DNA of 64,000 nucleotides, from positions 65,901-129,900 of the forward strand of contig CAZBWU010000003.1 in the NCBI GenBank assembly GCA_964496095.1, read 5' to 3'. Under the pieces are notes generated by a model. The model ran no database searches, was not told the DNA's origin, and saw only the letters and a list, made by a program, of their open reading frames with translations. How positions within the stretch are numbered: the first letter of the stretch is position 1; every line of letters starts with the position of its first letter. This DNA comes from an uncultured Gammaproteobacteria bacterium. Lineage in GTDB: Bacteria > Patescibacteriota > Patescibacteriia > Magasanikbacterales > GWA2-37-8. Shown here in pieces: positions 1-64,000 of the stretch. A program made the translations under genes and the position numbers.

Positions 1-85
1 ACGAAGCCAATCTTGCATGATACGCTACTAATTCACCATGCGCGACAGACTCCATACCCTCTCCTGTCCCTGGTTTTCTTGCCAT
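1..85 (-). CDS. hypothetical protein, 5' fragment (continues beyond window start)
   Basis: ATG at 85..83 on the minus strand opens a frame (MARKPGTGEGMESVAHGELVAYHARLAS...) that runs off the window edge. It starts 13 nt after the stop of the 97..387 gene on the same strand. No motif recognised. Confidence 0.2.
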   Translation of the reverse strand, partial: MARKPGTGEGMESVAHGELVAYHARLAS

Positions 86-96
86 ATAATTCAAAA

Positions 97-387
97 TTAA
101 ATTATAGAATCTAGCGCCTGATTTGTACCTGCATTTATTTTTAATATTTTTGCTTGAAACTCTTCCTCTGCTTTTTGTAAATCTTGGGCAAGTTTACTAT
201 CTGGATCTTGGGTCATAGCCTGCAAATAATTTATTTCTAAAGCATTGATTAAGTTATCAATTTGTATTTCTGTCATGTGCGGTAACAAGCCAAGCATAGC
301 TTCACGCTCTTGGTCAGTAATTTTTAAAGACACAATCAAAATTCCTAATTTCCTGCCTTTTTCTTCGGCTGTTTGTATATTGGACAT
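97..387 (-). CDS. hypothetical protein (96 aa)
   Basis: Intact ORF tightly spaced with neighbouring genes. No recognisable domain. Confidence 0.35.
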   Translation of the reverse strand: MSNIQTAEEKGRKLGILIVSLKITDQEREAMLGLLPHMTEIQIDNLINALEINYLQAMTQDPDSKLAQDLQKAEEEFQAKILKINAGTNQALDSII

Positions 388-402
388 AAATTTTAAAATA
401 AA

Positions 403-1032
403 TTACCCACCAAACAAATTATGCTTACGATAACGAAGAACCCATAAACTAGAAATCAAAACACCCACCAAAAATCCAATACCGGCGTTAGCAAAAAAGT
501 TTGGGCGGTCAGGCCAGCGAGAGATAAGAGGGTCACTTACGGACTTAATAGCCACATCACCACCAAGGTATTCCCATCCTTGAGTTACCATAGTTTGCGT
601 GATGGCGTTTGACAAAGCCATAGCTTCATCTTGAGTATAACTATAGACTTTAATATTCATAATACTAACGCCATAGGACATATTTGCCTGTACATCCTTT
701 GTCCATTTCTTGCGCTGTTTTATGTCTTCTAAATTTTTCCAAGGTTCTCTGTCAAAAGAATAGGTAGTATTATTCATCACTTTGTTAAAAAAATCTGTAG
801 TATTGATAAGTTCTGTGAGATTGGCGCCAACTTTTTCGGCAGATCTGGCTTGGGTATAAGGATCTACCCCACTTTTATCTCGTGAAATAATTAAGACTTG
901 AGTAGTGGCGCTATATTGTTTTGGGAAAAACAAACTAGCAAAAATTGAACTGGTTAAAAAAACTAAACCCCAAACAATAATTAGAGCGCTGTGTTTTTTT
1001 AAGATATTGAACATATTTATTCTAATTGTCAT
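403..1032 (-). CDS. polysaccharide chain-length determinant, Wzz/CapA-like
   Basis: N-terminal TM, then ...KQYSATTQVLIISRDKSGVDPYTQARSAEKVGANLTELINT..., then a C-terminal TM (GIGFLVGVLISSLWVL). This is the two-TM topology and N-terminal motif of Wzz-family modulators. Confidence 0.5.
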   Translation of the reverse strand: MTIRINMFNILKKHSALIIVWGLVFLTSSIFASLFFPKQYSATTQVLIISRDKSGVDPYTQARSAEKVGANLTELINTTDFFNKVMNNTTYSFDREPWKNLEDIKQRKKWTKDVQANMSYGVSIMNIKVYSYTQDEAMALSNAITQTMVTQGWEYLGGDVAIKSVSDPLISRWPDRPNFFANAGIGFLVGVLISSLWVLRYRKHNLFGG

Positions 1033-1150
1033 TCCGAACCCTTTACAGGGTGAGGAATCTCTGTCAAATTTCTATCCTAGTAGATTCTGAAATAAATTCA
1101 GAATGACAGACGGGACAGAGATCCTTCGGCATGTAAGCCTCAGGATGACA
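1027..1150. repeat. MITE-like palindromic element, family A (composite copy)
   Basis: tgtcattccgaacc...ggaatctctgtc ... gggacagagatccttcgg...caggatgaca. Termini and core are shared with about 10 other copies in the window. Confidence 0.7.
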
Positions 1151-1164
1151 GATATGTTAAATTT

Positions 1165-2229
1165 TTATTTTGTTTGTATTACCTTTACATCTATCTCCAA
1201 AACTTTTCCCGCACGTAAAACTTTTATTTTTACCATTTCAGCGTTGCTAATAATATACCACAAATTGTCAACTGAAACAATTCTGCCATTTATTTCTGTG
1301 AGCAAATCTCCTTTACGAAGCAAATTTCCAACAGACAAAACATTGGAAACAAAAAATCCTTGTACTTTTTCTTTGGCGCCGGTTTCATTTTTTGAATCCA
1401 CAAAAATTGTTTGCTCTTCGCTAAACCAACCCTCCACACCCAGAGAAGAATAAGATAATACTTGTTTACTCAATACTTTTGACAGAACACGAGTAATATT
1501 GGCAACAGGTAAAAGCAAATTATTTTCTGAAACCAAACCAACTACTCGACCTTGATTATTTATCGCTACTCCCCCACTAGCAAAAACACCATTCAAAGAA
1601 TAGCTACGGACGGGCGCCATATCCACATGCGGAATTTTATAATTTAAGACCGGATACAGCACAGTGCCATGATACCAATTAGTATCTTGCCAAACAAAGA
1701 TATCGTCTAACGGCGCATTTTCATCGACAAACTCTACAACTTTAAACTGATCGTTTTTAATCTTTAAATACAAAACACTAGAATATTTATCCCAAACCGC
1801 GCTTTCGGCAGAATAAATCTTATCCCCATTACCCACCACATAAATGTTTTTATATATGCCATCATAGTTAGGTTGATAGGTAGCCAACCAACCATCGGAG
1901 CTCAACATAATGCCATCACCAATTTTTTTACTAAAATAATTAACACCGGCCAAACTTGTAGAACCTCTATGCACACTTACCAAGCGAGAAGATATTTCCT
2001 CACGAATAAGATTTTCTAATTGCGCGCGAGATAATCCTGGGCGAGTATATGAGTTTATCCAAGTGTCGTCTTCGGTAAATCGTGGCCACACCCAACCAAG
2101 CATCATCGAGGCGCCAGTAACACCGGCCAAAAGACTAATAGAGATAATAAACAAAAACCATTTCAGCCTTTGCAAAAATTTTTGAGTTTCCGGATTTTGT
2201 GTTTTTGGAGGAAGGTGCGGAGGAATCAT
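1165..2229 (-). CDS. membrane-anchored trypsin-like serine peptidase with C-terminal PDZ domain (HtrA-like)
   Basis: N-terminal TM. A Gly-rich ...GVFASGGVAINNQGRVVGLVSEN... segment resembles the GNSGG active-site region. The C-terminal ...GVEGWF...KGDLLTEINGRIV... is PDZ-like. Confidence 0.5.
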   Translation of the reverse strand: MIPPHLPPKTQNPETQKFLQRLKWFLFIISISLLAGVTGASMMLGWVWPRFTEDDTWINSYTRPGLSRAQLENLIREEISSRLVSVHRGSTSLAGVNYFSKKIGDGIMLSSDGWLATYQPNYDGIYKNIYVVGNGDKIYSAESAVWDKYSSVLYLKIKNDQFKVVEFVDENAPLDDIFVWQDTNWYHGTVLYPVLNYKIPHVDMAPVRSYSLNGVFASGGVAINNQGRVVGLVSENNLLLPVANITRVLSKVLSKQVLSYSSLGVEGWFSEEQTIFVDSKNETGAKEKVQGFFVSNVLSVGNLLRKGDLLTEINGRIVSVDNLWYIISNAEMVKIKVLRAGKVLEIDVKVIQTK

Positions 2230-2300
2230 ATTATAATTACTAAGGATGAGTATAAAATAAAATATTTTTTTTCGAAGCCTGACGTAATTTCAAGCTTTGC

Positions 2301-3101
2301 TTATTTCCATCTAACGATAAAAATCAAAAAAATAATAAATAAAAAAATGTTGGTACTCAAAAATAAAATTTGTTTTTTCCAATGTATACCTTCGGGACTT
2401 AGATTAAAGCGCACCAGTAGCCAGACCACATACCAACACCAAATAAGAATCAGGGTACTTACCAAATAACCCATTGGCAAAATATTTAAAACCCAAAATA
2501 ATTCTAGGGTAACTAAAAACCAAGCTCCCAACCAAACCCAAAAACGTTTATTTACAACTATACCATATTCCCACCACCACCAACCGGCAAACAAAGATGC
2601 GAATAATGACGCAAATGAAAGCCAAACCCAAGGAGCAATATTTGGTGTAATTTGAAATGAAATAATAGCTTGAGCGCCTTCAAAAATACCTGCCAAACCA
2701 ACTGCTGACATCAAAAATCGCCAACGTAAATGCGGTTTGAGAAAAGCCGTTAAACTAACATGTGAGTCGGGTAGCAACCAAAAACTAAAAAAGGACAGAA
2801 GTGAAAAGAGTGTGGCAAATAAATACCAAGCAAAATCCCATTCTATAAATAAAAGAAAAGCTAGAGACCCAAGTGTTAAGGCGACTAGAGAGACCAAGTG
2901 CTTCCATCGACTCATTTCCTTTGGATAATAGACCATCCACATGGCTCCCGCCCAAACTGCAACTCTTGCCCCGAACCAAATACCTACCACCCACCAAGAA
3001 TGTAAAAAAGTTTTGAAACCAAACAATAAAGCCACATTGATTACCAAATCTATGACGGCTGCTAATTTTGGATGAAGAGAAATTGATTTTAATTTAAGCA
3101 T
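2301..3101 (-). CDS. polytopic membrane protein, Trp-rich, hypothetical
   Basis: 8+ predicted hydrophobic helices. No motif recognised. Confidence 0.4.
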   Translation of the reverse strand: MLKLKSISLHPKLAAVIDLVINVALLFGFKTFLHSWWVVGIWFGARVAVWAGAMWMVYYPKEMSRWKHLVSLVALTLGSLAFLLFIEWDFAWYLFATLFSLLSFFSFWLLPDSHVSLTAFLKPHLRWRFLMSAVGLAGIFEGAQAIISFQITPNIAPWVWLSFASLFASLFAGWWWWEYGIVVNKRFWVWLGAWFLVTLELFWVLNILPMGYLVSTLILIWCWYVVWLLVRFNLSPEGIHWKKQILFLSTNIFLFIIFLIFIVRWK

Positions 3102-3260
3102 AAGTGTTTAATCTTAAAGAATTGTACTCGTTTTTTTAAGGAAAAGCAAACATCAAACATCTCAATATTAACGGCTTAATATAATACGAAAGGCCTAATT
3201 TGTCAATCATAACTATTTCTGCTAATATTGAACAATTATAAACGTAATCAATTATACAAT

Positions 3261-3373
3261 TGTCATTCGAGCAAAGTGTAGAATCTCTGCCCATACAACC
3301 GCCATTCGCTCGACTTGACCGAAGACAACAACGAAAAACCGGACAGAGATCCTTCATTTCATTCAGGATGACA
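3261..3373. repeat. MITE-like palindromic element, family A
   Basis: tgtcattcgagcaaagtgtagaatctctgcc...ggacagagatccttc...caggatgacaa. It lies directly upstream of smpB and explains the spurious N-terminal extension of ORF 3260..3823. Confidence 0.7.
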
Positions 3374-3381
3374 AACAATAC

Positions 3382-3823
3382 TATGCCCCTTGCCCAAAAC
3401 AAAAAAGCCGAGTTTGAATATGAAATCCTAGAGAAATACGAGGCTGGTTTGGTATTATCAGGACAAGAGGTAAAATCCGCTAAACTTGGACAAATAAACT
3501 TAAAAGGCTCATACATAACTTTCCACGGTACCAATGCTTCCGTGTTAAATATGCATATTAATAAATACAAAGCTGTGGGTCCCCTACCTGACTATGACCC
3601 GACCCAATCCCGCCGAGTTCTTCTCCATAAAAAACAAATCGCCTATTTAAGGGCAAAATCTATGGAAAAGGGCTTGACAATTGTGCCTTTGCGAGTGTAT
3701 ACTAAGGGACGACTTCTAAAAATAGAAGTGGCTGTAGCTAGAGGAAAAAAACTTTACGACAAAAGAGAAACTCTAAAACAAAGAGATTCTAAAAGAGAAA
3801 TGGCTAGAGAAAGAAAGAATTAA
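3382..3823 (+). CDS. smpB: SsrA-binding protein SmpB
   Basis: MPLAQNKKAEFEYEILEKYEAGLVLSGQEVKS...LLHKKQIAYLRAK...EVAVARGKKLYDKRE. Typical SmpB length and motifs, and it is followed immediately by a tmRNA. Confidence 0.85.
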
Positions 3824-3832
3824 ATTATTTTT

Positions 3833-3911
3833 TGTCATTCTGAACAAAGTGAAGAATCCCTGTCTAAATTACCGAACGGACAGAGATCCTTCGTTACACT
3901 CAGGATGACAA
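3833..3911. repeat. MITE-like palindromic element, family A
   Basis: tgtcattctgaacaaagtgaagaatccctgtc...gacagagatccttcgttacactcaggatgacaa, between smpB and ssrA. Confidence 0.75.
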
Positions 3912-3926
3912 ACGTTTTTTTACAAA

Positions 3927-4323
3927 GGGGGTGCCGGGCTTTCGATAGAAGCTGCTGGCTACACTCGCATACCGAGGAAGCTCTGATCCTCGTTAATCAC
4001 AAAGGGCAACATAATAAGTGCAAACTTGTTATCAAAAGCTAAAGTTGCTTTCAGTAAAATGTTTACTGTCAACGCTTTCGCTCCGGTAATGGCTTAATAC
4101 CCATTTACCCATCACGCCGGCAACACCTAGTAGCCGAATCGTGGTGTCATTCACTAGGCGTAGTCATATAGGAGCGCCGGCTGTTATATGGCGAAGTTAC
4201 TCGGCTCGTCAATCCAATTTTCGTCCTCTTCTATTGGATTGATTAAAGAACAAGAGACACTAAGTATGTAGACGGTTTAGTCAAAGTTATCTAGACGCGA
4301 GTTCAACTCTCGCCACCTCCACA
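3927..4323 (+). ncRNA. ssrA: tmRNA (ssrA)
   Basis: Begins GGGGTGCCGGGCTTTCGATAG and ends with a tRNA-like T-arm and acceptor GACGCGAGTTCAACTCTCGCCACCTCCACA. An internal tag frame ends ...NAFAPVMA-TAA. Position directly downstream of smpB. Confidence 0.75.
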
Positions 4324-4429
4324 GAGAAATCCGGATTTACGGATAACTCAGATATACAGATGATAACGTCTGGACAAACGGTTCAAATCCGTAAATCTGG
4401 ATTATCTGCATATCCGGATAAATCTTAAT

Positions 4430-4975
4430 ATGAGAATATCCCACAAAAAACATAAACCAGAGCCAAAAAAAGTATTTTTCTATAACCAAGGTATTACTGT
4501 ACCAGAAGTTATGGTCTTGGCAAATGACGGCACAAATTTAGGTATCACAAAAACTCCCGACGCCTTAAAAATGGCTCGCGAGCAAGAACTTGATTTGGTT
4601 CTTATCAATCCTAAATCTTCTCCGCCAGTTGCTAAAATTATCGATTTTGGACAATTCCGTTACCAGCAAGAAAAAGAAGAGCGTCTCAAACAAGCTCACG
4701 CCCATGTGACAGAAGTAAAAGGTATCAGATTGTCCTTACGCATCTCTCCTCATGATATGGAGATAAGACAAAACCAAGCTATGCAATTTCTAAATGAAGG
4801 CGATAAAGTAAAAGTAGAAATAATTCTCAAAGGTAGAGAACAACAACAAAGACCAATGGCTGCAGCAGTGGTAGAAAAATTTGTCAGTAATGTTAATGCC
4901 ATTTTACCGGTACGCAAAGACCAAGAAGTAGAATTCCAATTTAACAAAGTGACAGCAATAATCGCTAAAAAGTAA
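4430..4975 (+). CDS. infC: translation initiation factor IF-3
   Basis: ...VMVLANDGTNLGI...ALKMAREQELDLVLINPKSSPPVAKIIDFGQFRYQQEK...GDKVKVEIILKGRE.... Conserved infC-rpmI-rplT order. Exact start uncertain, since IF-3 often uses a non-ATG start. Confidence 0.85.
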   Translation: MRISHKKHKPEPKKVFFYNQGITVPEVMVLANDGTNLGITKTPDALKMAREQELDLVLINPKSSPPVAKIIDFGQFRYQQEKEERLKQAHAHVTEVKGIRLSLRISPHDMEIRQNQAMQFLNEGDKVKVEIILKGREQQQRPMAAAVVEKFVSNVNAILPVRKDQEVEFQFNKVTAIIAKK

Positions 4976-4988
4976 ATTTAATAATAAC

Positions 4989-5060
4989 ACGAATGGGCTC
5001 GAGCCCCACAAATTACACAAATTTATTAGTGTCATTAGTGAGTCGAGAATCGACCATTCG
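4989..5060. repeat. palindromic repeat, second family (acgaatg...cattcg)
   Basis: acgaatgggctcgagcccc...gagtcgagaatcgaccattcg. Same termini and internal GC palindrome as the copy at 20531..20605. Confidence 0.55.
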
Positions 5061-5077
5061 CATTTATCCTAACTTAT

Positions 5078-5272
5078 ATGCCTAAAATGAAAACACACAA
5101 GGCCACAGCCAAAAGATACCAAGTCACTAAGACTGGTAAAATCATGAAACGTACAGCCGGACAAAACCATTTTAATTCCCGTGAAAACGGAAATACCGGT
5201 CGAAACAAAAAGTCAGACGTGGTCACAAGCCAAACCTTACGCCAAGCCATGAAAACTAACTTACCTTATTAA
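5078..5272 (+). CDS. rpmI: 50S ribosomal protein L35
   Basis: MPKMKTHKATAKRYQVTKTGKIMKR... matches the L35 N-terminus. Downstream of infC. Confidence 0.9.
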   Translation: MPKMKTHKATAKRYQVTKTGKIMKRTAGQNHFNSRENGNTGRNKKSDVVTSQTLRQAMKTNLPY

Positions 5273-5301
5273 AAGATTAATCCAGATAAATCTAAAATAA
5301 T

Positions 5302-5649
5302 ATGACACGTATCAAAGGTGGTTTACTCCACGCTAAACGCAGACGAGGCATTCTCAAACACACAAAAGGTTTCCGCTGGGGAAGAAAATCAAAAATCAAG
5401 TTAGCTAAACCAGCTAAAATGAAAGCTGGTCAATATGCTTTCAATGACCGCAAGATCAAGAAGCGCACCAGCCGAGGTTTGTGGAATATAAAAATCAACG
5501 CTGCTGTTCGCAACTTCCAAATGAGCTACAGCAAATTCATTGACGCTCTCAAGAAAAACAATATTGCTCTTGATAGAAAAGTCTTAGCCGACTTGGCTCA
5601 GAATCACGAAGCTATATTTGCTAAAATAGTTGATGCAGTGAAGAAATAA
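5302..5649 (+). CDS. rplT: 50S ribosomal protein L20
   Basis: MTRIKGGLLHAKRRRGILKHTKGF...KAGQYAFNDRKIKKR...LWNIKINAAVRN..SYSKFI matches L20. Confidence 0.9.
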   Translation: MTRIKGGLLHAKRRRGILKHTKGFRWGRKSKIKLAKPAKMKAGQYAFNDRKIKKRTSRGLWNIKINAAVRNFQMSYSKFIDALKKNNIALDRKVLADLAQNHEAIFAKIVDAVKK

Positions 5650-5729
5650 AACACTTCAGTCCACAGACAAACCCTTGAGCCTGCTAAATGTCGCTTTGCG
5701 ACAATCCCCAAGGGGATTATTTAATAGGC

Positions 5730-5855
5730 TTGACAAAAATCTAAAAATTAGTAGTATATAACTACCTCCAAGGCCCAGAGAATGCGTGGTATAAGGAGGA
5801 AACTTACCCTCCTTAGTTTCCTCTCCTCTTACCACGCACTATCTGGGTCTTTTTG
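5730..5855 (+). ncRNA. candidate small structured RNA with own promoter-like element (may also act as a convergent terminator)
   Basis: TTGACA at 5730 and a TAGTAT/TATATA -10 about 17-19 nt later. Then an approximately 85 nt extended hairpin (cccagagaatgcgtggta...taaggagg/cctcctta...taccacgcactatctggg) followed by a T-run. It sits between convergent genes and has no ORF. Confidence 0.3.
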
Positions 5856-5856
5856 T

Positions 5857-6129
5857 TTACAAATTTTTATAAATATCATGCTTACCAATAGAGATAAACA
5901 AAATATCGCCATTTTTTTGGCGCTCAAAAATAATACGATAATTACCAGTAATAGAAATTGACCATAACTCACTTAACTTTCCATGCAAGGCATGAAGGCG
6001 AAGGGATGGATGTAAAGGATTTTCTTTAAAAATTTTTTCTTTTCTCGCCGCTAAAACAAAGAGATCTTTTGGTAATTTTTTTAACTCCACCACAAATTTA
6101 GAAGAATACAAAATACTTGTGATAATCAT
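5857..6129 (-). CDS. type II toxin, RelE/ParE family
   Basis: 90 aa, ...HPSLRLHALHGKLSELWSISITGNYRIIF.... Its start overlaps the upstream small gene by 4 nt. Confidence 0.6.
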   Translation of the reverse strand: MIITSILYSSKFVVELKKLPKDLFVLAARKEKIFKENPLHPSLRLHALHGKLSELWSISITGNYRIIFERQKNGDILFISIGKHDIYKNL

Positions 6130-6353
6130 ACCAGATCAGCCAAAGAATTTGCTTTGATTGACTTGCCGGCTACATACTCCTTACGTGCGTCTCGCGCTGT
6201 TTTTAAAAGCTCAGTTTCAGAAATAAGCTCCTCATCGGCTTTAAACAAATACTTCACATAGGAGCTAACGGAATTATAGCCCCGTTTCTTCGCAAAGATT
6301 TTGATTTGTTTAAGATCGGAAGTAGGTAATGATAAGCTAGTAATTTGACGCAT
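6126..6353 (-). CDS. antitoxin of type II TA pair (RelB/ParD-like)
   Basis: 75 aa acidic/basic small protein immediately upstream of and overlapping the RelE-like gene. Classic TA gene order. Confidence 0.5.
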   Translation of the reverse strand: MRQITSLSLPTSDLKQIKIFAKKRGYNSVSSYVKYLFKADEELISETELLKTARDARKEYVAGKSIKANSLADLV

Positions 6354-6451
6354 AAATATACTGAAGTGAATTATAGAATATAGTGTAATACAGATGTACT
6401 ACAATGTCAAGAGTTAGAGAAATATGTTATCCAATGAAATCAACTACTATG

Positions 6452-7102
6452 CTAATCCACTATACCGCTTGGATTAAGTGTAATATCCCCACTCAAACCA
6501 TAAATACTGCTTTCTAAAACTGCTGATATTGTATACCTGATAGCACCATCGTACGTAGTATAAATGTAAGATTGATTAGGCAATGGATCTGATGGAATCA
6601 ATCCCATATATGGCATAGAGCATCCAAGTATTTTAAAACCATCATTATTTAAACAAGCAAAGTTGGCACTTCCTAAAACAGCGCCTGTGCCCGCTGGATA
6701 AACATTATGATCGGTATAATAAAGTTCTAAAGCTACTTGTAATTGCTTTAAATCTGAAAGGCGCCTATTATCACGTTCTTTTTGTTTTGTATTCTCAACA
6801 GCTACAGGATTTGGAGCGACCAATAATAGTTTAGCTTTTTTCAATGCTTCTTGGTAAGATTTATTAGCAGCCGCTATTTTGGCTCTACGTTCATCTTGCG
6901 CTTTTTTTATGGCTACGTTATAGGCTGTATTTCTAGCTTTTCGATCAGTTTCTTTTCTCTTTATCTCAGCCTTCTGCGCCTCAATTTTTTGTTTTGCTTG
7001 TAATTGAGTTTGCCCAACCGAGACGGAAGTAGCTTTGACCAAAGACGCGCTGGCGGAAAACATAACTACTGCCATCAGAAAAATTCCTACTATTTTTTTC
7101 AT
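6452..7102 (-). CDS. Sec-exported pilin-domain protein (type IV pilin paralog lacking the prepilin leader)
   Basis: The C-terminal 110 aa (RDNRRLSDLKQLQVALELYYTDHNVYP...SMPYMGLIPSDPLPNQSYIYT...ITLNPSGIVD) is about half identical to the pilin at 21484..21933. The N-terminus is a classical signal peptide (MKKIVGIFLMAVVMFSASASLV) followed by a K/A/E/R-rich helical stretch, not the G|FTLIE prepilin motif. Confidence 0.5.
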   Translation of the reverse strand: MKKIVGIFLMAVVMFSASASLVKATSVSVGQTQLQAKQKIEAQKAEIKRKETDRKARNTAYNVAIKKAQDERRAKIAAANKSYQEALKKAKLLLVAPNPVAVENTKQKERDNRRLSDLKQLQVALELYYTDHNVYPAGTGAVLGSANFACLNNDGFKILGCSMPYMGLIPSDPLPNQSYIYTTYDGAIRYTISAVLESSIYGLSGDITLNPSGIVD

Positions 7103-7220
7103 ATTCAAATGAGTGAGAGACAAAATTAAATATGGTTAATTTTGTCCGAGCGAGTGAGAATATATACGCTAAAGCAAATATATTTTGAATTATTTTAATT
7201 ATAATTTTTATGTTCTTGTA

Positions 7221-7547
7221 TTAATTTAATGAGTCCATCTCTGATGTAAGCTCTAATAATTTTTTATCTGAAATTTTTTTTCCCAATTCGAATGCATAGT
7301 CTTCTATACTAGAATCTAGTTTAATACCTGACATATCTATACCAGTTTTTTTATACACTTCCTGATTTAAAGGCCCTAAAATTGACCCGCCTAATTTATG
7401 GTCTACGGGATATTCTCTGGCCCGAATACTATCATAGGAACTAACCATGAATTCCTTTACTAATCTACCCAACAAGGCTAACTTGTCTAATTCTTCCTGA
7501 AATTTTTTCTCAAACGTAATTGATAGCTCTGACTTTTTTTCATTCAT
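7221..7547 (-). CDS. hypothetical protein (108 aa)
   Basis: Intact ORF. No motif recognised. Confidence 0.35.
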   Translation of the reverse strand: MNEKKSELSITFEKKFQEELDKLALLGRLVKEFMVSSYDSIRAREYPVDHKLGGSILGPLNQEVYKKTGIDMSGIKLDSSIEDYAFELGKKISDKKLLELTSEMDSLN

Positions 7548-8042
7548 ATAAACTTATGAGTTAACTTATACCAGCAAGTATACCAAAAAGCCCATAATTT
7601 ACAACATAACCTAGACATCACAAAAACTCCTATCATAAACATCTTTCAACCTTGCTTTGTCCATAACATGTAGTTCTAAAATCGCTCGGGTAAGCGCAAC
7701 ATTCAACAAATCTCGCTGCACCTTTTTAATTTCTGGGATTATCCAATATACAAACAACAAAAAAATTGGCTAACATAAGCCAACTAATTTTAGCGAGGAG
7801 TATGGGACGAAGTGGGAACCTGGGTGGCTAGGGTTAGCCAAATTTAATGATAAAGGATTGACAAAAGCTTAATTATATGATATTATTATTTGTTCTATTA
7901 GTTATTAACTAATAGACTTTGTTCCTTATACATCATGGTAGAAGATACTTTTTAAAGCAGGTACATCTTGCTTTACAGAACATCTTCTACCACACAACAA
8001 CAGGTGAGCGTCAATGACGCCACACCAAGGGAGAGAGATTCT

Positions 8043-8555
8043 ATGAAGAAGGAAAGTCTCTGGCTACTGCCGCTCGCGATCGCCATCGTCTTCTGGATCA
8101 CGGCGATGATCGTCGCTATCCACAACGATTATGTGGGACGGGCCATCCTCTACGGCACGATCTTCGTCCTCAACTTGATCATGCTCGTCGAGTACATGAT
8201 CAAGGTGGAGGTTGCGAAGCTGACCAAGAAGTACGACATCGGCTCTTCGTTCATCATGGTTCCCGTGACGAAGGCCGACACGGCCAGCTGCCCCGAGCAC
8301 GCCGCACAGATCAGCTACGATCGATACACGATTACGTTCCAGGGCTGTCTGGAGCACGGTGCCGATCTAGCGCTCTTCGTGAATGGCAATGCCAAGGAAG
8401 TGGCCGAGCACGCGCGCACCCTCACGGACGCAGGCTCCTTCCTGGATCAGGTCGCGAAGCGACAGCAGATCCCGACGGAGATCGTCGCGAGCCTGCGCGC
8501 CAAGCTGCCGGAGCTGTTCCCCCAGCAACCAGACCCCGACGGCGGCGTACACTGA
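8043..8555 (+). CDS. hypothetical membrane protein encoded by a GC-rich (foreign-composition) cassette
   Basis: Start MKKESLWLL follows aagggagagagattct (SD-like). Two TM helices, then a soluble domain. Codons are G/C-ending throughout, unlike all flanking genes. Opposite-strand ORFs here are treated as GC artefacts. Confidence 0.5.
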   Translation: MKKESLWLLPLAIAIVFWITAMIVAIHNDYVGRAILYGTIFVLNLIMLVEYMIKVEVAKLTKKYDIGSSFIMVPVTKADTASCPEHAAQISYDRYTITFQGCLEHGADLALFVNGNAKEVAEHARTLTDAGSFLDQVAKRQQIPTEIVASLRAKLPELFPQQPDPDGGVH

Positions 8556-8676
8556 ACAACTCGAAGCTCCCAACAACATTCCTATGGAGTAAGGATCAGG
8601 AGGCCTTCACGTAGCTTTATATATAATATAGATTTTGTATACATAGCTACGAAGGTCTCTGAAAAAAATTTATTTA

Positions 8677-8711
8677 AAAAACAACCTTTCTAACAGAAGG
8701 TTGTTTTTTGT
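8677..8711 (+). terminator. rho-independent terminator
   Basis: aaaaacaacctttctaacagaaggttgttttttg, a perfect stem plus a T-run downstream of the GC-rich gene. Confidence 0.6.
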
Positions 8712-8716
8712 TTAAC

Positions 8717-8790
8717 CTGACGGATGTGGTGACCGTCCGTCTACGCAAATTATGGCCATTTTTATATAATTTTTGGTCACAACGTGGACA
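8717..8790. repeat. island boundary element, copy 1 (tgtggtgacYgtccg ... tatggccat ... tttggtcacaaNNtggNcacaatt)
   Basis: About 70% identical to 13948..14030 and to a shorter copy at 10491..10568. Contains a tandem TGGNCACAA direct repeat. Confidence 0.55.
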
Positions 8791-9097
8791 CAATTTTATA
8801 TGTCTAGCCAGTACAAAAAAATAGCGACTGAATTTACAGAATTATCTATATATGATATAGTTATTTTGTCTTTGACAATTGAGCCTAACAGCCGCAGCAC
8901 AGGGTGCAATCCCCTGGGTAATAGTTGGAGTATTTTTCTCTACTGCTCTGAATTATTCATCTTATTTTGAATTTATTATGGAAAATAAAAAAACTTTAAA
9001 TTTAAGAAAACTATCCTTTAAAATGAACTTAAAATTAAGTACCAAAATAATTACCGTGGCAGGCCAACTGCTGTAAGGCTAAATTGTTAAGATTAAA

Positions 9098-9129
9098 ATA
9101 AAAGACAGGGTTTTAAACCCTGTCTTTTT
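9098..9129 (-). terminator. rho-independent terminator (bidirectional hairpin)
   Basis: aaaagacagggttttaaaccctgtcttttt, just downstream of the minus-strand gene ending at 9161. Confidence 0.6.
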
Positions 9130-9160
9130 GAATTTTTATATTCAAGCTATATATATAATT

Positions 9161-9508
9161 TTACAGCAAACTTTCAATACTTACATGCTTTGCTTTAAAA
9201 CTATAAGCCTTTTCTTCTGGTATTGCTCTGTTTGCAGCAACTACCCGAAACATGTCTCTTATCTCATTATTTGTGTTAATAAAAGAAACTTCTTTCTTAT
9301 TCCAAGTTTTTCTCTGTAAATCTTCTTTTAAACGAAGCATGGCGTGAGCTGCAGAACGAGAAATAAATTCTACATCCTCAAAATCTAAATTAACCGTTTT
9401 TGAATCGGTTTTTAAAATTAGCTTTTCTAAATTCTCTATTAAATCTCGAGAGCTTATAATAGGGGCTAAAATGCTAATTAATTTTAAGTTTGCAATTGTT
9501 TCTTTCAT
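9161..9508 (-). CDS. STAS-like small protein (DUF4325-type)
   Basis: 115 aa with ...VNLDFEDVEFISRSAAHAML..., the hallmark of the STAS-like DUF4325 family. Immediately downstream of a GHKL ATPase gene. Confidence 0.5.
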   Translation of the reverse strand: MKETIANLKLISILAPIISSRDLIENLEKLILKTDSKTVNLDFEDVEFISRSAAHAMLRLKEDLQRKTWNKKEVSFINTNNEIRDMFRVVAANRAIPEEKAYSFKAKHVSIESLL

Positions 9509-9536
9509 ATGTATTTATTATACCTGACCAATCATT

Positions 9537-10388
9537 TTATTCCAAATATGGACTGATGTCAATAGTACCTTTTGGCTTCATAATTCTATAAGCGATAATA
9601 ACTCCATGCCATGAAAAATCTCCTAATTTTACTATTTTTTCTTCTTTATTATCCGCAATCAAAGCAGATGATCCGGAAATAATCATAAAAGATCCTCCCA
9701 GAGCTTCACAGACCACTCTTTTTGAAGTCCGAACTCCATAACCTCTTTCCTTATCTTTTTTAGTAGAATGTCCATCCATTGCTTGAATTATAGCCTCATC
9801 ATCAGAAATTTTTAGATTCTTCTCGTCAGCATATGTTGCCGCCAAACCTTTTCCTGTATCTACAATACACATATCTAGATACTCTTTATTTGGATAATAC
9901 TGCCCAAAGATATACCCTTTACTCTCTTTACTATGCTCAAAAATATTAGTTACTAACTCACTTATAGGATAATAGATAGCATTTCGTGCACCTAGAGTTG
10001 CCCCTACTACTTTATAAATCATCTGACTAAATAAAGACTCTAGTCTTTCTCTTTCTGCACCTGCTTCACGCCGTAAAACACTAATGGGAACATAGGTTTT
10101 TCCTTGCTGAACTTCTGCTTCCAAATCAGACACACTATTTACACCATCAGGAAATTTTATCGTATTGGCATATGATTTTGTGGCGTGATTTTCGTTATTC
10201 ACTGTACTGTTAGTTTTATGGATATAAGCACTAATTGGAAGAGAAATTAGAGGGCACAAAAATTTAATCTGAGACACGTCAAATTCAATTTTCTCACCCC
10301 ATTCAATACCTTTAAGAGTATTATAAAGTGAAACAAAAGAGCTAATTAATTTATCATTTTTAGGCGCAGGTACTATGATTTTTCTCAT
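9537..10388 (-). CDS. histidine-kinase-like (GHKL) ATPase
   Basis: N-box ...ISELVTNIFEHS..., G1 ...VDTGKG..., G2 ...ERGYGVRT.... No receiver, HisKA or DNA-binding domain. Confidence 0.55.
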   Translation of the reverse strand: MRKIIVPAPKNDKLISSFVSLYNTLKGIEWGEKIEFDVSQIKFLCPLISLPISAYIHKTNSTVNNENHATKSYANTIKFPDGVNSVSDLEAEVQQGKTYVPISVLRREAGAERERLESLFSQMIYKVVGATLGARNAIYYPISELVTNIFEHSKESKGYIFGQYYPNKEYLDMCIVDTGKGLAATYADEKNLKISDDEAIIQAMDGHSTKKDKERGYGVRTSKRVVCEALGGSFMIISGSSALIADNKEEKIVKLGDFSWHGVIIAYRIMKPKGTIDISPYLE

Positions 10389-10490
10389 AAAATAAGGCAG
10401 GTCAAAATTCTAAATAACTTATCAATTTTAAATTTACTACATTTTATTGTACTTAAACAATGATAAAAAAGCAATTTAAAATTTTCTAAA

Positions 10491-10568
10491 CAGGTATCGA
10501 GGCTGTCTGAATATCAAAAATATGGCCATAATAGGCAAGAAGTTTGATCACAAAGTGGGCACAAGTTT
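10491..10568. repeat. island boundary element, copy 2 (shorter)
   Basis: gaggctgtctgaatatcaaaaatatggccataataggcaagaagtttgatcacaaagtgggcacaagtttt aligns with copies at 8717 and 13948. Confidence 0.45.
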
Positions 10569-10589
10569 TAAATTTGTAATCTCAAAATA

Positions 10590-10636
10590 AAAAGATGCAA
10601 ATCACTAACGTGGACTTCACTGGTTCGATCCCAGCC
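10590..10636 (+). tRNA. tRNA 3' fragment (pseudo-tRNA: T-arm, acceptor 3' strand and CCA only)
   Basis: ...cactggTTCGATCccagccctcgaagCCA has a T-loop consensus and terminal CCA, but no complementary 5' acceptor strand (ttcgagg) upstream. Followed by a hairpin and T-run. Confidence 0.35.
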
Positions 10637-10707
10637 CTCGAAGCCAAGATAAAATAAAAAAGCCCTACTTTTGAAAGGCTTTTTTATTTATATATATATT
10701 ATGAACC

Positions 10708-11097
10708 TTATTTTTTATAATGTAAATAAATAAGGCTAGAAATTTTTGTAAGGTTAACGATAATTATGGTGGCTAGCAACCACCAGTCTATATGATGTGT
10801 CACAAAAATCTGATAAATCAATCCGCCAGAAATAAATATTGTCGCTGCTATGGTTGCGACTCGGTTGGAAAGGTTCCGATGCATAACCTCTCTCTCATCC
10901 TCACTTTTTATCTCTCCCGCCAAGGATATTAAAACTGAGTATAAAACCAAAAAAGTGCAGATAGAAATAATTGCCGGCATAGACATTTCATTCATTGGCT
11001 CAAACAGTAAATAACCAGTGACCAGGGCAATGAGTGCCAGAAGTAAAATATAGTAGATCAAAATTTTGAGACGCGGCATAAAAAATAAATTAAACAA
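10708..11097 (-). CDS. small 4-TM membrane protein (partner of upstream XRE regulator)
   Basis: 129 aa with four hydrophobic helices. Directly downstream of a short HTH gene, as in known HTH plus small membrane protein pairs. Confidence 0.4.
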   Translation of the reverse strand: MFNLFFMPRLKILIYYILLLALIALVTGYLLFEPMNEMSMPAIISICTFLVLYSVLISLAGEIKSEDEREVMHRNLSNRVATIAATIFISGGLIYQIFVTHHIDWWLLATIIIVNLTKISSLIYLHYKK

Positions 11098-11293
11098 TTA
11101 ATTAATAGTAAATATTTTTTCCACCGGCAGATCAAAAAATTTAGCTACTTTTAAAGCCAGCCCCAAAGATGGTTCGTAATTGCCTTTTTCCATAGCAATA
11201 ATTGTCTGGCGGGAAACTTTAAGCGCGCTGGCAAATTCTTCCTGCGTAGCGCCTTGAGTTTCCCGCAATTGTTTTATTTTATTTTTAATCATG
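11098..11293 (-). CDS. XRE-family helix-turn-helix transcriptional regulator
   Basis: [61 protein letters not shown] is a canonical Cro/C1-type HTH, 65 aa. The longer ORF upstream of this ATG overlaps the preceding gene. Confidence 0.7.
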
Positions 11294-11296
11294 TAT

Positions 11297-12958
11297 TTAT
11301 CCAAAAGTAAATGTATATACTTCAAGGCCTGGAGCTGGAATCTCAATAATAATTTCATGCGACGTATAACTTGTGGAATCAAATAAAGTATACAGATCCG
11401 AGCCGGAAATAGTGACCGGCTTTTGTTTTTGGCCATCAACCGTAATTTGTACAGTTATCGGTTGTTTGGCCTCAGCTACCATATGGATTTTACCAGCAAA
11501 AAAATTCATTTTTATTTTACCCGCACCTTTACTTAACTGAACAACCTCTGGAGTAAAGTTCCAAGTACCCTGTAGCGCAAAGTGATTGCTCTCCAATTGT
11601 CTTGGTAAGTAGTATTCATTTTCAGATTTATCTGGAGATTGAGACTTAGTTAAATATTCTAATCTGTTAGTACCAAAATAAATTTCTGGAGTGCCAATAT
11701 TTTGATTTGTTTCTACTTCTGCTTTGGTAACTGTTTTATTCATCCCCAAAAGTTCGGCAATGGCATTTTCGGTTTCTTCGTATTTACCTTCGCCAAAATG
11801 ATAATAACGTATATTACCATCACGATCAATAAGATAGTGAGCAGGCCAGTAATTATTATTAAAATTATTCCAGGTGCCAAAGTTATTATCCAAAGCGACT
11901 GGATAATTAATCCCATGTCGTTTAACCGCAGTTTTTACATTATCCAATACTTTTTCAAATTCAAATTCTGGTGTATGTACACCAATAACTACAAAACCCT
12001 GATCTTTGAATTTTTCATACCAGGACGTTACGTACGGTAATGTACGAATACAATTAATACAAGAATATGTCCAAAAATCTACCAGCACCACCTTACCTTT
12101 CAGATCGTTCATTGTCAGATTTTTATCTGTGTTAATCCAAGCTTTAATATTTTTAAAATCAGGCGCCTGCCCATAGTCGGGAAGGTCAACCGCAGTATTT
12201 TTGATATTGGTTTCTTGATTAATTATAGGCAAGACATTTAATTGTGGTTTTATTAATTTTTGTTCGAGCGTCGGGAAGCTGTAGTAATCCAATAGTTTCG
12301 CTTGCAACTTGAGATCATATTGAAAGTACATAGCCACTGCCAATAGCAAAATAATGGCACCAAATATTTTTTGAATACTATTAGCATATTTTGCGACAGA
12401 TCGTACTTTGGTAGTGATAGCTTGTCCCCCATAGGAAATAGCCAACATCGGCACACCGGCACCAACAGCGTAGGCAATGAGCATAGGAATTGCTTGTCCA
12501 AAGTTTGATTGAGTAGCAATAAGAGTAAGGATACTCCCCAAGATTGGCCCAGCACACGGGGTCCAGATAAGACCCAAAATCATACCCAAGACAAAACCAC
12601 CAAAATTTTTATTGCCTGCTTTTTGACTTATATTTTGGGCTTTGGTGGAAAATCCGGATAATCGTTGCGCTAATATTTCAAACAGTTTTGGAAAAAGCAT
12701 AAGCAACCCAAAAATTGCCAAACCAGCCACGGCAATATTGCGCAATAAGTCTGGCGCAATCATTAATTTTTGGACAATAAGAGACAAAGTCAATCCAGCT
12801 ATGGAAAACGTCGTAATAAATCCAAGTGTAATAAAGATTGGCCTGGTTTTACTAGTATGACCAACCGATACCCCCAAAATAATTGGGAGCATCGGCAGGA
12901 TGCAGGGCGCGCCAATTGTGAGCACGCCCGCGAGAAAAGAGAAAATAATTTGCAACAT
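11297..12958 (-). CDS. DipZ-like fusion: CcdA/DsbD-type membrane thiol-disulfide transporter, TlpA/ResA-like thioredoxin domain and a C-terminal domain
   Basis: TM1 ...[10 protein letters not shown]... and TM4 ...[11 protein letters not shown]... are the CcdA cysteines. The periplasmic ...[19 protein letters not shown]... is a thioredoxin CxxC. This is the Mycobacterium DipZ architecture. Confidence 0.7.
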
Positions 12959-12959
12959 T

Positions 12960-13607
12960 TTATTTTAAATTACTGATTAATTCGGCAATGCCACCACCAT
13001 TCCATCTACTAATTTGGTTGCCGTTAGCATCAACCTGTATAAATGTATGTTGGTAAGTAACCCCATATTTTGTTTTCAGCTCTTTTTCAGTATCGTAGTT
13101 AGTTTTAAGTACCGTTACATTTTTAGGAATTTGACTGGTATGATCCAGAAAGTCTGCATTGGCTTCCTTACAATTCGGACACCATGAAGCCCAAAAGAAT
13201 AACACTGCTTTGCCATCATTTTTGGTGGCTTCAGCGAGTGCCGCAGGAGAGTAGTCCTTATACATTCCCACTGTGTTTGCAGTCATCATTTTTTCCTTTT
13301 CCATAGCCGCTTCTTTTTCGGCCATCATTTTTTCTTCTGGAGTCATTATCTTTTCTTTTTCCATCATCGCCGCTTTTTCTTTGTCCTCCATTTTTTGTTT
13401 TTCCATCGCTACTTGTTCAGATTCCATTTTCTCTTTCTCCATCATGGCGGTCTTTTTCTGCGATTCGGTCATGGCGTCTTCTTTTTTTATCATATTTGCA
13501 GACTGATCAGCCGAATTCTTTGTTTGGTTAGTATTAGCACAACCGGCTCCGGCAATAGCTATTACTCCCAATAACATAGTCACGCCGACGACTAACTTGT
13601 ATTGCAT
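12960..13607 (-). CDS. lipoprotein thioredoxin with N-terminal Met-rich repeat region
   Basis: Lipobox ...AIAGAGC.... About seven M-E-K-E-K-M-type repeats, mirrored by imperfect tandem DNA repeats at about 13290-13450. C-terminal thioredoxin ...VLFFWASWCPNCK.... Confidence 0.6.
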   Translation of the reverse strand: MQYKLVVGVTMLLGVIAIAGAGCANTNQTKNSADQSANMIKKEDAMTESQKKTAMMEKEKMESEQVAMEKQKMEDKEKAAMMEKEKIMTPEEKMMAEKEAAMEKEKMMTANTVGMYKDYSPAALAEATKNDGKAVLFFWASWCPNCKEANADFLDHTSQIPKNVTVLKTNYDTEKELKTKYGVTYQHTFIQVDANGNQISRWNGGGIAELISNLK

Positions 13608-13947
13608 AAGATTTTAAATTATCACCCAATTTAAATAAAGGGCTGATTTATATTAATTTTTTGTCTAGAGCAAAAAATTAAATTTATTTATTACTTAATT
13701 GTAAAGTAATAAAAAAGTAATGTCAAGTCTACTTTACATTGTTTATATCCTTACATGTTGATAACTTTACATCAATACTAATATTAGCTCTATTTTTATA
13801 GCAATTTTTCAGGTATCAAAAAACTCAGCGTGTGTTCCATTGTACAAATCACTAATATATCCAAGTAACTTGCAGAATACTAAAATTAAAAAAGCTTTTC
13901 TTAATGAAGGGTTTTTATAATTAAAAGTTTTAAATAAGTATCTGTAC

Positions 13948-14030
13948 AGGCTGTGGTGACTGTCCGAAGGTGTGAAATATCGCCATAATCCCCTCTTTTT
14001 TTGGTCACAAAATGGTCACAATTTACAAAA
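13948..14030. repeat. island boundary element, copy 3
   Basis: ggctgtggtgactgtccg...aaatatcgccataat...tttttggtcacaaaatggtcacaattt. About 105 bp from the 3' end of tRNA-Asp. Confidence 0.55.
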
Positions 14031-14135
14031 TGTGACCGCCGTACCAAGTTTAAAATAACAAAAGTTGTAGGCTCGATTTCCGCTCTACTAAAACAAAAAA
14101 ACACCATTGTGTAGTGTAATATTTGTTTCTAGCTA

Positions 14136-14212
14136 TGGCGGGTCGGACGGGACTCGAACCCGCAACTTCTGCCGTGACAGGGCAGTGCTCTAACCAGTTG
14201 AACTACCGACCC
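14136..14212 (-). tRNA. tRNA-Asp (GTC), CCA encoded
   Basis: Reverse complement GGGTCGGTAGTTCAACTGGTTAGAGCACTGCCCTGTCACGGCAGAAGTTGCGGGTTCGAGTCCCGTCCGACCCGCCA. Cloverleaf fits with anticodon loop CUGUCAC, and it closely resembles E. coli tRNA-Asp. Confidence 0.9.
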
Positions 14213-14283
14213 AAATTGTCTATTTACAATAAGAAAATTATACAAAAAAACTTGGATTATGTCAACTGGCTGAATTTGTAACA

Positions 14284-14313
14284 TTGACAAAATGAGCGTT
14301 TTAGAAATATACT
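14284..14313 (+). promoter_or_regulatory. sigma70-like promoter (TTGACA-N18-TATACT)
   Basis: ttgacaaaatgagcgttttagaaatatact, 25 nt upstream of the ATG at 14338. Confidence 0.5.
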
Positions 14314-14337
14314 CTAGCATATGAAAGAGTCCCAGCC

Positions 14338-14595
14338 ATGATGAAAAAAGAGGATGCCCGAAAGTGGCTACTGGTCACAGTGAAGCTCGCGGGTGGACCG
14401 TCAAGGTGCACCAAGAGAACAGTACTAAACGGTAAAGTACTGGCAACCATCAAGGGCTTCGCCTACAACAATTTCGGTGACGAACTCACCCTCGAGGAGT
14501 CGACTACATTCGGAAAGCTCCTCAAAATCATAAAGGGAAACATCTCCAGAATGAAGCCCTACAGGGCAGTTATTCTCCAGAAAAAGGAGTCGTAA
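14338..14595 (+). CDS. hypothetical small protein (85 aa), first gene of a GC-rich two-gene cassette
   Basis: G/C-rich codon usage unlike the host genes. Promoter upstream. Its stop overlaps the next start (TAAATG), suggesting coupled translation. Confidence 0.45.
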   Translation: MMKKEDARKWLLVTVKLAGGPSRCTKRTVLNGKVLATIKGFAYNNFGDELTLEESTTFGKLLKIIKGNISRMKPYRAVILQKKES

Positions 14596-14898
14596 ATGCC
14601 AGGCCCAATCTGGATCATGATCCTCGCGATCCCCAACTGCTTCTTCTCGCCACCAGTCAAGATGGATCTGGGAAACCTGACATTCCTGGTCGGTTCCAGA
14701 TTCAACGTGATGGAAGATCACATTGACCCTGTCGGCAACCTGAAGTTCAATCTTTCCTGGTTGCTCAAGGGCCTGGGCAGTGACGCAGAGAAAACACTGC
14801 GCGAACTGCTCGACACCTGGGAAGTGGACATGGATCAAATCACGATCACGATCCCATGGGGATGCTACGAACCAGCGACCCGAGACAAGAACGACTAG
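14596..14898 (+). CDS. hypothetical small protein (100 aa), second gene of the GC-rich cassette
   Basis: Same composition as the first gene. Followed at about 15064 by a strong terminator. A 165 aa antisense ORF (14425..14922) is considered a GC artefact. Confidence 0.45.
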   Translation: MPGPIWIMILAIPNCFFSPPVKMDLGNLTFLVGSRFNVMEDHIDPVGNLKFNLSWLLKGLGSDAEKTLRELLDTWEVDMDQITITIPWGCYEPATRDKND

Positions 14899-15063
14899 AT
14901 CAGAGAGAAGGCCTGACAGCAACGGTGCTCTGCAGAGGAGGTCAACCTCAAGACAAGGGACATCAACCTCGTTCGCAACACCTGATTTGTTTCTAAAAAA
15001 TTGGAAGCAGATCAGGAGGGCGACCGCGAACGAGATTTGTTTGTTCCTAAACTTTCTTAAAAT

Positions 15064-15098
15064 AAAAACCCCGCTCTATAAAGCGGGGTTTTTATTTT
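15064..15098. terminator. bidirectional rho-independent terminator
   Basis: aaaaaccccgctctataaagcggggtttttatttt lies between the convergent GC-rich cassette and the 15108..15437 gene. Confidence 0.7.
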
Positions 15099-15107
15099 AT
15101 AAATTTT

Positions 15108-15437
15108 CTACTTAAGACTACTAGTCACCTGATCCTCCAACTGTTGCGCATCTTCCGCATACTGCCAATTACCCATCATTCCTCCCCTGTACCCAGCATC
15201 ATAAGTATCTCCGCGATACATCATCATTTGGTGTGGATAATTTCTTCCATGACCATACCCGAAACCACCAAGATAAGCTCTTAACATTCCGAGCTTGTAA
15301 CCCATGCAAAAAACTATCATAAGTACCACCGCGCCCAGAAGCCAACAAAGCCAAGATTTATGACCCCAAACCATGCTATGTCCTCCACAACAACTTCCAC
15401 CTTCTTTACTACCGTTTCCCATTTTGTCGTCGCACAT
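15108..15437 (-). CDS. small Gly/Cys/His/Met-rich membrane protein, hypothetical
   Basis: N-terminus ...GGSCCGGHSMVWGH..., one TM, then a tail rich in G, Y, M and H. Downstream of ppsA on the same strand. Confidence 0.4.
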   Translation of the reverse strand: MCDDKMGNGSKEGGSCCGGHSMVWGHKSWLCWLLGAVVLMIVFCMGYKLGMLRAYLGGFGYGHGRNYPHQMMMYRGDTYDAGYRGGMMGNWQYAEDAQQLEDQVTSSLK

Positions 15438-15460
15438 ATGCTTCTAAGTTAGTTAGTTAA

Positions 15461-18439
15461 TTAATTTATTTTAAAATCTTTTATGCTTTGAAATATTTCA
15501 TCAAACACATCAATAGAACCTTTAAATACAATAACATATTTTGATTGTTCGGAGCCATTTGGAAAAAGAATTACGACCCCTGTTGCACCTTCATCTCCAC
15601 TATCTCGAGGAGGATATTCAAATTTTTTTATTTGAAATCCATTCCAAACAGACGAACTTGTAATATACTCTGTTTTTCCAAGACTAAAAGATTCTTTAGA
15701 AACAGAAAATTCGGAGAAAAATCCAGTATTGCTTTCACCTTGACTAGTAAAATAAACCCGATTTTTAGACCTTTTTACACTTAACGCATAGGGATAGGAA
15801 ATTGTAAAACTAGGCAAGTCATCACCGTTTTCCACATAGGTAGAAGCTGAATTTGCTTTTTGTTGGGCTAAAGCTAAATCCATTTCTCTCTTTGCATCAG
15901 ACTTTGCCAAAGCCACCTGATTTGCCACCTCTATCTTTACCTCCTCCGCCGACATTTTATTTGCATTTACATTCTGGCAAGTATAACCACCCAATATTGT
16001 CGTGAGTCCCAATACCCCAAAAATCAAAAGCATCTTAGAAGCCACATTCATCTTGAAACTGCTGGTTGGTTTGGCAGCGACTTTTTTCTCCATACTGGCA
16101 ATCCGCTCACGAGTTTTGATTACTGTGTCCGGATTGAGAGAAATACTATCTATTCCCTCTTGCACCAAAAATTCAGCAAACTCAGGATAATCACTTGGCG
16201 CTTGACCACAGATACCAACTTTACGCTTATTTTCATGCGCAACTTTTATTACTTGTCTAATCAAAGTTTTTACCGCTTCGTTTTTTTCATCATAAACATG
16301 ACTCACAAGAGCCGAATCTCTATCTACACCGAGTGTAAGCTGGGTCAAATCATTTGAGCCAATACTAAACCCATCAAAAATTTCACAGAATTCTTTGGCT
16401 AAAATTACATTCGCCGGAATCTCACACATCACATAGACTTTGAGACCGTCTTTGCCTCGCTCCAGGCCAAATTCTTTCATCACTGCCAAAACTTTTTTAC
16501 CTTCTTCTATTGTCCGACAAAATGGCACCATCACTATCAAATTTTTCATCCCCCACTCATTGCGGACTTTTTTGATAGCTTCACATTCTAGTTTAAATCC
16601 AGCTTTATATTTTGGATCATAATAACGAGATGCGCCTCTCCAACCAATCATTGGATTTTCTTCTTTTGGTTCGTAGGCTTGCCCACCGATTAACGTTGCA
16701 TATTCATTGGTCTTAAAATCTGACAAACGGACAATCACATCGTTAGGATGAAAAGCAGAAGTGATAAAGGCAATACCCTCGGCGAGCTTGTCTACACAGT
16801 ACTTGGATTTATCTTTATAATCGCTTGTGAGCGCGTCTATCTTGGCTTTAACATCTTTGGGCTGATCTTTATAATTGACTAGCGCCAAGGGGTGAATTTT
16901 AACAAAATTTGTAAAAATAAATTCTTCGCGAGCTAGACCGACACCGTCATTTGGTAAATTAGCGAGCGTGAAAGCATTGCTCGGATCACCCACATTCATC
17001 ATGATCTTGGTGCGAGTATCAGGGACATTTTTTATTTCAGTACGAATAACTTCAAATGGTAATAGGCCTTTGTACACATAACCAGTTTCGCCCTCGGCAC
17101 AAGACACAGTAACCTCATCTCCGGTTTTGATAGTTTGTCTGGCTTTGGCAGCGCCCACAATAGCCGGTGTGCCTAGTTCACGACTGACGATAGCGGCGTG
17201 TGAAGTCTTACCACCTTGTTCGGTGACAATAGCGCTAGCAATACGCATGATAGGCTCCCAGTCAGGATCAGTAATACGAGTAATCAAAACTTCTCCAGGT
17301 TTGAACTGTTTCATTTGCTTGGGCGAGTTGATAACTCTAGCTCTGCCCTGGCCAATTTTTTGACCAACACTTGAACCAGTGAGCAATACTTTTCCTTTTT
17401 CTTTTTGTTTTATTTGATATTGCTCTATGGTATTTATTATTTTTGATTGAACAGTTTCAGATCTAGCTTGTACAATAAATAGCTGCCCGCTAATTCCGTC
17501 TTTGGCCCATTCTATATCCATCGGATGACCATAGTGTTCTTCTATCAATACGCCCCATTTGGATAATTGCAAAACTTCGTCATCGGTCAAACAATAATTT
17601 CTTTGATCTGATGGTTTTACTTTTTCTTGCTTAGTACCAATTTTTCCGTAAATTAACTTTACTTCTTTACTTCCCAAGCGCCTACTAATAATCGACTTAA
17701 AATCATTTTTAATTCCATCTTTAAAAACATAAAACTGATCCGGAGTCACCCGGCCTTTGACCACATACTCACCAAGTCCATAAGAAGCATTGATAAGGAC
17801 TACGCCTTTGAAGCCTGATTCGGTATCTAGAGTAAACATTACACCACTAGTACCCATATCAGATCGCACCATTTCTTGTACACCCACTGAAAGAGCAATC
17901 GCTGTATGCTCATAGCCTTTATCTTCGCGATACGAGATAGCTCGGTCGGTAAATAGCGAAGCAATACATTTTTTACTTGCCAGCAACAATTCTTTTTCAC
18001 CACAAACATTGAGATAAGTTTCTTGCTGTCCAGCAAAACTAGCATCAGGCAAATCTTCGGCCGTGGCGCTAGAGCGCACAGCCACATCTAAATTAGCTTT
18101 CTTAGAAGATTTACAAAGCGCTTTATAAGCAATACCTATTTCTTTTTCTATTTGTTTAGGAAATTTGGAATCAAGAATCATTTTGCGAATTTTGCTTCCT
18201 ACTACTGCCAAATCATGCACATTTTTTTTATCTAAGCCTCTTAGAGTATCTTTTATTTTTTTATCTAAATTATTTTCTTTTATAAAGTCCCAATAAACAT
18301 CGGCGGTCAACGCAAAACCATTGGGTACTTTCATACCCTTAGAAGTAAGTTTGGCATACATTTCACCAAGGGAAGCGTTTTTACCTCCAACCGAAGGAAT
18401 GTCTTTGATGGTTAGGTCTTTAAACCAGCTTATATACAT
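15461..18439 (-). CDS. ppsA: phosphoenolpyruvate synthase (pyruvate, water dikinase) with an approximately 196 aa C-terminal extension
   Basis: N-terminal ...SVGGKNASLGEMYAKLT... and a PEP-utilising TIM-barrel C-domain are collinear with PpsA for about 790 aa. The frame then continues without a stop into MNVASKMLLIFGVLGLTTILGGYTCQ..., a signal/lipobox-like segment plus about 170 aa. Confidence 0.8.
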   Translation of the reverse strand: MYISWFKDLTIKDIPSVGGKNASLGEMYAKLTSKGMKVPNGFALTADVYWDFIKENNLDKKIKDTLRGLDKKNVHDLAVVGSKIRKMILDSKFPKQIEKEIGIAYKALCKSSKKANLDVAVRSSATAEDLPDASFAGQQETYLNVCGEKELLLASKKCIASLFTDRAISYREDKGYEHTAIALSVGVQEMVRSDMGTSGVMFTLDTESGFKGVVLINASYGLGEYVVKGRVTPDQFYVFKDGIKNDFKSIISRRLGSKEVKLIYGKIGTKQEKVKPSDQRNYCLTDDEVLQLSKWGVLIEEHYGHPMDIEWAKDGISGQLFIVQARSETVQSKIINTIEQYQIKQKEKGKVLLTGSSVGQKIGQGRARVINSPKQMKQFKPGEVLITRITDPDWEPIMRIASAIVTEQGGKTSHAAIVSRELGTPAIVGAAKARQTIKTGDEVTVSCAEGETGYVYKGLLPFEVIRTEIKNVPDTRTKIMMNVGDPSNAFTLANLPNDGVGLAREEFIFTNFVKIHPLALVNYKDQPKDVKAKIDALTSDYKDKSKYCVDKLAEGIAFITSAFHPNDVIVRLSDFKTNEYATLIGGQAYEPKEENPMIGWRGASRYYDPKYKAGFKLECEAIKKVRNEWGMKNLIVMVPFCRTIEEGKKVLAVMKEFGLERGKDGLKVYVMCEIPANVILAKEFCEIFDGFSIGSNDLTQLTLGVDRDSALVSHVYDEKNEAVKTLIRQVIKVAHENKRKVGICGQAPSDYPEFAEFLVQEGIDSISLNPDTVIKTRERIASMEKKVAAKPTSSFKMNVASKMLLIFGVLGLTTILGGYTCQNVNANKMSAEEVKIEVANQVALAKSDAKREMDLALAQQKANSASTYVENGDDLPSFTISYPYALSVKRSKNRVYFTSQGESNTGFFSEFSVSKESFSLGKTEYITSSSVWNGFQIKKFEYPPRDSGDEGATGVVILFPNGSEQSKYVIVFKGSIDVFDEIFQSIKDFKIN

Positions 18440-18485
18440 AGCGCGTATATTTTACCACTTTTTGGAGAAAACTAAAAGGCCGTAA

Positions 18486-20525
<2,040 letters not shown>

Positions 20526-20530
20526 TTAAT

Positions 20531-20605
20531 TTCACGAATGCGCTCGAGCGCCACGAATGAGACTAATATTTCTATCATTCGTGGGCCTCAAGGCCATTCG
20601 TGAAA
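20531..20605. repeat. palindromic repeat, second family (cacgaatg...cattcgtg)
   Basis: ttcacgaatgcgctcgagcgccacgaatga...tcattcgtgggcctcaaggccattcgtgaa is related to the 4989..5060 copy. Confidence 0.55.
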
Positions 20606-20611
20606 TTCTCA

Positions 20612-21472
20612 TCACAATAGTCCCATATACCAATCTACAATTCTATTTCCCCAAACAATACAAACAAGTGTCGCCGCAGCCAGATAAGTTCCAAACGGTG
20701 TAGCGCTTTTTAAAGTTTTCTTCTTAAAAACTAATAATAGCAAACTTATAACTGCTCCGGAGATATAGGCGATAAAAAGCGCGGCCAAACTTATCGGCCA
20801 ACCCAACCACAAACCCATCATCACTCCCAAGCGCACATCCCCTCCTCCAATCCAACGTCCTTTGGAAACTGCAAATTGCAACAAGAAAAAACCACTAATT
20901 ACAACTGCGCCAAGCAACATTGACGTGATACTATAATCCAAATATAAATTAAAAAAAATGCCAATCAAAGATCCTAACCAAACAACTTCAGATAGAACTT
21001 CTTGATACAGGGCATCATAAACAAAAACTACAATTAAAATTATCAAAAAAATTATATTTCGCAAAAAATACAAATAATTTTCAGTCGGATGATTCAAAGA
21101 ATGTCTAGCTAACAGAACAAACAAGATGGAGGTAACAATTTCTACCAAAGTATAATGAAGTGGAATAGGATTTTTACAAGTCAGACATTTACCTTTTAAG
21201 GCGATAAAACTCAACACCGGAATATTTTCATACCAACGCAATTGACGATGACAAACCGGGCACATGCTCCGCCCACTGGTAATACGATAATTTTCACGAG
21301 TTCGCCAAATCCAAGCATTGAGAAAACTACCCACCGATAGACCTAGGAAGAAAATGATAAGGTAAGCAAACTTACCGAAAAATTGATAGTAATACATAAT
21401 GATATATAATAACACAATTGCAAAAAAACAAAAATCCCGCTCTTTTGCAAGGGCGGGAATCTTGTTTTTCAA
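20612..21472 (-). CDS. pilD: prepilin peptidase (A24 family)
   Basis: N-terminal CPVCHRQL...CLTCKNPI Zn-binding pair, multiple TM helices and a catalytic-region GGGDVRLG motif. Confidence 0.8.
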   Translation of the reverse strand: MKNKIPALAKERDFCFFAIVLLYIIMYYYQFFGKFAYLIIFFLGLSVGSFLNAWIWRTRENYRITSGRSMCPVCHRQLRWYENIPVLSFIALKGKCLTCKNPIPLHYTLVEIVTSILFVLLARHSLNHPTENYLYFLRNIIFLIILIVVFVYDALYQEVLSEVVWLGSLIGIFFNLYLDYSITSMLLGAVVISGFFLLQFAVSKGRWIGGGDVRLGVMMGLWLGWPISLAALFIAYISGAVISLLLLVFKKKTLKSATPFGTYLAAATLVCIVWGNRIVDWYMGLL

Positions 21473-21483
21473 ATTTGAAAAAA

Positions 21484-21933
21484 CTAGTTAGAAGTGTCTG
21501 CGATTCCAGATGGACTCAAGGTGATTCCACCAGTTAAGTTATTCATGGCTGTTTCCAAGGTAGCAGTGATTGTATATGTATTAACACCCTTTGTGTATAC
21601 ATAACTTTGAGCTGTTAATGGATCTGCTGGAACTTGTCCCATATATGGGCTAGCGCATAAAGCAACAGTTGTAAAACCATTACCATCCAAACAAGCGTAG
21701 TCAGAAATTCCTAAAGTGATAGGATTTGCAGCTACCGGATAATCCGTTTTGTCAGTATAGTAAAGTTCTAAAGCGGTTTGCATTTGCTTTAAGTCGGAAA
21801 GACGTTTAGCATCACGAGCTTTTTGTCTCGCATTGCCAAGTGCCACTACTGCCAAGGTTGACAGTAAACCGATAATAGCAATTACAACCAACAACTCAAT
21901 CAAAGTAAAACCTTTATTATTCTTTTTCATCAT
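21484..21933 (-). CDS. type IV pilin
   Basis: MMKKNNKGFTLIELLVVIAIIGLLSTLAVVAL has the class III signal with G|FTLIE cleavage motif. Disulfide-bonded C-terminal region. Confidence 0.8.
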   Translation of the reverse strand: MMKKNNKGFTLIELLVVIAIIGLLSTLAVVALGNARQKARDAKRLSDLKQMQTALELYYTDKTDYPVAANPITLGISDYACLDGNGFTTVALCASPYMGQVPADPLTAQSYVYTKGVNTYTITATLETAMNNLTGGITLSPSGIADTSN

Positions 21934-22022
21934 ATTGTCACCCCCTTCCTATTCTTTGTAGTCATAAGCCTAGTCTTTAAAAATCGATTGCTATATTTTC
22001 CCCTACGTATATTATACCACAT

Positions 22023-22406
22023 TTACAGATGCAAAATCTTTTTTACTTTATCCACAACCTCTGATGGTTTGAAATGAGTCTTGATTAGATAGTCCGCTGC
22101 GCCTTTTTCTAATCCGCGTTGCACATCGTCTTGCTGACCTAAATTGGTCAGTAATATTATAGGAATATTTTTTACCGCCGAATCTGCTTTGACTTTTTCA
22201 AGCACGGCAAAACCATCTAATTTTGGCAATAAGATGTCTAACAAGACCAAGTCTGGCATTTTTTTCTTGATATCTACCAAAGCTTTTTCACCATTGCCAG
22301 CAGTGCTTACCTTAAAGCCTTCCATTTCAAATTTTTTCTGATAAATATCAGCCAAAAAATTATCGTCTTCTACAATCAAGATATGAATTTGATTATTTTG
22401 CGCCAT
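22023..22406 (-). CDS. single-domain response regulator (CheY-like receiver)
   Basis: ...HILIVEDDNFLADIY...LVLLDILLPKLDGF...IPIILLTNLGQ...ADYLIKT, receiver domain only, inside the pilus gene block. Confidence 0.75.
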   Translation of the reverse strand: MAQNNQIHILIVEDDNFLADIYQKKFEMEGFKVSTAGNGEKALVDIKKKMPDLVLLDILLPKLDGFAVLEKVKADSAVKNIPIILLTNLGQQDDVQRGLEKGAADYLIKTHFKPSEVVDKVKKILHL

Positions 22407-22429
22407 AAAATTAAATCTAATTTATTTTT

Positions 22430-23578
22430 TTATAACATATCTCTCATCGCCAACCCGACTGCCACTGACATTCTTGGTCCAATTTGGCGAAGTACAGGCT
22501 TGAGACCATCCTGATAAACAACTCTAGCCCAAGCATCGCCAACATAACATTTAATTCTAAATTTACTTTCAATATATTTTGTCAAAAACGGCATCAGCGC
22601 CATTCCGCCGGTCAAAATAATTTTTTCTGGACGCTTGCCTTCGTTGCCAGACTGACGTAAATAAACTTCCAAACTTATTTCTATTTCTTTAAGTATAGGA
22701 TCTATTACTGGCATAAAAATGTCAAGCCACTTTTGCTCACTCAAAATATTATTTCCATTTGTTGGGAGAAAATCAAACAAATCATGCTTTACCTGTTCTA
22801 GCAATTCGATATCCAGTCCCAAAATATTTTGCATTATCTTGTCTATCTTGTCTCCGCCCGCATCTATACTATGATGAGTTATTGGCACTCCTTGATCAAT
22901 GATAAAAAAACTAGTCCTCTCTGCTCCCACATCTATTATCATAGACACAGACTGGTCTCGGCCAATCAAACAACGAGTCAAGGCGGTTGATTCTGGCTCT
23001 AAGGCTTCCAGAGTCAAACCGGCTCTACCAAAAACCTTAGAATAAAAATCGATCAGTTTGTGAGAAACAGCGTTGACCAGCACCCGCTGATTTTTTTCAG
23101 CTGGATTGGTATTTTTTAACACTTGAAAATCCAAAGCCACCTCTTCTAGCGGAATAGGTAATAATTTTTTGACTTCGGCTTTGACAGCGTGATCAAGTTC
23201 TTCTTTTTTGAGAGGAGGTAAAGTGACAACTGCGTGAAATACAGAAGATACAGGCAAACTGACCATGGCGGTCTTAGAAACTACTCGAGCTGTTTTACAT
23301 AGTACCTTTATTGTATCAGCGTATTTGATTATCTGCGCCTCGTTATCCATTTGATCTGAAGCAGCATTGATAGTGGCGGGCTTGTTTTCTTTATTGAGAA
23401 GCCTTGCTATATTTTTATCTTCGTTGGATTGAAATTTGTGAATATCTTGTTTGTCGGAAGTAAAACTATAGGTAAACAAAACTGGTCTTTTCTTTTCTAG
23501 ACGTAATTCTACTAATTTTATTCCACCAGCACCAACATCAATTCCTAAATATGATTTTGGTTTAAAAAAACCGAACAT
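22430..23578 (-). CDS. pilM: type IV pilus assembly protein PilM (actin-like ATPase)
   Basis: MFGFFKPKSYLGIDVGAGGIKLVELR... is the PilM N-terminus. The first 9 codons of the longer ORF overlap a MITE and are excluded. Confidence 0.75.
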   Translation of the reverse strand: MFGFFKPKSYLGIDVGAGGIKLVELRLEKKRPVLFTYSFTSDKQDIHKFQSNEDKNIARLLNKENKPATINAASDQMDNEAQIIKYADTIKVLCKTARVVSKTAMVSLPVSSVFHAVVTLPPLKKEELDHAVKAEVKKLLPIPLEEVALDFQVLKNTNPAEKNQRVLVNAVSHKLIDFYSKVFGRAGLTLEALEPESTALTRCLIGRDQSVSMIIDVGAERTSFFIIDQGVPITHHSIDAGGDKIDKIMQNILGLDIELLEQVKHDLFDFLPTNGNNILSEQKWLDIFMPVIDPILKEIEISLEVYLRQSGNEGKRPEKIILTGGMALMPFLTKYIESKFRIKCYVGDAWARVVYQDGLKPVLRQIGPRMSVAVGLAMRDML

Positions 23579-23599
23579 AAGACAAAGTTTAACTTTGGC

Positions 23600-23670
23600 T
23601 GTCATCCTGAATGCAACGAAGGATCCCTTCCACGGTTTAAGGATTCTTCGGCGTTGCCTCAGAACGACAA
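23600..23670. repeat. MITE-like palindromic element, family A
   Basis: tgtcatcctgaatgcaacgaaggatcccttcc...ggattcttcggcgttgcctcagaacgacaa. Confidence 0.7.
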
Positions 23671-23799
23671 TTACACCTAACAGCGTTTTAATTATACCAA
23701 GAATCAGAAGTTAAGTGTATAGCCCAGTTGATAACTGGGGATAAATAAGTTACAATATGAATATTGCTAATAGCCTGATGGCTCACAAATAATGCGAAT

Positions 23800-24171
23800 A
23801 TGGGAGATATAATTTACAAAGATTTATCATTCCAATTAAACGGCATTTTATTTACAACTCAAAACAAACTCGGAACCAAATTTCAAGAAAAACATTATTC
23901 CAAAGCTATCTGCGCCTATCTAGACGAACAAGATATTCCTTACAAAACAGAATTTCCATTCGACGTTAAAATAAATAATACGATTATTGGAAAATTTAGA
24001 GCCGATTTAATTGTTGACAATAAAATTCTTATAGAGTTAAAAGTTACGGACCGCTTAACGATTGACCATAAGATGCAAATGCTTCGGTATTTAGAAGCTC
24101 TTGACCTTAGACTAGGTTTATTAGTAAATTTCAGGATACGTCCTCTGCAAATTTGGAGGATACCTAACTAG
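23800..24171 (+). CDS. GxxExxY family protein (PD-(D/E)xK-like)
   Basis: 123 aa with ...YKTEFPFDV...IGKFRADLIVDNKILIELKV...GLLVNF typical of the GxxExxY family. Confidence 0.6.
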   Translation: MGDIIYKDLSFQLNGILFTTQNKLGTKFQEKHYSKAICAYLDEQDIPYKTEFPFDVKINNTIIGKFRADLIVDNKILIELKVTDRLTIDHKMQMLRYLEALDLRLGLLVNFRIRPLQIWRIPN

Positions 24172-24231
24172 AACATTCTAGAAAATTCGTATTATTAGTG
24201 GCCCACAAGGGCATTCGCAAATATCCTAATT

Positions 24232-25653
24232 ATGAAAATTTACAACACCCTCACTCGCGAAATCGAAGAATTCAAACCAATCAAAAAAGGTAAGGCTGGC
24301 CTCTATACCTGTGGCCCCACTGTTTATAATTATGCTCACATAGGCAACTTACGTACTTATGTTTTTGAAGATATTTTGAAAAGAGTTTTGGAATACAACA
24401 AATACAAAGTCAAACATATAATGAACATTACCGACGTTGGCCACCTCACAGACGACGCCGACCAAGGTGAAGATAAAATGGAAAAAGGTTCTGCTCGCGA
24501 AGGTAAAAGCGCTTGGGATATTGCGAAGTTTTATACCAAGGCTTTTGAAAACGACCTCAAAGATCTAAATATTATTTTCCCAACCAAATTTACCAAAGCC
24601 ACAGATAACATCAAAGAACAAATAAACTTAATCAAAAAACTAGAAAAAAAAGGTTTTACATACCAAACCAAAGATGGAGTTTATTTTGATACTTCCAAAT
24701 TAAAAGACTACGGCAAACTAGCTCAACTTGATAAACAAGATTTAAAAGCCGGATCAAGAGTAGAAATGGGTGATAAAAAAAATTCAACTGACTTTGCTCT
24801 CTGGAAATTTTCTACTCCGTTATCCCCTCCTGCCCGAGGAGGGGTTGGAGGTGGTGGGAGAAGACAAATGGAATGGAAGAGTCCTTGGGGCGTTGGTTTC
24901 CCTGGTTGGCATATAGAATGCTCGGCTATGGCTGCCAAATATCTTGGCCAACCTTTTGATATTCATTGTGGAGGTATAGACCATATTCCTGTGCACCATA
25001 CCAATGAAATTGCTCAGAGCGAAGCAGCTGAAGGCAAACCTTTAGCCAACTACTGGATGCATGGGGAGTTTTTGCTAATGGGAAGTGATAAAATGGCAAA
25101 ATCTGGCGATAACTTTGTCACTTTACAAACACTCAAAGAACATGGCATTTCTCCCCTAGCCTATCGCTATCTACTTTTGCAAACTCATTACCGAAAACAA
25201 CTCACGTTTAGTTGGGAGGCTTTACAGGCAGCGCAAAATGGTTTGGATCATCTCTATAAAGCCTCTGCAATGTTAAAAAACGATCCTACCATAGTAGATA
25301 AAGATTCAAACATGAAAGAAATTGAGTCATTTGAAAAATCAATTTATAACGACCTTGATATACCAGGCGCGCTCAGTTGGATGTGGATATTACTACAAAG
25401 ACGAGGGCTTACGTATAAAAAACTGTTAGAATTTGATAAAGTGCTTGGTCTACAGATAGACATAAATGTAAAAAGAATAAATAAAATAAAAACAGAAAAA
25501 AAACCTCCTGAGATTCAAAAACTAATCTCTGCTCGCAACGCTGCTCGCACATCAAAGGACTGGGTCAAGAGCGACGAACTACGAAAAGAAATAGAAGCTT
25601 TAGGATATACGGTTGAAGATAGAGCTGATGGAACAAAAATAATTAAAATTTAA
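24232..25653 (+). CDS. cysS: cysteine--tRNA ligase
   Basis: ...[17 protein letters not shown]... (HIGH), ...GWHIECSAM..., ...KMAKSGDN... (KMSKS). Contains an approximately 10-codon GC-rich palindromic in-frame insert. Confidence 0.9.
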
Positions 25654-26531
25654 AATTTCTTCTTATAGACAATATTTATCGCCGAGGGCAAGATGTGCAT
25701 CTGCAAATTTTTGGCACGAAAAACTTCACCATCAACTTGGATAAATTTTCCTCTCCGCTGATTTATTGATATTTCTTTCCCTGAAAATATTTGAACTCTC
25801 GGAGTTCTATCTATGCCACGCCAAAAAGAATACGCTAGAGAGTAAAAAATATCCCATAAGGTATAGGGATTAAAAACTACCACATCTAAAACGCCATCGC
25901 TAGGAGATATTTTTTTATCCAAAGGAATCCCCAAAACAGAGAGTCCGTTTAACACAATCGCAATTTTCCCCACTGTTTCGTATCGCTTGCCATCCACCAC
26001 AATCGTATAGCGGTGATTAAAATAAAGAAAAAAAGTTTTTAAAAAAGAAATTACATAAGCAAAAACCCCGTACTGTTTTTTAAGTTTACGTGTTGTTTGA
26101 TTTATGAGCGATGTATCATAGCCTTGCCCAGCACATATCAAGGCATAATATTGTCGATTTACACTAACAGCATCCAAAGTTTGCGACGAAGATGTCAGGG
26201 CGAAATCTAAAGAATTTGACAATGGAAACAAAGGTATTCCTAACGTAAGCGCTAAAATATTGGCTGAGCCTAATGGAATAATAGCTAATGGCACTGAAAT
26301 TTTATTCTCAATAAAAAACTGAGCTACTTCTCGCACCGTACCATCTCCCCCAACCACCAAAACTCTCTCATAGCTATCTTGCAAAAAAATACTAAAATCC
26401 TGATGAGGAACAGGCTTAGTTTCAAACCATGTATAATCTACTTTTCGATCTAGTAGAATTTTTTTAATTTTGCTTGCATTATCTATCCAACGCAAACCCG
26501 AAACTGGGTTATAAATAACAAAAATTTTCAT
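25650..26531 (-). CDS. diacylglycerol-kinase-family lipid kinase (DAGK_cat)
   Basis: ...[16 protein letters not shown]... has the GGDGT motif of the DAGK/YegS/sphingosine kinase catalytic domain. Confidence 0.6.
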
Positions 26532-27261
26532 ACATTATAATCACCGCGTTTAAAGGCTTGTCGAATCTTCATAAATTCTTTGGTGATTTTTATAGCATCT
26601 TTGATAGGATTTATTTTTGTACGCTGGTCATGCACCCAAGCCACCGGTAACTCTCTAATTTTATAACCCAAAGCCTGAGCCAGTGCCAAAACCTCCAAAT
26701 CAAAAGCCCAGCCATTAAATTTGGCACGCGAAAAGCAAGCTTGAGCTGATTCAGCGGTAAACAATTTAAAACCACACTGTGTATCACTAATTCCACTAAT
26801 AAGGCCTTTTCTCACGACTCTGTTAGCAATCCTAGACCAAACACGACGATACCAAGGAGCCTTTACTGCACCATATGCTCCAATCGCTCGACGCGAACCA
26901 ATCGCTATATGACTGCCAGCTGTAATAGCTGACAATAATTGTGGTAACTGCTCTATAGTAGTGGAATTATCCGCATCCATAAATAACCGTAAGTTGCCTT
27001 TTGCCTCAAGCATTCCTAGTCGTACCACATGGCCTTTTCCTTTATTTGGAAAACTTCTACCAAACGCAGGTATGGCAATTCCTTTGCAATAGCCGTAACA
27101 ACTTCGCTGGTATTGTCGCTGGATCCATCATTGACTACAATAATTTCATGAACAATATTTTGTTTGATTAACCATTCGCTAGTAGCACGCAAAGTCGGCA
27201 CGATACGCTCGGCTTCATTATAGGCTGGAATTATAACGGATAAATAGATACTTTCATTCAT
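26528..27261 (-). pseudogene. family 2 glycosyltransferase (dolichyl-phosphate mannose synthase-like), interrupted by a +/-1 frameshift near 27016-27030
   Basis: The upstream ORF (27016..27261) gives ...SVIIPAYNEAERI...VVNDGSSDNT... (GT2 N-terminus) and stops after ...LRLVEV. The adjacent frame reads ...FPNKGKGHVVRLGMLEAKGNLRLFMDADNS... into ORF 26528..27028. The conserved DxD and ED regions lie in different frames. Confidence 0.55.
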
Positions 27262-27354
27262 ATAATTGATTATAGCACACAGATAATAAAAACCAACTTA
27301 AAATTTATACCAAAAAATACTCCCCACAAAGTGAAGTAGGCTTATATTTTAATC

Positions 27355-28284
27355 CTAATCCATCCACTTCTTAATCTTAAATACCGAGAGCATCAGCATC
27401 GCGCCGATAAAAATAATAATAGAAATAATTGCAAATCCAAAAGGATTATCTATAAATGGTGTTCCCCCAGCATGAATGGCAAAAATAGTAGCTACGAGTG
27501 TCAAAGGAAAAGTGATTACCGAGATAATAGTAAGAGTCTTCATAATCTCATTCATCCGCAAACCAACCACCGACTCATTGGTTTCATCGAGAGCATCGGC
27601 GCTTTCTTTTTGGCTTTCTAGGGTATGCCAAATTTCAGCTACATGATCACGAGCGGTGTTTATATACAGTTGATAAGATTGTAGATCTAATTCCCTACCA
27701 CCACGACTGATTAAATGATCTAAAACTGTTTTATGACCTTGCATGGCTCGGCGGAAATTTACTACATTCATTTTCAATCTCAAAATCTCTTCGGCCATTT
27801 TTCTATCCGGAATTTTGACAAACAAAATTTTATCAATAGAATTCGTGTCGTCGTTCACATGTAACAAAATCGGAAAGATGGACTCCAACATACGATTGAG
27901 GAGTTCAAAAAATATATGAGCCGAAGTGCCATTAAAATATTTTTCTCTAAGCTCCGATTTCTTTTGGCAACTATTAAAAAACTCTTCTATAACAGCCAAA
28001 CTGCCATTATGTACGGTAATTAAACTACTGCTATTTAAGAAAAAATCCACTTCCGCAAAGCCTAAACGCCTAGTTTTACGGTCAAAAACCGGAAAATGTA
28101 AGACCAAAAAATAATAATTGTCGCGTTTGACAAACTTAGGACGCTGGAACGAAGGCAGGCTTTCTGAAATTTCTTGATCAGTAAATTGAAACCTTTTCTG
28201 CAAAGCGCGCAAAACCTTTTCTTCAGATTGGGTGACATTAACCCAGAGCAAACCATTATTTTGAATTTCGTTTAAATTTTTCAT
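27355..28284 (-). CDS. CorA-like divalent cation transporter family protein (GMN motif not conserved)
   Basis: Cytoplasmic N-domain plus two C-terminal TMs. The sequence before the last TM is ...TIFAIHAGGTPF instead of YGMNF. Start taken at MKNLNEI, because the longer ORF runs into a MITE. Confidence 0.5.
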   Translation of the reverse strand: MKNLNEIQNNGLLWVNVTQSEEKVLRALQKRFQFTDQEISESLPSFQRPKFVKRDNYYFLVLHFPVFDRKTRRLGFAEVDFFLNSSSLITVHNGSLAVIEEFFNSCQKKSELREKYFNGTSAHIFFELLNRMLESIFPILLHVNDDTNSIDKILFVKIPDRKMAEEILRLKMNVVNFRRAMQGHKTVLDHLISRGGRELDLQSYQLYINTARDHVAEIWHTLESQKESADALDETNESVVGLRMNEIMKTLTIISVITFPLTLVATIFAIHAGGTPFIDNPFGFAIISIIIFIGAMLMLSVFKIKKWMD

Positions 28285-28293
28285 AATTCTTTT

Positions 28294-28448
28294 TGTCATC
28301 CTGAACGTAGTGAAGAATCTCTGTCGGCTGTTCGTTGTCATCCCCGACCTGATCGGGGATCCAGCGTACAATTAAATTGCCTGGATTCCCGCTGTTGCGG
28401 GAATGACAATTGTTTGGGCAGGGATTCTTCGCCTTGCTCAGAATGACA
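28294..28448. repeat. nested MITE cluster: family A element carrying a family B element inside
   Basis: Outer tgtcatcctgaacgtagtgaagaatctctgtc...gggattcttcgccttgctcagaatgaca. Inner ttgtcatccccgacctgatcggggatccag...ctggattcccgctgttgcgggaatgacaa. Confidence 0.7.
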
Positions 28449-28536
28449 GTTGATAAAATCCTAAATAACAATGTAAATACATTATAGCACATTGTTGAAG
28501 AAGCTAAAATATGTTATCATACTTTATATCCATCTT

Positions 28537-29034
28537 ATGGCTTTCAAACCAATAAAGGAAAAAATTCCAGATAAAAACTCCTCTGAAATTAATAACCCTC
28601 AACAAGAGGTTGATTTAAAATTGGAAGAAGAAGCTAGTGTTGAAAATGAACAAGGTGAAAAGCGCGAAAAACAAGAAAAAATATCTAGAGAGTCTGGTGA
28701 ACAAAGAGCAAAGCCTACTATTAAACGCCGACCAGCAATGCCTCCTCCAGCCAAGGATGAGACAATTATCAAAATAGAAAAAATACTGGAAGACGGCTTA
28801 AACGATTCCTACCAACGTCTATCCCCTATTGCTCGTCAAGAATTCAAACTCAAAGGCGAACAAACCGCCACTCAAATTCGAGATTTACTAAAAGATAGTC
28901 ACGTTAAAGTCAAAAAAATCTTACGCTTAATCTTGGACTGGCTACGAATGCTTCCTGGTATTAATCACTTTTTCTTAGAACAAGAAGCAAAGATAAAAAC
29001 AGACAAAATAATTTCTCTAAAAAATAGATTCTAA
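28537..29034 (+). CDS. hypothetical charged protein
   Basis: ORF immediately upstream of the ATPase gene. Start at MAFKPIKEK preferred over the upstream ATG. No motif recognised. Confidence 0.35.
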   Translation: MAFKPIKEKIPDKNSSEINNPQQEVDLKLEEEASVENEQGEKREKQEKISRESGEQRAKPTIKRRPAMPPPAKDETIIKIEKILEDGLNDSYQRLSPIARQEFKLKGEQTATQIRDLLKDSHVKVKKILRLILDWLRMLPGINHFFLEQEAKIKTDKIISLKNRF

Positions 29035-29049
29035 TCCAGCTATCGTGGT

Positions 29050-31593
29050 ATGAATATTACGGATTTTTTTTACAGTACTATTTCCCTATTCTCCACCGAT
29101 TTTTTTATCATGATTTTTCCGTTTCTTCTAGGATTAGTTTTTTTGATTTCCTCTTTATATATTCTCAAAGCTATCCTCACTATTCGCGGACGCAAAGGCA
29201 AAGCCTTTCACAAAACAGTCCTACTTATCAAAGTACCAAAAGAAAAAAAAGGCGACAAACCCGAATCAGCCAGCGCCGAAGACAACATCAACCATGTACG
29301 TGAAGAAGTGGCCGTGGCTGAAACAATTTTTTCCGCTGTCGCCGGTCTCAAACAAGAAAAAGGTATCAAAGCATGGCTAATGGGTCGAAATGATCATATT
29401 GCTTTTGAAATTGTAGTCAAAGACAACAAGATTTCTTTTTATGTAGTGATGCCAGACAAAGTCAAAGGCTTTATGGAACAACAAATCCACGCTCAGTATC
29501 CTCACGCAGAAATCACAGAAGAGCCGGATTACAACGCTTTCAAACCGCAAAGTCATATTGTCGGCGCTTATCTATGGCTCAAACATAAATCCGCTTTCCC
29601 GCTCAAAACATACAAAAAACTGGATAGCGATCCACTTATCGCTCTTCTTAATCCCCTAAGTAAAGTTGGCGAAGATGAAGGGGCTATAATCCAATACATA
29701 GTACGGCCTGCCTCTCGCAAATGGCGCAGTCAAGGCGTGCATATGGTACGTGATATTAAGAGTGGCGAAAAATTTGAAGATGTCGCCAAAAGAAATTATG
29801 TCTTGAAATTTTTCAAAGATTTTCTCAAATATTTAGCTCCTAGCAAAAAAAGCGAGGGTGGTATGGATCAAAGATATCAGATGACACAAATGGAAGAAGA
29901 GATGATAAAAAACATGGAAGAAAAAATTAGTCGTGGCGGTCTTGAAGCAACCATTCGCATAGTAAGTTCTGCCAACAACAAAGAAAAAGCCGTGATGAAT
30001 CTAGAAAATATTATTAATGCCTTCAGTCAATACAATCTATATAGATACGGTAATACTCTAGCGGCAGCTGTGCCTCGCAAACCAAATACTTTGATTCGTG
30101 ACTACATATATAGAGGCATGAAAGAAAGCCACTACATGGTCTTTAACACCGAAGAGATGGCAAGTTTTTGGCATATGCCAATCCCAAGTACCGAAACACC
30201 AAATATAAATTGGCTTGGAGCGCGCAAGTCTCCCCCACCAACCAACGTCGCCAAAGAAGGCATTACTCTTGGCAGAGCGGTATATAGAGGCGAAGAAACA
30301 ATTATTAAAATGAAACGTGAGGACCGTCGTCGTCATCTCTATACTATCGGTAAATCAGGTAGTGGTAAATCTGTCTTTATCCAAAACATGGCTGTGCAAG
30401 ATATTATCGCCGGCGAAGGTGTCTGTGTTATCGATCCGCACGGAGATTTTGTGGATTATGTTTTGCAACATGTGCCAAAAGAACGCGCCGAAGATGTTAT
30501 TTATTTTAATCCTTCCGATACAGACAGACCAATTGGTTTAAATATTATCGAAGTCTCAACCGAAGAACAAAAAGATTTTGCTACCCAAGAAATGATTTCT
30601 ATTTTCTATAAGTTGGTGACTGACCCATCTATGATTGGTCCGATGTTTGAACACAGTATGCGTAACGTCATGTTGACGCTCATGGCTGACATGGTCAACC
30701 CCGGAACAATTGCCGAAATCCCTCGCATGTTTACCGATGACGAGTTTGTGAAAAAATGGAAAAGCAAACTTAATGACCCGATGGTTCTTGCTTTCTGGGA
30801 TAAAGAAATGGCCAAGACTTCTGACTTCCACAAATCTGAAATGCTTGGTTATTTAATTTCCAAAGTGGGTCGCTTTATCGAAAATTCCATGATCAGAAAT
30901 ATTATCGGACAAACCCATTCTGGTTTTAATTTCCGCGAAGTCATGGATAACAAAAAAATATTATTAGTTAATCTTGCCAAAGGTTTGGTGGGAGAAATGA
31001 ACTCAAACTTACTTGGTTTAATTATTGTATCCAAATTACAAATGGCCGCTCTGGAGCGCGCCTCCCTACCAGAAGATCAACGTCATGATTTTTATTTGTA
31101 TATCGATGAGTTCCAAAACTTTATCACCGACTCTATCGCCACCATTCTTTCTGAAGCTCGTAAATATCGCTTAGAACTTATTATTGCCCACCAGTATATG
31201 AAGCAGTTGGAAGATAATAAAGGTAAAACTACCGTACGCGATGCCGTGCTTGGTAATGCGGGTACACTTGTATCATTCCGTATCGGTGTAGAAGATGCTG
31301 AAGTCCTGGCCAAAGAATACGCTCCTGTGTTTAGCGCTTATGATCTGGTAAACGTTGAACAATTTACCGCTTATGTTAAACTGTTGATTGACAATACAGC
31401 TGCCAAACCGTTTAATATGCTTACCTACCCTCCTCGCTCTGGCAATAAACAGCTAGCAGCAGCTATAAAAGAGCTTTCTAGATTAAAATACGGCCGACCA
31501 AGAGAGATTGTGGAAGCAGAAATTGAAGAAAGAGCACAGTTAGGCGCAGTTACCAAAGAAAGTAAGGCTTCCATTAGTGAAATAGGGTTATAA
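29050..31593 (+). CDS. membrane-anchored P-loop ATPase of the FtsK/HerA/TraD(VirD4)-like superfamily with a large N-terminal domain
   Basis: N-terminal TM. Walker A ...HLYTIGKSGSGKSVFIQN.... ...VIDPHGDFVDYV...IYFNPSD... resembles the TrwB/TraD DPxG...NPLD region. Walker B ...FYLYIDEFQNF..., then ...RKYRLELIIAHQ.... Residues 100-400 are paralogous to 40524..41978. Confidence 0.5.
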   Translation: MNITDFFYSTISLFSTDFFIMIFPFLLGLVFLISSLYILKAILTIRGRKGKAFHKTVLLIKVPKEKKGDKPESASAEDNINHVREEVAVAETIFSAVAGLKQEKGIKAWLMGRNDHIAFEIVVKDNKISFYVVMPDKVKGFMEQQIHAQYPHAEITEEPDYNAFKPQSHIVGAYLWLKHKSAFPLKTYKKLDSDPLIALLNPLSKVGEDEGAIIQYIVRPASRKWRSQGVHMVRDIKSGEKFEDVAKRNYVLKFFKDFLKYLAPSKKSEGGMDQRYQMTQMEEEMIKNMEEKISRGGLEATIRIVSSANNKEKAVMNLENIINAFSQYNLYRYGNTLAAAVPRKPNTLIRDYIYRGMKESHYMVFNTEEMASFWHMPIPSTETPNINWLGARKSPPPTNVAKEGITLGRAVYRGEETIIKMKREDRRRHLYTIGKSGSGKSVFIQNMAVQDIIAGEGVCVIDPHGDFVDYVLQHVPKERAEDVIYFNPSDTDRPIGLNIIEVSTEEQKDFATQEMISIFYKLVTDPSMIGPMFEHSMRNVMLTLMADMVNPGTIAEIPRMFTDDEFVKKWKSKLNDPMVLAFWDKEMAKTSDFHKSEMLGYLISKVGRFIENSMIRNIIGQTHSGFNFREVMDNKKILLVNLAKGLVGEMNSNLLGLIIVSKLQMAALERASLPEDQRHDFYLYIDEFQNFITDSIATILSEARKYRLELIIAHQYMKQLEDNKGKTTVRDAVLGNAGTLVSFRIGVEDAEVLAKEYAPVFSAYDLVNVEQFTAYVKLLIDNTAAKPFNMLTYPPRSGNKQLAAAIKELSRLKYGRPREIVEAEIEERAQLGAVTKESKASISEIGL

Positions 31594-31605
31594 TACAAAT
31601 AAAAT

Positions 31606-33258
31606 ATGTCAACAATCTACCGTAAATACCGTCCTCAAGTTTTTGCCGATGTCACAGGTCAAGACCATATTATCAAAACTATTACCAACGAAATCGCAAC
31701 TAACAAAATCGCGCATGCTTATTTATTTTGTGGACCACGCGGTACGGGTAAAACTACCACTGCCCGCTTACTAGCCAAAGCGATAAATTGTGAAAATAAA
31801 AAAGATGGCGAATACGAACCTTGCAACATCTGCTCTTCTTGTGTTGAATCAACTGCGAGCCACAGTATAGATATTATTGAAATAGACGCAGCTTCCAATA
31901 CCGGCGTAGACAATGTCCGTGAAAATATTATTGAAAACGCTCAGTTCAAACCAACCAAATCAAAATACAAAGTCTTTATCATCGACGAAGTCCACATGCT
32001 TTCTACCGGTGCTTTCAACGCCCTGCTCAAGACCGTAGAAGAACCTCCAGTGCATGTTATATTTATCCTCGCTACTACCGAGACTCACAAATTACCAGCC
32101 ACCATTATTTCCCGTTGCCAACGTTTTAATTTCAAAAAAGTTGGCTACGATGACATGCTCAAACGCTTAGAAGAACTTTGCAAAAGTGAAAAAATAAAAG
32201 TTGATAAAAAAGTTTTGGAAAGAATAATCAACAAGAGCGACGGCTGTGTCCGTGATGCTGAAAGCCTGCTAGGACAAATTTTGAGTCTTGACTTAAAAAG
32301 TATTGGCCCGGAAGACGCCGAGATGATTCTCCCTACTTCAAATGTAGAATCTATTTTAGAGTTTATTAATCTTATCTTAGACAAAAACCCAGCGACCGCC
32401 ATTGAATTACTACAAAAATCGGTAGAAGACGGGATAAACCTTGAACAGTTTGCCTATGACACAGTTGAGGCTTTACGCCTAGCCATGATTGTCCAAACAA
32501 ACTTCCAAACCAAAAATCTCAATACCGATTATAGCGACAAAGATTTAGGGTCTATCAAAAAAATCGCAGAAAAAATCACTACTCCGAGACTAATCAAAAT
32601 GCTTGAATCTCTGATTATCCGCCACCGAGAAATCAAATCATCTCCCCTACCTCAATTACCTTTGGAATTATTTGCCGTTGAATTTGGGATAGAGGAAGAA
32701 ATAGCTACAACTAATCGTTCGTCCGGTGCAACATCTGTCATTCCGACCCCCGCAAGCGGGATAAATTCCACAGAGGAATCCCTTAAACCAAAGGATAAGG
32801 GATCTTTCGACTCGGCAAAAGCCTCACTCAAGATGACAGAAACGACAACTATAGTTGAAAAAGAAGAACCAAAAACACCGAATCCAATCACCCAAGCAAT
32901 CAAAGATACTATCACCCATATTGCAAGTGGAGACATAAAAACAACCTTTGATGAAATCAAAAATAAATGGAATAGTATCATTGAAGAAATAAGCAAAAAA
33001 AATCATTCCCTCAGCTTCATTCTCAAAATGAGCCAGCTACAACATGTTCAAGATGGACGTCTGTACATCACTGTTCCTTACTCTTTTCATAAAGATAAAA
33101 TCAACGAAATCAATACTAAAAAAACCATTGAACAAGCAATAACAAATTTCTTCTCAGAACATATTCCTCTGGTTTGCGATGTGATCGCAGCGCCAGCTAT
33201 CGAAGAGGATTCTGAATTAAACAAATTAGCCGCCGATTTTGGCGGAGAGGTTGTGTAA
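31606..33258 (+). CDS. dnaX: DNA polymerase III subunit gamma/tau
   Basis: ...YRPQVFADVTGQDHI...AYLFCGPRGTGKTTTARLLAKAINC... (clamp-loader AAA+ with C-x-x-C Zn module) and ...FIIDEVHMLS...SRCQRFNF.... Carries a MITE in-frame at 32736..32837. Confidence 0.85.
   Translation: MSTIYRKYRPQVFADVTGQDHIIKTITNEIATNKIAHAYLFCGPRGTGKTTTARLLAKAINCENKKDGEYEPCNICSSCVESTASHSIDIIEIDAASNTGVDNVRENIIENAQFKPTKSKYKVFIIDEVHMLSTGAFNALLKTVEEPPVHVIFILATTETHKLPATIISRCQRFNFKKVGYDDMLKRLEELCKSEKIKVDKKVLERIINKSDGCVRDAESLLGQILSLDLKSIGPEDAEMILPTSNVESILEFINLILDKNPATAIELLQKSVEDGINLEQFAYDTVEALRLAMIVQTNFQTKNLNTDYSDKDLGSIKKIAEKITTPRLIKMLESLIIRHREIKSSPLPQLPLELFAVEFGIEEEIATTNRSSGATSVIPTPASGINSTEESLKPKDKGSFDSAKASLKMTETTTIVEKEEPKTPNPITQAIKDTITHIASGDIKTTFDEIKNKWNSIIEEISKKNHSLSFILKMSQLQHVQDGRLYITVPYSFHKDKINEINTKKTIEQAITNFFSEHIPLVCDVIAAPAIEEDSELNKLAADFGGEVV
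32736..32837. repeat. MITE-like family A element inserted in-frame within dnaX
   Basis: tgtcattccgacccccgcaagcgggataaattccacagaggaatccctt...gggatctttcgactcggcaaaagcctcactcaagatgaca, 102 nt, encodes ...SVIPTPASGINSTEESLKPKDKGSFDSAKASLKMTE.... Confidence 0.65.
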
Positions 33259-33318
33259 ATAGCCTAAAATAAGGTATAGTACCGATGAGACGGGCTAATT
33301 AAACTAACCCTAATACAA

Positions 33319-34146
33319 ATGTTAAAATTGATTTTTGTAGCCCTGTTTGCGCTTCTTGGATTTGGTGCTTCTACCGCTCAGGCAACCGAAGAAAAAATAA
33401 ACTTACCCGTTCCATATATACCCGAAGCACCAGATGGTCTAATGGTAAAACCATGGAACAACTCTTGTGAAGAAGCTTCCACCGCCATGCTTGATGAATA
33501 CTATTTTGGCAATCATCAAAAAACCATTTCCGCAACAAAGGCCAAGCAACTTATTCTCAACTACATAGCTATTGAAAATAAGATTTTTGGGTTTAACGCA
33601 GATACCAACGCCACTGAAATGACTAAAGTTATCAACGAACATTCCAAATACTTTGAAGCTAAAATAAAAACCAATCCAACTCTAGAAGAAGTAAAAGCTG
33701 AACTACTTGCTGAGAGACCAGTTATCGCCTTGCTTTATGGAAAAAATTTAGAAAATCCCCGCATTCACTTTGCTCGTAATGGCTCTTATTATCACACTAT
33801 TGTAATAAAGGGTTTTGATGATGAAACGAATGAATTTATCGTGAATGACAATGGCGATTTTGAGCAAGGTCTTGACTTACGGTATTCGTATGATACAATC
33901 ATGGGCGCTTTACGTGATTTTGACCGTAAAATTCGAAAAACGGTTAAACCAGCCACCGTGCTGTTTTCTAGCCAAAGAATGCTAGTTAAAACAGCAAATT
34001 CCAACCGCATATATCTAATCAAGAATAATAAAAAACAGCACATTACTTCACCAGCATTGTTCAAAACCAATGGTTGGAAATGGAGCTTTGTGATGACAGT
34101 TTCACAGTCTTGGTTGGATAAGTTTGAAACTAGTTCAACAATTTAG
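33319..34146 (+). CDS. secreted protein, possibly C39-like (papain-fold) peptidase domain
   Basis: Signal peptide. ...KPWNNSCEEASTAMLDEYY... resembles the Q...N.CGP.S.AM...YY region of peptidase_C39_2-type proteins. Weak call. Confidence 0.3.
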   Translation: MLKLIFVALFALLGFGASTAQATEEKINLPVPYIPEAPDGLMVKPWNNSCEEASTAMLDEYYFGNHQKTISATKAKQLILNYIAIENKIFGFNADTNATEMTKVINEHSKYFEAKIKTNPTLEEVKAELLAERPVIALLYGKNLENPRIHFARNGSYYHTIVIKGFDDETNEFIVNDNGDFEQGLDLRYSYDTIMGALRDFDRKIRKTVKPATVLFSSQRMLVKTANSNRIYLIKNNKKQHITSPALFKTNGWKWSFVMTVSQSWLDKFETSSTI

Positions 34147-34155
34147 TCTTTCGCC

Positions 34156-34267
34156 TGTCATTCTGAACGAAGTGAAGAATCTCTGTCCGTACAATGTCAT
34201 TCCCGCCAAAGCGGGAATCCAGACAATTCGAACGTACCCTGGATTCCCAATCAAGTTGGGAATGACA
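34156..34267. repeat. MITE composite: family A half-element plus complete family B element, abutting tRNA-Gln
   Basis: tgtcattctgaacgaagtgaagaatctctgtccg then tgtcattcccgccaaagcgggaatccag...ctggattcccaatcaagttgggaatgacaa. Confidence 0.7.
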
Positions 34268-34274
34268 AAAACAT

Positions 34275-34345
34275 TCCGAGGTGGTCTAATGGTAGGACAA
34301 CGGACTCTGAATCCGTTTATCTTGGTTCGAATCCAAGCCTCGGAA
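34275..34345 (+). tRNA. tRNA-Gln (CTG)
   Basis: TCCGAGGTGGTCTAATGGTAGGACAACGGACTCTGAATCCGTTTATCTTGGTTCGAATCCAAGCCTCGGAA. 7 bp acceptor, D and T arms fold, anticodon loop CUCUGAA. CCA not encoded. Confidence 0.8.
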
Positions 34346-34465
34346 CAAATAAGTACATAATTAAGTGTTTTTTAACACCCCCAACAATAAAATTTTATAA
34401 TCTTGTCAAGAGAGTTATTAACAGCTATTTTTGGCTAACAATAAAGGTTATTTAAAGAAAATCAT

Positions 34466-34592
34466 TGACAAACTGCCAAGTATGGTATATAATAGAATTG
34501 TCGTAAGTTCTATGGGGAGCTTAATGCAAGTAAGTGTACTGTAAGTGCACCGAACCATAGACAGACTGAAATCACCCTGCGGGGTGGTTTTT
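34466..34592 (+). ncRNA. candidate small RNA with consensus promoter and intrinsic terminator
   Basis: TTGACA-N16-TATAAT (34466..34493), then about 90 nt of ORF-less sequence with internal hairpins (ctatgg...ccatag), ending in caccctgcggggtg plus a T-run. No plus-strand gene downstream. Confidence 0.4.
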
Positions 34593-35232
34593 AGTTACCA
34601 AATTTTTCAAACGGGAATTTTATACGATGCCTAAAGTTTGGTTCGCATAAATTATATAAATGATCCGCGTTATAATTATACTTTGCAAATACAGCATTTG
34701 AAACTACGTCGATTAACTGTATTCCTTTGCAATTTTTTGAATCAAGCATTACCACTTCAATGGGAAAATCAAACCTCCAGCGCGCTCTTGCTTCTAATAT
34801 AATGTAATCCTTTAAGGAATTAAGAGAGTTTGTTTTAATACTGTGATTATCTAATACTATTGTTACTGGCTCATGATACGAGAGTATGCATTTTTTTATT
34901 AATTTGCCAATCAAATAATTATAACAAATATTTTTTTCTTGAAAAAGAGAAGGGATTAAATGATTTTTATCGGTAACTAAATAATCTAAGCGAAAACATC
35001 CTAATTTATTAAGTCGGTTTAAAATATCTTGCTTTGTCGGAAAACTCAACCTACTCGCATGTAGCTCGACAAACCCTTGCTTCAAACAATGATCAACAAA
35101 AAGACGGCTGTGCAGATTTTTTAAAGTTCGCCTATGAGAGTCATCCTCGGTGACCAAAGCTCCGATTACAAAATACCTTTCTTTGGGTTTATTGTTTAGA
35201 GCGCCAGATTCATCTAAATATATAACTGGCAT
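34591..35232 (-). CDS. DUF3800 family protein
   Basis: MPVIYLDESGALNNKPKERYFVIGALV... is the IYxDESG N-terminal hallmark of DUF3800. Confidence 0.6.
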   Translation of the reverse strand: MPVIYLDESGALNNKPKERYFVIGALVTEDDSHRRTLKNLHSRLFVDHCLKQGFVELHASRLSFPTKQDILNRLNKLGCFRLDYLVTDKNHLIPSLFQEKNICYNYLIGKLIKKCILSYHEPVTIVLDNHSIKTNSLNSLKDYIILEARARWRFDFPIEVVMLDSKNCKGIQLIDVVSNAVFAKYNYNADHLYNLCEPNFRHRIKFPFEKFGN

Positions 35233-35235
35233 AGA

Positions 35236-35991
35236 TCAATCCTTTCTCCCCTCCAAAAACAAAAACAAAGGAAACTCCTTACGCGATTTATCCTCTGCTG
35301 TAAAGCGCGGACCTCTAGTAGGTTCACGATGAGAAATCCATTCTTCAAGTTTTGTCACCGCCAAACCATGCTTGCGAAGCATTTTGAAATACCATTGCAA
35401 CGGTCTATGAAAAGAAACAGTTTTTTCTGAGTTTTTTTGTCCCGGGTGCATATCTATTTCTGTTTGAAATTCTGACAAATAAGCATCCAGTCGGCGATAC
35501 TGTACTTTCTCCACTTCATCCCACTGCCAACTAGAAACCTTTGGGGTTCTATATGCCGGATGATTCAAAACCAAAAACAAACTCCCCTTTTCTTTGAGAA
35601 CTCTGGCACATTCTTTAAACACTCCGTCTACATTTTTTATATTTTGCAAAGCAAGAATAATTATTATTTGGTCCACAGATTTATCTGCGCAAAAACTAAT
35701 ATTGTCTGCTGGCGCTACATGATAATCTATAGGTTGTGATTTATGTTTTTTAGCAAGATTGATTAATTCTGGAGAAATATCTGAGGCAACAACTTTGGCA
35801 CCACCCTCAGCGATAATACGAGAAAAAAATCCTTGCCCACAAGCCAAATCCAAAATCACTTGGTTTTTATCCAATTTTATAGATCTAAGCAAATTTGGCA
35901 AAATAACTTTTTGCTGAAAAGAATCGTCGTCTTTTTCAAGAAGCTTGTCATACCAATTCGCGACTTTGTTCCAGGATGTATCTTTTTTCAT
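35236..35991 (-). CDS. class I SAM-dependent methyltransferase
   Basis: Motif I ...VILDLACGQGFFSRIIAEGGAKVVASDIS.... Small-molecule-type MTase fold, no DNA-MTase motifs. Confidence 0.7.
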   Translation of the reverse strand: MKKDTSWNKVANWYDKLLEKDDDSFQQKVILPNLLRSIKLDKNQVILDLACGQGFFSRIIAEGGAKVVASDISPELINLAKKHKSQPIDYHVAPADNISFCADKSVDQIIIILALQNIKNVDGVFKECARVLKEKGSLFLVLNHPAYRTPKVSSWQWDEVEKVQYRRLDAYLSEFQTEIDMHPGQKNSEKTVSFHRPLQWYFKMLRKHGLAVTKLEEWISHREPTRGPRFTAEDKSRKEFPLFLFLEGRKD

Positions 35992-36041
35992 GGAGTTATT
36001 CTAATCGAAATACAACAATCGGTCAATTAAAAAGGTTGTGC

Positions 36042-36153
36042 TGTCATCCTGAGCAAAGCCGTAGCGAAGTCGAAGGATCCCTTATACTAAGGGTTCTGCA
36101 AATACTATGTTTAAGGGATTCCTCCACTCGTCTCGAGACTCGGTCGGAATGAC
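36042..36153. repeat. MITE-like palindromic element, family A variant
   Basis: tgtcatcctgagcaaagccgtagcgaagtcgaaggatccctt...aagggattcctcc...cggaatgaca. Confidence 0.65.
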
Positions 36154-36209
36154 ATTACAAAACAAAGCTTACCTTGCAAAAACTCTTTAAAAATGATAAT
36201 ATCTCCGAT

Positions 36210-37061
36210 ATGTCAACCATTATAGACGGCAAAAAACTAGCCTCAAAAATAGAAAAAAGCACTGCCAAAGAGGTGGCTATTTTGAAAACCAAAGGCATTG
36301 TGCCAAAGCTGGCAGTTATTTTGGTTGGCAATGACAAACCTTCACAAACTTATATAAATAGAAAAAAAGAAGCAGCCGAGCGCATTGGCATAGATTTTGC
36401 TTTATATCAATTTCCAAAAAATATTTCCAAAGATGATTTGATTAGTAATCTTAAAAAAATTCAAGAAGATAAAAAACTGACTGGTCTGATAGTTCAGCTT
36501 CCTCTGCCAGAAAGATTATACAACTCAGAAGTTTTAAACTCCATTAACCCAGCCATAGACGTGGACTGTTTGACCGATAGCAACATCGGCAAATTGGTAA
36601 TGGAAACAAATCATATCGAACCCCCAACTCCTTGGGCAGTCATAAAAACTCTTAAAGAAATTAAATTTAATTTAAAAGGAAAAAATATTACCATCGTTGG
36701 CACAGGCGCACTGGTCGGTAAACCGCTTTCTATAATGCTTGTTAACGAACTTGCAAGCGTCACCACCTGCAATATTCACACCCAAGATCTAAAAAAGAAA
36801 TGCCTAGAGGCAGATGCGATCATCTCGGCAGTCGGCAAACAAAATCTGATTACCAAAGATATGGTGAAGAAAAATGCAGTTGTGATTGATACGGGCATTG
36901 TCTATGTAGATGGCAAAATGCATGGCGATGTTGACTTCCAAAATGTTTCCAAAAAAACTAGCTTCATCACGCCTACTCCTGGCGGTATAGGTCCAATTAC
37001 CGTTGCTAAATTACTTCTCAATACAGTCACTTGCGCAAAAAAAATAAACAGTATACTCTAG
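36210..37061 (+). CDS. folD: bifunctional methylenetetrahydrofolate dehydrogenase/cyclohydrolase
   Basis: MSTIIDGKKLASKI..., ...LAVILVGNDKPSQTYINRKKEAAERIGI..., ...GLIVQLPLP..., ...TPTPGGIGPITVA.... FolD collinear. Confidence 0.85.
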   Translation: MSTIIDGKKLASKIEKSTAKEVAILKTKGIVPKLAVILVGNDKPSQTYINRKKEAAERIGIDFALYQFPKNISKDDLISNLKKIQEDKKLTGLIVQLPLPERLYNSEVLNSINPAIDVDCLTDSNIGKLVMETNHIEPPTPWAVIKTLKEIKFNLKGKNITIVGTGALVGKPLSIMLVNELASVTTCNIHTQDLKKKCLEADAIISAVGKQNLITKDMVKKNAVVIDTGIVYVDGKMHGDVDFQNVSKKTSFITPTPGGIGPITVAKLLLNTVTCAKKINSIL

Positions 37062-37086
37062 ATTAAAGATAGGGGGGGCAACGATC

Positions 37087-37332
37087 ATGTCGCAGGTGCA
37101 TGGCAAAGTCGAACTCCCGTGCAATTACTTCAAACACCCAAACAAAGGAGCTAATAACGGCTGTACCGGCATCTTCGTTGAAGTGGGCGGAGAAAACGGC
37201 TCTACCGTTCGCACCCGTCTACGATGCAACCACGCCGGTTGTCAGCGCGTCATCCACATCGACGTTGCAGAGCTTCTGCAGATCTACCAGCACGAGCGCC
37301 AAAAACGCTACAAGCCTAGCAAAAAAGACTAG
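37087..37332 (+). CDS. hypothetical small Cys4 protein (81 aa) in a GC-rich cassette
   Basis: Strong SD (agggggggcaacgatcATG). G/C-rich codons. Four Cys (C12, C26, C47, C52) may form a zinc-ribbon. Confidence 0.4.
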   Translation: MSQVHGKVELPCNYFKHPNKGANNGCTGIFVEVGGENGSTVRTRLRCNHAGCQRVIHIDVAELLQIYQHERQKRYKPSKKD

Positions 37333-37469
37333 GCTAGCTGCAAATATCTGGGGAGTCTCTTAGAGTTTGGCGGTCACTCTTTAAAAACCGTCAGCCTTTC
37401 TATTTGTTGAATATCCACACCTACCATTTGACATCTTAAACTAACGTGATAGTCTAACTATACAATTCA

Positions 37470-37645
37470 ATATGTATCTGTGGAAATGAGGTTAGATTCC
37501 TCTACTGTGCCGCAACGGTAAACCAAGTTTAACTTAAACTTGGAAGTCCGGTCTTCAGATATACAACTTCACGAGCGAAGTTGCGTCCCGAGCAGGAAAA
37601 TATTCTTATATTTTTTAATCTTTCCTGCCCGGTAAAGATTTTTTT
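37470..37645 (+). promoter_or_regulatory. candidate cobalamin (AdoCbl-type) riboswitch with terminator expression platform
   Basis: GGAAAUGAGGUUAGAUUCCUCUACUGUGCCGCAACGGUAAA resembles the conserved GGGAA...GGUGAAAAUCC...GCUGUCCCGCAACUGUAA core of Rfam RF00174 as recalled. The downstream AGCAGGAAA...UUUCCUGCCCGG stem plus U-run ends 6 nt before the DUF4430 gene. Confidence 0.5.
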
Positions 37646-37650
37646 ATTTT

Positions 37651-38211
37651 ATGACCAAATCACTTCACCGACTACTAATAATACTAATTTTTATTTTTGT
37701 TTCTGCTTCGGCCTATTTATTTTCTACTCAAAATAAACAACCTACCGTTTCTCAAATTTCAAATCCAACTTCTGCACCTAAAATAAATCTGCAAGAAGAA
37801 GATATAAAACCAGCTGTCCTAGAAAACAAAAAAAATAACAAACCCATTGATAAAAAAATAGAGACTCCCCCACCAACCACAACTCCCAACACAAAAACCG
37901 ACGAACAGAAACCAGAAACTACACCGATAATAATCGCAATTGAAGATAAAGAATATAAAATAGAAGTAAAACCAAACTCATCTGCCTACGAAGCCATGAA
38001 TAGCCTAAAAGGCTTAGGACAGATATCATTTTCTAGCAAAAACTTTGCTGGACTGGGATATTTCATAGAAGAAATAAACGGCATAAAAAATAATCCCTCC
38101 ACTGGATTTTATTGGACACTATATATAAATAACGAAGAGGCAAAAATTGGAGTCTCAGGCTATATTCTTAAACCTAACGATTTAATTACTTGGAAATATG
38201 TCCGCAAATAA
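37651..38211 (+). CDS. membrane-anchored DUF4430 domain protein (transcobalamin beta-domain-like)
   Basis: N-terminal TM, Pro/Thr linker, C-terminal ...GFYWTLYINNEEAKIGVSGYILKPNDLITWKY typical of DUF4430. Confidence 0.6.
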   Translation: MTKSLHRLLIILIFIFVSASAYLFSTQNKQPTVSQISNPTSAPKINLQEEDIKPAVLENKKNNKPIDKKIETPPPTTTPNTKTDEQKPETTPIIIAIEDKEYKIEVKPNSSAYEAMNSLKGLGQISFSSKNFAGLGYFIEEINGIKNNPSTGFYWTLYINNEEAKIGVSGYILKPNDLITWKYVRK

Positions 38212-39868
38212 ACAAGCCATCATTAAGACTCTAATTATCCTCAGTTGTTTTGTTTGGCTTTTACCTGCCAAGGCGGACGAGACTACTTCTACAATAGACG
38301 TAGTTAGTTCTACTCCAGAAATTACAACTTCTACAACAGATACTGTTACTACCACACCCCCAACTGATACAAACCTAACCACATCTACATCTGACACAGA
38401 TTTAACACCTACCTCCACAGTAGAAACAAGCACCACAACCACTTCTATAATAGACATCGTCACTACCACAATCTTTAATACATCCACTGAAGCAAATACT
38501 ACCACCGAACAAGTTCAAACTAGTGGTGGGGGCAATGCCCAAACCCAAATATTTATAAATAATAGTGAAATAAATAATGCCGTTCAAAAAATCTTAAACT
38601 TCTTAAAATCAAACCAGCTTGAAAATGGCAGTATTATTGATTTACAAACATCAGACTGGTCGGCCATGTCATTTGGCGCAAACAATACTTACGCTAATGA
38701 AATAAAAAATCCAACGTTATCGCTCTACGATTATTTAACTAACACGTCAATAACTGCCGATACTGGCACGCTAAATAATTGCACAGAATACCCCCGACAT
38801 ATCCTGGGATTACTGGCCAGCGGAACTGCCAAAACCAACGCGCAAATTATTGATTTAAAAAATAAAATTAAAACAGAATGTCTGACCAATAATCAGGTGG
38901 GTCAGGCGGGAATCAACGATGATATTTTTATTTCACTGGCTCTACTTGCAACTGACGAAAACCCAAATTCTGAAATAATCCAAACAGCTATTTCCACCAT
39001 CAAAGCAGATCAACAAACAGACGGATCTTTTACCTGGAACGGTTGGTCTGGGCAAGATGTGACTGGCGCAGCGATAAACGCCTTAAAATACGCTTCCGGT
39101 TTTGGTATAACAATAGACAATTCAATCTTTGATAAAGCCAAAAACTATTTACATACCACCCAGCTTAGCGATGGAGGTTGGGGTTTTGGCGCTTCTGATC
39201 CGCTTACTACCGCTTGGGCAATGTACGGCCTAAATTCTATCGGAGAAGGCCAGGCGCAATGGATGAGCGCGCAAGGCAAAAACCCTTGGACTGTTCTCAC
39301 TAGTCAACTGACAAACAATGGGTACTATCCTAGTCCTTGGAGTGCCGATGGCATAGACTGGTTTGCCACCAAACACGCTGTTCCAGCTATCTTAGGCAGG
39401 TCTTGGCCTATAATCCTCGCTCCGCTTGCTAGCGCTCAAAATACAGCCAATTCTGTGTCTTCTGGAGGCTCAGGCACACCCTCGACTTCCACCCAAACTA
39501 CCAGTATAATAATCACTACCAGTACACCGACAACTACACCAATTATCATTACTCTAGAAACTTCTACCCTAGACCAAACTACCACAACCGGTGAGGTTCT
39601 AGGAGAAAAAATTATTAGAGAAGAAATTATACAAACAATAATTAGCAAACCAAAAAAATTAATTTCCAGAAATACTTTGCCGACTAATAAAACCGAACTT
39701 GCTCAAACAACTCAAACTGAACTTGAAACAATCAAACCTACAGTTTTACCAGAAATCAAACAGCCAACCGATTCGTCTCGAAATACAATAAAAATAATTT
39801 TGGCAGTTTCCGGTGGTGGCGCTTTATTAATTGGAATTTACTTAGGCTTAAAATCTTTAAAGAAATAA
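38198..39868 (+). CDS. cell-surface alpha/alpha-toroid (prenyltransferase/squalene-oxidase-repeat-like) protein with Thr-rich linkers and C-terminal TM anchor
   Basis: Signal peptide, T/S-rich low-complexity stretches, repeats ...QQTDGSFTWNGWSG... and ...QLSDGGWGFGASDP..., C-terminal TM (ILAVSGGGALLIGIYLGL). Overlaps the upstream gene by 14 nt. Confidence 0.55.
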   Translation: MSANKQAIIKTLIILSCFVWLLPAKADETTSTIDVVSSTPEITTSTTDTVTTTPPTDTNLTTSTSDTDLTPTSTVETSTTTTSIIDIVTTTIFNTSTEANTTTEQVQTSGGGNAQTQIFINNSEINNAVQKILNFLKSNQLENGSIIDLQTSDWSAMSFGANNTYANEIKNPTLSLYDYLTNTSITADTGTLNNCTEYPRHILGLLASGTAKTNAQIIDLKNKIKTECLTNNQVGQAGINDDIFISLALLATDENPNSEIIQTAISTIKADQQTDGSFTWNGWSGQDVTGAAINALKYASGFGITIDNSIFDKAKNYLHTTQLSDGGWGFGASDPLTTAWAMYGLNSIGEGQAQWMSAQGKNPWTVLTSQLTNNGYYPSPWSADGIDWFATKHAVPAILGRSWPIILAPLASAQNTANSVSSGGSGTPSTSTQTTSIIITTSTPTTTPIIITLETSTLDQTTTTGEVLGEKIIREEIIQTIISKPKKLISRNTLPTNKTELAQTTQTELETIKPTVLPEIKQPTDSSRNTIKIILAVSGGGALLIGIYLGLKSLKK

Positions 39869-39950
39869 GTATAGGGGCTAAAGCCACATATATTCTCACT
39901 CACTCGGAAAAGATAAAAAGCATTTTACCTTTTCCTCATTCATTTCAAAT

Positions 39951-40478
39951 ATGCAAAAATATATCCCCGCTTTTTTTCTTATAGCTCTTGGCCTGTTTTC
40001 CAGAGTTCTCCCCCACCCTGCCAACTTTGCGCCGATTGCTGGCATTGCTTTGTTCGCCGGAATATACTTACCAAAGAAACTTGCCGTCATTGTTCCGTTA
40101 GTAGTAATGGCTTTAAGTGATTTTATTATTGGAATTTACCAATGGCAAATCATGCTAACTGTTTATCTCGCTTTTATTATAACTGGTTTGATTGGTTTGG
40201 CAGTCAAAAATAAAAAAAACTTTGGTTCTATTGTGGGTGGAACTCTGCTAGCGAGTATTATCTTCTTTATTACTACCAACTGGTCAGTCTGGGCTTTTGG
40301 CACCATGTACCCGCACTCATTAAACGGCCTCTTACAAAGCTATGCTATGGCTTTGCCATTCTTTAGAAACAGTCTGCTTGGAGATTTATTCTATGTTGGG
40401 GTTTTAGTTGGTGGAATGGAAATATCTTTAAACTTCAACAAACAAAACATCCTGGAAACAAAAAAGATTGGAGTATAA
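39951..40478 (+). CDS. ECF-transporter S-component-like small membrane protein
   Basis: 175 aa and about 6 TM. N-terminal ...RVLPHPANFAPIAGIALFAGIY... resembles solitary S-component families. Substrate unproven. Confidence 0.45.
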   Translation: MQKYIPAFFLIALGLFSRVLPHPANFAPIAGIALFAGIYLPKKLAVIVPLVVMALSDFIIGIYQWQIMLTVYLAFIITGLIGLAVKNKKNFGSIVGGTLLASIIFFITTNWSVWAFGTMYPHSLNGLLQSYAMALPFFRNSLLGDLFYVGVLVGGMEISLNFNKQNILETKKIGV

Positions 40479-40523
40479 TCCAATCTTTTTTAGTTTATTT
40501 TTTATAATTTAAGGCTTCCAAAA

Positions 40524-41978
40524 TTATCCCCACATTAATTCTGGCGGTTCATCTTTCTTTTCTTCTACCGGCTCAGGGGCTGGCGCTACTTTCTTTTTTA
40601 GAGGACTCTCTGCAAATACTTCCACAGGAAGATTAATTGGAGGTTCGGCGCGTTTACTGCCTGTCTTTTGTACAAGAGGAGCTTTAACAAGCGGTAATGG
40701 AAAGTGCCAAATTGTAGCCAACTCTTCTACATTAAGAACATAAGGATTTTTTCCCATTTTAAGTTTTCTTTTTTTATAAGCCTTTACAAAATCTATTTTA
40801 AGATGAGCGGTCTTGCTTTTTTTAAAAGCATAATGAGCGGAGGTTGTCGCTTTTGGTACAATCCCATTGCGTTGTGGATAACTAAACTGGCTAAATGCAC
40901 CTACCAAACCATCCAAACAACGGCTAGGATTAAAAACTTCTTTGTTAGCTGCATACATAGCTCTAATTTTAGTCTTAAATCCAACTTTACTTATTTTTTC
41001 TTCTATAGCCTTCACAGTATCCTTAAGGCCGGGAGTTAAATCAGAAACTTTACCAGGTTTCTCTTCAGTAGCTGCTGCCCCGTGTTCTGCTTCATGAGGA
41101 GGAATTATTTGATGAATTATTGCATCCAAACCAACATTAATCCATTTAAGTAAAAAGTGCTGTTCGTGATGACCGTGGCTAGCCTTACCTTCAACTATAC
41201 CTTTTACTAACTTTTGACCCTTCTCTTGCAAACTACCCTTAACAATATCTATACCTTTTTTCTTCCACTCTCCGGAAACTGGCTCAATTATAATTTGTAA
41301 CCATAAGTTTTCTCCGGCACTAATACGAGTAAAATTTTCTAAAACCGCTGCCATCGGATCGGCAAAGGTTATATCCTTAGAAATATTATGCTCAAATTCA
41401 TCATAATTTCTGATTGGATAAGGATCCTCAGCGACCAATCCAAATTCAACACCAAACATATCATGAGTTTCGTTTGGATATTTGTCAGGAATCATACTCA
41501 CATAATCTTCAACTTCAGTTATCTCTGCCATTGGATACTGCGCATAAACTGCCGCCTCTACCAAATCTCGGAACTTAACTTCTGTGTAAACCAAAAATTG
41601 AATATACCCTTCCAAACTAATAATCTCAAAACTAAACCATCTTTCCTTAACTCCACCCCAATATTTTTCACCAAAATTCGGATCGGCAAAGGCGCCACTA
41701 AGTTGGGAAAATATCTGCTCAACCGCCTTCGGGCTTTGCACCGTATCAACAGGAACATCTATTGCCAAAACTACCCATTGCCAATGATGTTTATAAAGAT
41801 CTTCTTTTAATTCAAGCCATAGATGAGCTCCGACCCAAAAGATAACAAGCGCTAAAACTGTCCAACCGCCAATCGCAAAAATCACCCTTATTAGTTGAGG
41901 TGTTGGTAAATTCAAAATCGTTTCCCAAACAGAAAAATCTATAGAGACACTAAATGGTAAATCAGCTAAAGGTGGCAT
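40524..41978 (-). CDS. membrane-anchored paralog of the N-terminal domain of the 29050..31593 ATPase (no ATPase domain)
   Basis: ...AVYAQYPMAEITEVEDY... vs ...QIHAQYPHAEITEEPDY.... ...VLNVEELATIWHFPLP...EPPINLP vs ...MVFNTEEMASFWHMPIP...SPPPTNV. Lacks Walker motifs. Confidence 0.45.
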   Translation of the reverse strand: MPPLADLPFSVSIDFSVWETILNLPTPQLIRVIFAIGGWTVLALVIFWVGAHLWLELKEDLYKHHWQWVVLAIDVPVDTVQSPKAVEQIFSQLSGAFADPNFGEKYWGGVKERWFSFEIISLEGYIQFLVYTEVKFRDLVEAAVYAQYPMAEITEVEDYVSMIPDKYPNETHDMFGVEFGLVAEDPYPIRNYDEFEHNISKDITFADPMAAVLENFTRISAGENLWLQIIIEPVSGEWKKKGIDIVKGSLQEKGQKLVKGIVEGKASHGHHEQHFLLKWINVGLDAIIHQIIPPHEAEHGAAATEEKPGKVSDLTPGLKDTVKAIEEKISKVGFKTKIRAMYAANKEVFNPSRCLDGLVGAFSQFSYPQRNGIVPKATTSAHYAFKKSKTAHLKIDFVKAYKKRKLKMGKNPYVLNVEELATIWHFPLPLVKAPLVQKTGSKRAEPPINLPVEVFAESPLKKKVAPAPEPVEEKKDEPPELMWG

Positions 41979-41991
41979 ACAAAAATTAAGC

Positions 41992-42154
41992 GCTAGTGTT
42001 TAAGAATCTTGAAAATTCCACCATAAACAATAAATACGGCAAAGACTGTCCACCACCAGCCAAACTGACTAGAGATCCAACCACTGTAATAGGCTAAAGC
42101 ACAAATAAGAGTGGCGCAAATCGCTACCAGATGTCGAATAGTATCATCAGACAT
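41992..42154 (-). CDS. candidate small 2-TM membrane peptide (53 aa)
   Basis: MSDDTIRHLVAICATLICALAYYSGWISSQFGWWWTVFAVFIVYGGIFKILKH. Stop lies 13 nt before the start of the 40524..41978 gene. Not in the ORF track because it is under 60 aa. Confidence 0.25.
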
Positions 42155-42212
42155 AATAATAAATATCAAATTTAAATTTGGATTTATTATACCATATCCC
42201 CTAGCCTAAAAC

Positions 42213-42250
42213 AAAAACCCAGCCTTCACGAAGGGCTGGGTTTTTTATTT
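42213..42250 (-). terminator. rho-independent terminator downstream of secF
   Basis: aaaaacccagccttcacgaagggctgggttttttattt. Confidence 0.65.
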
Positions 42251-42259
42251 ATTTTATTA

Positions 42260-43171
42260 TTATGCTCTACGTTTCTCTTGCCAATTATAAACTACTACCA
42301 AAAGCGGACTAGCGATAAAGATTGAAGAATAGGCACCACTAGCAATACCGATAAGCAAAGCTAATGCAAAATAATGAATACTGAAACCACCGATAAAGAA
42401 TAAGGCAAAAAGAGGTAACATGGTTTTGAAAGTGGTGTTGATTGAACGCATTAAAGTTTCGTTCAAGCCATTGTTAACAACTTCAGCAAAGTTATCGGCA
42501 CTATGGCGAAGCAAGTTCTCACGAATACGATCATAAACAACGATAGTGTCGTTTACCGAATAACCAAGGACAGTCATAATCGCCACCACAAAAGCAATAT
42601 CCACTTCTACGCCATGGAAATGCCCCAAGAAAGAAAAGACACCCATTACCAGTAATACATCATGAAACAAAGCCACGATAGCTAAAGTTCCATATTTCCA
42701 ACTTGCCACCGGACGAGAAACTTTTCTAAAGGCATAGGCCACATAGCCAATGATACCAAGATTTACAAGAATTATAGCTAACAAAGATCTGGACCTTAAT
42801 TGTTTGCTTACAGAAGCCCCGATTGTCTCAAAGCGCTCTTCGTGAAAACCATTATTTGTAATTTGTGCGTTTGCATTCAAAGCAGAAACTAAAGCCTGAT
42901 GTTCTTGCTCACTCAAAAAATCATTTCTAACTATCAAACCCTTATCACCGGTTTTTTGGAAAATAGCATTATTCAAGTTTAAGCCGTTAAACACTTTTTG
43001 TATTTCCGCAGTTTCGGGTCGAGTGGTAAAAGACATTTCCATGAGCGAACCGCTGGTAAAATCTATACCAGGCTTCAATCCCCACATTACCAAAAAAGCA
43101 ATGGCTACAGCTGTCACTAAACTACTAAAGACAAGTAAAATTTTTGAATATCTAATGAATGGAATAGTCAT
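42260..43171 (-). CDS. secF: protein translocase subunit SecF
   Basis: Six-TM SecF topology and characteristic ...DFTSGS...GHFHGVEVD... segments. Immediately downstream of secD. Confidence 0.85.
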   Translation of the reverse strand: MTIPFIRYSKILLVFSSLVTAVAIAFLVMWGLKPGIDFTSGSLMEMSFTTRPETAEIQKVFNGLNLNNAIFQKTGDKGLIVRNDFLSEQEHQALVSALNANAQITNNGFHEERFETIGASVSKQLRSRSLLAIILVNLGIIGYVAYAFRKVSRPVASWKYGTLAIVALFHDVLLVMGVFSFLGHFHGVEVDIAFVVAIMTVLGYSVNDTIVVYDRIRENLLRHSADNFAEVVNNGLNETLMRSINTTFKTMLPLFALFFIGGFSIHYFALALLIGIASGAYSSIFIASPLLVVVYNWQEKRRA

Positions 43172-43174
43172 AAA

Positions 43175-44929
43175 TTATTGAATATTATTTACTTCTTTTT
43201 TAGAATAACCCAAAAATAAAACATTGCCTTCTTCTTTTTTTACTAACAATAGAACGGCGCGTAAGATCGTACGAGTTAAAACAATAGCCGAGAACATACT
43301 GACCAAGACACCAATAGCTAAAACAACCGCAAAACCTTTCACAAATCCGCCCATCCAAACCATAAAGATACAACTAATTAAAGTAGTTATATTACTATCA
43401 CGAATAGAAGGCCAGGCTCTAACAAAAGCTTCTTCCATAGCAGACTTTAGACTTCTTCCTAATCTCAACTCTTCTTTAAGACGCTCAAATATCAAAACAT
43501 TAGCATCAACCGCCATACCGATAGAGAGGATAAAACCGGCAATACCAGACAATGTCAAAGTTACGCCCAAAGTCTTGAATAAGACCAGGTTGATAAGGGC
43601 ATAAATACTTAAAGAAATAGCGGCGATAAAACCAGGCAATCTATAATAAATAATCATGTAAATTAGCACAGCAATCAAACCATAAATACCAGCTTTAAAA
43701 CTTTTTTGCAGTGAGTCAGCGCCCAAAGTCGCATCAACCTTCTGTTGACTGATAAGTTCTACTGGCACTGGTAAAGCTCCAGAATTGAGGCGTTGTGCCA
43801 AAAGTCTAGCTTCTTGCATAGAGAAACTACCGCTAATAACGGCACTACCGGTAAGAATCGCTTCATTTACTCTCGGAATACTAAGTGCTGAGCCATCCAA
43901 AAATATCGCAACAGGCTTGCCTACATTTCTTTTTGTTAATTCAGCAAAAAGCTGTGTGCCCTCTTCGTCAAATTGCAAAGCAACTTGTACTTGACCAGTT
44001 TGACTATCCTGACTAACCTCGGCTCTCTTTAGTTGTTTTCCAGACAAACCAGTGTTTTTCCATTGATCCGCTGGAGGCACGATATCGATTGGTTGTTTTG
44101 TTTTTATAAAAATTCTGGCAACATTATAGGTTTTGACAGTCGAAGAATTTTCATCTTTCTTTTCTTGAACAGACAATCTCTTGATAACATTTATACCGTC
44201 AAAACTCTTGATTAAATCTTTACTGACGTCTCCGTCTTTATGAGTACTAGCCCATTTATAAAATTCTGGAAAAACAGAATCGTCAATAAAACCAAGATCA
44301 CCCCCGGTAGATTTGGTTTTTTCATCTTCTGAATATTTCGTCACTGCGTCTTCAAAAGTCATTCCGCCTTTAATATCTTTTTGCGCGTCTTTGGCTTTGG
44401 TTTGCGCAGCAGTATTAAAAGTATCCATTTCTTTTTGCTCAGCAGGAGTGAGCGCTCGAAGTGGCTCGTCACTTTCTTCTTTAAATTCTAAAATTGGAGT
44501 TTCGCCGATCATTTTGATAGCTTGACTGACATCAGTCACACCAGGTAATTCTACAATTACTCTATAATCATTGTTTACTCTGGTAGTCTGGACGAGTGGC
44601 TCGGAAACTCCCAAACCTCCACGCACACGACGTTCTATTACGTCACGCACACCTTCCACAGCACTAGCCTTGTCGCTTCCAGGAATTACGTCTGTATTTG
44701 CTTGATAGACCAAATGAGCTCCGCCTTGCAAATCAAGACCGAGATTAAAGCCACTAGATGGCAAGTTTGGAATACCAACGTTTGCCTTTTTATTTGCCCA
44801 ATTTATACCACGGTTGGCATAGGTTGGAAAAACAACTAACAAACAAAAAACTGTCAAAGCGACAATGGAGAAAATACGCCATTTTAGAGAATCTTTGGAT
44901 ACGCCTCTGGATTTGGTTTTCACGGCCAT
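43175..44929 (-). CDS. secD: protein translocase subunit SecD
   Basis: N-terminal TM, large periplasmic domain (...LGLDLQGGAHLVYQA...), C-terminal 5-TM bundle. Confidence 0.85.
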   Translation of the reverse strand: MAVKTKSRGVSKDSLKWRIFSIVALTVFCLLVVFPTYANRGINWANKKANVGIPNLPSSGFNLGLDLQGGAHLVYQANTDVIPGSDKASAVEGVRDVIERRVRGGLGVSEPLVQTTRVNNDYRVIVELPGVTDVSQAIKMIGETPILEFKEESDEPLRALTPAEQKEMDTFNTAAQTKAKDAQKDIKGGMTFEDAVTKYSEDEKTKSTGGDLGFIDDSVFPEFYKWASTHKDGDVSKDLIKSFDGINVIKRLSVQEKKDENSSTVKTYNVARIFIKTKQPIDIVPPADQWKNTGLSGKQLKRAEVSQDSQTGQVQVALQFDEEGTQLFAELTKRNVGKPVAIFLDGSALSIPRVNEAILTGSAVISGSFSMQEARLLAQRLNSGALPVPVELISQQKVDATLGADSLQKSFKAGIYGLIAVLIYMIIYYRLPGFIAAISLSIYALINLVLFKTLGVTLTLSGIAGFILSIGMAVDANVLIFERLKEELRLGRSLKSAMEEAFVRAWPSIRDSNITTLISCIFMVWMGGFVKGFAVVLAIGVLVSMFSAIVLTRTILRAVLLLVKKEEGNVLFLGYSKKEVNNIQ

Positions 44930-45008
44930 AATATACGAGTTAGAATTTATCCCGCCGCAGCGGGACCCCGCCTAACGGCGGTGGGAATATAGAATTAAAC
45001 ACCTTAAC

Positions 45009-45096
45009 TGTCATCCCGAGCGAAGCCGCTCCTGCGGCTGACGAGGGATCTTTCCGTGTACGGACAGAGATTCCTTCTTCGTCGTCGGAATGACAA
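45009..45096. repeat. MITE-like palindromic element, family A
   Basis: tgtcatcccgagcgaagccgctcctgcggctgacgagggatc...cggacagagattccttcttcgtcgtcggaatgacaa. Preceded by a GC-rich palindrome (44951..44987). Confidence 0.7.
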
Positions 45097-45192
45097 GTGA
45101 CAACTGTATTGCAATATAGCAATTTGCTACAATTTTAATGTATTTAAACCTTTTTGGCAAGGGCTAAATATCAGTTTACAGGGGATAAAATT

Positions 45193-45414
45193 TTATGGCT
45201 CAACCTCGCCAATATACTGGAATCTTGGGACAATTTTGCCATCAATTTCTATGTTTTCTGTAAATACCCCCAAAGGCCGCACCCATAACTTATCTTCGGT
45301 TTCGTAAAGTGGTTTATAGACTACCATATCCTCTAAAGTCGATTCTAATTTGGCAACACCTAACACTTCGTAATCTTTACCTTTGTAGTGTCTGTATTTT
45401 CCAAGTTTGAGCAT
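45193..45414 (-). CDS. DUF1653 family protein
   Basis: ...KYRHYKGKDYEVLGVAKLESTLEDMVVYKPLYE...LWVRPLGVF... matches the DUF1653 signature. Confidence 0.6.
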   Translation of the reverse strand: MLKLGKYRHYKGKDYEVLGVAKLESTLEDMVVYKPLYETEDKLWVRPLGVFTENIEIDGKIVPRFQYIGEVEP

Positions 45415-45470
45415 AAAATTAATTTGACTTAATTATTATATATTGTAGTACCTAGGTAAGGAGAACCAAC

Positions 45471-45797
45471 ATGCTTACCGATGAGAGTCTAGAACCACAA
45501 GGAGAGAAAGAGCCGCTAAGGCTCGTTGAGTTTCACACTCCGTGTGAACGAAGTCGTACGCTGTCAGGACCGATAGTCCTGACTGCACAAGGTCTGAACG
45601 GCAGGCGTAAAGCTGTTCAGGATGCAATGTCGAACATCCAAGACGCTGCACGAACTTCTGTGGCCTACGCTCACTGGCAAGTGGTCGCCTACAAGCTCAC
45701 AGAGGAAGAGGGCGCCATCTTCATCGTTCCCCAAAATGGGGCCATCCATGACGGTCAAAGCACCACGAGAATTCGGGTGATCAAGTACCAACGGTGA
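45471..45797 (+). CDS. hypothetical protein (108 aa) in a GC-rich cassette
   Basis: SD taaggagaaccaacATG, G/C-rich codons, followed by a GC-rich terminator. Antisense ORF 45564..45791 regarded as a GC artefact. Confidence 0.4.
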   Translation: MLTDESLEPQGEKEPLRLVEFHTPCERSRTLSGPIVLTAQGLNGRRKAVQDAMSNIQDAARTSVAYAHWQVVAYKLTEEEGAIFIVPQNGAIHDGQSTTRIRVIKYQR

Positions 45798-45830
45798 ACC
45801 ACAACATCCACAAGTTCGGAGGCATGCAAC

Positions 45831-45866
45831 CCCGCCCGGCTCAACGAGCCGGGCGTTTGATTTTAT
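45831..45866. terminator. rho-independent terminator (GC-rich stem)
   Basis: cccgcccggctcaacgagccgggcgtttgatttta. It overlaps the last 4 codons of the minus-strand gene 45841..46236. Confidence 0.6.
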
Positions 45867-46236
45867 TTAATTTTTTACCTTTTGTCTCATTAGATATATA
45901 CCCATCTTCCTCAGACCAGACAAGCCAAAATCGATTCTTAAATCGGCCTTTAAGTTTTATATTTTCTTTCCAGACTTTTCGCAGTTCTTTAAAAAAGTCT
46001 ATTCTCTTATGCTTTAAAATAGCCTCAATAACAGCGAGCACATCACAGATTTCATTCATTAATTCTTTGCGGGTCTTAGCATTTTGTATACCCCCAGCTT
46101 CTTCTACAACTTTTGCCAACAGTGCTTTTTCAAATTCATTTTTATTCAGCCGCTGGGTTTCAAAGGCTATGCCTTTTTTCTTCATTTTTTCAGCAACTCT
46201 ATCACGAATTAGTTTATTGTAATATATTTTTTTCAT
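45841..46236 (-). CDS. MazG-like (all-alpha) nucleoside triphosphate pyrophosphohydrolase
   Basis: MKKIYYNKLIRDRVAEKMKKKGIA...EEAGG...ELMNEICDVLAVIEAIL resembles the YpjD/MazG-like KLVRDRIPEI family. Confidence 0.5.
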   Translation of the reverse strand: MKKIYYNKLIRDRVAEKMKKKGIAFETQRLNKNEFEKALLAKVVEEAGGIQNAKTRKELMNEICDVLAVIEAILKHKRIDFFKELRKVWKENIKLKGRFKNRFWLVWSEEDGYISNETKGKKLNKIKRPAR

Positions 46237-46239
46237 ATT

Positions 46240-46641
46240 CTACCCTATTTCCAGTTCCTTAAATCCAGTTTCAGAATCATAAACTCTATCAAAAGACACG
46301 TCCTCAAAAATTCCTATAACCACTTCTACAGTGTACATAATTTTACAACCATCTTTTAAATGTCCGCCCACCACATTCCCCTCGCTATCAGATAGCGAAA
46401 TATGAATATGAGAGCCTTTATTTGAAACAGTGCCAGTTCCAGACACAATTTCAAATTTTTTATTCCATTCTTTTACAATTTGATTGTCTGGTGTAGAGCC
46501 AGCCATTCTCAGTACGGCATTTTCAAGACCACCAACAATAGATAATATAACTCCCGCAGCGATATTATTTTCTTCAACAACTTTTTTAATCTCTTCTTTT
46601 AAAAATTGTCCTGGCTTTAATCTAAAGGTGATTTGTTTCAT
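46240..46641 (-). CDS. PPC (DUF296) domain DNA-binding protein
   Basis: ...AGVILSIVGGLENAVLRMAG...HIHISLSDSEGNVVGGHL... is the PPC/DUF296 signature. Start taken at MKQITFRL. Confidence 0.6.
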   Translation of the reverse strand: MKQITFRLKPGQFLKEEIKKVVEENNIAAGVILSIVGGLENAVLRMAGSTPDNQIVKEWNKKFEIVSGTGTVSNKGSHIHISLSDSEGNVVGGHLKDGCKIMYTVEVVIGIFEDVSFDRVYDSETGFKELEIG

Positions 46642-47071
46642 ATTTCTGTTTCTCAAAACCAAAAAGTCTTTCACAAATTAATTCAATCTTCTTTGGTTTT
46701 AGTACATACCAAGAATCACCCTGTAAAATATCTTCGGTTTCTGCTGGTTGAGGCTTTTTTCTTTTGGCAAAATGTTTTATAGCCAAATCATAGCGCGCGC
46801 CTTCTATCTTTTCGGCAATACCTTCAAATTGAATCCCTAAATTATCTTCGCCTTGAGCGCTTACCGTAATAGTTCCAGCCATTTGAGGATTTTTTATGAC
46901 TGCTTGTGAGTGCCTTGCGCTTGGATCAGACATCCAATAAATATTTAAGTTTTCATCGAAAATATAAATAACATCCGACACCCAAACTCCCCCACTATCT
47001 ACAGTAGCTAAACTCATGAGATAGCCTTTTTCTAGTACTTCTAAAATTAAAGCCCTAATGCCAGATGACAT
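46622..47071 (-). CDS. pyridoxamine 5'-phosphate oxidase-like FMN-binding split-barrel protein
   Basis: ...ILEVLEKGYLMSLATVDSGG.W.S.V.Y.FDENLNIYWMS...S.HSQAV..NPQMAGTI resembles general-stress-protein-26/PNPOx-like proteins. Confidence 0.5.
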   Translation of the reverse strand: MSSGIRALILEVLEKGYLMSLATVDSGGVWVSDVIYIFDENLNIYWMSDPSARHSQAVIKNPQMAGTITVSAQGEDNLGIQFEGIAEKIEGARYDLAIKHFAKRKKPQPAETEDILQGDSWYVLKPKKIELICERLFGFEKQKYETNHL

Positions 47072-47083
47072 AAAAAACAATCC

Positions 47084-47656
47084 TTATTGTTTTATTTTTC
47101 CTACTGTTATGCGTACCGTATTAGTTGGTAAGTTAACATCACTCATTATCGGATTTACTTGTACACCTTCACTAATTAAGGCATTATTTAAATCAATAAT
47201 AAATCCAGGAATTTTTGTACCATAATCCCCATATCCATAAATTTTAATACCGTTATATGCACCCACTAAATCTTCTCCTCCACTTAATTTCCATCTGGCT
47301 TCTTTAAATATTCTAGCTAATTTACCAGCAAATATAAAAATCTCCGGTGAATTTTCATGAATCATTTCAACATTAATATTTTCATATTTTGCTAACTTTT
47401 TTGAAATTTTTAAAATTTGCTCATTATTTAATTGCCAAACTTTGTTTTTATCCTCAATAATTGTTAGAGAGGCGTTCGGACTATTTTGAGCAATCAAGCT
47501 ATTGCTTATATTATTACTACTACCAATGGAAATTTTTGAGAAGTCAGAATTTTTTATAAATATAAGGCCATATATAGTAGCACCTAAACTAAAAATGATG
47601 ATGACAGGAGCGATAATTTTATGTTTTGTTAAATAATAAAGCAAGCTGTGTTTCAT
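47084..47656 (-). CDS. hypothetical membrane-anchored protein
   Basis: N-terminal TM. No motif recognised. Confidence 0.35.
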   Translation of the reverse strand: MKHSLLYYLTKHKIIAPVIIIFSLGATIYGLIFIKNSDFSKISIGSSNNISNSLIAQNSPNASLTIIEDKNKVWQLNNEQILKISKKLAKYENINVEMIHENSPEIFIFAGKLARIFKEARWKLSGGEDLVGAYNGIKIYGYGDYGTKIPGFIIDLNNALISEGVQVNPIMSDVNLPTNTVRITVGKIKQ

Positions 47657-47668
47657 AATAAAAAATCA

Positions 47669-50518
47669 TTAAGCCCCATGGCACTTCTTATACTTCTTTC
47701 CACTTCCACAAGGGCATAAATCATTTCTTCCAATTACTTTTCCATCTGCGTCTTTTTCTTTAGTCTTACTAACCACTTGTTCTTCAACTTCTGCGTCTGT
47801 AGTTTTACTTGCGCCCTTAAAACGCAAAGCATTGCTTCTATCCATTACCGATGGCGCCAACTGAATACCTAAGTTTACTTTATAGATGAGATAAACCACT
47901 TCTTTTTGAATCAAACTCAAAAGCTCATTAAACATTCTAAATGTTTCTTTCTTATACTCTACCAGTGGATCTTGTTGAGCATAACCGCGCAGGCCAATAC
48001 CAGTACGAAGATAATCAACTGCCACCAAGTGATCTACCCAAAGATTATCCATCGCACGAAGCAACACTTGTTTTTCAATTTCAAGTAGCATTTCCGGATT
48101 TGGAACAGCTTTAACCAAGAGAACTTCGTATTTTTCCTTTGCCAAACCAACCAAGTATTCAATAGTTTTGGTACGGATTTCCACATCATCCATTTTTTGC
48201 TCACGCTCCCCAGAAGCCAAGTCCGTAATAAATTTCTTTTCCTCATCTGACAAAGCAAAGATAGTAGAAACTGTTTCTAAGATTTCTTTAACATTCCATT
48301 CGCGACGACTTTCAGCATTGGTGTGAAAAGAAATAACTTGTTCGATCTCCTGCTCTACCATATCAAGAATCATTTGACGCAACGTCTTGGCGTCTGTCAT
48401 CTTGAGCGAAGATTTAGCTGAGTCGAGAGACGCCTTGTCCTCTGGTTTAAGGGATTCCTCCATTTCATCCGGAATGAGAAGTGAGTTATCCAGCGCTTTT
48501 TTTTCTCTATCAAACCCAAACAAAATTTCTCGACGCTTACCGTAAATAACTTCACGGTGACGATTAAGCACGTCATCATATTCCAACAAGTGTTTTCTTG
48601 AATCAAAATGCATGCCTTCTACTTTTTTCTGAGCAGACTCAATAATCCGGCTAATCATTTTTTGTTCGATTGGCATATCTTCCGGCACTTTGAGCGTCTC
48701 CATGACCGAGCGAATACGATCACCAGCAAAAATACGCATCAAATCATCTTGGGTAGAAAGATAAAATTGTGATTGACCAGGATCTCCCTGACGACCACTA
48801 CGACCACGAAGCTGGTTATCAATACGACGACTTTCGTGACGTTCAGTACCAATTACAAATAGACCTCCAGCATTGCGCACTTTTTCGGCCTCTTCTGGCA
48901 CAACCGGATTTCCTCCAAGCAAGATATCAACCCCGCGGCCAGCCATATTAGTAGCGAGCGTGACCGCACCGGCATGACCAGCCTGAGCGATAATCTCACC
49001 TTCTCGTTCGTGATTCTTGGCATTTAAAATTTCATGTTTTATTCCTTCTCTTTCCAAATACAAACTTAAGGCTTCGTTTTTATCTACGGCCACAGTACCG
49101 ATAAGCACTGGCTGGCCCTTGGTTTGCAATTCTTTAACAGTCTGGGCAATAGCTTTGTATTTTGCTTCTTCGGTCTTATAGATTCTGTCTGGATGATTGA
49201 TACGCTGATTGATTTTATTTGGTGGCACGACAACCACTTCTAATTTATAAATTTTGCCAAACTCTTCGGCTTCGGTCACCGCCGTTCCAGTCATACCGGA
49301 CAACTTTGGATATAATCTAAAATAATTCTGAAAAGTAACGGTGGCCATGGTCTGACTTTCTTGTTGGATATTTACGCCTTCTTGGGCTTCAATGGCTTGA
49401 TGCAAACCTTCACTATAACGTCGACCTGGCATCTTGCGACCAGTGAATTCATCAACGATTATTACCTCACCATTTTCAACTATATAATCCCGATCACGAG
49501 CAAATAACGCATGCGCGCGCAAAGCTTGCTCCACATGATGTACGGTTTTGATTCCACCTTCAGCATAAATATTATCTATACCCAACAATTTTTCCATTTT
49601 TGTAATGCCCGCTTCAGAAAGCGTGGCTGAACGCATTTTTTCATCAACATTATAATCTTCCTTTTCTACCAAAGTTCGCACCAAATCCGCAAACTTATAA
49701 TACATATCCGTTGCATCTTCAGCGGGAGCGGAAATAATCAGTGGGGTTCTCGCTTCATCAATCAGGATCGAATCTACTTCGTCAACAATCGCGTAGAAAA
49801 ATGGTCGTTGCGCCATCTCGGCGCTGTTTTGGACCATGTTATCGCGCAAATAATCAAAACCGAATTCATTGTTGGTACCATAGGTAATATCGCAAGCATA
49901 GGCATTTTTTCTAGAACATGATTCTAGATATTCTGTTTCAACTTTAAACATACCTTTAGCATCGCGCTCTTTGTCGGCCTCACTACCTTCGGATAAATTT
50001 TCACCTTGCAAAGTCTTTTGAGCATTATACTTAAAAGAAATTAATTGTTGCTGAATAATCCCCACAGTTAATCCCAAAGCGTCATAAATCTGACTCATCC
50101 AGACTGCATCACGTTTGGCCAAATAATCATTAACTGTCACCACATGCACGCCTTTACCCGCGAGTGCGTTGAGGTATGTTGGTAATGTTCCTACTAAAGT
50201 TTTCCCCTCACCAGTTCCCATTTCTACTATATTACCGCGATGAAGAGCAATACCACCAATAAGCTGAACATCAAAATGACGCATACCAGTGATGCGTTTT
50301 GAAGTTTCACGAATAACAGCATAGGCTTCAGGTAAAATATCGTCTAAAGTTTCGCCCTCGGTCAAACGTTTTTTGAATTCATCAGTTTTGGCACGCAAAT
50401 CTACCAAAGATAACTTTTGCATCTCTGATTCCAACGCATTTATTTCTTCTACAATCGGCTTGATACCTGCGACTACTTTGGCGTTTGGATCTCCAAAAAT
50501 TTTAGTGAGAAATGACAT
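47669..50518 (-). CDS. secA: preprotein translocase ATPase SecA
   Basis: MSFLTKIFGDPNAK... start, DEAD-like motor (...MGTGEGKTLV..., ...VDEVDSILIDEARTPLIIS...), C-terminal Zn finger CPCGSGKKYKKCHG. Carries a MITE in-frame at about 48395..48479. Confidence 0.9.
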   Translation of the reverse strand: MSFLTKIFGDPNAKVVAGIKPIVEEINALESEMQKLSLVDLRAKTDEFKKRLTEGETLDDILPEAYAVIRETSKRITGMRHFDVQLIGGIALHRGNIVEMGTGEGKTLVGTLPTYLNALAGKGVHVVTVNDYLAKRDAVWMSQIYDALGLTVGIIQQQLISFKYNAQKTLQGENLSEGSEADKERDAKGMFKVETEYLESCSRKNAYACDITYGTNNEFGFDYLRDNMVQNSAEMAQRPFFYAIVDEVDSILIDEARTPLIISAPAEDATDMYYKFADLVRTLVEKEDYNVDEKMRSATLSEAGITKMEKLLGIDNIYAEGGIKTVHHVEQALRAHALFARDRDYIVENGEVIIVDEFTGRKMPGRRYSEGLHQAIEAQEGVNIQQESQTMATVTFQNYFRLYPKLSGMTGTAVTEAEEFGKIYKLEVVVVPPNKINQRINHPDRIYKTEEAKYKAIAQTVKELQTKGQPVLIGTVAVDKNEALSLYLEREGIKHEILNAKNHEREGEIIAQAGHAGAVTLATNMAGRGVDILLGGNPVVPEEAEKVRNAGGLFVIGTERHESRRIDNQLRGRSGRQGDPGQSQFYLSTQDDLMRIFAGDRIRSVMETLKVPEDMPIEQKMISRIIESAQKKVEGMHFDSRKHLLEYDDVLNRHREVIYGKRREILFGFDREKKALDNSLLIPDEMEESLKPEDKASLDSAKSSLKMTDAKTLRQMILDMVEQEIEQVISFHTNAESRREWNVKEILETVSTIFALSDEEKKFITDLASGEREQKMDDVEIRTKTIEYLVGLAKEKYEVLLVKAVPNPEMLLEIEKQVLLRAMDNLWVDHLVAVDYLRTGIGLRGYAQQDPLVEYKKETFRMFNELLSLIQKEVVYLIYKVNLGIQLAPSVMDRSNALRFKGASKTTDAEVEEQVVSKTKEKDADGKVIGRNDLCPCGSGKKYKKCHGA
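48395..48479. repeat. MITE-like family A element inserted in-frame within secA
   Basis: Minus strand tctcattccggatgaaatggaggaatccctt...gtctctcgactcagctaaatcttcgctcaagatgaca. Encodes ...LLIPDEMEESLKPEDKASLDSAKSSLKMTD..., almost the same peptide as the dnaX insert. Confidence 0.6.
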
Positions 50519-50580
50519 AAATAATATTAAAAATAAGCCCTCTTTAGGCTTTTGCATTTTATCATAGATAATAGAGATAA

Positions 50581-50901
50581 TCAAGGATTTTGAGGAGTGT
50601 TCTGAGATAACAAAAGCGCACTTATTCTTTCCCCTTCTCGTTCCACCACTTCCCCATCATACTCACCTGAATGAGCCGTCACACCTTCATAAATTGGCCG
50701 TTTTTGATCCAAATGTAAATCAAAACTAACAAAGTCGCCTTCTTGTTTTATATAAACATGATACCTGGGATAAAAATCACGATGGATACGTTTGGCAAAA
50801 CTAGTTTTGCCCATGCGCCTGTCTATTATCTTGGCATAACCACAGCGCATGAGATTTTTTTCCGGATCACTAATTTGTTCTTTTTTGAATTTGATTATCA
50901 T
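50581..50901 (-). CDS. conserved hypothetical protein
   Basis: Start at MIIKFKKEQ.... Contains ...FYPRYHVYIKQEGDFVSFDLHLDQKRPIYEGVTAHSGEYDGEVVEREGER. No family assigned. Confidence 0.35.
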   Translation of the reverse strand: MIIKFKKEQISDPEKNLMRCGYAKIIDRRMGKTSFAKRIHRDFYPRYHVYIKQEGDFVSFDLHLDQKRPIYEGVTAHSGEYDGEVVEREGERISALLLSQNTPQNP

Positions 50902-50908
50902 AATTTGA

Positions 50909-51460
50909 TTAATTTTTAGCAACCACAAAACAGTGACGACAAACAGGTTGATAAGTAAAAGTACCATCATCAGGAATAACTGAAGGCATACCAGACACTA
51001 CTGGTTCACCTTTGCTAAATACTTGGGTATAAACCGCTTCAGGTAAACGACAAATTTCACAAGCGGCTCTTCGATATCGTACTTCCTTTGGCCCAAGCTC
51101 AAGTAAGCCTTTGACTATGTCAAAAATCTTACCCTTATAATCCATATCTAGTCCGGCAGCCACGACCTTAACTCCGTTTTTTAATAACTGCGACACCACG
51201 GCCACGTCGGCTGGATCAAACATATGCACTTCATCTATACCAATCACAGAATAATTTTTTTCAAGGGCTTCTTGCAAACTAATAATTTTTTTAGCTTCTA
51301 TACCCACGCCATTGCGAGAAGAAATTTTTTCATCGCGAACATTACGATTTGACTGATAAAGGACATGAGAAATATCTGTATATTGTAATGGCGCAAAATG
51401 ACTTATCAAATCAAACGACTTTCCGCTTTTCATTGGTCCAAGTATCAATGTGAGATCCAT
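50909..51460 (-). CDS. tdk: thymidine kinase
   Basis: MDLTLILGPMKSGKSF (P-loop), ...IGIDEVHMF..., C-terminal Zn ribbon ...CEICRLPEAVYTQ...CRHCF. Confidence 0.85.
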   Translation of the reverse strand: MDLTLILGPMKSGKSFDLISHFAPLQYTDISHVLYQSNRNVRDEKISSRNGVGIEAKKIISLQEALEKNYSVIGIDEVHMFDPADVAVVSQLLKNGVKVVAAGLDMDYKGKIFDIVKGLLELGPKEVRYRRAACEICRLPEAVYTQVFSKGEPVVSGMPSVIPDDGTFTYQPVCRHCFVVAKN

Positions 51461-51485
51461 AGGATAATAATAAACAGTAAAAAAA

Positions 51486-52112
51486 TTATCTTAATAAGAT
51501 TGCCCGCACCGGCGATCCGTCTACATCCTGTAAAGCCAAGGGCACAGCCATCAAAAAATATTCCCCTTCTTCAACGTTTGCCAAATTTATACTTTCCAAG
51601 ATCGGAATATTTTTTTCTAAGAAAGCAGTGTGAGGCGTATTATCCACAGAACCTTTTTGTTTTACAGACAGATAATCTACACCAATCAATTTTATATTTT
51701 TATCTGCCAAATACTTGGCTGCGTCGCTAGCGAGATAAACATAATCATTATAAAATTCATCATACCCACGGTCTGAATTTTTTGTTTTCAACAAAATTCT
51801 TTCATCACTAGCAATATTAAATTTTTCCAAAACTTCTTTTGTGACAGCTTCCTGGCATTCTCGCACATCCAAAACTCTACAAGATCCTACAAAATTTTCC
51901 AAAGGCATTTCATTTATATTTTTTCCAAAATCAAAGACATGGCTAGGCGCGTCTACATGCGAACCAAAATGTGTACCCAAGCTAAGTTTGGTCAATTGAG
52001 AACCGCTCGGTTTTTTTATTTTTTCCATACTCAAAGACGGATCACCCGGGTAGACAATTGTTTTTTCATTCAAAGGTAGAGATATGTCGATAATTTTTTT
52101 ATACTCAAACAT
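51486..52112 (-). CDS. cyclase family protein (kynurenine/aryl formamidase-like)
   Basis: ...LSLGTHFGSHVDAPSHV... His-x-Gly-Thr-His-x-Asp motif, about 208 aa. Confidence 0.65.
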   Translation of the reverse strand: MFEYKKIIDISLPLNEKTIVYPGDPSLSMEKIKKPSGSQLTKLSLGTHFGSHVDAPSHVFDFGKNINEMPLENFVGSCRVLDVRECQEAVTKEVLEKFNIASDERILLKTKNSDRGYDEFYNDYVYLASDAAKYLADKNIKLIGVDYLSVKQKGSVDNTPHTAFLEKNIPILESINLANVEEGEYFLMAVPLALQDVDGSPVRAILLR

Positions 52113-52123
52113 AATATGGTAAC

Positions 52124-52198
52124 TGTCATTCCCAACTTAATTGGGAATCCAGTGTCGAATTAAATTGTCTGGATTCCCGCTTTTGGCGGGAATGACAA
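52124..52198. repeat. MITE-like palindromic element, family B
   Basis: tgtcattcccaacttaattgggaatccagtgtcgaattaaattgtctggattcccgcttttggcgggaatgacaa. Confidence 0.7.
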
Positions 52199-52208
52199 TT
52201 GAATAAAT

Positions 52209-54710
52209 TTATTTTTTAATATTAATCTTTTTAGTAACACTGTGTCCACCAAACTGATTACGCAAAGCCGAGACTACCTTGCCGGTATAACTTGGATTTT
52301 TGGCAGAATGATAACGGAATAATAATGAATCAGCAATCACTTTTGCCGCCACCTTAAACTCTTTAGCAGTTTTGACAGTCCAAGCCCCTTCTCCCAAATG
52401 AGAAACCGTGCTAGAAATATCTTTCAAATCTTTCCCGTATTCTTCTAGCCCTTTTTTGAGCCAACCGATAAGACGGGACTCAACCACACTACCGTGATTA
52501 TAGATACTAGCAATTTTTATTAGATCAAGCTTAAACGGCGCTTTTTTCATAATTGCAAAACCTTCACCAATTGCTTGCATCATACCATACTCAATGCCAT
52601 TGTGGATCATTTTTACAAAATGCCCGGCTCCCAAACCATCAAAATGTTCGGTACCGCCAGCGGTTGCCCCATCGACAAACAATGGTAATAGTTCATTGTA
52701 TAATTTTCTATCCCCACCAACCATAAAACAAGCGCCATTGCGCGCCCCGCCCGGACCGCCCGAGAAGCCCACATCAGCAAACCTGATCCCCAATTTTGCC
52801 AATTTTTTTCCACGACGAATTGTATCTTTATAATATGAATTTCCTGCATCAAGAATAATATCGCCCTTCTGCAAAAAATCTACCAATCCGCCTTTATCAA
52901 AAATACTACGGTATTTTCTAGGCACGCTCGGAGATGAAAATAATTTTTCATCTCTCTCACTTTGCCCGAAAATTGTTTGATCAATCACTTCTCCGGACGG
53001 CAACATCAGCCAAACAATTTTTGGCTTACTTGATAGTTGAGAACAAAATTCCGGTAAAGAAAAGGATCCTACCATGCCGTGTTTAATCATCTCCTGAGTT
53101 TTTTCCGGAGACCTGTTATAACCAACCACTCGCCAACCTTTTTCGATAAGTTGCCAAGCAAAATTGTTTCCCATTTTTCCTAATCCAATAATGCCAATTT
53201 CTTTATTTAAAGGTTTTAAATTATCTACTGGCAAAACAAAATCGTTTTTAGCGCCTATCTTGTAAGTCAATAATTCTGTTTTATTTTTTTGCCAAGCTTG
53301 CATAATCGCTTCCACGAACCGCCACTCGGCGGTAATTTCTGCGGTGGAAATAAACAGGGTCTGATCACCTTTTACAATATCTAAAATCAACTGTTCATAG
53401 TCTGGAATAAAATCCTTCTTATCAATGTCGTTATAATTAAAATTAAAATCTACTTGGCTCAGCGTATGATTATGCCCTGGTTTTTTAGCCAAAAAACCTA
53501 CCTTAATATTTTCATCAGGCTTGATATTGTAGCGCAAAGTATTTTGATAGTGCCCGCCAGCAGGACAGAGCAAACACGGCGTCGGATGTTTAAATGTTAA
53601 TTTAATCTCACCACGACTCTCAGCCAGACCCTTACCGCCTTCTATATAGAGAGGCACGCCCGCAAAAGGTCCTGAATGCATTGTGGCCTTAACTTTAAAA
53701 TATGTCTCTGTATTTGAGTTTGGGTGTATCTTGTTCTGTGTGCGATAACCCTCGTACTGAGCGCGGAGAGTATTACTTTTTACTCCGTCAATGTCTAGCA
53801 CTTCCAAACGAGCCAAGCTCTCGGCGCGCTTTTTACGAATTTCGTCAGCCGTAAAACTATCGGGGTTGTCCATCGTAAACAAAGCTATAAGTTGTAATAA
53901 ATGATTCTGACCAACATCACGCAAAGCGCCTACCTTATCATAAAAATCCCCTCTTTCTTCTATATCTTCTGCTTCATTTAAAATAAACTCTATTTTTTCT
54001 ACATATTTATTATTCCAAGCCGGCGTCAAAAATAAATTACTAAAACGAAAAGCGATAATGTTTCGGACTGTTTCTTTTCCTAAATAATGATCTATGCGAT
54101 AAATCTGGTCTTCTCTAAATAGTTTACCCAATAACATATCCAGCTCTTGAGCGGATTTGAGATCAGAACCAAAAGGTTTTTCAATCACAATTCTATTCAC
54201 ACCATCTTTAGGATCACAAGGTTCGGCCAACCCTGAATTTTTCAATCCTAACAAAATAGTTTTGTAATTATTCGGAGGCACAGCCAAATAGAAAATTTTA
54301 TCTGAACAAAAACTCCAACCAGTATTAGTTTTTCCCAAAGCGTTGGCTAATTTTTTATAAGCGTTTTTATCTTCAAAATTTCCACTGATATAAAAAAAAC
54401 AATTTAGAAAATTTTCCAACTCTACTTCGCGAGTACCACGAGAAGCCCCGCTCTCAACCAAAATATTACGAATATAATCTCTTAAAGACTGATCAGTCAA
54501 ATCTCGTCTAGAAAAACCATAGATCTGCAATTTTTCCGGCAATAACTTTTTGGTATATAGGCTAAAAAATGATGGTAAAATCTTGGTCCTTACCAAATCG
54601 CCAGTAACACCAAATAGTACAAAAACACTAGGCACGGCAAAACGGGGTATATGATTAGACATAAAATAATTTAAGCTTTTATGAATTAAAACCTTAATTT
54701 TAAAAGCCAA
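52209..54710 (-). CDS. apparent fusion: glucose-6-phosphate 1-dehydrogenase (N) plus decarboxylating 6-phosphogluconate dehydrogenase (C)
   Basis: N-terminal ...FVLFGVTGDLVRTKILPSFF... (NADP-binding G-x-x-G-D-L-A), ...RIDHYLGKE.... C-terminal third ...IGIIGLGKMGNNFAWQL...DAGNS...GAGHFVKMIHNGIEYGMMQ... is the 6PGD fold. One uninterrupted frame. The start may be 54662 (MSNHIPRF). Confidence 0.7.
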   Translation of the reverse strand: MAFKIKVLIHKSLNYFMSNHIPRFAVPSVFVLFGVTGDLVRTKILPSFFSLYTKKLLPEKLQIYGFSRRDLTDQSLRDYIRNILVESGASRGTREVELENFLNCFFYISGNFEDKNAYKKLANALGKTNTGWSFCSDKIFYLAVPPNNYKTILLGLKNSGLAEPCDPKDGVNRIVIEKPFGSDLKSAQELDMLLGKLFREDQIYRIDHYLGKETVRNIIAFRFSNLFLTPAWNNKYVEKIEFILNEAEDIEERGDFYDKVGALRDVGQNHLLQLIALFTMDNPDSFTADEIRKKRAESLARLEVLDIDGVKSNTLRAQYEGYRTQNKIHPNSNTETYFKVKATMHSGPFAGVPLYIEGGKGLAESRGEIKLTFKHPTPCLLCPAGGHYQNTLRYNIKPDENIKVGFLAKKPGHNHTLSQVDFNFNYNDIDKKDFIPDYEQLILDIVKGDQTLFISTAEITAEWRFVEAIMQAWQKNKTELLTYKIGAKNDFVLPVDNLKPLNKEIGIIGLGKMGNNFAWQLIEKGWRVVGYNRSPEKTQEMIKHGMVGSFSLPEFCSQLSSKPKIVWLMLPSGEVIDQTIFGQSERDEKLFSSPSVPRKYRSIFDKGGLVDFLQKGDIILDAGNSYYKDTIRRGKKLAKLGIRFADVGFSGGPGGARNGACFMVGGDRKLYNELLPLFVDGATAGGTEHFDGLGAGHFVKMIHNGIEYGMMQAIGEGFAIMKKAPFKLDLIKIASIYNHGSVVESRLIGWLKKGLEEYGKDLKDISSTVSHLGEGAWTVKTAKEFKVAAKVIADSLLFRYHSAKNPSYTGKVVSALRNQFGGHSVTKKINIKK

Positions 54711-54794
54711 TATATTTTACTACACTTGTCAACAAGTGGCAATTTAAACAACAAAAAACCCGCTCTTCTTGACGGGCGGGTTTTTCTAATTTGA

Positions 54795-56063
54795 TTAATA
54801 TCGTCTGCGGAAATTTCTATTACCGCTTCCGGCACTACTACCACCAAACGGACGTCTTGGCGGAAAACTACTGCGACGTTGGTTGTTTTCTTCTTTGAAG
54901 AAACTTGGCGCAGAGTTGGCTCGGCGTGGAGGCAATACTGGCAAGGACAAAACCGGAATTGTTTTTTTGATTAATCTTTCAATTTGCTTGATATCTCCGC
55001 GTTCGTCGGGAGTAGCAAAAGAAATCGCTTTACCAAAACTTTCGGCGCGACCAGTACGACCGATGCGGTGCACATAATCTTCCGAGTTGTCAGGCAAATC
55101 ATAATTGATAACCAAGGAGATACCAGTGACGTCGATACCACGAGAAGCAATGTCAGTAGCCACAAGCACTCTATACTTGCCACGCTTAAAGCCTTCTAAG
55201 GCGTCTTTGCGTTGAGCAAGCGAACGGTTGGAGTGAATTTCAGCTGCGGTATGACCCATGCCACGAACATTGATGGTAATTCTTTTAGCGCCATGTTTGG
55301 TGCGAGAAAAAATCAAAACCGAACCTTTGTTATCATCTAGAATCTTATCAAGCAATTGAGTCTTACCATCTTTATTGATAATAAATAATTCTTGTTCAAC
55401 ATTCTTAGATGAAGTTCCAGCTGGAGCCACCTCAATACGCAAAGGGATTTTCATGTAGCGACTAGCAATCTCGGCAATGGCGCGAGGCATAGTAGCAGAA
55501 AACATAAGAGTCTGGCGATCAGTTGGCACCAAAGACAAGATCTGTTTGATCTGTGGCATAAAACCAATATCAAACATGCGATCAGCTTCATCAAGCACCA
55601 CAATCTTCATTCTATTTAAATTCAAATTTCTTTGTTCAAGATGATCCATCAATCTACCAGGAGTAGAAACGATAATATGTGGACCACGAGCCAGCATTTG
55701 TCTTTGTTGATAAGCAGAGGCGCCACCAATAAGCACAGCTGTACGAAGACCAAGAGGTCTGCCGATTTTTTGCAACACTTCATCTACCTGCAAAGCGAGT
55801 TCACGAGTAGGAAGCAAAATAAGGCCTTGAGCTGGACTAGTGATTTGGGACAAAATCTGAATCATTGGAATACCAAAAGCCATGGTTTTACCAGTTCCAG
55901 TCTGAGCAATACCAACAATATCTTTGCCTTGCAAAGCTTGAGGAATACACTGGTGCTGAATAGGCGTAGGTACCAAAAATTTCAATCGCTCGAGGTTATC
56001 AAGCAATTTTGGGGCGATCCCAAGGTCGCTAAAACGAGCCTGGGCTGGTGTGTTCTGTGTCAT
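54795..56063 (-). CDS. DEAD-box ATP-dependent RNA helicase
   Basis: Q-motif ...FSDLGIAPKLLD...PTPIQ, ...AQTGTGKT..., ...VLDEADRMFD..., SAT, ...HRIGRTGRA.... Arg/Ser/Gly-rich C-tail. Confidence 0.85.
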   Translation of the reverse strand: MTQNTPAQARFSDLGIAPKLLDNLERLKFLVPTPIQHQCIPQALQGKDIVGIAQTGTGKTMAFGIPMIQILSQITSPAQGLILLPTRELALQVDEVLQKIGRPLGLRTAVLIGGASAYQQRQMLARGPHIIVSTPGRLMDHLEQRNLNLNRMKIVVLDEADRMFDIGFMPQIKQILSLVPTDRQTLMFSATMPRAIAEIASRYMKIPLRIEVAPAGTSSKNVEQELFIINKDGKTQLLDKILDDNKGSVLIFSRTKHGAKRITINVRGMGHTAAEIHSNRSLAQRKDALEGFKRGKYRVLVATDIASRGIDVTGISLVINYDLPDNSEDYVHRIGRTGRAESFGKAISFATPDERGDIKQIERLIKKTIPVLSLPVLPPRRANSAPSFFKEENNQRRSSFPPRRPFGGSSAGSGNRNFRRRY

Positions 56064-56208
56064 ATTGTATTGTTTAGTGACCCAAGATACTGAGAAGGTC
56101 ACATAAATGACACAAAATAGATCTGAGTCCTTGGCTAACCAATAGCGGTAGCCATTATTAAGAAGTCGCTAGTATAGCAGAAAAACCTGGGTTTGTCAAG
56201 GGTAAAGC

Positions 56209-56811
56209 TTAAGCCGAAACTTTTTTATAAGCCTCGCGCTCACTCAACCTAGCCATCCAAGCCGTAATATTTGGGTAAGATGACAAATCAAAATTAACAA
56301 AGCTGGTCAAGCGTGCCACAGACATTGCGGCAATATCAGCCAAAGTAAACTTATCCATAACCATATATTCTTTGCCAGCCAAATGGCCTTCCAAAACGCC
56401 TAAGTAGCGAGGAAGTTCTTGTTCACGAGCCAACTTAGTTGCTTCTGAATCTGGAGTTTTGCGATAAGTCTGTAAAACTAATGGTTCAAAAGCATTAGCA
56501 AGATGAATAACTGACCAGAAATTCCATTGGTTAACTTCAGCATGTTCTTTGGCAGTGGTACCCACAAATTGCATGGCTTGGTATTTTTCCATTAGATAAT
56601 AACAAATAGCCATTGATTCCCACACGACTACATCACCATCTACCATAGTTGGCACTTTGCCGTTTGGATTGAGCTTGAGATACTCGGCTGATTTGTTTTC
56701 TCCCTTAGCAAAGTCTACTGATTGGGTTTCATATTCAATACCTCCAATTTCTTCCATCAACCAATAACAACGAAAAGCGGTCGAACGCGGTGTGCCGTAA
56801 ATTTTGATCAT
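56209..56811 (-). CDS. glutathione S-transferase family protein
   Basis: Thioredoxin-like N-domain ...KIYGTPRSTAFRCYWLMEEIG...KLNPNGKVPTMVDGDVVVWES.AI. and helical C-domain. Confidence 0.7.
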   Translation of the reverse strand: MIKIYGTPRSTAFRCYWLMEEIGGIEYETQSVDFAKGENKSAEYLKLNPNGKVPTMVDGDVVVWESMAICYYLMEKYQAMQFVGTTAKEHAEVNQWNFWSVIHLANAFEPLVLQTYRKTPDSEATKLAREQELPRYLGVLEGHLAGKEYMVMDKFTLADIAAMSVARLTSFVNFDLSSYPNITAWMARLSEREAYKKVSA

Positions 56812-56827
56812 ACAAAATATGGGTTAA

Positions 56828-56890
56828 TCCCGATTTTTCTGTGGCGAAAAATCGAGGATCCTCGATTCTGCCACGAAGCAGAATCGGGAT
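56828..56890. repeat. complex palindromic repeat (ggatcc-centred)
   Basis: cccgatttttctgtggcgaaaaatcgaggatcctcgattctgccacgaagcagaatcggg, nested inverted repeats. Confidence 0.5.
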
Positions 56891-56897
56891 AATTTAA

Positions 56898-57653
56898 TTA
56901 TTTCATTTTAATATTCCGCTTGGTCACCCACTGCATAGCTCCAAACAACAAAACCGAAACACCAAGCATGACCGCCAAAGAAATATTTGGATTCAAATCA
57001 GAATAACCGGTAATAGCATAACGGAAAAAATTAACATTATGATGAAGCGGGTTAAAAAGACTTATAATATTCCAAGGACTTGGCAACCCAGCAATTGGAT
57101 AAAAAACCCCCGCCAAAAATATCATTGGTTGCATCACAAACGTATTCATAAAAGTCAGCGCTTCAAAATTCTTGGCCGCAAAACCAAAAGCTACACCGAG
57201 CATCCCAAATTCCAAACCAGTAAAAAATAACGCTAAAATAAAATACAATGGATGCGCAGGCAAACCTAAACCAGGGATAAACCAAACTGTAGCCAAAATC
57301 GCAATACAAAAAGTAATTACTCCACGAGTGAGAGCGGCCAAGGCATAGGCAATTCCAATGCGCCACGGCGCAATTGGCACTAATTGCAAATCTATAATAT
57401 TGCCTAAATTTTTGGCAATTACGAGCGCAAAAGACGGATTGGAAAAACTATTATTGATTACTAGCATGGCAAGTAAACCAGTATAAACAAAAGTTAAATA
57501 CGGTAAACCGCTTACCTCGCGCCCAGATGTCACAATACCAAAAACCCCCAAATATAAAGCAATAGAAACAATCGGACTAAAAACCGTATCCATCCAAATT
57601 TTTTGGAAACGTTTTACTTCTCTGGAATATAATGCCCACATGTTTGTTTGCAT
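56898..57653 (-). CDS. ABC-2 type transporter permease
   Basis: 6 TM, 251 aa, directly downstream of the ABC ATPase. Confidence 0.65.
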   Translation of the reverse strand: MQTNMWALYSREVKRFQKIWMDTVFSPIVSIALYLGVFGIVTSGREVSGLPYLTFVYTGLLAMLVINNSFSNPSFALVIAKNLGNIIDLQLVPIAPWRIGIAYALAALTRGVITFCIAILATVWFIPGLGLPAHPLYFILALFFTGLEFGMLGVAFGFAAKNFEALTFMNTFVMQPMIFLAGVFYPIAGLPSPWNIISLFNPLHHNVNFFRYAITGYSDLNPNISLAVMLGVSVLLFGAMQWVTKRNIKMK

Positions 57654-57657
57654 ATTA

Positions 57658-58563
57658 TTATTTATTATCTGTCAATTTCAAAAATATATGTTCAAGAGAA
57701 GCCGCCTCAGAACGGATTGATTTTAGATTGTGATTATAATGACTAGTAAGCTTGGCCATATCGGTCGCCAAATCTTTACTAATTGGATATTCATATTCCA
57801 CTCCCACTTCTGACACTCCGACCAGTGGTGCCACGGCACGATCAAACAATTCAAAATGAATTGTGTTTTTGGAAAATTCTTGTTGAATATCTTTGAGCTT
57901 GCCGTTTTTGATCAAATGACCATGGTCCACTAAAGCGATATACTCGCACAACTGTTCTGCTTCTTCCAAATAATGTGTTGTAAATACAATAGTAGTCCCC
58001 TCATCATTTAGCCGACGCACCAGGCTCCAAATCTTTTGGCGCAAACTGACATCCACTCCGGCCGAAGGCTCATCCAAAATAAGTAACTTTGGTTTATGCA
58101 AAATCGCTTTGGCAACCATCAAACGTCGTTTCATACCACCAGAAAGATTGCGAGCGCGTTCGTGAATCTTGTCTTCAAGTCCCAAATCTTCTAATACTTG
58201 CTTGATTCTAATTTTGCGGTCAGCGCGAGACACGCCATACATCCCGGCAAAATAATACAGGACTTCTTCTACCGTAAAAGCCATTTCCACCACAATCTCT
58301 TGAGGCACAATACCAATCATCTGCTTGGTATTACTTGCTTCTTTGGCTACATCTAACCCAAACACTTCAATCTTGCCTTCAGAGGGACGCAAAATACCAC
58401 TAATCATATTGATCAGTGTTGATTTGCCAGCACCATTTGGCCCCAAAAGACCATAGATTTTGCCTTGTTCAATATCTAAAGAAATATTATCCACGGCTTT
58501 GAACTCTTCACCCTTGGAATTTTTGAAAACTTTTGTGACCTGATTGATACGGAGAGGGAGCAT
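57658..58563 (-). CDS. ABC transporter ATP-binding protein
   Basis: Walker A ...GLLGPNGAGKSTL..., signature ...LSGGMKRRL..., Walker B ...LLILDEPSAGVD.... Confidence 0.85.
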   Translation of the reverse strand: MLPLRINQVTKVFKNSKGEEFKAVDNISLDIEQGKIYGLLGPNGAGKSTLINMISGILRPSEGKIEVFGLDVAKEASNTKQMIGIVPQEIVVEMAFTVEEVLYYFAGMYGVSRADRKIRIKQVLEDLGLEDKIHERARNLSGGMKRRLMVAKAILHKPKLLILDEPSAGVDVSLRQKIWSLVRRLNDEGTTIVFTTHYLEEAEQLCEYIALVDHGHLIKNGKLKDIQQEFSKNTIHFELFDRAVAPLVGVSEVGVEYEYPISKDLATDMAKLTSHYNHNLKSIRSEAASLEHIFLKLTDNK

Positions 58564-58615
58564 AAAAAATATTTTAGAAGTGGCTATTATATCAGAAGAC
58601 CAAAAAAATTCAAAT

Positions 58616-59767
58616 CTAGATTTTCTTAATCAACCCCTTACTCACCCACTCCCCAAACCCAATTCGATACCAACCATTTTTTTCTTCAAACACACGCACG
58701 AAGTCTATTTTGTTAATTTTTCTCACAATCGCATACTTGGCAGCTGGACCGCTACGAACATTGAGACCGTCGGTTGTCGGTGTACCTCTAGCAATAATTG
58801 TCAGTGCCCCCATCATCACTGGCAAAGTACGAGACGGCTCGACAAAATATTGTCCAGGCAAATTATAGCCACAACTGGCACTACCTCCACCGTCGGCTTC
58901 CATTTGATTTTCTACTGGAACTCCAGCAAGGCTTAGAGCTTGGCTTGCTTCACCGATTGTAGCGGACTGACTGCAATAGATAACGACTTCTTGTTTGTTT
59001 GGCATTACGCCGATAAACAAACGAGCAGTTCTTCCGTTACCACCATCGGATTTTGCCACATTGGGAGCGAAGCCTTCTAGCCCTTGATCGCCACTGGTAG
59101 TGCCAACAAAAATATCAGCGTCAAAATCTTGGATATTGGCTTTGCCTGTTCGGTTGTTTATCAATAACATTTTACGTGAATTAGCCATATCAAAATCAGG
59201 ACGGCTACCACTAGAAATAAACGGATTACCTCCAATCGTAGTTTTAAGAGCCAAGCTAAGATCTGAAGTTGGTAAGTTAATATTAAAAAATGGCGCGTTC
59301 CAAACGAATTTTGCATCTGGGTTCATAGACTTACCAGATTCAGCCACAAACCGCGCAAAGGCAAAATTATGAAAATTACTTGTTACTGATACGGGAGCAT
59401 CTACAAGAATCGGCGGAATATTAACACCATCGGTGTTAGTCGGAGGAATAATCGTAATAGAGGGCGTAGAATCTCCGAGAGGTATAGTGATATTAAAATT
59501 AGCATTCGCTGGACCCCAGTCTAAAGGTACAGTTGAAGTTGACGCAATAAATTGAATTTGGTTTTGGGATAAATTAATACGAGTCAAAAAATCCAATGAA
59601 CCACTACCGCGTGGAGCTTTAAAAAAACTGGCGATGCCCGGCGCTTTCGCCCAACTGATAGAAGTATATTCTTCCGGGGTTGTTGGTTTCCAGGTAGCCG
59701 CTTGTGATACTAACGGCGTTGCCAAGAAAACCAAAAGCGCGAAGAGACTGATAAATATTTTCTTCAT
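58616..59767 (-). CDS. secreted phosphodiester-glycosidase-like protein with C-terminal bacterial SH3 domain
   Basis: Signal peptide. ...ENQMEADGGGSASCGY... fits the DGGGS motif of the NAGPA/phosphodiester glycosidase family. C-terminal ...GLNVRSGPAAKYAIVRKI...NGWYRI... is SH3b-like. Confidence 0.45.
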   Translation of the reverse strand: MKKIFISLFALLVFLATPLVSQAATWKPTTPEEYTSISWAKAPGIASFFKAPRGSGSLDFLTRINLSQNQIQFIASTSTVPLDWGPANANFNITIPLGDSTPSITIIPPTNTDGVNIPPILVDAPVSVTSNFHNFAFARFVAESGKSMNPDAKFVWNAPFFNINLPTSDLSLALKTTIGGNPFISSGSRPDFDMANSRKMLLINNRTGKANIQDFDADIFVGTTSGDQGLEGFAPNVAKSDGGNGRTARLFIGVMPNKQEVVIYCSQSATIGEASQALSLAGVPVENQMEADGGGSASCGYNLPGQYFVEPSRTLPVMMGALTIIARGTPTTDGLNVRSGPAAKYAIVRKINKIDFVRVFEEKNGWYRIGFGEWVSKGLIKKI

Positions 59768-59786
59768 AGATAATTTATATAATTAA

Positions 59787-60194
59787 TTATATCAATGGCG
59801 CAGCCTCACCCACTGCCTCATCGTCAGCATCGGCGTCAGCATCAGCTTTGGTGTGATGCACACGACCATCAATATGATTTGGTGGAGCATAGACAGTATA
59901 GACTTTTAGATCTTCTGTGCCGGTATTACGAAAATTATGTTTGGTACCAGGAGAAACTACATACACGTCCCCTTCGCCGATAGGAAATTTTTTATCATCA
60001 ATAATCGCTTCGCCTATGCCAGAGAGAAAAAATAATGTTTGCTCTGTAAACTTATGAGTTTCTTGTCCAATCTCACCATCAGGAGGAATACTCATTACCA
60101 CCAGTTGACTTTTCTTCCCAGTAAACAAAACCCGACGAAAATTGTCGTTCTCCTGGGTATCTTTGACGATATTTGTGTTGTAGCTCATATGCAT
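59787..60194 (-). CDS. cupin domain protein
   Basis: ...GQETHKFTEQTLFFLSGIGEAIID...GDVYVVSPGTKHNFRNTG... is a two-motif cupin. Asp/Ala-rich tail. Confidence 0.6.
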   Translation of the reverse strand: MHMSYNTNIVKDTQENDNFRRVLFTGKKSQLVVMSIPPDGEIGQETHKFTEQTLFFLSGIGEAIIDDKKFPIGEGDVYVVSPGTKHNFRNTGTEDLKVYTVYAPPNHIDGRVHHTKADADADADDEAVGEAAPLI

Positions 60195-60256
60195 TTAGTT
60201 ATATGAATTAAACAATATCTGTCTAAAGATATAGTAACACGCTTTGCTTTATATAC

Positions 60257-60583
60257 CTAAACCGAAGTCAAGGGATAACCAAGCTTACGCCAAGCTAGCA
60301 AACCACTACTGAGACTATATAATTCATCGGTCAAACCGGCAGTAGCTAGTTGCGCCAAAGCCAACTGACTGCGACCTCCCGATAAACAATATAAATATAT
60401 TTTTTTATAACTACGCAAAGCATCAACTTGAGTCATTATCTCGTCTACTGGCATATTCTTTGCTCCCGCAATCGCGCCCTTGGCAAACTCGGCAGGCGTG
60501 CGCACATCAACAATAATACTTTCAGGCATTCCTTGATTGATAAGAGCGTATAATTCTTCAGCGGAGATTTGTTTACCTGTCAT
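60257..60583 (-). CDS. rhodanese-like sulfurtransferase domain protein
   Basis: 108 aa, active-site loop ...YLYCLSGGRSQ.... Confidence 0.75.
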   Translation of the reverse strand: MTGKQISAEELYALINQGMPESIIVDVRTPAEFAKGAIAGAKNMPVDEIMTQVDALRSYKKIYLYCLSGGRSQLALAQLATAGLTDELYSLSSGLLAWRKLGYPLTSV

Positions 60584-60723
60584 AAAATTATAGTTTAAAA
60601 ATATCTTAAAGCTCTGTTATTCTATCTTTTTAAAATATTTTTGTCTACCCAAATAAAATCACAGACGATTGACGCTTTTTAATGTCAGGAATATAATATT
60701 GCTATTCTAAAATTTTAAAAAAT

Positions 60724-62391
60724 ATGCAAAATATTCTAAACAGGATGAAAACAAACTGGAAATCAGGCGTCACTGTTTCTCTTATCTCTATTCCCCTTTC
60801 AGTTTCACTTGCGGTCGCCTCACAGTCCACACCTATAGCTGGGATTATTACGGCTATTTGGGCTGGGCTAATCGCATCTTTACTAGGAGGTAGTATTTAT
60901 AATATCGTCGGTCCAACCGGCGCACTTTCCGGTGTTATCGCTGCCTACGCACTCACCCACGGCGCCGACACTATCAGCATGCTGGCCATTGTGACTGGAA
61001 TATTTGTCGCTGTTGCCTATATTTTCAAATTAGAAAAATATCTTGTCTTTGTGCCATCAAGCGTTATGCATGGCTTTACTCTTGGCGTGGCATTTATAAT
61101 CGGCTTTGGACAATTTAATTATGCTTTTGGTTTACATGGACTAACAAAACATGAAAAGTTTATTTCCAACCTGTCGGAATCCTTTCTTCATACTAACCAA
61201 ACCTACCTACCATCACTACTAGTTTTTCTCGCTTTTTTTATCGCCTTAATAATTTTGCGCAAACTATTACCGCGCGTGCCTGGAGCTATTGTCTTATCCC
61301 CGATTGGAATCTTGCTCGGCTATTTGGGTAGCCAACATATCATACCTTTACAACTGGACACTTTGGGCAGTAATTTTACCACTATTAGTGGCAAACTATT
61401 TCAAGCTCCTCATTTATTTTTTCACATGTCGCTTGTCAGCACTGGTTTTGCGGTAGCGCTAGTAGCAATTCTTGAGACCATGCTCTCTGCCAAAATTGCC
61501 GACGGCATGACCAAAACCAAACACAACGAACGCAAAGAAATGCTCGGACTATCCCTGGCCAATATCGCTTCTGGCCTCACAGGCGGTATTCCCGCCACCG
61601 CCGCGCTAGCTCGCACTTCGCTCAATATCAAAACTGGCGCCACTGACCGCATGTCTGGCACTATTAACAGTATTAGTATTGCTGTTATTTCCTTACTCTT
61701 CCTGGGCTACTTCAAATATATACCCATGGCCGTGATAGCTTCCATTCTCGCTATGGTCGCTGTAAACATGGTGGAGACCGAACATTTTATTCGTTACTAT
61801 CGTTTTGATAAAGTTGGTTTTGGCGTGGCCTTACTAGTGGCGTTTGTGACTGTCTATGAAGATCCAATTGTTGGTATCTTGCTTGGCACAGCTGTGGCGT
61901 TGGTTATTTTTATGGAAAAATTATCGCACGGACAATTTGATTTATATTTAAACAAATACAAAGAAGGACAAGTTGGTATGATGTCGGGAGAAAAATTAAC
62001 CGAGATAAAAGAAAATCCTGATATCCTTCTTTACTCTTTCAAAGGCACACTGATGTATATCAACAGTCAAGCGCATTTGCGTCGTTTTGAGACCAATCTG
62101 AAGGGCTACAGCGCTATTGTCTTGCGCTTACGTGAAGTGTATTTTGTGGATCTAGATGGGGTGGAAGCATTGGATGAAATAATAGAACTAATACGCCACA
62201 AAGGACAAAAGGTAGTAGTGACTGGCGTCAACGCTTGGATCGCGGAACTATGCGAACAAAACTCAAAACAATACCGCCATCTCAAAAATGAAGGTCTGGT
62301 CTTTGATAAGGCCACTCAAGCTCTAAGCTATTTAGGCGTGCAGGCTTCTGAAGCAACTTTACCACCAGCTACTGTACCAGTTCAAATTTAA
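60724..62391 (+). CDS. SulP family anion transporter with C-terminal STAS domain
   Basis: ...GVTVSLISIPLSVSLAVASQ... SulP signature region, about 11 TM, C-terminal STAS (...LRLREVYFVDLDGVEALDEI...). Confidence 0.85.
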   Translation: MQNILNRMKTNWKSGVTVSLISIPLSVSLAVASQSTPIAGIITAIWAGLIASLLGGSIYNIVGPTGALSGVIAAYALTHGADTISMLAIVTGIFVAVAYIFKLEKYLVFVPSSVMHGFTLGVAFIIGFGQFNYAFGLHGLTKHEKFISNLSESFLHTNQTYLPSLLVFLAFFIALIILRKLLPRVPGAIVLSPIGILLGYLGSQHIIPLQLDTLGSNFTTISGKLFQAPHLFFHMSLVSTGFAVALVAILETMLSAKIADGMTKTKHNERKEMLGLSLANIASGLTGGIPATAALARTSLNIKTGATDRMSGTINSISIAVISLLFLGYFKYIPMAVIASILAMVAVNMVETEHFIRYYRFDKVGFGVALLVAFVTVYEDPIVGILLGTAVALVIFMEKLSHGQFDLYLNKYKEGQVGMMSGEKLTEIKENPDILLYSFKGTLMYINSQAHLRRFETNLKGYSAIVLRLREVYFVDLDGVEALDEIIELIRHKGQKVVVTGVNAWIAELCEQNSKQYRHLKNEGLVFDKATQALSYLGVQASEATLPPATVPVQI

Positions 62392-63065
62392 ATTTGATCC
62401 TGATTTGAAAAAGAAGACTGACCACTCTCATGTTCTTTGCTGTGCGCCCGAAGATCAAAAAATATTTTAACAGCCACAAACACCGCAATTATCGGCTGCG
62501 GTAGACCCAAAAGCAATATAGCAAAAGCGCCGATAAGAATTGTCAGTTGCATTGTATAAATTCTTTTGTACGGTCTTATCATAATCGACCAGAAACTTTC
62601 TTTATCTAGTGGTAATAAATATTTTTTAGTTAAAATTTGATTTGTATAAAATGAATAGCCATGACTGACAAAAAGCGAAAGAATTGCCCAGCGAATAGAA
62701 GGTACCTGTCGCAATGTCTCAAATGCTTGTTGTATCAAACCACCCTGATCTGATTGCCCCAAAAATATAACAATAAAAAATAGATGCGCCATCATAAAAA
62801 TACCGAAATGGACAATAAAAAAAGGAATAGCAACTAATTTTGCATTAATCGGCACACCTTCTCGCAATAACGCTGGAATAGGCATTAGATATATCAAGGC
62901 AATAGTAGCCAGAGCGATGACTGCGCTTTCCATCCAGTAAAGAAAAACGGTCTCAAATACATTCCAACCAAAAAATAAAACTCCGGCCAAAGGCACAAGG
63001 TTGGTAAGAACTAGTACTAATGAAGATGTTTCCATATTACCAATGCGTTTAGGCAAAGCAGGCAT
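62388..63065 (-). CDS. polytopic membrane protein (DUF6498-like)
   Basis: ...NLVPLAGVLFFGWNVFETVFLYWMES... plus about 6 TM. Start may be the internal METSS. Confidence 0.35.
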   Translation of the reverse strand: MPALPKRIGNMETSSLVLVLTNLVPLAGVLFFGWNVFETVFLYWMESAVIALATIALIYLMPIPALLREGVPINAKLVAIPFFIVHFGIFMMAHLFFIVIFLGQSDQGGLIQQAFETLRQVPSIRWAILSLFVSHGYSFYTNQILTKKYLLPLDKESFWSIMIRPYKRIYTMQLTILIGAFAILLLGLPQPIIAVFVAVKIFFDLRAHSKEHESGQSSFSNQDQI

Positions 63066-63109
63066 AAAGTTATTTAAAAATATTTATTTAAACTAAATAT
63101 AGGGTAACA

Positions 63110-63142
63110 AAAAACAAGGTTTTGAGCAACCTTGTTTTTTTA
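63110..63142 (-). terminator. rho-independent terminator
   Basis: aaaaaacaaggttttgagcaaccttgtttttttag, downstream of the 63199..63957 gene. Confidence 0.55.
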
Positions 63143-63198
63143 GCAGGCCTTGTGGGATGAGATTGGAACCTTTTTGGCTAGACTATAAGACAAAAAAA

Positions 63199-63957
63199 CT
63201 ACTCTGACTGACTTATAACTTTTTCTAAGACCTCCTCATACTTCTCTGTATTAAGGACATCATTGATTGTTTTATAAAAGGCACAAATCCCCTTTAAATA
63301 TACTTCGTCAGTATTAAACTCATTAAAAGGTTCAAGGAGCTTGCTTTCGATTTTTTTAATATCCTTTCCTGTGGCTTGAAAATCTATATAGGTTTCCATT
63401 AACAAAATAGCTACTCTAAAATTAAATTGGTTAAAGCTATTCAGGTTATCGGCTGATTCAATATTACCAAGAAAAAAGGTGAACAGATAGTGAGATCCTT
63501 CTTCCTCTTCATTATTTACTATTGAATGCATTTTTTTTATTTTTAATATATTTTCTTTTGCTGCGTCAAGATCATTTTGATATATATTTAAGGAAGCTCT
63601 ATTGTAGAGACTTAAAAAAATCTGTCCCTTGTCTTTTTTATCAATATAACCATGAGCGTTATCCAAATTTTCTTTTGCGCTATCCAATTCACCGAGCTTT
63701 AGACACACAAAACCAAGATTATTATACAATTCAAACGTCGGCTCATAATGTAATTTTAATTGCTCAAAAATGAACTTACTTTTCTTATATTCTTTGTCTT
63801 CAATCGCAAAATCTACCCCAACAGAATCAACCAATTGATAAAGCGTTCTTTGGTCTTCTTTTTGTCCCTCTAGGAATTTTATTTTTTCAAAAATTTTTTC
63901 AACTGATAATTCTGGTGTACTATGAGTTTCTGCTTTTATGATTATAGAATTTTGCAA
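63199..63957 (-). CDS. TPR-like helical repeat protein, hypothetical
   Basis: 252 aa with tetratricopeptide-like periodicity (...YNNLGFVCLKLGELDSAKENLDNA...YNRASLNIYQNDLDAAKENI...). Confidence 0.35.
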   Translation of the reverse strand: MQNSIIIKAETHSTPELSVEKIFEKIKFLEGQKEDQRTLYQLVDSVGVDFAIEDKEYKKSKFIFEQLKLHYEPTFELYNNLGFVCLKLGELDSAKENLDNAHGYIDKKDKGQIFLSLYNRASLNIYQNDLDAAKENILKIKKMHSIVNNEEEEGSHYLFTFFLGNIESADNLNSFNQFNFRVAILLMETYIDFQATGKDIKKIESKLLEPFNEFNTDEVYLKGICAFYKTINDVLNTEKYEEVLEKVISQSE

Positions 63958-64000
63958 GTATTGGTCATCATAGGTTTTTATATGCTCATTTAACTTCTCA

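Follow-up and report, generated by a model that had tools for sequence, protein, structure and literature searches.

The closest described counterparts of the element reported here are the Rickettsia palindromic elements (RPE; Ogata et al. 2000 Science 290:347, via the summary in PMC10969869). Selfish palindromes lying in frame in housekeeping genes have so far been regarded as peculiar to that genus. Bacterial MITEs, such as ERIC, BOX, Correia/NEMIS and others, also form occasional in-frame fusions with ORFs (reviewed in PMC10969869), and REPs are 20-40 bp long, with GTAG or CGTC as their head (PMC3733652). A literature search returned reviews of RPE and of MITEs and nothing on such repeats in CPR, with papers on arachnid mites crowding the results. 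The same behavior is now seen in a free-standing CPR lineage. Within a window of 64,000 nucleotides (the whole stretch of DNA that was analyzed), a palindromic repeat lies in frame in dnaX. Homologue searches showed the host genes to be Patescibacteria/Magasanikbacteria-like; DnaX homologues number in the thousands, and the best named ones are from Candidatus Magasanikbacteria.

Structure of the dnaX element and its repeat family

In the DnaX protein, Pfam places DNA_pol3_delta2 at aa 18-179 and DNA_pol3_gamma3 at aa 240-356, and aa 455-517 give a weak PolC-NII-like match. The coordinates of the element, its parts and the related copies in the window are collected in Table 1.

Table 1. Positions of the dnaX element, its modules and related copies in the window
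Feature	Position	Strand	Basis or context
dnaX, 550-aa clamp-loader subunit of DNA polymerase III (tau/gamma type), the gene that holds the element	31606..33258	+	ORF
Predicted disordered DnaX linker, aa 362-441	32689..32928	+	AlphaFold2 and alignment
Palindromic repeat element, CTGTCAT...ATGACAG	32735..32839	+	Sequence, fold, family comparison
Element core, TGTCAT...ATGACA	32736-32838	+	Family-wide ends
Left terminal inverted repeat, TGTCATTCCGA	32736..32746	+	Base-paired to the right terminus when folded as RNA
Variable left module: mini-hairpin CCCCCGCAAGCGGG, then ATAAATTCCACA	32747..32772	+	Alignments of window, L001, L003 and secA copies and L187
Family core GAGGAATCCCTTAAAC, shortened central loop and complementary TAAGGGATC (inner inverted repeat)	32773..32804	+	
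Right terminal inverted repeat, TCAAGATGACA	32828..32838	+	Sequence, fold
Intergenic near-perfect hairpin copy	36042..36154	-	Spacer flanked by a methyltransferase gene (35236-35991, minus) and by folD (36174-37061, plus)
More distant intergenic relative, same termini TGTCATTCCGACGACGAAG...TCGGGATGACA	45009..45095	-	
Short-form copy, in frame in secA (47669-50584, minus)	48395..48479	-	Window comparison

The dnaX segment is a copy of a dispersed palindromic repeat. The sequence-only reading had placed an element of 102 nt at 32736-32837, and its sequence was confirmed there; the location stands, while the length rested on asymmetric ends and becomes 103 nt by the family-wide ends (105 nt with the flanking C and G). 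The element is read in frame as V378-T411, VIPTPASGINSTEESLKPKDKGSFDSAKASLKMT, so that the claimed contribution of 34 residues agrees with the intact dnaX ORF, which would presumably be translated straight through it. The same reading had also argued from a length divisible by three. The frame is indeed kept, but because an intact ORF forces a net length of this kind, the argument is circular and adds no independent evidence. Only two of the six frames of the element are free of stop codons, and both shifted frames reach stops within 8-16 codons inside it.

The RNA fold of the element has an energy of -30.7 kcal/mol (z = -3.9 against shuffled sequences) and includes, besides the pairing of the two termini, a central helix formed by the inner inverted repeat ATCCCTTA (32778-32785) / TAAGGGAT (32796-32803); two mini-hairpins also lie between the termini. 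Across the family the terminal pair is TGTCATTCCGA / TC[GA][GA][GA]ATGACA, the left member having been fixed by the family search pattern, and the ends follow T-GTCAT...ATGAC-A in 87 of 88 copies among the matches listed. The right-terminus variant TCAAGATGAC recurs in family copies L086, L093, L133, L166 and L187, and the right half of the dnaX element is nucleotide-identical to the intergenic full-length copies L133 and L117. The left module, whose position varies across the repeat family, takes the place of a 7-nt TGAAATG found in the short form, with a net gain of 18 nt, and gives the peptide PASGINST where the short form has EM. Outside this module the dnaX copy shows 94% identity, over 66 nt, with the intact copy in the secA of L187. 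The intergenic masters are 111-122 nt long and contain stops in the frame used by the dnaX copy, whose central loop is much shorter than theirs. The dnaX and secA copies have two deletions in common, both of which clean the frame. The description of the dnaX copy as full-length therefore had to be given up: it is a shortened, stop-free derivative with an extra 18-nt hairpin module. A 13-nt match of this module at 44943-44955 was not above chance.

Three to four copies of the family are present in the window. The sequence-only reading had taken the dnaX element for a second in-frame insertion of one repeat, and its membership of a family with another in-frame copy, in secA, is upheld. The secA copy shares 85% identity with the dnaX copy over 68 nt, at E = 1e-10 to 1e-15 for a comparison inside the window, and encodes LIPDEMEESLKPEDKASLDSAKSSLKMT. 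Its palindrome has decayed (fold z-score +0.9), and the relative L187 carries an intact copy at the same secA site. The intergenic hairpin near folD folds at -38.8 kcal/mol (z = -3.5) and has the termini of the dnaX element together with a 16-nt core that does not differ among the dnaX, secA and intergenic copies of the window. L001 has this intergenic copy with 5 differences; the P0004 contig is without it, and the corresponding spacer there is just 36 bp. The more distant relative belongs to the subfamily found in the dnaX linker of L198.

A census pattern of 26 specified bases, covering terminus and core, matched the repeat on at least 113 metagenome contigs, in copies of 80-199 nt. These copies are mostly intergenic, and about 14 of the 88 among the matches listed lie in open frames of at least 150 aa. 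Hosts confirmed by Pfam are RecJ, QueA, UvrD, MnmA and one Wzy_C protein, and the SecA host L187 was identified through a near-identical sequence; the peptides VIPT..EESLK..LKMT and LSFRA..RNPLN..RDD recur. In Rfam no family covers the element, with tRNA alone above threshold and one weak sRNA match below it. A phmmer search of a representative library with a 39-aa segment, a short query of low power, gave one match to a 3832-aa protein, which contains none of the motifs and was judged compositional; a word-indexed search with a 41-aa peptide, equally weak for its shortness, produced no candidates.

Variable sequence of low complexity is usual in linkers, and assemblers can be misled by repeats, so the segment might have been native linker sequence with a coincidental likeness to the repeat, or a repeat collapsed into the gene during assembly. 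This reading is already contradicted and is hardly credible. Nucleotide homology to the intergenic and secA copies extends through both termini, the pattern occurs on all of the contigs counted above, the ORF runs intact through the element, and the same gene arrangement is found in independent assemblies from three archives (ENA, NCBI and JGI).

Occurrence in related dnaX and secA genes

At the nucleotide level an identical element occupies the same dnaX site in L001 and L002, and a shorter variant is found at that site in L003. The left junction is common to all of these and the window, and P0004 has the same peptide. Every DnaX carrying the segment belongs to a close relative, one of which (L001) also has the family intergenically; the case that by the sequence-only reading would have spoken against an insertion, the segment in DnaX orthologues from genomes without the family, was not encountered. 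The check for presence/absence polymorphism that the same reading recommended showed none among the close relatives available: the lineages of 88-96% DnaX identity all carry the element at the same site, which indicates that the insertion is old, not recent. Because these close relatives include no empty-site dnaX allele, we infer the insertion event from the repeat family and more distant orthologues. The DnaX of GCA_964514995.1 (74% identity) is without the element, and orthologues of 65-70% identity have different, related elements elsewhere in the linker. In L197, L198 and L200 the dnaX linkers contain different elements with TIR-type termini, at both ends in L197 and L198 and as left-type ends only in L200. 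The elements begin 39 (L197), 24 (L198), 33 (L200) and 51 nt (window) after the LELFxxEF motif.

In secA the empty state is found. The site is empty, at both the protein and the DNA level, in SecA orthologues of 81-84% identity, which have 6-8 residues in the length-variable loop that follows the scaffold helix. In L201, whose SecA is 92% identical, this loop contains an element of another family; it lies a few codons upstream of the position used in the window, and the window element is missing.

These different subfamilies at the "same" place would be explained if one ancient insertion each in the dnaX linker and the secA loop had been repeatedly overwritten, by a gene conversion that would operate between family members through their common TGTCAT...ATGACA termini. 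The termini are indeed common to subfamilies, the window and L003 combine the same left junction with different internal modules, and the L201 loop has a different family and not the window element. Such an exchange of cassettes is nevertheless rather unlikely to account for the data, since the left junctions differ among the distant dnaX orthologues and the L201 secA element is offset from that of the window; both observations are more simply read as separate insertions into a tolerant region.

Between the window and L003 the element is about 90% identical and the gene 85%, in keeping with an old insertion. The element differs by four synonymous and three non-synonymous changes with the palindrome retained, which hints at some constraint on the dnaX element. 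Between the window and L001 it lies inside a 113-nt run of identity, in a gene that diverges by 8.2%, and the 60 nt upstream contain 15 differences. The run could reflect constraint, or conversion of the kind just considered, rather than neutrality. It is not decisive as proof of selection, being only the third longest in a 5.7-kb block with identical runs of 220, 115 and 107 nt.

Probable tolerance in the DnaX linker

The linker that holds the element joins the domain III collar to a folded C-terminal domain (aa 442-550) in the AlphaFold2 model. Predicted confidence is low over aa 366-441 (pLDDT <50, around 30; AlphaFold2, alignment A1), aa 362-426 are modeled without secondary structure, and the 34 element residues sit in the middle of the linker, which is also the hypervariable block of a 30-sequence DnaX alignment. 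The proposal of a site in a variable linker after domain III is thereby upheld. A comparison of aa 425-550 with PDB sequences gave no significant match. A scan of the genome collection with very conserved DnaX motifs returned orthologues of 31-52% identity among the matches listed, and nothing on the linker.

The element in dnaX is very probably a tolerated, and probably near-neutral, insertion of selfish RPE-like DNA in this permissive linker. A small, non-autonomous, modular palindromic repeat, widespread in Patescibacteria/CPR, would have landed in dnaX and been kept there; transposition, as the means of its movement, is supposed rather than demonstrated. Three conditions may together have made it tolerable: a position in the intrinsically disordered tether that leads from the collar (domain III) to the C-terminal domain, an orientation and frame without stop codons, and a net length that preserves the dnaX frame. 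Transcribed and translated with dnaX, the element would add 34 hydrophilic residues to the linker, most likely with little or no effect on DnaX function, and the consequence for DnaX itself is probably small. The copy would descend from a shortened "frame-clean" subfamily that is also represented in secA. Its entry into dnaX may predate the split of the lineages with 88-96% DnaX identity, and the 18-nt hairpin module was probably gained later, in the window/L001 lineage. In more distant orthologues this linker is likewise occupied by members of the repeat superfamily, though different ones. It would act as a permissive landing pad in an essential gene from nearly all other parts of which insertions are purged by selection.

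A function acquired after insertion is a quite unlikely alternative, in which the peptide, or the mRNA or DNA hairpin, has a role in dnaX and is kept by selection. Possible roles are tether length, slowing of the ribosome at the domain III boundary, and a truncated gamma-like product. Four lineages, 88-100% identical in DnaX, have kept the element at one site, which fits such a role, as does the 113-nt run of identity set against the overall gene divergence from L001. The palindrome has been kept in dnaX and has decayed in secA, both shifted frames are closed inside the element, and related elements occupy the same linker in distant DnaX orthologues. Yet the element is absent from the 74% orthologue, other identical runs just as long occur close by, the peptide differs among relatives (K/E, K/R, AK/AI), and disorder is predicted for the region.

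The gamma-like product deserves separate comment. The tau/gamma recoding site of Escherichia coli dnaX consists of the slippery sequence A AAA AAG and a downstream stem-loop, and Thermus thermophilus dnaX has a transcriptional slippage site. As at both of these sites, the window dnaX has a stable mRNA hairpin just after domain III and stops close by in both alternative frames. The gene was checked for slippery motifs and A-runs, and the products of adding or removing one A (+1/-1) were simulated. Unlike the known sites, the stretch just upstream of the hairpin, CGTTCGTCCGGTGCAACAT, holds neither a slippery heptamer nor a run of nine or more A. This stretch is the most diverged part of dnaX and is not conserved even at 96% strain identity. 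Runs of A7-A8 are common throughout these AT-rich genes. In the window dnaX, A-runs of at least seven lie at aa 318, 464 and 505, none of them near the element. With no A-run adjoining the hairpin, gamma/tau recoding at the window dnaX was rejected, which also weakens the case for a function of the element in dnaX.

Comparison with known repeat systems

Beyond tolerance in a single gene, it is tentatively proposed, with a little less than even confidence, that CPR/Patescibacteria contain a large, modular palindromic superfamily without target-site duplications, which has repeatedly colonized the disordered linkers and surface loops of essential proteins in an RPE-like manner, independently of RPE. 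The sites found here are the tau linker of DnaX, the loop after the scaffold helix of SecA, RecJ, UvrD, MnmA and QueA. The "frame-clean" short subfamily in dnaX and secA would then be selfish DNA adapted to coding sequence and, if so, a source of raw material from which linkers could evolve in these reduced genomes. Hosts as different as DnaX (replication) and SecA (secretion), with recurring permissive sites, suggest a general route by which disordered linkers are lengthened and renewed by small repeats in such genomes. The repeats account for some of the odd "insertions" and some of the hypothetical mini-ORFs in CPR annotations, a practical warning for gene callers and marker-protein alignments.

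Among the known systems, the REP/BIME elements mobilized by RAYT transposases are likewise palindromic, free of target-site duplications, often clustered or nested and mostly extragenic (PMC3733652). The elements described here differ in their size of 80-200 bp, their TGTCAT start and their two nested inverted repeats; at 103 nt, and with both of the latter features, the dnaX element is not a REP/BIME.

The repeats resemble MITEs in being small, dispersed in many copies and bounded by inverted repeats, in having no coding capacity of their own and in the occasional in-frame fusion to host ORFs (PMC10969869). The family is small (below about 300 bp), does not code for a transposase, is present in multiple dispersed copies and has terminal inverted repeats. 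Direct duplications of 2-5 bp, examined at four boundary offsets among the matches listed, were however no more frequent around 78 distinct copies than in shuffled flank pairings, and the strict label of MITE used in the sequence-only reading is accordingly not established. Compared with MITEs, about one-sixth of the copies here, among the matches listed, lie in open frames of at least 150 aa.

The likeness to RPE is broader. As far as RPE is summarised in PMC10969869, both are short, dispersed palindromic repeats of about 100-150 bp, both occur between genes and also in frame in many unrelated housekeeping genes, both encode a recurring peptide with no associated transposase known, both occupy positions tolerated by the fold of the host protein, and both have a small, reduced host genome. 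In-frame copies are found here in dnaX, secA, recJ, uvrD, mnmA, queA and a Wzy_C-family gene, and the sites are compatible with the fold, as in the low-confidence dnaX linker (pLDDT around 30) and the variable-length loop of secA. The elements probably do not belong to the RPE sequence families of the genus Rickettsia, judging from the Patescibacteria/Magasanikbacteria-like host genes and the absence of an Rfam match to the region. Unlike RPE, the present elements belong to a host phylum that is Patescibacteria/CPR (Magasanikbacteria-like), end in sharply conserved TGTCAT...ATGACA termini, are built of modules that can nest, and are represented by several related subfamilies in the same linker in different lineages.

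The element in dnaX and its repeat family

The ORF that hosts the repeat contains two Pfam domains, DNA_pol3_delta2 (aa 18-179) and DNA_pol3_gamma3 (domain III, aa 240-356), and its homologues number in the thousands, with Candidatus Magasanikbacteria (CPR/Patescibacteria) as the source of the closest named ones; it was therefore identified as DnaX. The element is read as V378-T411 (VIPTPASGINSTEESLKPKDKGSFDSAKASLKMT), 34 residues in agreement with the sequence-only reading. The termini are inverted (CTGTCATT / GATGACAG), an 8-bp inner inverted repeat (ATCCCTTA / TAAGGGAT) and two mini-hairpins lie between them, and the predicted RNA fold has an energy of -30.7 kcal/mol (z = -3.9 versus dinucleotide shuffles). 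Two of the six frames are free of stops, one of which is used by dnaX. Among the matches listed, 87 of 88 copies have a T before GTCAT and an A after ATGAC, so the element runs from TGTCAT to ATGACA and measures 103 nt, or 105 nt with the flanking C and G. The 102 nt of the earlier reading reflect an asymmetric choice of ends. A net length divisible by three is a condition of survivorship, given the intact ORF, and carries no independent weight as evidence.

Repeats, host genes and neighbouring features in the window
Feature	Position	Strand	Remarks
dnaX ORF	31606-33258	plus	550 aa
dnaX element	32736-32838		32736-32837 = TGTCATTCCGACCCCCGCAAGCGGGATAAATTCCACAGAGGAATCCCTTAAACCAAAGGATAAGGGATCTTTCGACTCGGCAAAAGCCTCACTCAAGATGAC
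secA copy	48395-48479	minus	in frame; 85% identity over 68 nt to dnaX element (E = 1e-10 to 1e-15)
Intergenic copy	36042-36154		near-perfect hairpin between methyltransferase gene and folD
More distant relative	45009-45095
Nested repeats	28295-28447		inner element (28337-28407) in loop of outer TGTCATCCTGAAC... element
Half element and inner element	34157-34266		adjoin tRNA gene 34275-34345
78-aa ORF	34124-34360		mere read-through of repeats and tRNA (VILNEVKNL...VIPAKAGIQ)
cysS	24232-25653		GC-rich in-frame hairpin CCCCTCCTGCCCGAGGAGGGG at 24824-24844, peptide LSPPARGGV
Gene 5' of dnaX	29050-31593		847 aa, DUF8128 / TraG-TrwB-like coupling ATPase

Further families with TGTCATYC...GRATGACA ends occur in the window, some nested in one another. 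About 12 such elements are present, and long genuine genes contain just two of them, the copies in dnaX and secA. At least 113 metagenome contigs match the pattern GTCATTCCGA-N(5-35)-GAGGAATCCCTTAAAC. Among the matches listed, many contigs are of groundwater and sediment origin, the copies are mostly intergenic, and about 14 of 88 complete copies fall in open frames of at least 150 aa, in various frames and both orientations. Pfam hosts of in-frame copies are RecJ, QueA, a UvrD-type helicase, MnmA and a Wzy_C membrane protein. The dnaX element belongs to a genuine dispersed repeat family; no Rfam family covers it. Native linker sequence and an assembly artefact are ruled out as its origin, since intergenic copies are homologous to it at the nucleotide level and independent assemblies show the same arrangement.

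Two or three in-frame superfamily elements per host were seen in a large membrane protein, a Wzy_C-type protein and MnmA (metagenome loci L182, L165 and L194); therefore, multiple colonisation of one gene occurs. The hairpin in cysS represents a further, smaller class of palindromes that lie in frame. L173 and the dnaX linker of L200 (1253-1273) contain the same hairpin type, and other orthologues have similar peptides (SPLGRGR/GGVG) in their SecA loop.

The DnaX linker and its occupancy

An AlphaFold2 model built on a 30-sequence alignment folds confidently over DnaX aa 7-365 and 442-528. Residues 366-441 have pLDDT below 50 (block means 29-42), and aa 362-426 are without secondary structure. 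In the orthologue alignment this low-pLDDT stretch forms the hypervariable block, between the invariant PLPQLPLELF motif and a C-terminal domain that is conserved. The model and alignment place the element (aa 378-411) mid-tether in the linker after domain III, in agreement with the position first proposed. The C-terminal domain, putatively tau-specific, gave a weak PolC-NII-like match and nothing else in Pfam, and a PDB sequence search with it returned no significant match. The gene 5' of dnaX is syntenic with it in all relatives examined.

Locus L001/L002 (protein P0002; 96% aa and 91.8% nt identity to the window's DnaX) carries a nucleotide-identical element with the same junctions. P0003 (locus L003, 89% aa) shares the left junction and has a shorter variant, VIPTEMEESLKPEDRGSFDSAKASLKIT, also seen at the protein level in P0004 (88% aa); here the left module is 18 nt shorter and TGAAATG replaces CCCCGCAAGCGGGATAAATTCCACA. 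Outside the left module the window and L003 elements are about 90% identical, compared to 85% for the whole gene, and the relation fits vertical inheritance with an in-frame indel. P0005 (L199, 74% aa) is without TIR motifs and has a decayed trace at most (TSDSARNMHTEM versus SFDSAKASLKMT), and L197, L198 and L200 (65-79% aa) have other superfamily members in the linker. These start 39, 24 and 33 nt, respectively, after the LELFxxEF motif, as compared to 51 nt for the window's element; TIR-type ends were found on both sides in L197 and L198, whereas L200 yielded left-type ends only. No presence/absence polymorphism of the dnaX element was found among close relatives. These linker states indicate that the insertion is old and fixed in the window's clade and that the linker has been colonised more than once. 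Conversion or cassette exchange as the source of this recurrent occupancy is unlikely; the junctions differ between orthologues, so such a model is unneeded.

The resident element of L197 (11120-11202, in the dnaX of P0031, 66-70% identity) contains an A9 run at aa 384, where one A gained or lost puts a stop codon within the next 1-3 codons. This recalls the transcriptional-slippage gamma site of Thermus dnaX, although A7-A8 runs are common throughout these genes.

The dnaX element is likely a selfish palindromic repeat that the disordered linker tolerates by virtue of a compatible frame, orientation and length. Its translation would add residues to the tether, the effect of which is probably near-neutral. 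A functional role is unlikely. In its favor, a 113-nt run holding the whole element (32734-32846) is identical in the window and L001 despite 8.2% dnaX divergence and 15 differences in the 60 nt just upstream; however, the same 5.7-kb block has runs of 220, 115 and 107 nt elsewhere that are also identical, which suggests mosaic recombination rather than special constraint. The palindrome is kept in the dnaX copy, unlike the secA copy, and both shifted frames reach a stop within 8-16 codons, but there is no slippery motif or A-run upstream of the hairpin and the upstream stretch is unconserved.

The intergenic copy (spacer 35992-36173) is also present in L001 with 5 differences. The methyltransferase-folD spacer measures only 36 bp on the JGI contig encoding P0004; judged from spacer length, this copy would differ in presence or absence between lineages with 88% DnaX identity.

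The SecA loop and a shared short form

The SecA loop after the long scaffold helix has 37 residues in the window versus 6-8 in orthologues of 81-84% identity, and the empty secA site was seen directly in L202 DNA. The secA copy is a genuine insertion independent of that in dnaX, which upholds the independence claimed earlier. In L187, which encodes a near-identical SecA, the site of the window's copy holds an intact one of 85 nt. L201 (SecA 92% identical) is without the window's element and carries another 105-nt family (TGTCATTGCGA...TCGCAATGACA). The L201 element (2378-2480; peptide LSLRASEGSEAI...SPRNDN) lies a few codons upstream of the window copy's place, and native loop codons are missing; this indicates rapid turnover or replacement of elements at one site. 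Further element types occupy this loop in many other orthologues. The dnaX without an element (L199) and the secA with the empty site (L202) come from one assembly, GCA_964514995.1, which has a lower repeat density within the 31 kb examined.

Intergenic full-length copies (e.g., L133 2586-2710, 122 nt) share an identical right half with the copies in dnaX and secA. In the VIPT frame, the intergenic copies have stop codons and a frame change across a long central loop; in both dnaX and secA the left arm and the central loop are shortened in the same way, and the two shortenings together give one open frame across the element. They support the earlier claim that both genes carry the same element, and they also mean that the dnaX copy is not full-length as first described. 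The short form may have spread as such, or it may be the variant surviving selection inside genes.

Comparison with known systems

Two points deserve further attention: elements have repeatedly colonised the DnaX linker and the SecA loop, and dnaX and secA share a frame-clean subfamily. REP/BIME (PMC3733652) do not fit the dnaX element in size or head motif. MITEs fit in size, terminal inverted repeats and copy number; however, no direct target-site duplication of 2-5 bp was detected at four boundary offsets in 78 distinct copies, where counts equaled those of shuffled flank pairings, so the term used in the sequence-only reading is not established in its strict sense. Within the literature searched, full-text queries turned up no account of such elements from CPR/Patescibacteria. 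Rickettsia palindromic elements (RPEs), which occupy in-frame positions in numerous unrelated genes (Ogata et al. 2000, as summarised in PMC10969869), are the closest analogue. Their behaviour is the same as that of the window's repeats; the host and, to the extent tested, the sequence rule out membership. The in-frame copies would represent selfish DNA of an RPE-like kind in a new phylum, the in-frame behaviour itself being already known from Rickettsia.

Follow-up and report, generated by a model that had tools for sequence, protein, structure and literature searches.

Introduction

The mammalian B12 carriers transcobalamin, intrinsic factor and haptocorrin are extracellular binders that join an alpha6/alpha6 barrel and a beta-domain in one polypeptide and rely on receptor endocytosis. 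In 2007, Burroughs, Balaji, Iyer and Aravind put forward the prediction that bacterial surface proteins containing an SLBB domain and an alpha/alpha-toroid bind extracellular B12 (PMC1796856); their study mentions neither riboswitches nor DUF6580. For Lactobacillus sakei, a split transcobalamin-like pair was described in 2019: the secreted beta-like Lsa1839 and alpha-like Lsa1840 are separate proteins, encoded together with a membrane importer. This system includes an ECF module of its own (S and T components and a fused A/A'), and experiments linked it to the uptake of heme (10.1101/864751). CbrT of L. delbrueckii (ECF-CbrT, PDB entry 6FNP), which is encoded in a cluster of the order nrdJ-cbrS-cbrT-pduO, does not transport alone and needs a shared ECF module (PMC5997447), whereas BtuM, a solitary S-component-like protein, and solitary BioY transport without one (PMC6072759).

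We analysed a stretch of 64,000 nucleotides (the window) that contains a three-gene operon of Candidatus Magasanikbacteria (Patescibacteria), and we hold with good confidence that this operon is repressed by cobalamin and serves corrinoid capture and import. The three genes stand under a riboswitch of a B12-sensing family. Most likely, two of their products together trap extracellular B12 in the manner of transcobalamin, and the small membrane protein DUF6580 imports it. Each component is of a known kind and the split alpha/beta arrangement has been described before (10.1101/864751) and is hence not new; the combination of the components is undescribed so far, the new element being a membrane partner of the DUF6580 type that is conserved across Patescibacteria and has no ECF module in its vicinity. 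A first-pass annotation of the DNA had seen here a candidate cobalamin riboswitch controlling a split transcobalamin-like capture system. Its observation as a whole was confirmed, and its interpretation as such a system is supported by the RNA match, the beta-domain homology, the toroid fold, the S-component-like fold, synteny and gene fusions; its further suggestion, a B12-auxotrophic episymbiont that takes cobalamin from a host surface, is a possibility.

Results and Discussion

A putative AdoCbl-family riboswitch precedes the operon

The leader upstream of the genes contains the following elements:

37428..37455, + strand: promoter-like element (TTGACA 37428-37433, 16-nt spacer, TG 37447-37448, weak -10 TAGTCT 37450-37455)
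37465..37600, + strand: cobalamin riboswitch aptamer, RF01482 AdoCbl type (Rfam match, own covariance model, covariation)
37473-80/37556-63, + strand: aptamer P1
37488-91/37499-502, + strand: aptamer P4
37506-08/37512-14, + strand: aptamer P5
37516-18/37548-50, + strand: base of aptamer P6
37523-30/37536-43, + strand: aptamer P6 hairpin
37564-83, + strand: lineage-specific insertion hairpin in the aptamer

An Rfam scan of the whole window at gathering threshold returned no cobalamin family. A permissive scan of 37330-37680 gave a full-length match (model 1-149, at 37457-37608) to RF01482 (AdoCbl, clan CL00101) with 49.8 bits and a local E of 2.1e-8, which is 0.2 bits short of the gathering score of 50; two overlapping, lower-scoring matches to CL00101 families were suppressed. 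Nine of 12 orthologous leaders scored above the RF01482 threshold, at 51-65 bits. Our own covariance model, R1, matched the 64-kb window a single time, at 37465-37600 with 116.6 bits, and the leader fold was better than that of 200 of 200 shuffles (z = -4.2). The leader was found at the equivalent position in about 50 loci. Covariation analysis of the aptamer showed 84% of cells paired compared to 73% in shuffles (0 of 500 shuffles were equally high), and 17 of 27 pairs had changes on both sides in the first alignment; in the alignment of 55 sequences, 90% were paired and 26 of 30 pairs had changed on both sides. Covariation supports P1, P4, P6 and P13, and compensatory changes were present in every variable helix.

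Sequence, fold and covariation support the assignment of the leader as an AdoCbl-family cobalamin riboswitch that would act at transcription, by attenuation. The core motif quoted in the first-pass annotation is present at 37482-37522, and a cobalamin riboswitch was correctly called, but the matching model is RF01482 and not RF00174, as had been named. In addition to the full-length match, the leader shares with RF01482 the core elements GGAA, P4, GCCGCAACGG and AGUCCGG, a P1-P6 junction that is backed by covariation, and an L13-like loop, CGAGCA (consensus CGAGGcA). It differs in that the P6 extension is usually one short hairpin and that P13 is cut to a stem of 2-5 bp, the 5' strand of which doubles as an antiterminator arm; the window copy, with its score just under the threshold, also has the additional hairpin at 37564-83.

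As read from its sequence, the element at 37428..37455 is a candidate promoter. Its TGnTAnnnT block is kept in orthologous leaders, and a consensus scan missed it because the -10 hexamer agrees at only 3 of 6 positions.

A predicted switch between antiterminator and terminator

The expression platform consists of three overlapping elements:

37587..37596, + strand: CCCGAGCAGG switching motif, invariant; mini P13 hairpin with CC/GG stem and CGAGCA loop
37588..37632, + strand: antiterminator hairpin, CCGAGCAGGAAA... pairing with ...UUUCCUGCCCGG; minimum-free-energy fold
37618..37650, + strand: intrinsic terminator, stem-loop (A)UCUUUCC-UGCCC-GG(U)AAAGA(U) at 37618-37639, U-run at 37639-37650

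The CCCGAGCAGG motif, which was unchanged in 26 of 26 aligned leaders, aligns with the L13 loop consensus of RF01482, and its mini P13 hairpin corresponds to L13 of AdoCbl riboswitches. The P13 stem covaries among divergent leaders (UUCUU/AAGAA, UCUC/GAGA, CCC/GGG and CCU/AGG), and its loop presumably makes an L5-L13 kissing contact. The same motif provides the antiterminator with its 5' arm, which makes it the switching sequence. The antiterminator hairpin is the predicted default fold without ligand, and pairing of the invariant motif with the 5' arm or the loop of the terminator was found in 31 of 37 orthologous leaders. With the switching motif held unpaired in the folding, the terminator hairpin forms; a hairpin adjoins the U-run in 32 of 37 leaders, and the start codon lies directly 3' of the U-run. 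A simple scanner did not list this terminator because it has fewer than three G-C pairs and a bulge. A terminator hairpin at the end of the leader had been noted before and does exist, but the large hairpin taken for it is the antiterminator, the true terminator being the small stem-loop.

In the absence of B12, the invariant motif would pair with ...CCUGCCCGG to form the antiterminator, which would let RNA polymerase proceed into the genes. In its presence, the aptamer would dock the CCCGAGCAGG element as a mini-hairpin, probably by the L5-L13 contact, and the downstream strand, once freed, would form the small terminator hairpin ahead of the U-run; transcription would then halt just 5' of the ATG.

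Two tethered proteins resemble the domains of transcobalamin

Downstream of the leader, the operon comprises:

37651..38211, + strand: membrane-anchored DUF4430 protein, 186 aa (PF14478, E 8e-14; hydropathy)
38198..39868, + strand: surface-tethered alpha6/alpha6 toroid protein, 556 aa (model, Foldseek, profile, hydropathy, composition)
39951..40478, + strand: DUF6580 membrane protein, 175 aa, six helices (PF20221, E 1e-46; model pLDDT 84.9)
40460..40491, + strand: operon-end terminator-like hairpin with T-run, overlapping the DUF6580 stop codon

Residues 3-27 of the DUF4430 protein form an N-terminal hydrophobic anchor; a linker rich in Pro, Thr and Lys connects it to an SLBB domain at residues 115-184 that resembles the beta-domain of transcobalamin. 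The family profile of the protein matched the beta-domains of haptocorrin (4kki, E 1.9e-6), intrinsic factor (3kq4 and 2pmv, E 4e-6) and transcobalamin (5no0, E 2.7e-5), with E-values ranging from 1.9e-6 to 2.7e-4 across these carriers. Both the homology to their B12-binding beta-domain and the membrane anchor, seen in the hydropathy, had been proposed by the first-pass annotation and are borne out. The start of the toroid gene overlaps the DUF4430 stop by 14 nt, and the two genes are separate but translationally coupled, in contrast to the proteins of the 2007 study, with which they share the two domains, the predicted extracellular site and the predicted B12 capture.

The toroid protein begins with a signal-like segment (residues 6-26) and a Thr-rich stalk (residues 27-115, 39% Thr), and continues with the toroid itself, at about residues 116-440. 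Behind the toroid come another stalk, rich in Thr and Pro (26% Thr in residues 441-525), and a C-terminal TM anchor (529-552), and the layout as a whole supports a predicted extracytoplasmic location. In the model (pLDDT 90.5), 12 core helices form an alpha/alpha toroid, a single barrel of about 320 residues. The earlier description as a surface-anchored toroid with Thr-rich stalks agrees with the 12-helix model, the anchors and the Thr composition. Its equation with the transcobalamin alpha-domain is correct for the fold and not for the sequence. Foldseek ranked cyclases and drimenyl-diphosphate synthase at the top and also returned barrels of the glycoside hydrolase and epimerase kinds, and transcobalamin appeared at ranks 12 and 17 (E 6e-6 and 2e-5); terpene cyclases fitted equally well or slightly better. 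The nearest sequence relatives in the profile search, which did not find the transcobalamin alpha-domain, were squalene-hopene cyclase repeats (E 2.8e-34); the protein itself gave a sub-threshold match to SQHop_cyclase_C. We therefore regard the likeness to transcobalamin, as modelled, as one of fold only and the sequence type as that of a squalene-hopene-cyclase-type repeat protein. In the alignment, the toroid family has G-x-D-V/I-T-G in place of the DVDDTA motif of squalene-hopene cyclase, so that two of its three acidic residues are missing; the members of the family share a conserved NDD motif.

DUF6580 is a predicted corrinoid permease

ECF S-components made up 7 of the top 8 PDB fold matches of DUF6580 (best TM 0.65/0.69), with weak E-values of 0.3-0.7. 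The only PDB match of its profile was a 182-aa chain of 6FNP (E 0.22, not significant), and the matched chain fragment belongs to Pfam ECF_trnsprt (PF12822), a family distinct from PF20221. Together with weak Pfam S-component matches of DUF6580 relatives, these findings are in line with the ECF S-component-like permease suggested at first sight, and DUF6580 is predicted to be a corrinoid permease with such a fold. Like CbrT, it is a small, six-helix membrane component, but CbrT depends on the shared ECF module. BtuM, which is likewise small, solitary and without an ECF module, imports B12, as predicted for DUF6580; however, the two have no detectable sequence similarity, BtuM was absent from the top 50 fold matches, and the BtuM cysteine is a cobalt ligand, whereas no Cys is conserved in DUF6580 and the window protein lacks Cys altogether. 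The invariant residues of DUF6580 include His22, in an LPHPxNFxP motif.

Synteny and natural fusions connect the components

We surveyed the context of 80 DUF6580 loci from Patescibacteria. DUF4430 was located upstream in 71, a toroid gene was present in 54, and both occurred in 50; a riboswitch was found in at least 44 of the 47 assessable three-gene cassettes. In 9 loci, the cassette is adjoined by nrdJ, the gene of a B12-dependent reductase, with scores that exceed the TIGR02504 cut-off, and a cobalamin adenosyltransferase gene lies 3' of the cassette in one. At this last locus (L064), the order nrdJ-DUF4430-DUF6580-pduO repeats the nrdJ-x-S-pduO order known from ECF-CbrT. No ECF genes recurred across the 80 loci, and nrdJ, metH, cob genes and an ECF module were not among the 20 scanned ORFs of the window. 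Natural fusions connect all three parts: DUF4430 and toroid are fused in both domain orders, which recalls the 2007 proteins, and we also found DUF6580-TM-DUF4430 (P0243) and toroid C-terminus-DUF6580 (P0213). Distant toroid/DUF4430 genes are preceded by riboswitches of two further classes, RF00174 (70.5 bits) and RF01689 (42.4 bits), which brings the cobalamin riboswitch classes in front of such genes to three. On the basis of synteny and fusions, a functional tie among the operon parts is supported.

Alternative explanations

A chance resemblance of the leader to a riboswitch, or a decayed, non-functional copy, would agree with the score below the Rfam threshold and the miss in the standard scan, but this reading is close to refuted by the local E-value, the same position in about 50 loci, the compensatory changes in every variable helix, the orthologous leaders above the threshold and the conserved expression platform. 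The same architecture could import heme or another tetrapyrrole, which is the reading put forward for the homologous Lsa1836-1840 system of L. sakei: heme uptake was impaired when that ECF-like operon, in which the transcobalamin beta-like and alpha-like parts are separate proteins, was deleted (10.1101/864751), and promiscuity is frequent among corrinoid binders (PMC5997447). We consider this very unlikely for the present operon, which is controlled by a cobalamin riboswitch and whose DUF4430 is homologous to proven B12-binding domains; two further cobalamin riboswitch classes precede related genes, and related loci have nrdJ and a cobalamin adenosyltransferase gene next to them rather than genes for heme.

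It is also quite improbable that the toroid is a terpene-cyclase/prenyltransferase-like or glycan-acting alpha/alpha-barrel envelope enzyme that is merely co-transcribed with a DUF4430/DUF6580 importer. Its closest relatives in sequence and its top fold matches point that way, as do the family-wide NDD motif and the absence of the toroid gene from about one quarter of the 71 DUF4430-DUF6580 cassettes. However, an ordinary enzyme with intact catalytic motifs, which the first-pass annotation had named as the outcome to watch for, is not what we found: the DxDD motif is degenerate, the protein has one barrel instead of two and no beta-gamma didomain, and because of the signal-like segment, the stalks and the anchor it would be extracellular, away from isoprenoid diphosphates. 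The fusions to DUF4430 in both orders and the three riboswitch classes preceding toroid genes also argue against an enzyme. It is unlikely that DUF6580 is no translocator and serves instead to dock the capture proteins at the membrane or to process corrinoids, while another transporter does the importing. S-components such as CbrT require an ECF module and none is nearby, BtuM performs chemistry as well, namely decyanation (PMC6072759), and the structural E-values are weak; against this, BtuM and BioY transport alone, DUF6580 is the best conserved member of the cassette, and it occurs with DUF4430 alone, without another membrane protein, in compact nrdJ-linked clusters.

A model of corrinoid capture and import

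In the corrinoid import system that we favour, DUF4430 and the toroid would most likely clamp one corrinoid between them, like the two domains of transcobalamin, and the clamped corrinoid would then be passed on to DUF6580, which would carry it through the membrane either alone, as BtuM does, or with an ECF module encoded elsewhere. Ligand binding, the DUF4430-toroid sandwich complex, the hand-over and the mode of energisation are steps that we infer. The likeness to the mammalian carriers lies in the beta-domain homology at the sequence-profile level, the barrel fold of the partner protein and the extracellular site, predicted for the window proteins. Here, by contrast, two polypeptides are present, both membrane-tethered, and the beta-like one is encoded first. 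In sequence, the toroid lies closer to cyclase repeats and shows no detectable likeness to the alpha-domain of transcobalamin, and delivery is predicted to go to a small permease. Compared to L. sakei, the window has only DUF6580 without nearby ECF genes and a cobalamin riboswitch; at another locus (L085), an operon of the order DUF4430-CbiQ-2xABC-toroid, behind an RF00174 riboswitch, is comparable to the L. sakei system.

Results

Organization of the operon

The operon lies downstream of folD and is followed, on the opposite strand, by a DUF8128 gene and secF/secD. The features of the window that concern the operon and its surroundings are the following:

37651-38211, + strand: ORF of the DUF4430 protein, 186 aa
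38198-39868, + strand: ORF of the toroid protein, 556 aa, overlapping the DUF4430 ORF by 14 nt
39951-40478, + strand: ORF of the DUF6580 protein, 175 aa
40460-40491: operon-end terminator-like hairpin, closing the three-gene unit
40524-41978, - strand: DUF8128 protein, 484 aa, tail-to-tail with the operon
3927-4324, + strand: tmRNA gene, 134.5 bits
34275-34345, + strand, and 14139-14212, - strand: tRNAs
29050-31593, + strand: TrwB/TraG-like coupling ATPase, 847 aa
20612-23605, - strand: type IV pilus genes (prepilin peptidase, PilM)
52209-54710, - strand: fusion of G6PD_N and G6PD_C (glucose-6-phosphate dehydrogenase) with 6-phosphogluconate dehydrogenase domains, 833 aa

NCBIfam held no useful name for any of the three operon proteins, and their homologues carry the names Candidatus Magasanikbacteria or Patescibacteria. 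The leaders and gene neighbourhoods were compared across 80 genome loci encoding relatives of the DUF6580 protein. A DUF8128 homologue is found at the corresponding position in 30 of these loci, which may simply be synteny.

The leader and the AdoCbl riboswitch family

A window-wide Rfam scan at gathering thresholds returned only the tmRNA and the two tRNAs and missed the leader. In a permissive scan of 351 nt, RF01482 (AdoCbl riboswitch, clan CL00101) matched 37457-37608 along its entire length (model positions 1-149 of 149) with 49.8 bits and an E-value of 2.1e-8, which is 0.2 bits under the gathering score of 50 bits; all other matches in the leader were noise (E >=0.47). A lineage-specific hairpin at 37564-83 is apparently what keeps the window copy below the cut-off. 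The same threshold was passed by 9 of 12 orthologous leaders (51.2-64.7 bits), so that the lineage of orthologous leaders as a whole, judged by these scores, qualifies as RF01482. Folding of the window leader was more stable than that of shuffled sequences (z = -4.2).

A homologous leader was recognisable before the first cassette gene in about 40 of the 80 loci, even with plain nhmmer. The leader alignment consists of the invariant blocks GGAAgUGAGGU, AUUCCUCcACUGUGCCGCAACGGUAA, AAGUCCGRUCUUCA and CCCGAGCAGG, with variable hairpins between them. In 26 leaders, compensatory changes were abundant in helices P1 and P4 and in the P6 hairpin, with both sides changed in 17 of 27 pairs, and the covariation score was 0.339 (a value reached by none of 500 shuffled alignments), compared with 0.154 for the shuffled alignments and no more than 0.196 with slid partners. 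With 55 leader sequences, both-side changes were seen in 26 of 30 pairs, and 90% of cells were paired. The compensatory changes support the conserved helices P1, P4, P5 and P6. A covariance model built from the 26-leader alignment had a single match in the window (37465-37600, 116.6 bits). Applied to the 80 loci, it gave matches in 50 (E < 1e-3), all of them on the coding strand and, except in the locus L064, upstream of the cassette. The apparent tandem riboswitches of another locus (L040, 4875-5157) proved to be a single aptamer whose P6 extension carries an insertion of ~190 nt (P1 at 4884-91/5129-37).

The first-pass annotation had called a candidate cobalamin riboswitch from a leader motif, which is indeed present at 37482-37522. 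The full-length RF01482 match, the covariation and the orthologues above threshold bear this call out, and as far as sequence comparison reaches, the placement of the window leader as a genuine member of the AdoCbl riboswitch family is solid.

The expression platform

The long hairpin at the end of the leader had initially been taken for a terminator, but folding and comparison reverse its role. The invariant CCCGAGCAGG (37587-96) pairs with a strand ending in CCUGCCCGG (to 37632), and this partner strand also belongs to a smaller hairpin (37618-37639), in which it makes up the 5′ arm and the loop and which directly abuts a U-run (37639-50). Because the partner strand of CCCGAGCAGG is also the 5′ arm and loop of the terminator, the long hairpin is the antiterminator. 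In 31 of 37 leaders, the strand that pairs with the motif overlaps the hairpin adjoining the U-run, and in 32 of 37 a hairpin lies directly against the U-run. Because its stem is weak, the leader terminator is missed by a simple terminator scanner; it was identified by constrained folding and conservation. The U-run ends 1 nt ahead of the ATG (37639-37653); because this leaves no space for a Shine-Dalgarno sequence, read-through transcripts must begin translation without one.

Divergent leaders carry the motif as UUCUU-CGAGCA-AAGAA, UCUC-CGAGCA-GAGA, CCC-CGAGCA-GGG or CCU-CGAGCA-AGG, that is, as a mini-hairpin (P13) whose stem covaries and whose CGAGCA loop is invariant. Its pairs, which lay outside the search model, showed double changes in 3 of 3 pairs with 88% of cells paired. 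Rfam aligns the CGAGCA loop to L13 of the AdoCbl model (consensus CGAGGcA). By eye, L5 (GUGCCGC) and the CGAGCA loop offer 3-4 complementary pairs at best, and because L5 and L13 are both invariant, covariation cannot probe their pairing, so that a docking contact is something that we infer by analogy. In the likely switching logic, modelled on the L5-L13 kissing loop of known cobalamin riboswitches, binding of B12 would dock the P13 mini-hairpin on the aptamer, which would free the terminator strand and shut off the operon.

The DUF4430 protein

The first protein begins with a hydrophobic anchor at its N-terminus, which a Pro/Thr/Lys-rich linker connects to a DUF4430 domain at the C-terminus (PF14478, residues 115-184; 52.3 bits, cut-off 23.8; E = 8e-14). 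Its proposed homology to the B12-binding beta-domain of transcobalamin and intrinsic factor was upheld by profile A6, which combines DUF4430 proteins encoded in the cassettes. In the PDB, this profile matched haptocorrin (4kki, 1.9e-6), intrinsic factor (3kq4 and 2pmv, 4e-6) and transcobalamin (5no0, an isolated beta-domain, 2.7e-5; 2bb5 and 2bb6, 2.6e-4 to 2.7e-4), as well as 3u7z (2.5e-3), and every alignment fell on the C-terminal domain. Transcobalamin was reached only with the broadened profile; a narrower DUF4430 profile had no match in the PDB, and single-sequence PDB searches with the DUF4430 and DUF6580 proteins returned noise only. The homology agrees with the analysis of the SLBB superfamily by Burroughs et al. 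2007 (PMC1796856).

The toroid protein

In the second protein, a signal-like segment and a stalk of 39% Thr precede the globular core, which is followed by a second stalk of Thr/Pro type and by a TM helix at the C-terminus. The core was modelled as a single barrel of 12 helices (pLDDT 90.5), in line with the alpha/alpha-toroid fold predicted at first reading. In a Foldseek search of the PDB, cyclases and transcobalamin were nearly tied: squalene-hopene-type cyclases and drimenyl-diphosphate synthase led (E = 1.6e-6, TMq 0.56-0.62), ranks 12, 17 and 20 went to transcobalamin (E = 6e-6 to 4e-5, TMq 0.49-0.53) and rank 41 to haptocorrin. Overall, the eukaryotic cobalamin carriers were found at E = 6e-6 to 2.5e-4 and TMq 0.49-0.54, a likeness in fold only. 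The profile of the toroid family matched the repeats of squalene-hopene cyclase in the PDB (E = 2.8e-34) and had no match to transcobalamin there, and the window protein had no match to Pfam Cobalamin_bind.

The first-pass annotation had allowed for an ordinary enzyme with intact catalytic motifs. The DVDDTA of squalene-hopene cyclase aligns to g-v-D-i-T-g in the toroid family (G-x-D-V/I-T-G; SGQDVTGA in the window), and the catalytic DxDD is degenerate (D374 to G, D377 to V). Enzymes of the squalene-hopene cyclase type are beta-gamma two-barrel proteins that are cytoplasmic or membrane-monotopic, whereas the toroid protein is a single barrel with stalks and a TM anchor. We ruled out an ordinary terpene cyclase because two of the three aspartates are lost, one barrel is present and not two, and the protein is predicted to be extracytoplasmic.

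Distant toroid homologues are naturally fused to DUF4430, which is N-terminal in P0037-39 and C-terminal in P0041 and P0036. The eukaryotic carriers transcobalamin, intrinsic factor and haptocorrin are single polypeptides in which the alpha6/alpha6 barrel is N-terminal and the beta-domain C-terminal; the window system, in contrast, uses two genes with the beta-like gene first, and the fused bacterial homologues occur in both orders. A further homologue of 468 aa (P0032), on a 2.7-kb contig, combines a B12-binding_2 (PF02607) segment at its N-terminus with the C-terminal half of the toroid family and is either a real fusion or a chimera of assembly or gene calling.

The DUF6580 protein

DUF6580 was the sole Pfam family matched by the third protein (E = 1e-46); the family comprises 5,939 clusters at 50% identity. 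The earlier description as an S-component-like permease finds support in a six-helix model (pLDDT 84.9) and its best Foldseek matches in the PDB, 7 of the best 8 being ECF S-components (4huq_S with TM 0.65/0.69 and rmsd 3.7, RibU, FolT and PanT), with probabilities of 0.66-1.0 but E-values of only 0.3-0.7. By sequence, the window protein matched no S-component family (e.g. PF12822, PF07155), and two of its relatives (P0207 and P0235) had sub-threshold matches to Pfam S-components (E = 0.0017 and 0.003). The only PDB sequence touched by the DUF6580 profile was a 182-aa chain of 6FNP, at a non-significant E-value of 0.22. This entry shows the vitamin B12 transporter ECF-CbrT from L. delbrueckii (PMC5997447), and the chain is probably CbrT, given that Pfam assigns the matched fragment to the ECF S-component family. 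Whereas BtuM has a conserved cobalt-ligating cysteine, no cysteine is found among the invariant DUF6580 columns, and the window protein contains none at all; an invariant His lies within the motif LPHPxNFxP. One natural fusion (P0243) combines DUF6580 with a seventh TM helix and DUF4430, and another protein, which may be a truncated or read-through call, joins a toroid C-terminus to DUF6580 (P0213).

Gene context across loci

Among the 80 loci, DUF4430 is encoded upstream of DUF6580 in 71, the toroid in 54 and both in 50. At least 44 of the 47 three-gene cassettes with enough upstream sequence have the riboswitch (42 counted automatically, and L007 and L073, with overcalled ORF starts, added by hand). 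Of the two-gene cassettes, only about 5-6 of 17 have it, and several that lack it are found directly downstream of nrdJ. An adenosylcobalamin-dependent ribonucleotide reductase adjoins the cassette in 9 loci, and all four of the reductases tested exceeded the TIGR02504 cut-off. In 12 cassettes (L011, L012, L016, L022, L024, L025, L036, L043, L050, L051, L053 and L054; ~5470-5970 in most), a second small DUF4430-like protein of ~125 aa is encoded between toroid and DUF6580.

The locus L064 (3110-8391) has the order nrdJ-DUF4430-DUF6580-PduO-type cobalamin adenosyltransferase, which is also the gene order of the nrdJ-cbrS-cbrT-pduO cluster of L. delbrueckii (PMC5997447). At 7157-7260 of this locus, our covariance model found a second cobalamin-riboswitch-like element (37.6 bits); it precedes a 361-aa protein (7306-8391) with a C-terminal CxxC...CxxC that matched nothing in Pfam and lacks homologues in the other loci.

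Toroid and DUF4430 genes of unrelated lineages were found under other classes of cobalamin riboswitch. In L085 (577-7668), an RF00174 riboswitch (70.5 bits) precedes genes for a 416-aa protein without a Pfam match, DUF4430, CbiQ (EcfT), a fused double ABC ATPase and a toroid, with a PduO-type adenosyltransferase near the operon; this is an ECF-module-equipped version of the system. In L084, an RF01689 riboswitch (42.4 bits) precedes a fused toroid-DUF4430 gene. The proteins of 179 aa (L084) and 416 aa (L085) beside these distant toroid genes are not DUF6580-like. After a DUF4430-DUF6580 pair, an archaeal-looking contig (L083, 4242-7599; Pelota and NFACT neighbours) encodes a divergent HTH(ArsR/MarR)-DUF4430 fusion as well as a toroid protein, and this HTH fusion may be a protein-based B12 sensor that replaces the riboswitch.

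No EcfT/CbiQ or ECF-type ATPase was found among 20 scanned ORFs of the window, and none recurs near the cassette in the 80 loci. Neither the Pfam scan of the same 20 ORFs nor the ~10 kb past the window ends revealed nrdJ, an ECF module, cob genes or any B12-dependent enzyme. A B12-auxotrophic episymbiont that scavenges from a host, as the first-pass annotation suggested, is a conjecture.

Discussion

Patescibacteria are ultra-small and have a reduced metabolism. To our knowledge, how they obtain cofactors is largely unknown, and the cassette provides a concrete, testable route of B12 uptake for them as well as a predicted function for DUF6580.

The best explanation of the operon is B12-repressed capture of corrinoids at the cell surface coupled to import. 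The proteins are linked to B12 by the beta-domain homology, the three independent riboswitch classes, the linkage to nrdJ and pduO, the fusions and the predicted extracellular location. By analogy with transcobalamin, the DUF4430 and toroid proteins would enclose a corrinoid in a 1:1:1 sandwich, and the captured corrinoid would then be handed over to DUF6580 for import. DUF6580 might work alone like BtuM or with an ECF module, which is possibly encoded elsewhere in the genome; CbrT alone is inactive (PMC5997447).

The main rival concerns the substrate, which could be heme and not cobalamin, as a homologous split pair in L. sakei has been linked to heme uptake (10.1101/864751). Here, the cobalamin riboswitch and the B12 enzyme genes beside the cassette in related loci speak against heme. 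Going further, we tentatively propose, at slightly less than even confidence, that DUF6580 proteins form a new corrinoid importer family, which acts without an ECF module and is fed by a membrane-tethered, two-protein, transcobalamin-like trap, and that the cassette is the principal route by which Patescibacteria (CPR), and some archaea that have a similar cassette, acquire B12 for their B12-dependent ribonucleotide reductase. If so, the fold would commonly occur as the bacterial split trap and not as a fused protein, and animals would later have inherited it as transcobalamin.

The system introduces no new principle, since riboswitch-repressed B12 uptake is already known. Bacterial transcobalamin-like SLBB and toroid proteins have been known since 2007 (PMC1796856), S-component-type B12 importers since 2018 (CbrT, PMC5997447; BtuM, PMC6072759) and a split alpha/beta pair in an ECF operon since 2019, from L. 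sakei (10.1101/864751). Our literature search returned no paper on DUF6580, and nothing on Patescibacteria with cobalamin riboswitches or on a prenyltransferase with a riboswitch. In the literature searched, we found no description of DUF6580 as the membrane partner, of a DUF4430-(toroid)-DUF6580 cassette that is near-universal in Patescibacteria and has no ECF module next to it, or of the cassette's lineage of AdoCbl-type riboswitches near the Rfam threshold. Because this whole lineage lies at or just below that threshold, some of its members are overlooked by standard annotation. Through the three riboswitch classes, the linkage to nrdJ and pduO and the fusions, the locus lends comparative support to the idea put forward in 2007 that B12 binders of the transcobalamin type began as bacterial surface proteins (PMC1796856).

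Follow-up and report, generated by a model that had tools for sequence, protein, structure and literature searches.

The secA gene of a Candidatus Magasanikbacteria genome contains, in frame, a copy of a palindromic repeat that also lies between genes of the same window (the whole 64-kb stretch of DNA analyzed here), which raises the question of how this repeat came to be part of an essential gene and whether the peptide it encodes is of use to the protein or only tolerated by it. A preliminary description of this DNA had proposed that one non-coding repeat was exapted, or at least tolerated, as a peptide module in two unrelated proteins, SecA and DnaX. The features concerned are the following:

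47669 to 50518, minus strand: secA coding sequence, 949 aa from the ATG at 50518 (Pfam, PDB, orthologue starts, dN/dS).
48395 to 48479, minus strand: decayed palindromic repeat of sub-family A1 within secA (blastn, nhmmer E 1.5e-4).
31606 to 33258, plus strand: dnaX, DNA polymerase III gamma/tau (Pfam DNA_pol3_delta2, DNA_pol3_gamma3).
32736 to 32838, plus strand: second in-frame copy of the secA sub-family (residues 378-411, VIPTPASGINSTEESLKPKDKGSFDSAKASLKMT), located in the linker that follows domain III of DnaX (blastn, nhmmer E 3e-7).

Identification of the host gene is supported by its Pfam domains (SecA_DEAD, SecA_PP_bind, P-loop_SecA, SecA_SW and SEC-C), by matches to PDB SecA entries (E 1e-243) and by the AlphaFold model, which is similar to SecA structures in Foldseek (TM 0.74-0.83). 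The start codon is assigned to ATG 50518, at which orthologues begin (MSFLTK), the mechanical ORF start (TTG 50584) being about 22 codons too far upstream.

Repeats of this kind are abundant in the window. The motif TGTCATYCYGA (with at most one mismatch) occurs 20 times vs. 3.0 expected, a count reached in none of 100 shuffles, and 12 repeat loci with TGTCAT...ATGACA ends are present. The copies (70-155 bp) lack coding capacity of their own, and most intergenic ones have stop codons in most frames. Terminal inverted repeats (TIRs; TGTCATYCYGA...TCRGRATGACA) form the conserved ends in the alignment as well as in the folds. The latter mostly represent a single arm-to-arm hairpin (z-scores of -2.5 to -6.5 for intergenic copies) composed of units that are not REP-like in sequence; a short inverted repeat is recognizable by eye in each arm (e.g., ATTCCCGC-CAAA-GCGGGAAT in family B), and the arms pair mutually in the folds. 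An Rfam search with the repeats gave no match. The initial estimate of about 10 intergenic sites is upheld as 10 intergenic loci, with the qualification that these include two sub-families as well as nested and partial copies. The following loci (no strand assigned) illustrate this variety:

36042 to 36154: intergenic copy nearest to the secA/dnaX sub-family, 5' of folD, a long hairpin (z -3.0, blastn, nhmmer).
45009 to 45095: intergenic family-A copy upstream of secD, missing in the sister genomes L003 and L004 (z -4.8, nhmmer).
3833 to 3910: intergenic family-A copy in the interval between smpB and the tmRNA gene (z -5.4, nhmmer).
3261 to 3373: family-A copy directly 5' of smpB (nhmmer E 4e-10); in the ORF at 3260 to 3823, the SmpB domain begins at residue 45.
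1027 to 1150: family-A copy (1027-1108) plus an adjoining partial copy (1109-1150) (motif, nhmmer).
23600 to 23669: intergenic family-A copy upstream of pilM, missing in the sister genome L123 (fold, nhmmer).
28294 to 28448: family-A copy whose central loop contains a nested family-B element (28336-28408), missing in L123.
34156 to 34267: family-A left half joined to a family-B element (34195-34267), adjoining a tRNA gene.
52124 to 52197: intergenic family-B copy, TGTCATTCCC...GGGAATGACA (z -6.5).

The secA segment is a full-length member of this family. An nhmmer profile built from intergenic copies only (secA and dnaX excluded) matches secA (48395-48477) along positions 1-79 of the 81-position model with the E-value given above, and detects the dnaX copy as well, the first non-repeat match appearing at E 4.2; the similarity to intergenic copies asserted in the preliminary description is thus significant by a profile test. 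A blastn comparison of the secA segment with the window yielded the dnaX copy (32773-32840, 85% over 68 nt, E 1e-10 to 3e-15) and, among the intergenic copies, those at 36042 with E 1.7e-4 and at 45009 with E 0.009. The reading frame of secA runs unbroken across the insert (...SLLIPDEMEESLKPEDKASLDSAKSSLKMTDA...), bases 48478-48395 (84 nt) specifying 28 residues, LIPDEMEESLKPEDKASLDSAKSSLKMT, at positions 703-730 of the 971-aa ORF; judging from this intact frame, the insert would be translated, and its tryptic peptides by sequence would be ALDNSLLIPDEMEESLKPEDK, ASLDSAK and MTDAK. One terminal repeat of the copy has decayed (GAATGAGA on the plus strand, TCTCAT in the coding sense). The dnaX copy, which belongs to the same sub-family and is likewise in frame, does encode a near-identical peptide as originally described, and it is common to the DnaX orthologues P0122-P0124; since secA and dnaX lie on opposite strands along with their copies, both copies are oriented alike with respect to the coding strand.

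Structural mapping and comparison with orthologues, both suggested at the outset as checks, place the insert in a variable loop and identify it as an addition rather than conserved native sequence. Residues 689-729 of the query have no counterpart in Bacillus subtilis SecA, on which both flanks align at residue 621. In the AlphaFold model, residues 702-731 (pLDDT < 50) represent the sole low-confidence segment of the region, linking the long scaffold helix to the wing domain, and the insert falls exactly there, between two confidently predicted helices (661-701 and 735-754, pLDDT 82-90). The insert is absent from the SecA orthologues P0003-P0015 (81-84% identity, 917-933 aa), and the empty site is evident at the DNA level in L002. 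It is present at the same secA site in the sister genomes encoding P0241 (97.5%) and P0242 (96.5%), i.e., in a total of three independent assemblies (NCBI, ENA), and the copy in L004 retains intact TGTCAT...ATGACA ends. A 92% relative (L001) carries a different, pristine palindrome (TGTCATTGCGAG...CTCGCAATGACA, z -8.8) only a few codons from the insert site.

Recurrent insertion extends beyond these close relatives and beyond SecA. Among 120 SecA orthologues, 24 are expanded at the insert loop and 10 at a second loop; many of the expanded loops bear VIP../VIL..-...MT/..NDN peptides, and the two that were inspected as DNA contain intact palindromes. The DnaX linker is likewise a recurrent insertion site. 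Judged by these sequences, several related repeat families have entered both SecA loops, as well as the linker of DnaX, on repeated occasions. In-frame copies are also found in other genes across CPR lineages. A genome scan placed 19 of 120 pattern matches inside long ORFs, and all eight hosts tested with Pfam turned out to be real housekeeping genes (PrmC, QueA, TatD, LepA, pseudouridine synthase, Sua5, GT2 and UvrD); one UvrD-like helicase has several repeat insertions. Viral contigs gave no match to the repeat pattern. A search of protein representatives with the repeat peptide produced four matches. Three of these are apparently spurious ORFs that traverse arrays of tandem repeats in other organisms (two encode clearly related peptides), and the fourth, P0244, is a repeat protein and unrelated. 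Stop-free frames are weakly enriched in the repeats (1.51 vs. 1.16 of 6 in shuffles), and with an enrichment this weak we do not claim that the repeat is adapted for coding.

Overall, we consider it highly probable that the secA insert is a palindromic mobile repeat residing in frame in a SecA loop, where it is tolerated. In the proposed history, a non-autonomous palindromic mobile repeat (MITE- or REP-like) would have entered the DNA for the variable loop between the SecA scaffold helix and helical wing in the common ancestor of three close Candidatus Magasanikbacteria genomes, after the split from lineages with 84-92% identical SecA. Its frame-compatible length and a stop-free read frame would have given a SecA whose loop, flexible and permissive, is longer by 28 hydrophilic residues, and the insert, which has no detectable sequence-specific function, would have been subject to near-neutral drift. 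The window copy, with a terminal repeat and its hairpin lost, would now be an immobile fossil. Insertions would persist only where the protein tolerates them, so that the same SecA loops and the DnaX linker would collect different families in different lineages; the hotspots would thus reflect selection rather than target preference, which could be a partial cause of the pattern.

The strongest of the competing explanations is that the repeat peptide acts as a functional module in SecA and DnaX (e.g., a binding site or a tuned linker) kept by selection, and the substitution pattern bears on this. Without the insert, secA shows dN of 0.010-0.015 and dS of 0.27-0.38 (dN/dS 0.03-0.04). The corresponding values for the insert, dN of 0.047-0.115 and dS of 0.12-0.26, give dN/dS of about 0.4-0.8 as based on 5-11 substitutions; its dN is 5-8 times that of the remaining gene, with an enrichment of nonsynonymous changes (odds ratio 4.6-8.5, p 0.036 to 1e-4). 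On these comparisons the insert evolves almost neutrally. The hairpin has decayed progressively (z -1.85 in L004, -0.66 in L003 and +0.27 in the window, where no hairpin is left), and the 7:1 asymmetry of changes between the window and L003 is not significant as a sign of acceleration in the window lineage (p 0.15). A functional role could be argued from the near-identical peptide in two essential proteins, in the same frame and orientation, from the persistence of the secA insert through the divergence of three genomes and from the dnaX copy, which is identical (0 differences in 103 nt) between two genomes with a dS of 0.42 in the remaining dnaX. This identity is not predicted by simple neutral drift. 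However, low divergence extends well past the 3' end of the element (1247-1316 identical, two differences in 1129-1316), and this stretch could be a recombination tract. Also at variance with a selected module are the absence of the insert from the 81-84% identical SecA orthologues, the low confidence or disorder predicted for it and the use of the same SecA loop by unrelated repeat families in other lineages. Given the elevated dN, the loss of the hairpin over three genomes and the unrelated families in one loop, the evidence favors tolerated selfish DNA; of the two options originally offered, tolerance is retained and exaptation, which we regard as very unlikely, is not.

A second explanation concerns the route of arrival: instead of transposing, the repeat would have been copied from elsewhere (e.g., from dnaX) by ectopic recombination or gene conversion, or acquired by recombination between strains. 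In its favor, the secA peptides of sister genomes (VIPTEMEESLKPEDKGSFDSAEASLKMT) are near-identical to those in the P0123/P0124 dnaX (VIPTEMEESLKPEDRGSFDSAKASLKIT), and the dnaX copy has signs of homogenization. Moreover, no target-site duplication was detected in the flanks of 11 copies from the window and 107 from other genomes, the only signal beside TGTCAT being a symmetric T/C preference that prolongs the inverted repeat; filled and empty intergenic sites are too diverged between sister genomes to define exact boundaries. A search for a mobilizing enzyme was also negative, with no transposase in 20 window ORFs (Pfam), no RAYT gene among the scanned window ORFs and no TIR-flanked transposase element of 0.7-3 kb in about 1 Mb of related loci. 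The one TIR-flanked 2.8-kb candidate, from a Gracilibacteria genome (L084), considered as an autonomous parent, was rejected as having no transposase-like ORF. As the window ORFs tested and these loci yielded neither a transposase nor an autonomous element, arrival by transposition is a step that we infer. Nevertheless, the sequences around the secA copy and those around the dnaX copy are without common homology by which recombination could be guided, intergenic copies have been gained or lost at many unrelated sites (those upstream of secD, pilM and corA are missing in sister genomes, and one copy is found only in a sister) and independent families occupy the same SecA loop. Recombination as the source of the insert is therefore judged very unlikely, and transposition into a permissive loop remains our preferred account.

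Still less credible is removal of the insert from mature SecA, either from RNA (intron-like) or from protein (intein-like). CPR genomes are known for insertions in rRNA genes, nothing direct pointing to removal. On the other side, Rfam detects neither an intron nor any other RNA family on the repeat and no intron in the window, Pfam detects no intein/Hint domain in SecA and the window copy has no stable structure whatsoever. At 28 residues, the insert is also much smaller than any known intein. In secA, dnaX and the eight hosts confirmed by Pfam, the repeats leave the frame open and have a compatible length, which would be needless if the segment were spliced out. A weak test of RNA-level removal, a search for genes whose frame is broken by an element, returned only intergenic or spurious candidates. 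Finally, a native variable loop resembling the repeat by chance, suggested by the variable length of this loop among orthologues, or an assembly artefact can be practically dismissed given the full-length profile match with no false positives, the dnaX match (E 1e-10), the intact terminal repeats of a sister-genome copy and the recovery of the insert in three independent assemblies.

The closest known counterparts are the Rickettsia palindromic elements (RPEs; Ogata et al., 2000, summarized in PMC10969869 and PMC3733652), short palindromic repeats of which a sizeable fraction lies in frame in housekeeping genes and which are interpreted as selfish DNA that proteins tolerate at permissive positions of their surface (PMC10969869, PMC3733652). 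In both cases, palindromic repeats are scattered in a small genome and occur in frame in unrelated genes, the protein being kept. The differences include the host (the CPR/Patescibacteria phylum), element length (70-115 bp vs. about 100-150 bp in RPEs), the presence of several sub-families with nesting, the repeated use of the same SecA and DnaX loops, and the TGTCAT...ATGACA ends in place of the CGTC tetranucleotide tag at one end of RPEs (Di Nocera, 2013, PMC3733652). Indeed, neither CGTC nor GTAG is enriched beside the ends of 107 elements, the most frequent flanking 4-mers being T-rich, and the elements are therefore not classed with tagged REPs or RPEs. The comparison with RPEs drawn in the preliminary description is apt as an analogy, a likeness by description, rather than as homology. 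By this analogy, the in-frame repeat would be of a known, RPE-like kind, and the CPR case appears to be new as far as our literature search shows, no description of in-frame repeats in CPR having been found.

Other systems share some of these features. Intragenic REPs, GTAG- or CGTC-tagged, occur in coding regions, often of replication and repair genes (Di Nocera et al., 2013, PMC3733652), and different REPs at about the same recB site in two Xanthomonas species (PMC3733652) parallel the recurrent use of the loops described here; the present elements, however, are longer two-armed palindromes without GTAG/CGTC and with no RAYT-type gene seen nearby. Bacterial MITEs, such as Correia/NEMIS, ERIC, Nezha and the Anabaena MITEs (reviewed in PMC10969869), are similar in being small, non-coding and dispersed, in having TIRs and variable presence among strains, and in occasional in-frame ORF fusions, whereas the present repeats have no detected target-site duplication or parent insertion sequence in the window ORFs tested and the ~1 Mb of loci. 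With one long hairpin and apparently a smaller hairpin per arm, they may be more like a REP doublet (REPIN). Coding palindromes in mitochondrial genes of Nematomorpha (PMC6649704) are also long inverted repeats translated within essential protein genes, but these are organellar, eukaryotic and perfect, and do not belong to a dispersed multi-copy family that is also found between genes.

More tentatively, and at somewhat less than even confidence, TGTCAT-ended palindromes may constitute phylum-wide, protein-readable selfish DNA in CPR/Patescibacteria, a counterpart of RPEs at a far larger phylogenetic scale and a main source of lineage-specific insertions and linkers in housekeeping proteins, with the repeated insertions in two SecA loops, one DnaX loop and several sites of a UvrD-like helicase reflecting a genuine preference for these targets or a selective advantage conferred by flexible linkers, beyond survivorship. 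The present analysis suggests that even streamlined CPR genomes hold active palindromic selfish DNA, which repeatedly enters SecA, DnaX, LepA, QueA and UvrD. For genome annotation, the VIPxE...LxMT, VILSEAKD...QDD and SLR...RNDN peptides would explain many insertions in CPR proteins as well as spurious small ORFs, and for protein science the insertion hotspots may serve as a natural map of where SecA and a clamp-loader subunit are permissive. In terms of evolution, these repeats would add to Rickettsia a further system, independent and of much greater breadth, for comparing insertions that are only tolerated with those that are sometimes useful.

The window carries a dispersed palindromic repeat whose end motif, TGTCATYCYGA...TCRGRATGACA, occurs 20 times against 3.0 expected (0 of 100 shuffles reach 20). 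Repeat copies occupy 12 loci, 10 intergenic and 2 genic, in agreement with the approximately 10 intergenic sites claimed in the preliminary description, and fall into two sub-families, A (TGTCATYCTGA...GAATC...) and B (TGTCATTCCCGC...GCGGGAATGACA). Intergenic copies fold into long hairpins (z-scores -2.5 to -6.5 vs. shuffles), and Rfam holds no family for the repeat copies. The 85 bases at 48395-48479 within secA read as first written, and their proposed kinship with the intergenic copies holds under a stricter membership test, an nhmmer profile built from intergenic copies alone, which recovers the secA copy at E 1.5e-4 (window 48395-48477, model positions 1-79 of 81) and the dnaX copy at E 3e-7, with no match in the window below E 4.2 beyond repeat copies. 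By blastn within the window, the secA segment is 85% identical to the dnaX copy over 68 nt (32773-32840; E 1e-10 to 3e-15) and also matches the intergenic copies at 36042 (E 1.7e-4) and 45009 (E 0.009).

Genic copies, their host genes and compound repeat loci in the window
47669..50584, minus strand: secA ORF, all five Pfam SecA domains, B. subtilis SecA match at E 1e-243
CTC (48478) to ACA (48395), minus strand: in-frame repeat in secA, encoding LIPDEMEESLKPEDKASLDSAKSSLKMT, residues 703-730 of the 971-aa ORF
31606..33258, plus strand: dnaX, repeat of the same sub-family after domain III, residues 378-411
28294-28448: nested locus, B copy within the loop of an A copy
34156-34267: composite half-A/B locus

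The secA ORF remains open across the repeat, as had been proposed, and we place the true start of the gene at ATG 50518 because orthologues begin MSFLTK. The genic copies (85 nt in secA and 103 nt in dnaX, both 1 modulo 3) are read in the same frame, (T)GTC ATT CC. giving V-I-P and ..G ATG ACA giving x-M-T. The repeat is common to dnaX orthologues at 96%, 89% and 88% identity, those at 88-89% carrying a 28-residue version, VIPTEMEESLKPEDRGSFDSAKASLKIT, closer still to the secA copies. We infer that the insert is translated as part of SecA.

Several intergenic copies adjoin genes. smpB is bracketed by copies directly 5' (3261-3373) and between smpB and the tmRNA gene (3833-3910 and 3927-4324, respectively). 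The ATG of the terminal ATGACA is the mechanical start codon of a Wzz-like ORF (403..1032; overlap 1027-1032) and of the PilM ORF (22430..23605; overlap 23600-23605). Because the Pfam match of the Wzz-like gene begins at residue 6, the repeat end may supply or abut its start codon; PilM of a sister genome is 9 aa shorter than that of the window. A GC-rich palindromic stretch, CCCACCGCCGTTAGGCGGGGTCCCGCTGCGGCGGGAT (~44935-45008), adjoins the copy at 45009-45095 upstream of secD, and yet another, unrelated palindrome occupies the same intergenic site in L004, a sister locus. In SecD itself (43175-44929), a peptidyl-prolyl isomerase domain of the PpiC type (Rotamase) separates the first periplasmic sub-domain from the P1 head, an architecture also found in relatives L002-L004, and a single 833-aa ORF (52209-54710; 786 aa in a sister genome) joins glucose-6-phosphate dehydrogenase and 6-phosphogluconate dehydrogenase domains.

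The history of the secA insert was followed in the best 120 SecA homologues, every one of them CPR-type and many under the label Candidatus Magasanikbacteria. Homologues at 81-84% identity (917-933 aa) lack the segment, as expected of an insertion; the empty site is visible in the DNA of one relative (L002), and query residues 689-729 have no counterpart in B. subtilis SecA, where both flanks meet residue 621. The 90%-identity cluster of the window SecA contains two further proteins (97.5% and 96.5%) with the insert at the same codon. Since three genomes (dS 0.27-0.38 among them) share this position and the relatives at 81-84% lack the segment, the insertion is a fairly recent event in their common ancestor. 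An assembly artefact is ruled out by the presence of the insert in three independent assemblies. In L004 the TGTCAT...ATGACA ends are still perfect, and a different palindrome, still pristine (TGTCATTGCGAG...CTCGCAATGACA, z -8.8), lies within a few codons of the insertion position in the 92% identical SecA of another relative (L001).

Directly downstream of secA, the window (47084-47656; a 190-aa protein with no annotation, a PNPOx-like gene and further genes) and the insert-bearing sister locus L003 (6802-8788; an N6/N4 methyltransferase and a Tsp45I-like restriction enzyme) differ in gene content. Several public assemblies titled "uncultured Gammaproteobacteria bacterium" (L004, public loci L018 and L019, other CAYIJG / CAZETA contigs) encode Magasanikbacteria-type SecA, 96.5% and 84% identical to that of the window (the 84% becoming 87% over aligned columns), in a similar local gene order; their organism labels look wrong.

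In an AlphaFold2 model of SecA built with 60 orthologues (mean pLDDT 70; TM 0.74-0.83 to solved SecA structures), the structural mapping suggested earlier yields a segment of pLDDT below 50 at residues 702-731, almost exactly the insert, flanked by a long helix at 661-701 (pLDDT 82-90) and a helix at 735-754 (83-90). The Pfam wing-and-scaffold domain is split at this position, where in known SecA structures the scaffold helix joins the helical wing domain, the latter presumably a peripheral, mobile part of SecA.

The preliminary description had considered the repeat exapted, or at least tolerated. Outside the insert, secA shows dN 0.010-0.015 and dS 0.27-0.38 (dN/dS about 0.03-0.04), and the 28 insert codons show dN 0.047-0.115 and dS 0.12-0.26 (dN/dS about 0.4-0.8; 5-11 substitutions), nonsynonymous changes per site in the insert being enriched 4.6-8.5 times (p 0.036 to 1e-4). 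The window lineage has accumulated 7 private changes per 85 nt of insert vs. 3.2% in the remaining secA (p 0.023). The DNA-fold z-score of the secA copy is -1.85 in L004, -0.66 in L003 and +0.27 in the window, where the copy as RNA folds worse than 196 of 200 shuffles. These rates, resting on few substitutions, and the decaying palindrome favour a tolerated rather than an exapted SecA insert.

At dnaX, 0 of 103 nt of the copy differ between the window and the sister genome L123, and dS is 0.42 in the remaining gene. The longest identical run (gene positions 1129-1241; window 32734-32846; L123 11129-11241) approximately coincides with the element (1131-1233); directly 5' lies a 32-nt hypervariable patch with about half of its positions different. 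Conservation is unusually high on the 3' side of the element too, so that we consider selection and a recombination tract or gene conversion equally likely; one of the latter two, or DNA-level constraint, may lie behind the identity.

The repeat behaves as mobile DNA, because its copies differ between genomes (gained or lost at dS 0.3-0.4) and nest within one another. Its closest analogues are Rickettsia palindromic elements (RPEs) and intragenic REPs, both found in frame in housekeeping genes (PMC3733652; review PMC10969869); different REPs were described at the same recB site in two species (Di Nocera et al., PMC3733652). It resembles a MITE in its size, in its terminal repeats and in having dispersed, polymorphic copies but shows no target-site duplication in the flanks of its copies, and its ends lack the GTAG / CGTC tags that define the REP/RPE super-families; on these grounds we would call it RPE-like in behaviour without assigning it to the REP or RPE super-families. 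No transposase was found among the window ORFs tested, no autonomous element across roughly 1 Mb of related loci and no repeat copies in viral contigs. A literature search of incomplete coverage found nothing on MITEs or palindromic elements in CPR or on the characteristic peptides, which is absence of evidence only.

Insertions recur at particular sites. Of the 120 SecA orthologues, 24 have an expansion of 12 or more residues in the scaffold/wing loop, and at least two hallmark peptides occur in 11 of these 24 vs. 0 of the 96 unexpanded. Another loop, close to residue 192 (~186-205 in the 971-aa ORF, window ~49970-50030, in a clade-specific insert of the first motor domain), is expanded in 10 of 120, and repeat-derived peptides gather there too (10/120). 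The loop peptides represent several families (VIPSERSDEESL.., VILSEAKD..QNDN, VIPAESGNP..WIPNQVGNDN, SLRASEGSEAI..PRNDN, ..EISRSPLEMT), intact palindromes were confirmed in the DNA of two orthologues, and one locus (L121) has a family B element in both SecA loops. The DnaX linker holds the same variety of repeat peptides.

A wider scan (one genome per species, one sub-family pattern requiring an intact inner stem) matched at least 116 stretches; of those listed that bear an informative label, almost every one comes from a CPR lineage (Magasanik-, Gracili-, Peri-, Doudna-, Berkel-, Buchanan-, Jackson-, Uhr- and Saccharibacteria, Moraniibacteriota). Of the 120 matches listed, 19 lie within long open frames that extend for 50 codons or more to either side, a genic fraction (16%) that is indicative only, because it rests on the matches listed and the pattern demands an intact inner stem. 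At least one of the 19, in a high-GC Acidobacteriota contig (L069), is probably a spurious ORF. Proteins P0243, P0245 and P0246 of other organisms, consisting of tandem related peptides (e.g., VIPTGARRAAAGGAEES...DPSASLGMT), are probably spurious ORFs that run across arrayed palindromes of related sequence in GC-rich genomes. In-frame copies beyond SecA and DnaX, for which a search had been proposed, were found in eight Pfam-confirmed gene types of other genomes: PrmC, QueA (from the window's sister genome), TatD, LepA, pseudouridine synthase, Sua5/YrdC, family-2 glycosyltransferase and UvrD. All 8 in-frame hosts tested with Pfam are real genes, with domain matches reaching or flanking both sides of the insert. 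In LepA (L105) the copy directly precedes the DTPGH motif within the GTPase domain, and a UvrD/AddA-like helicase (L101, CAZHNI010000001.1, 1147-aa open frame) contains four or more segments derived from the repeat and read in frame (SFRPEPQRGEVEKSL...ARNDN, VISTTKEKSL...ARNDN, VILNGAKRSEESL...SLRMT, VIPSVVEGSL...GRNDK).

Each frame is open at ~25% in a random intergenic copy and about one insertion in three would preserve the frame, so that, as a rough estimate, a small fraction of insertions into coding DNA would leave an intact ORF, the survivors being restricted to loops that accept ~30 hydrophilic residues. Target preference is a possible explanation of the hotspots; we think that survivorship lies behind them. 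Overall, in-frame insertion of such repeats is a general phenomenon.
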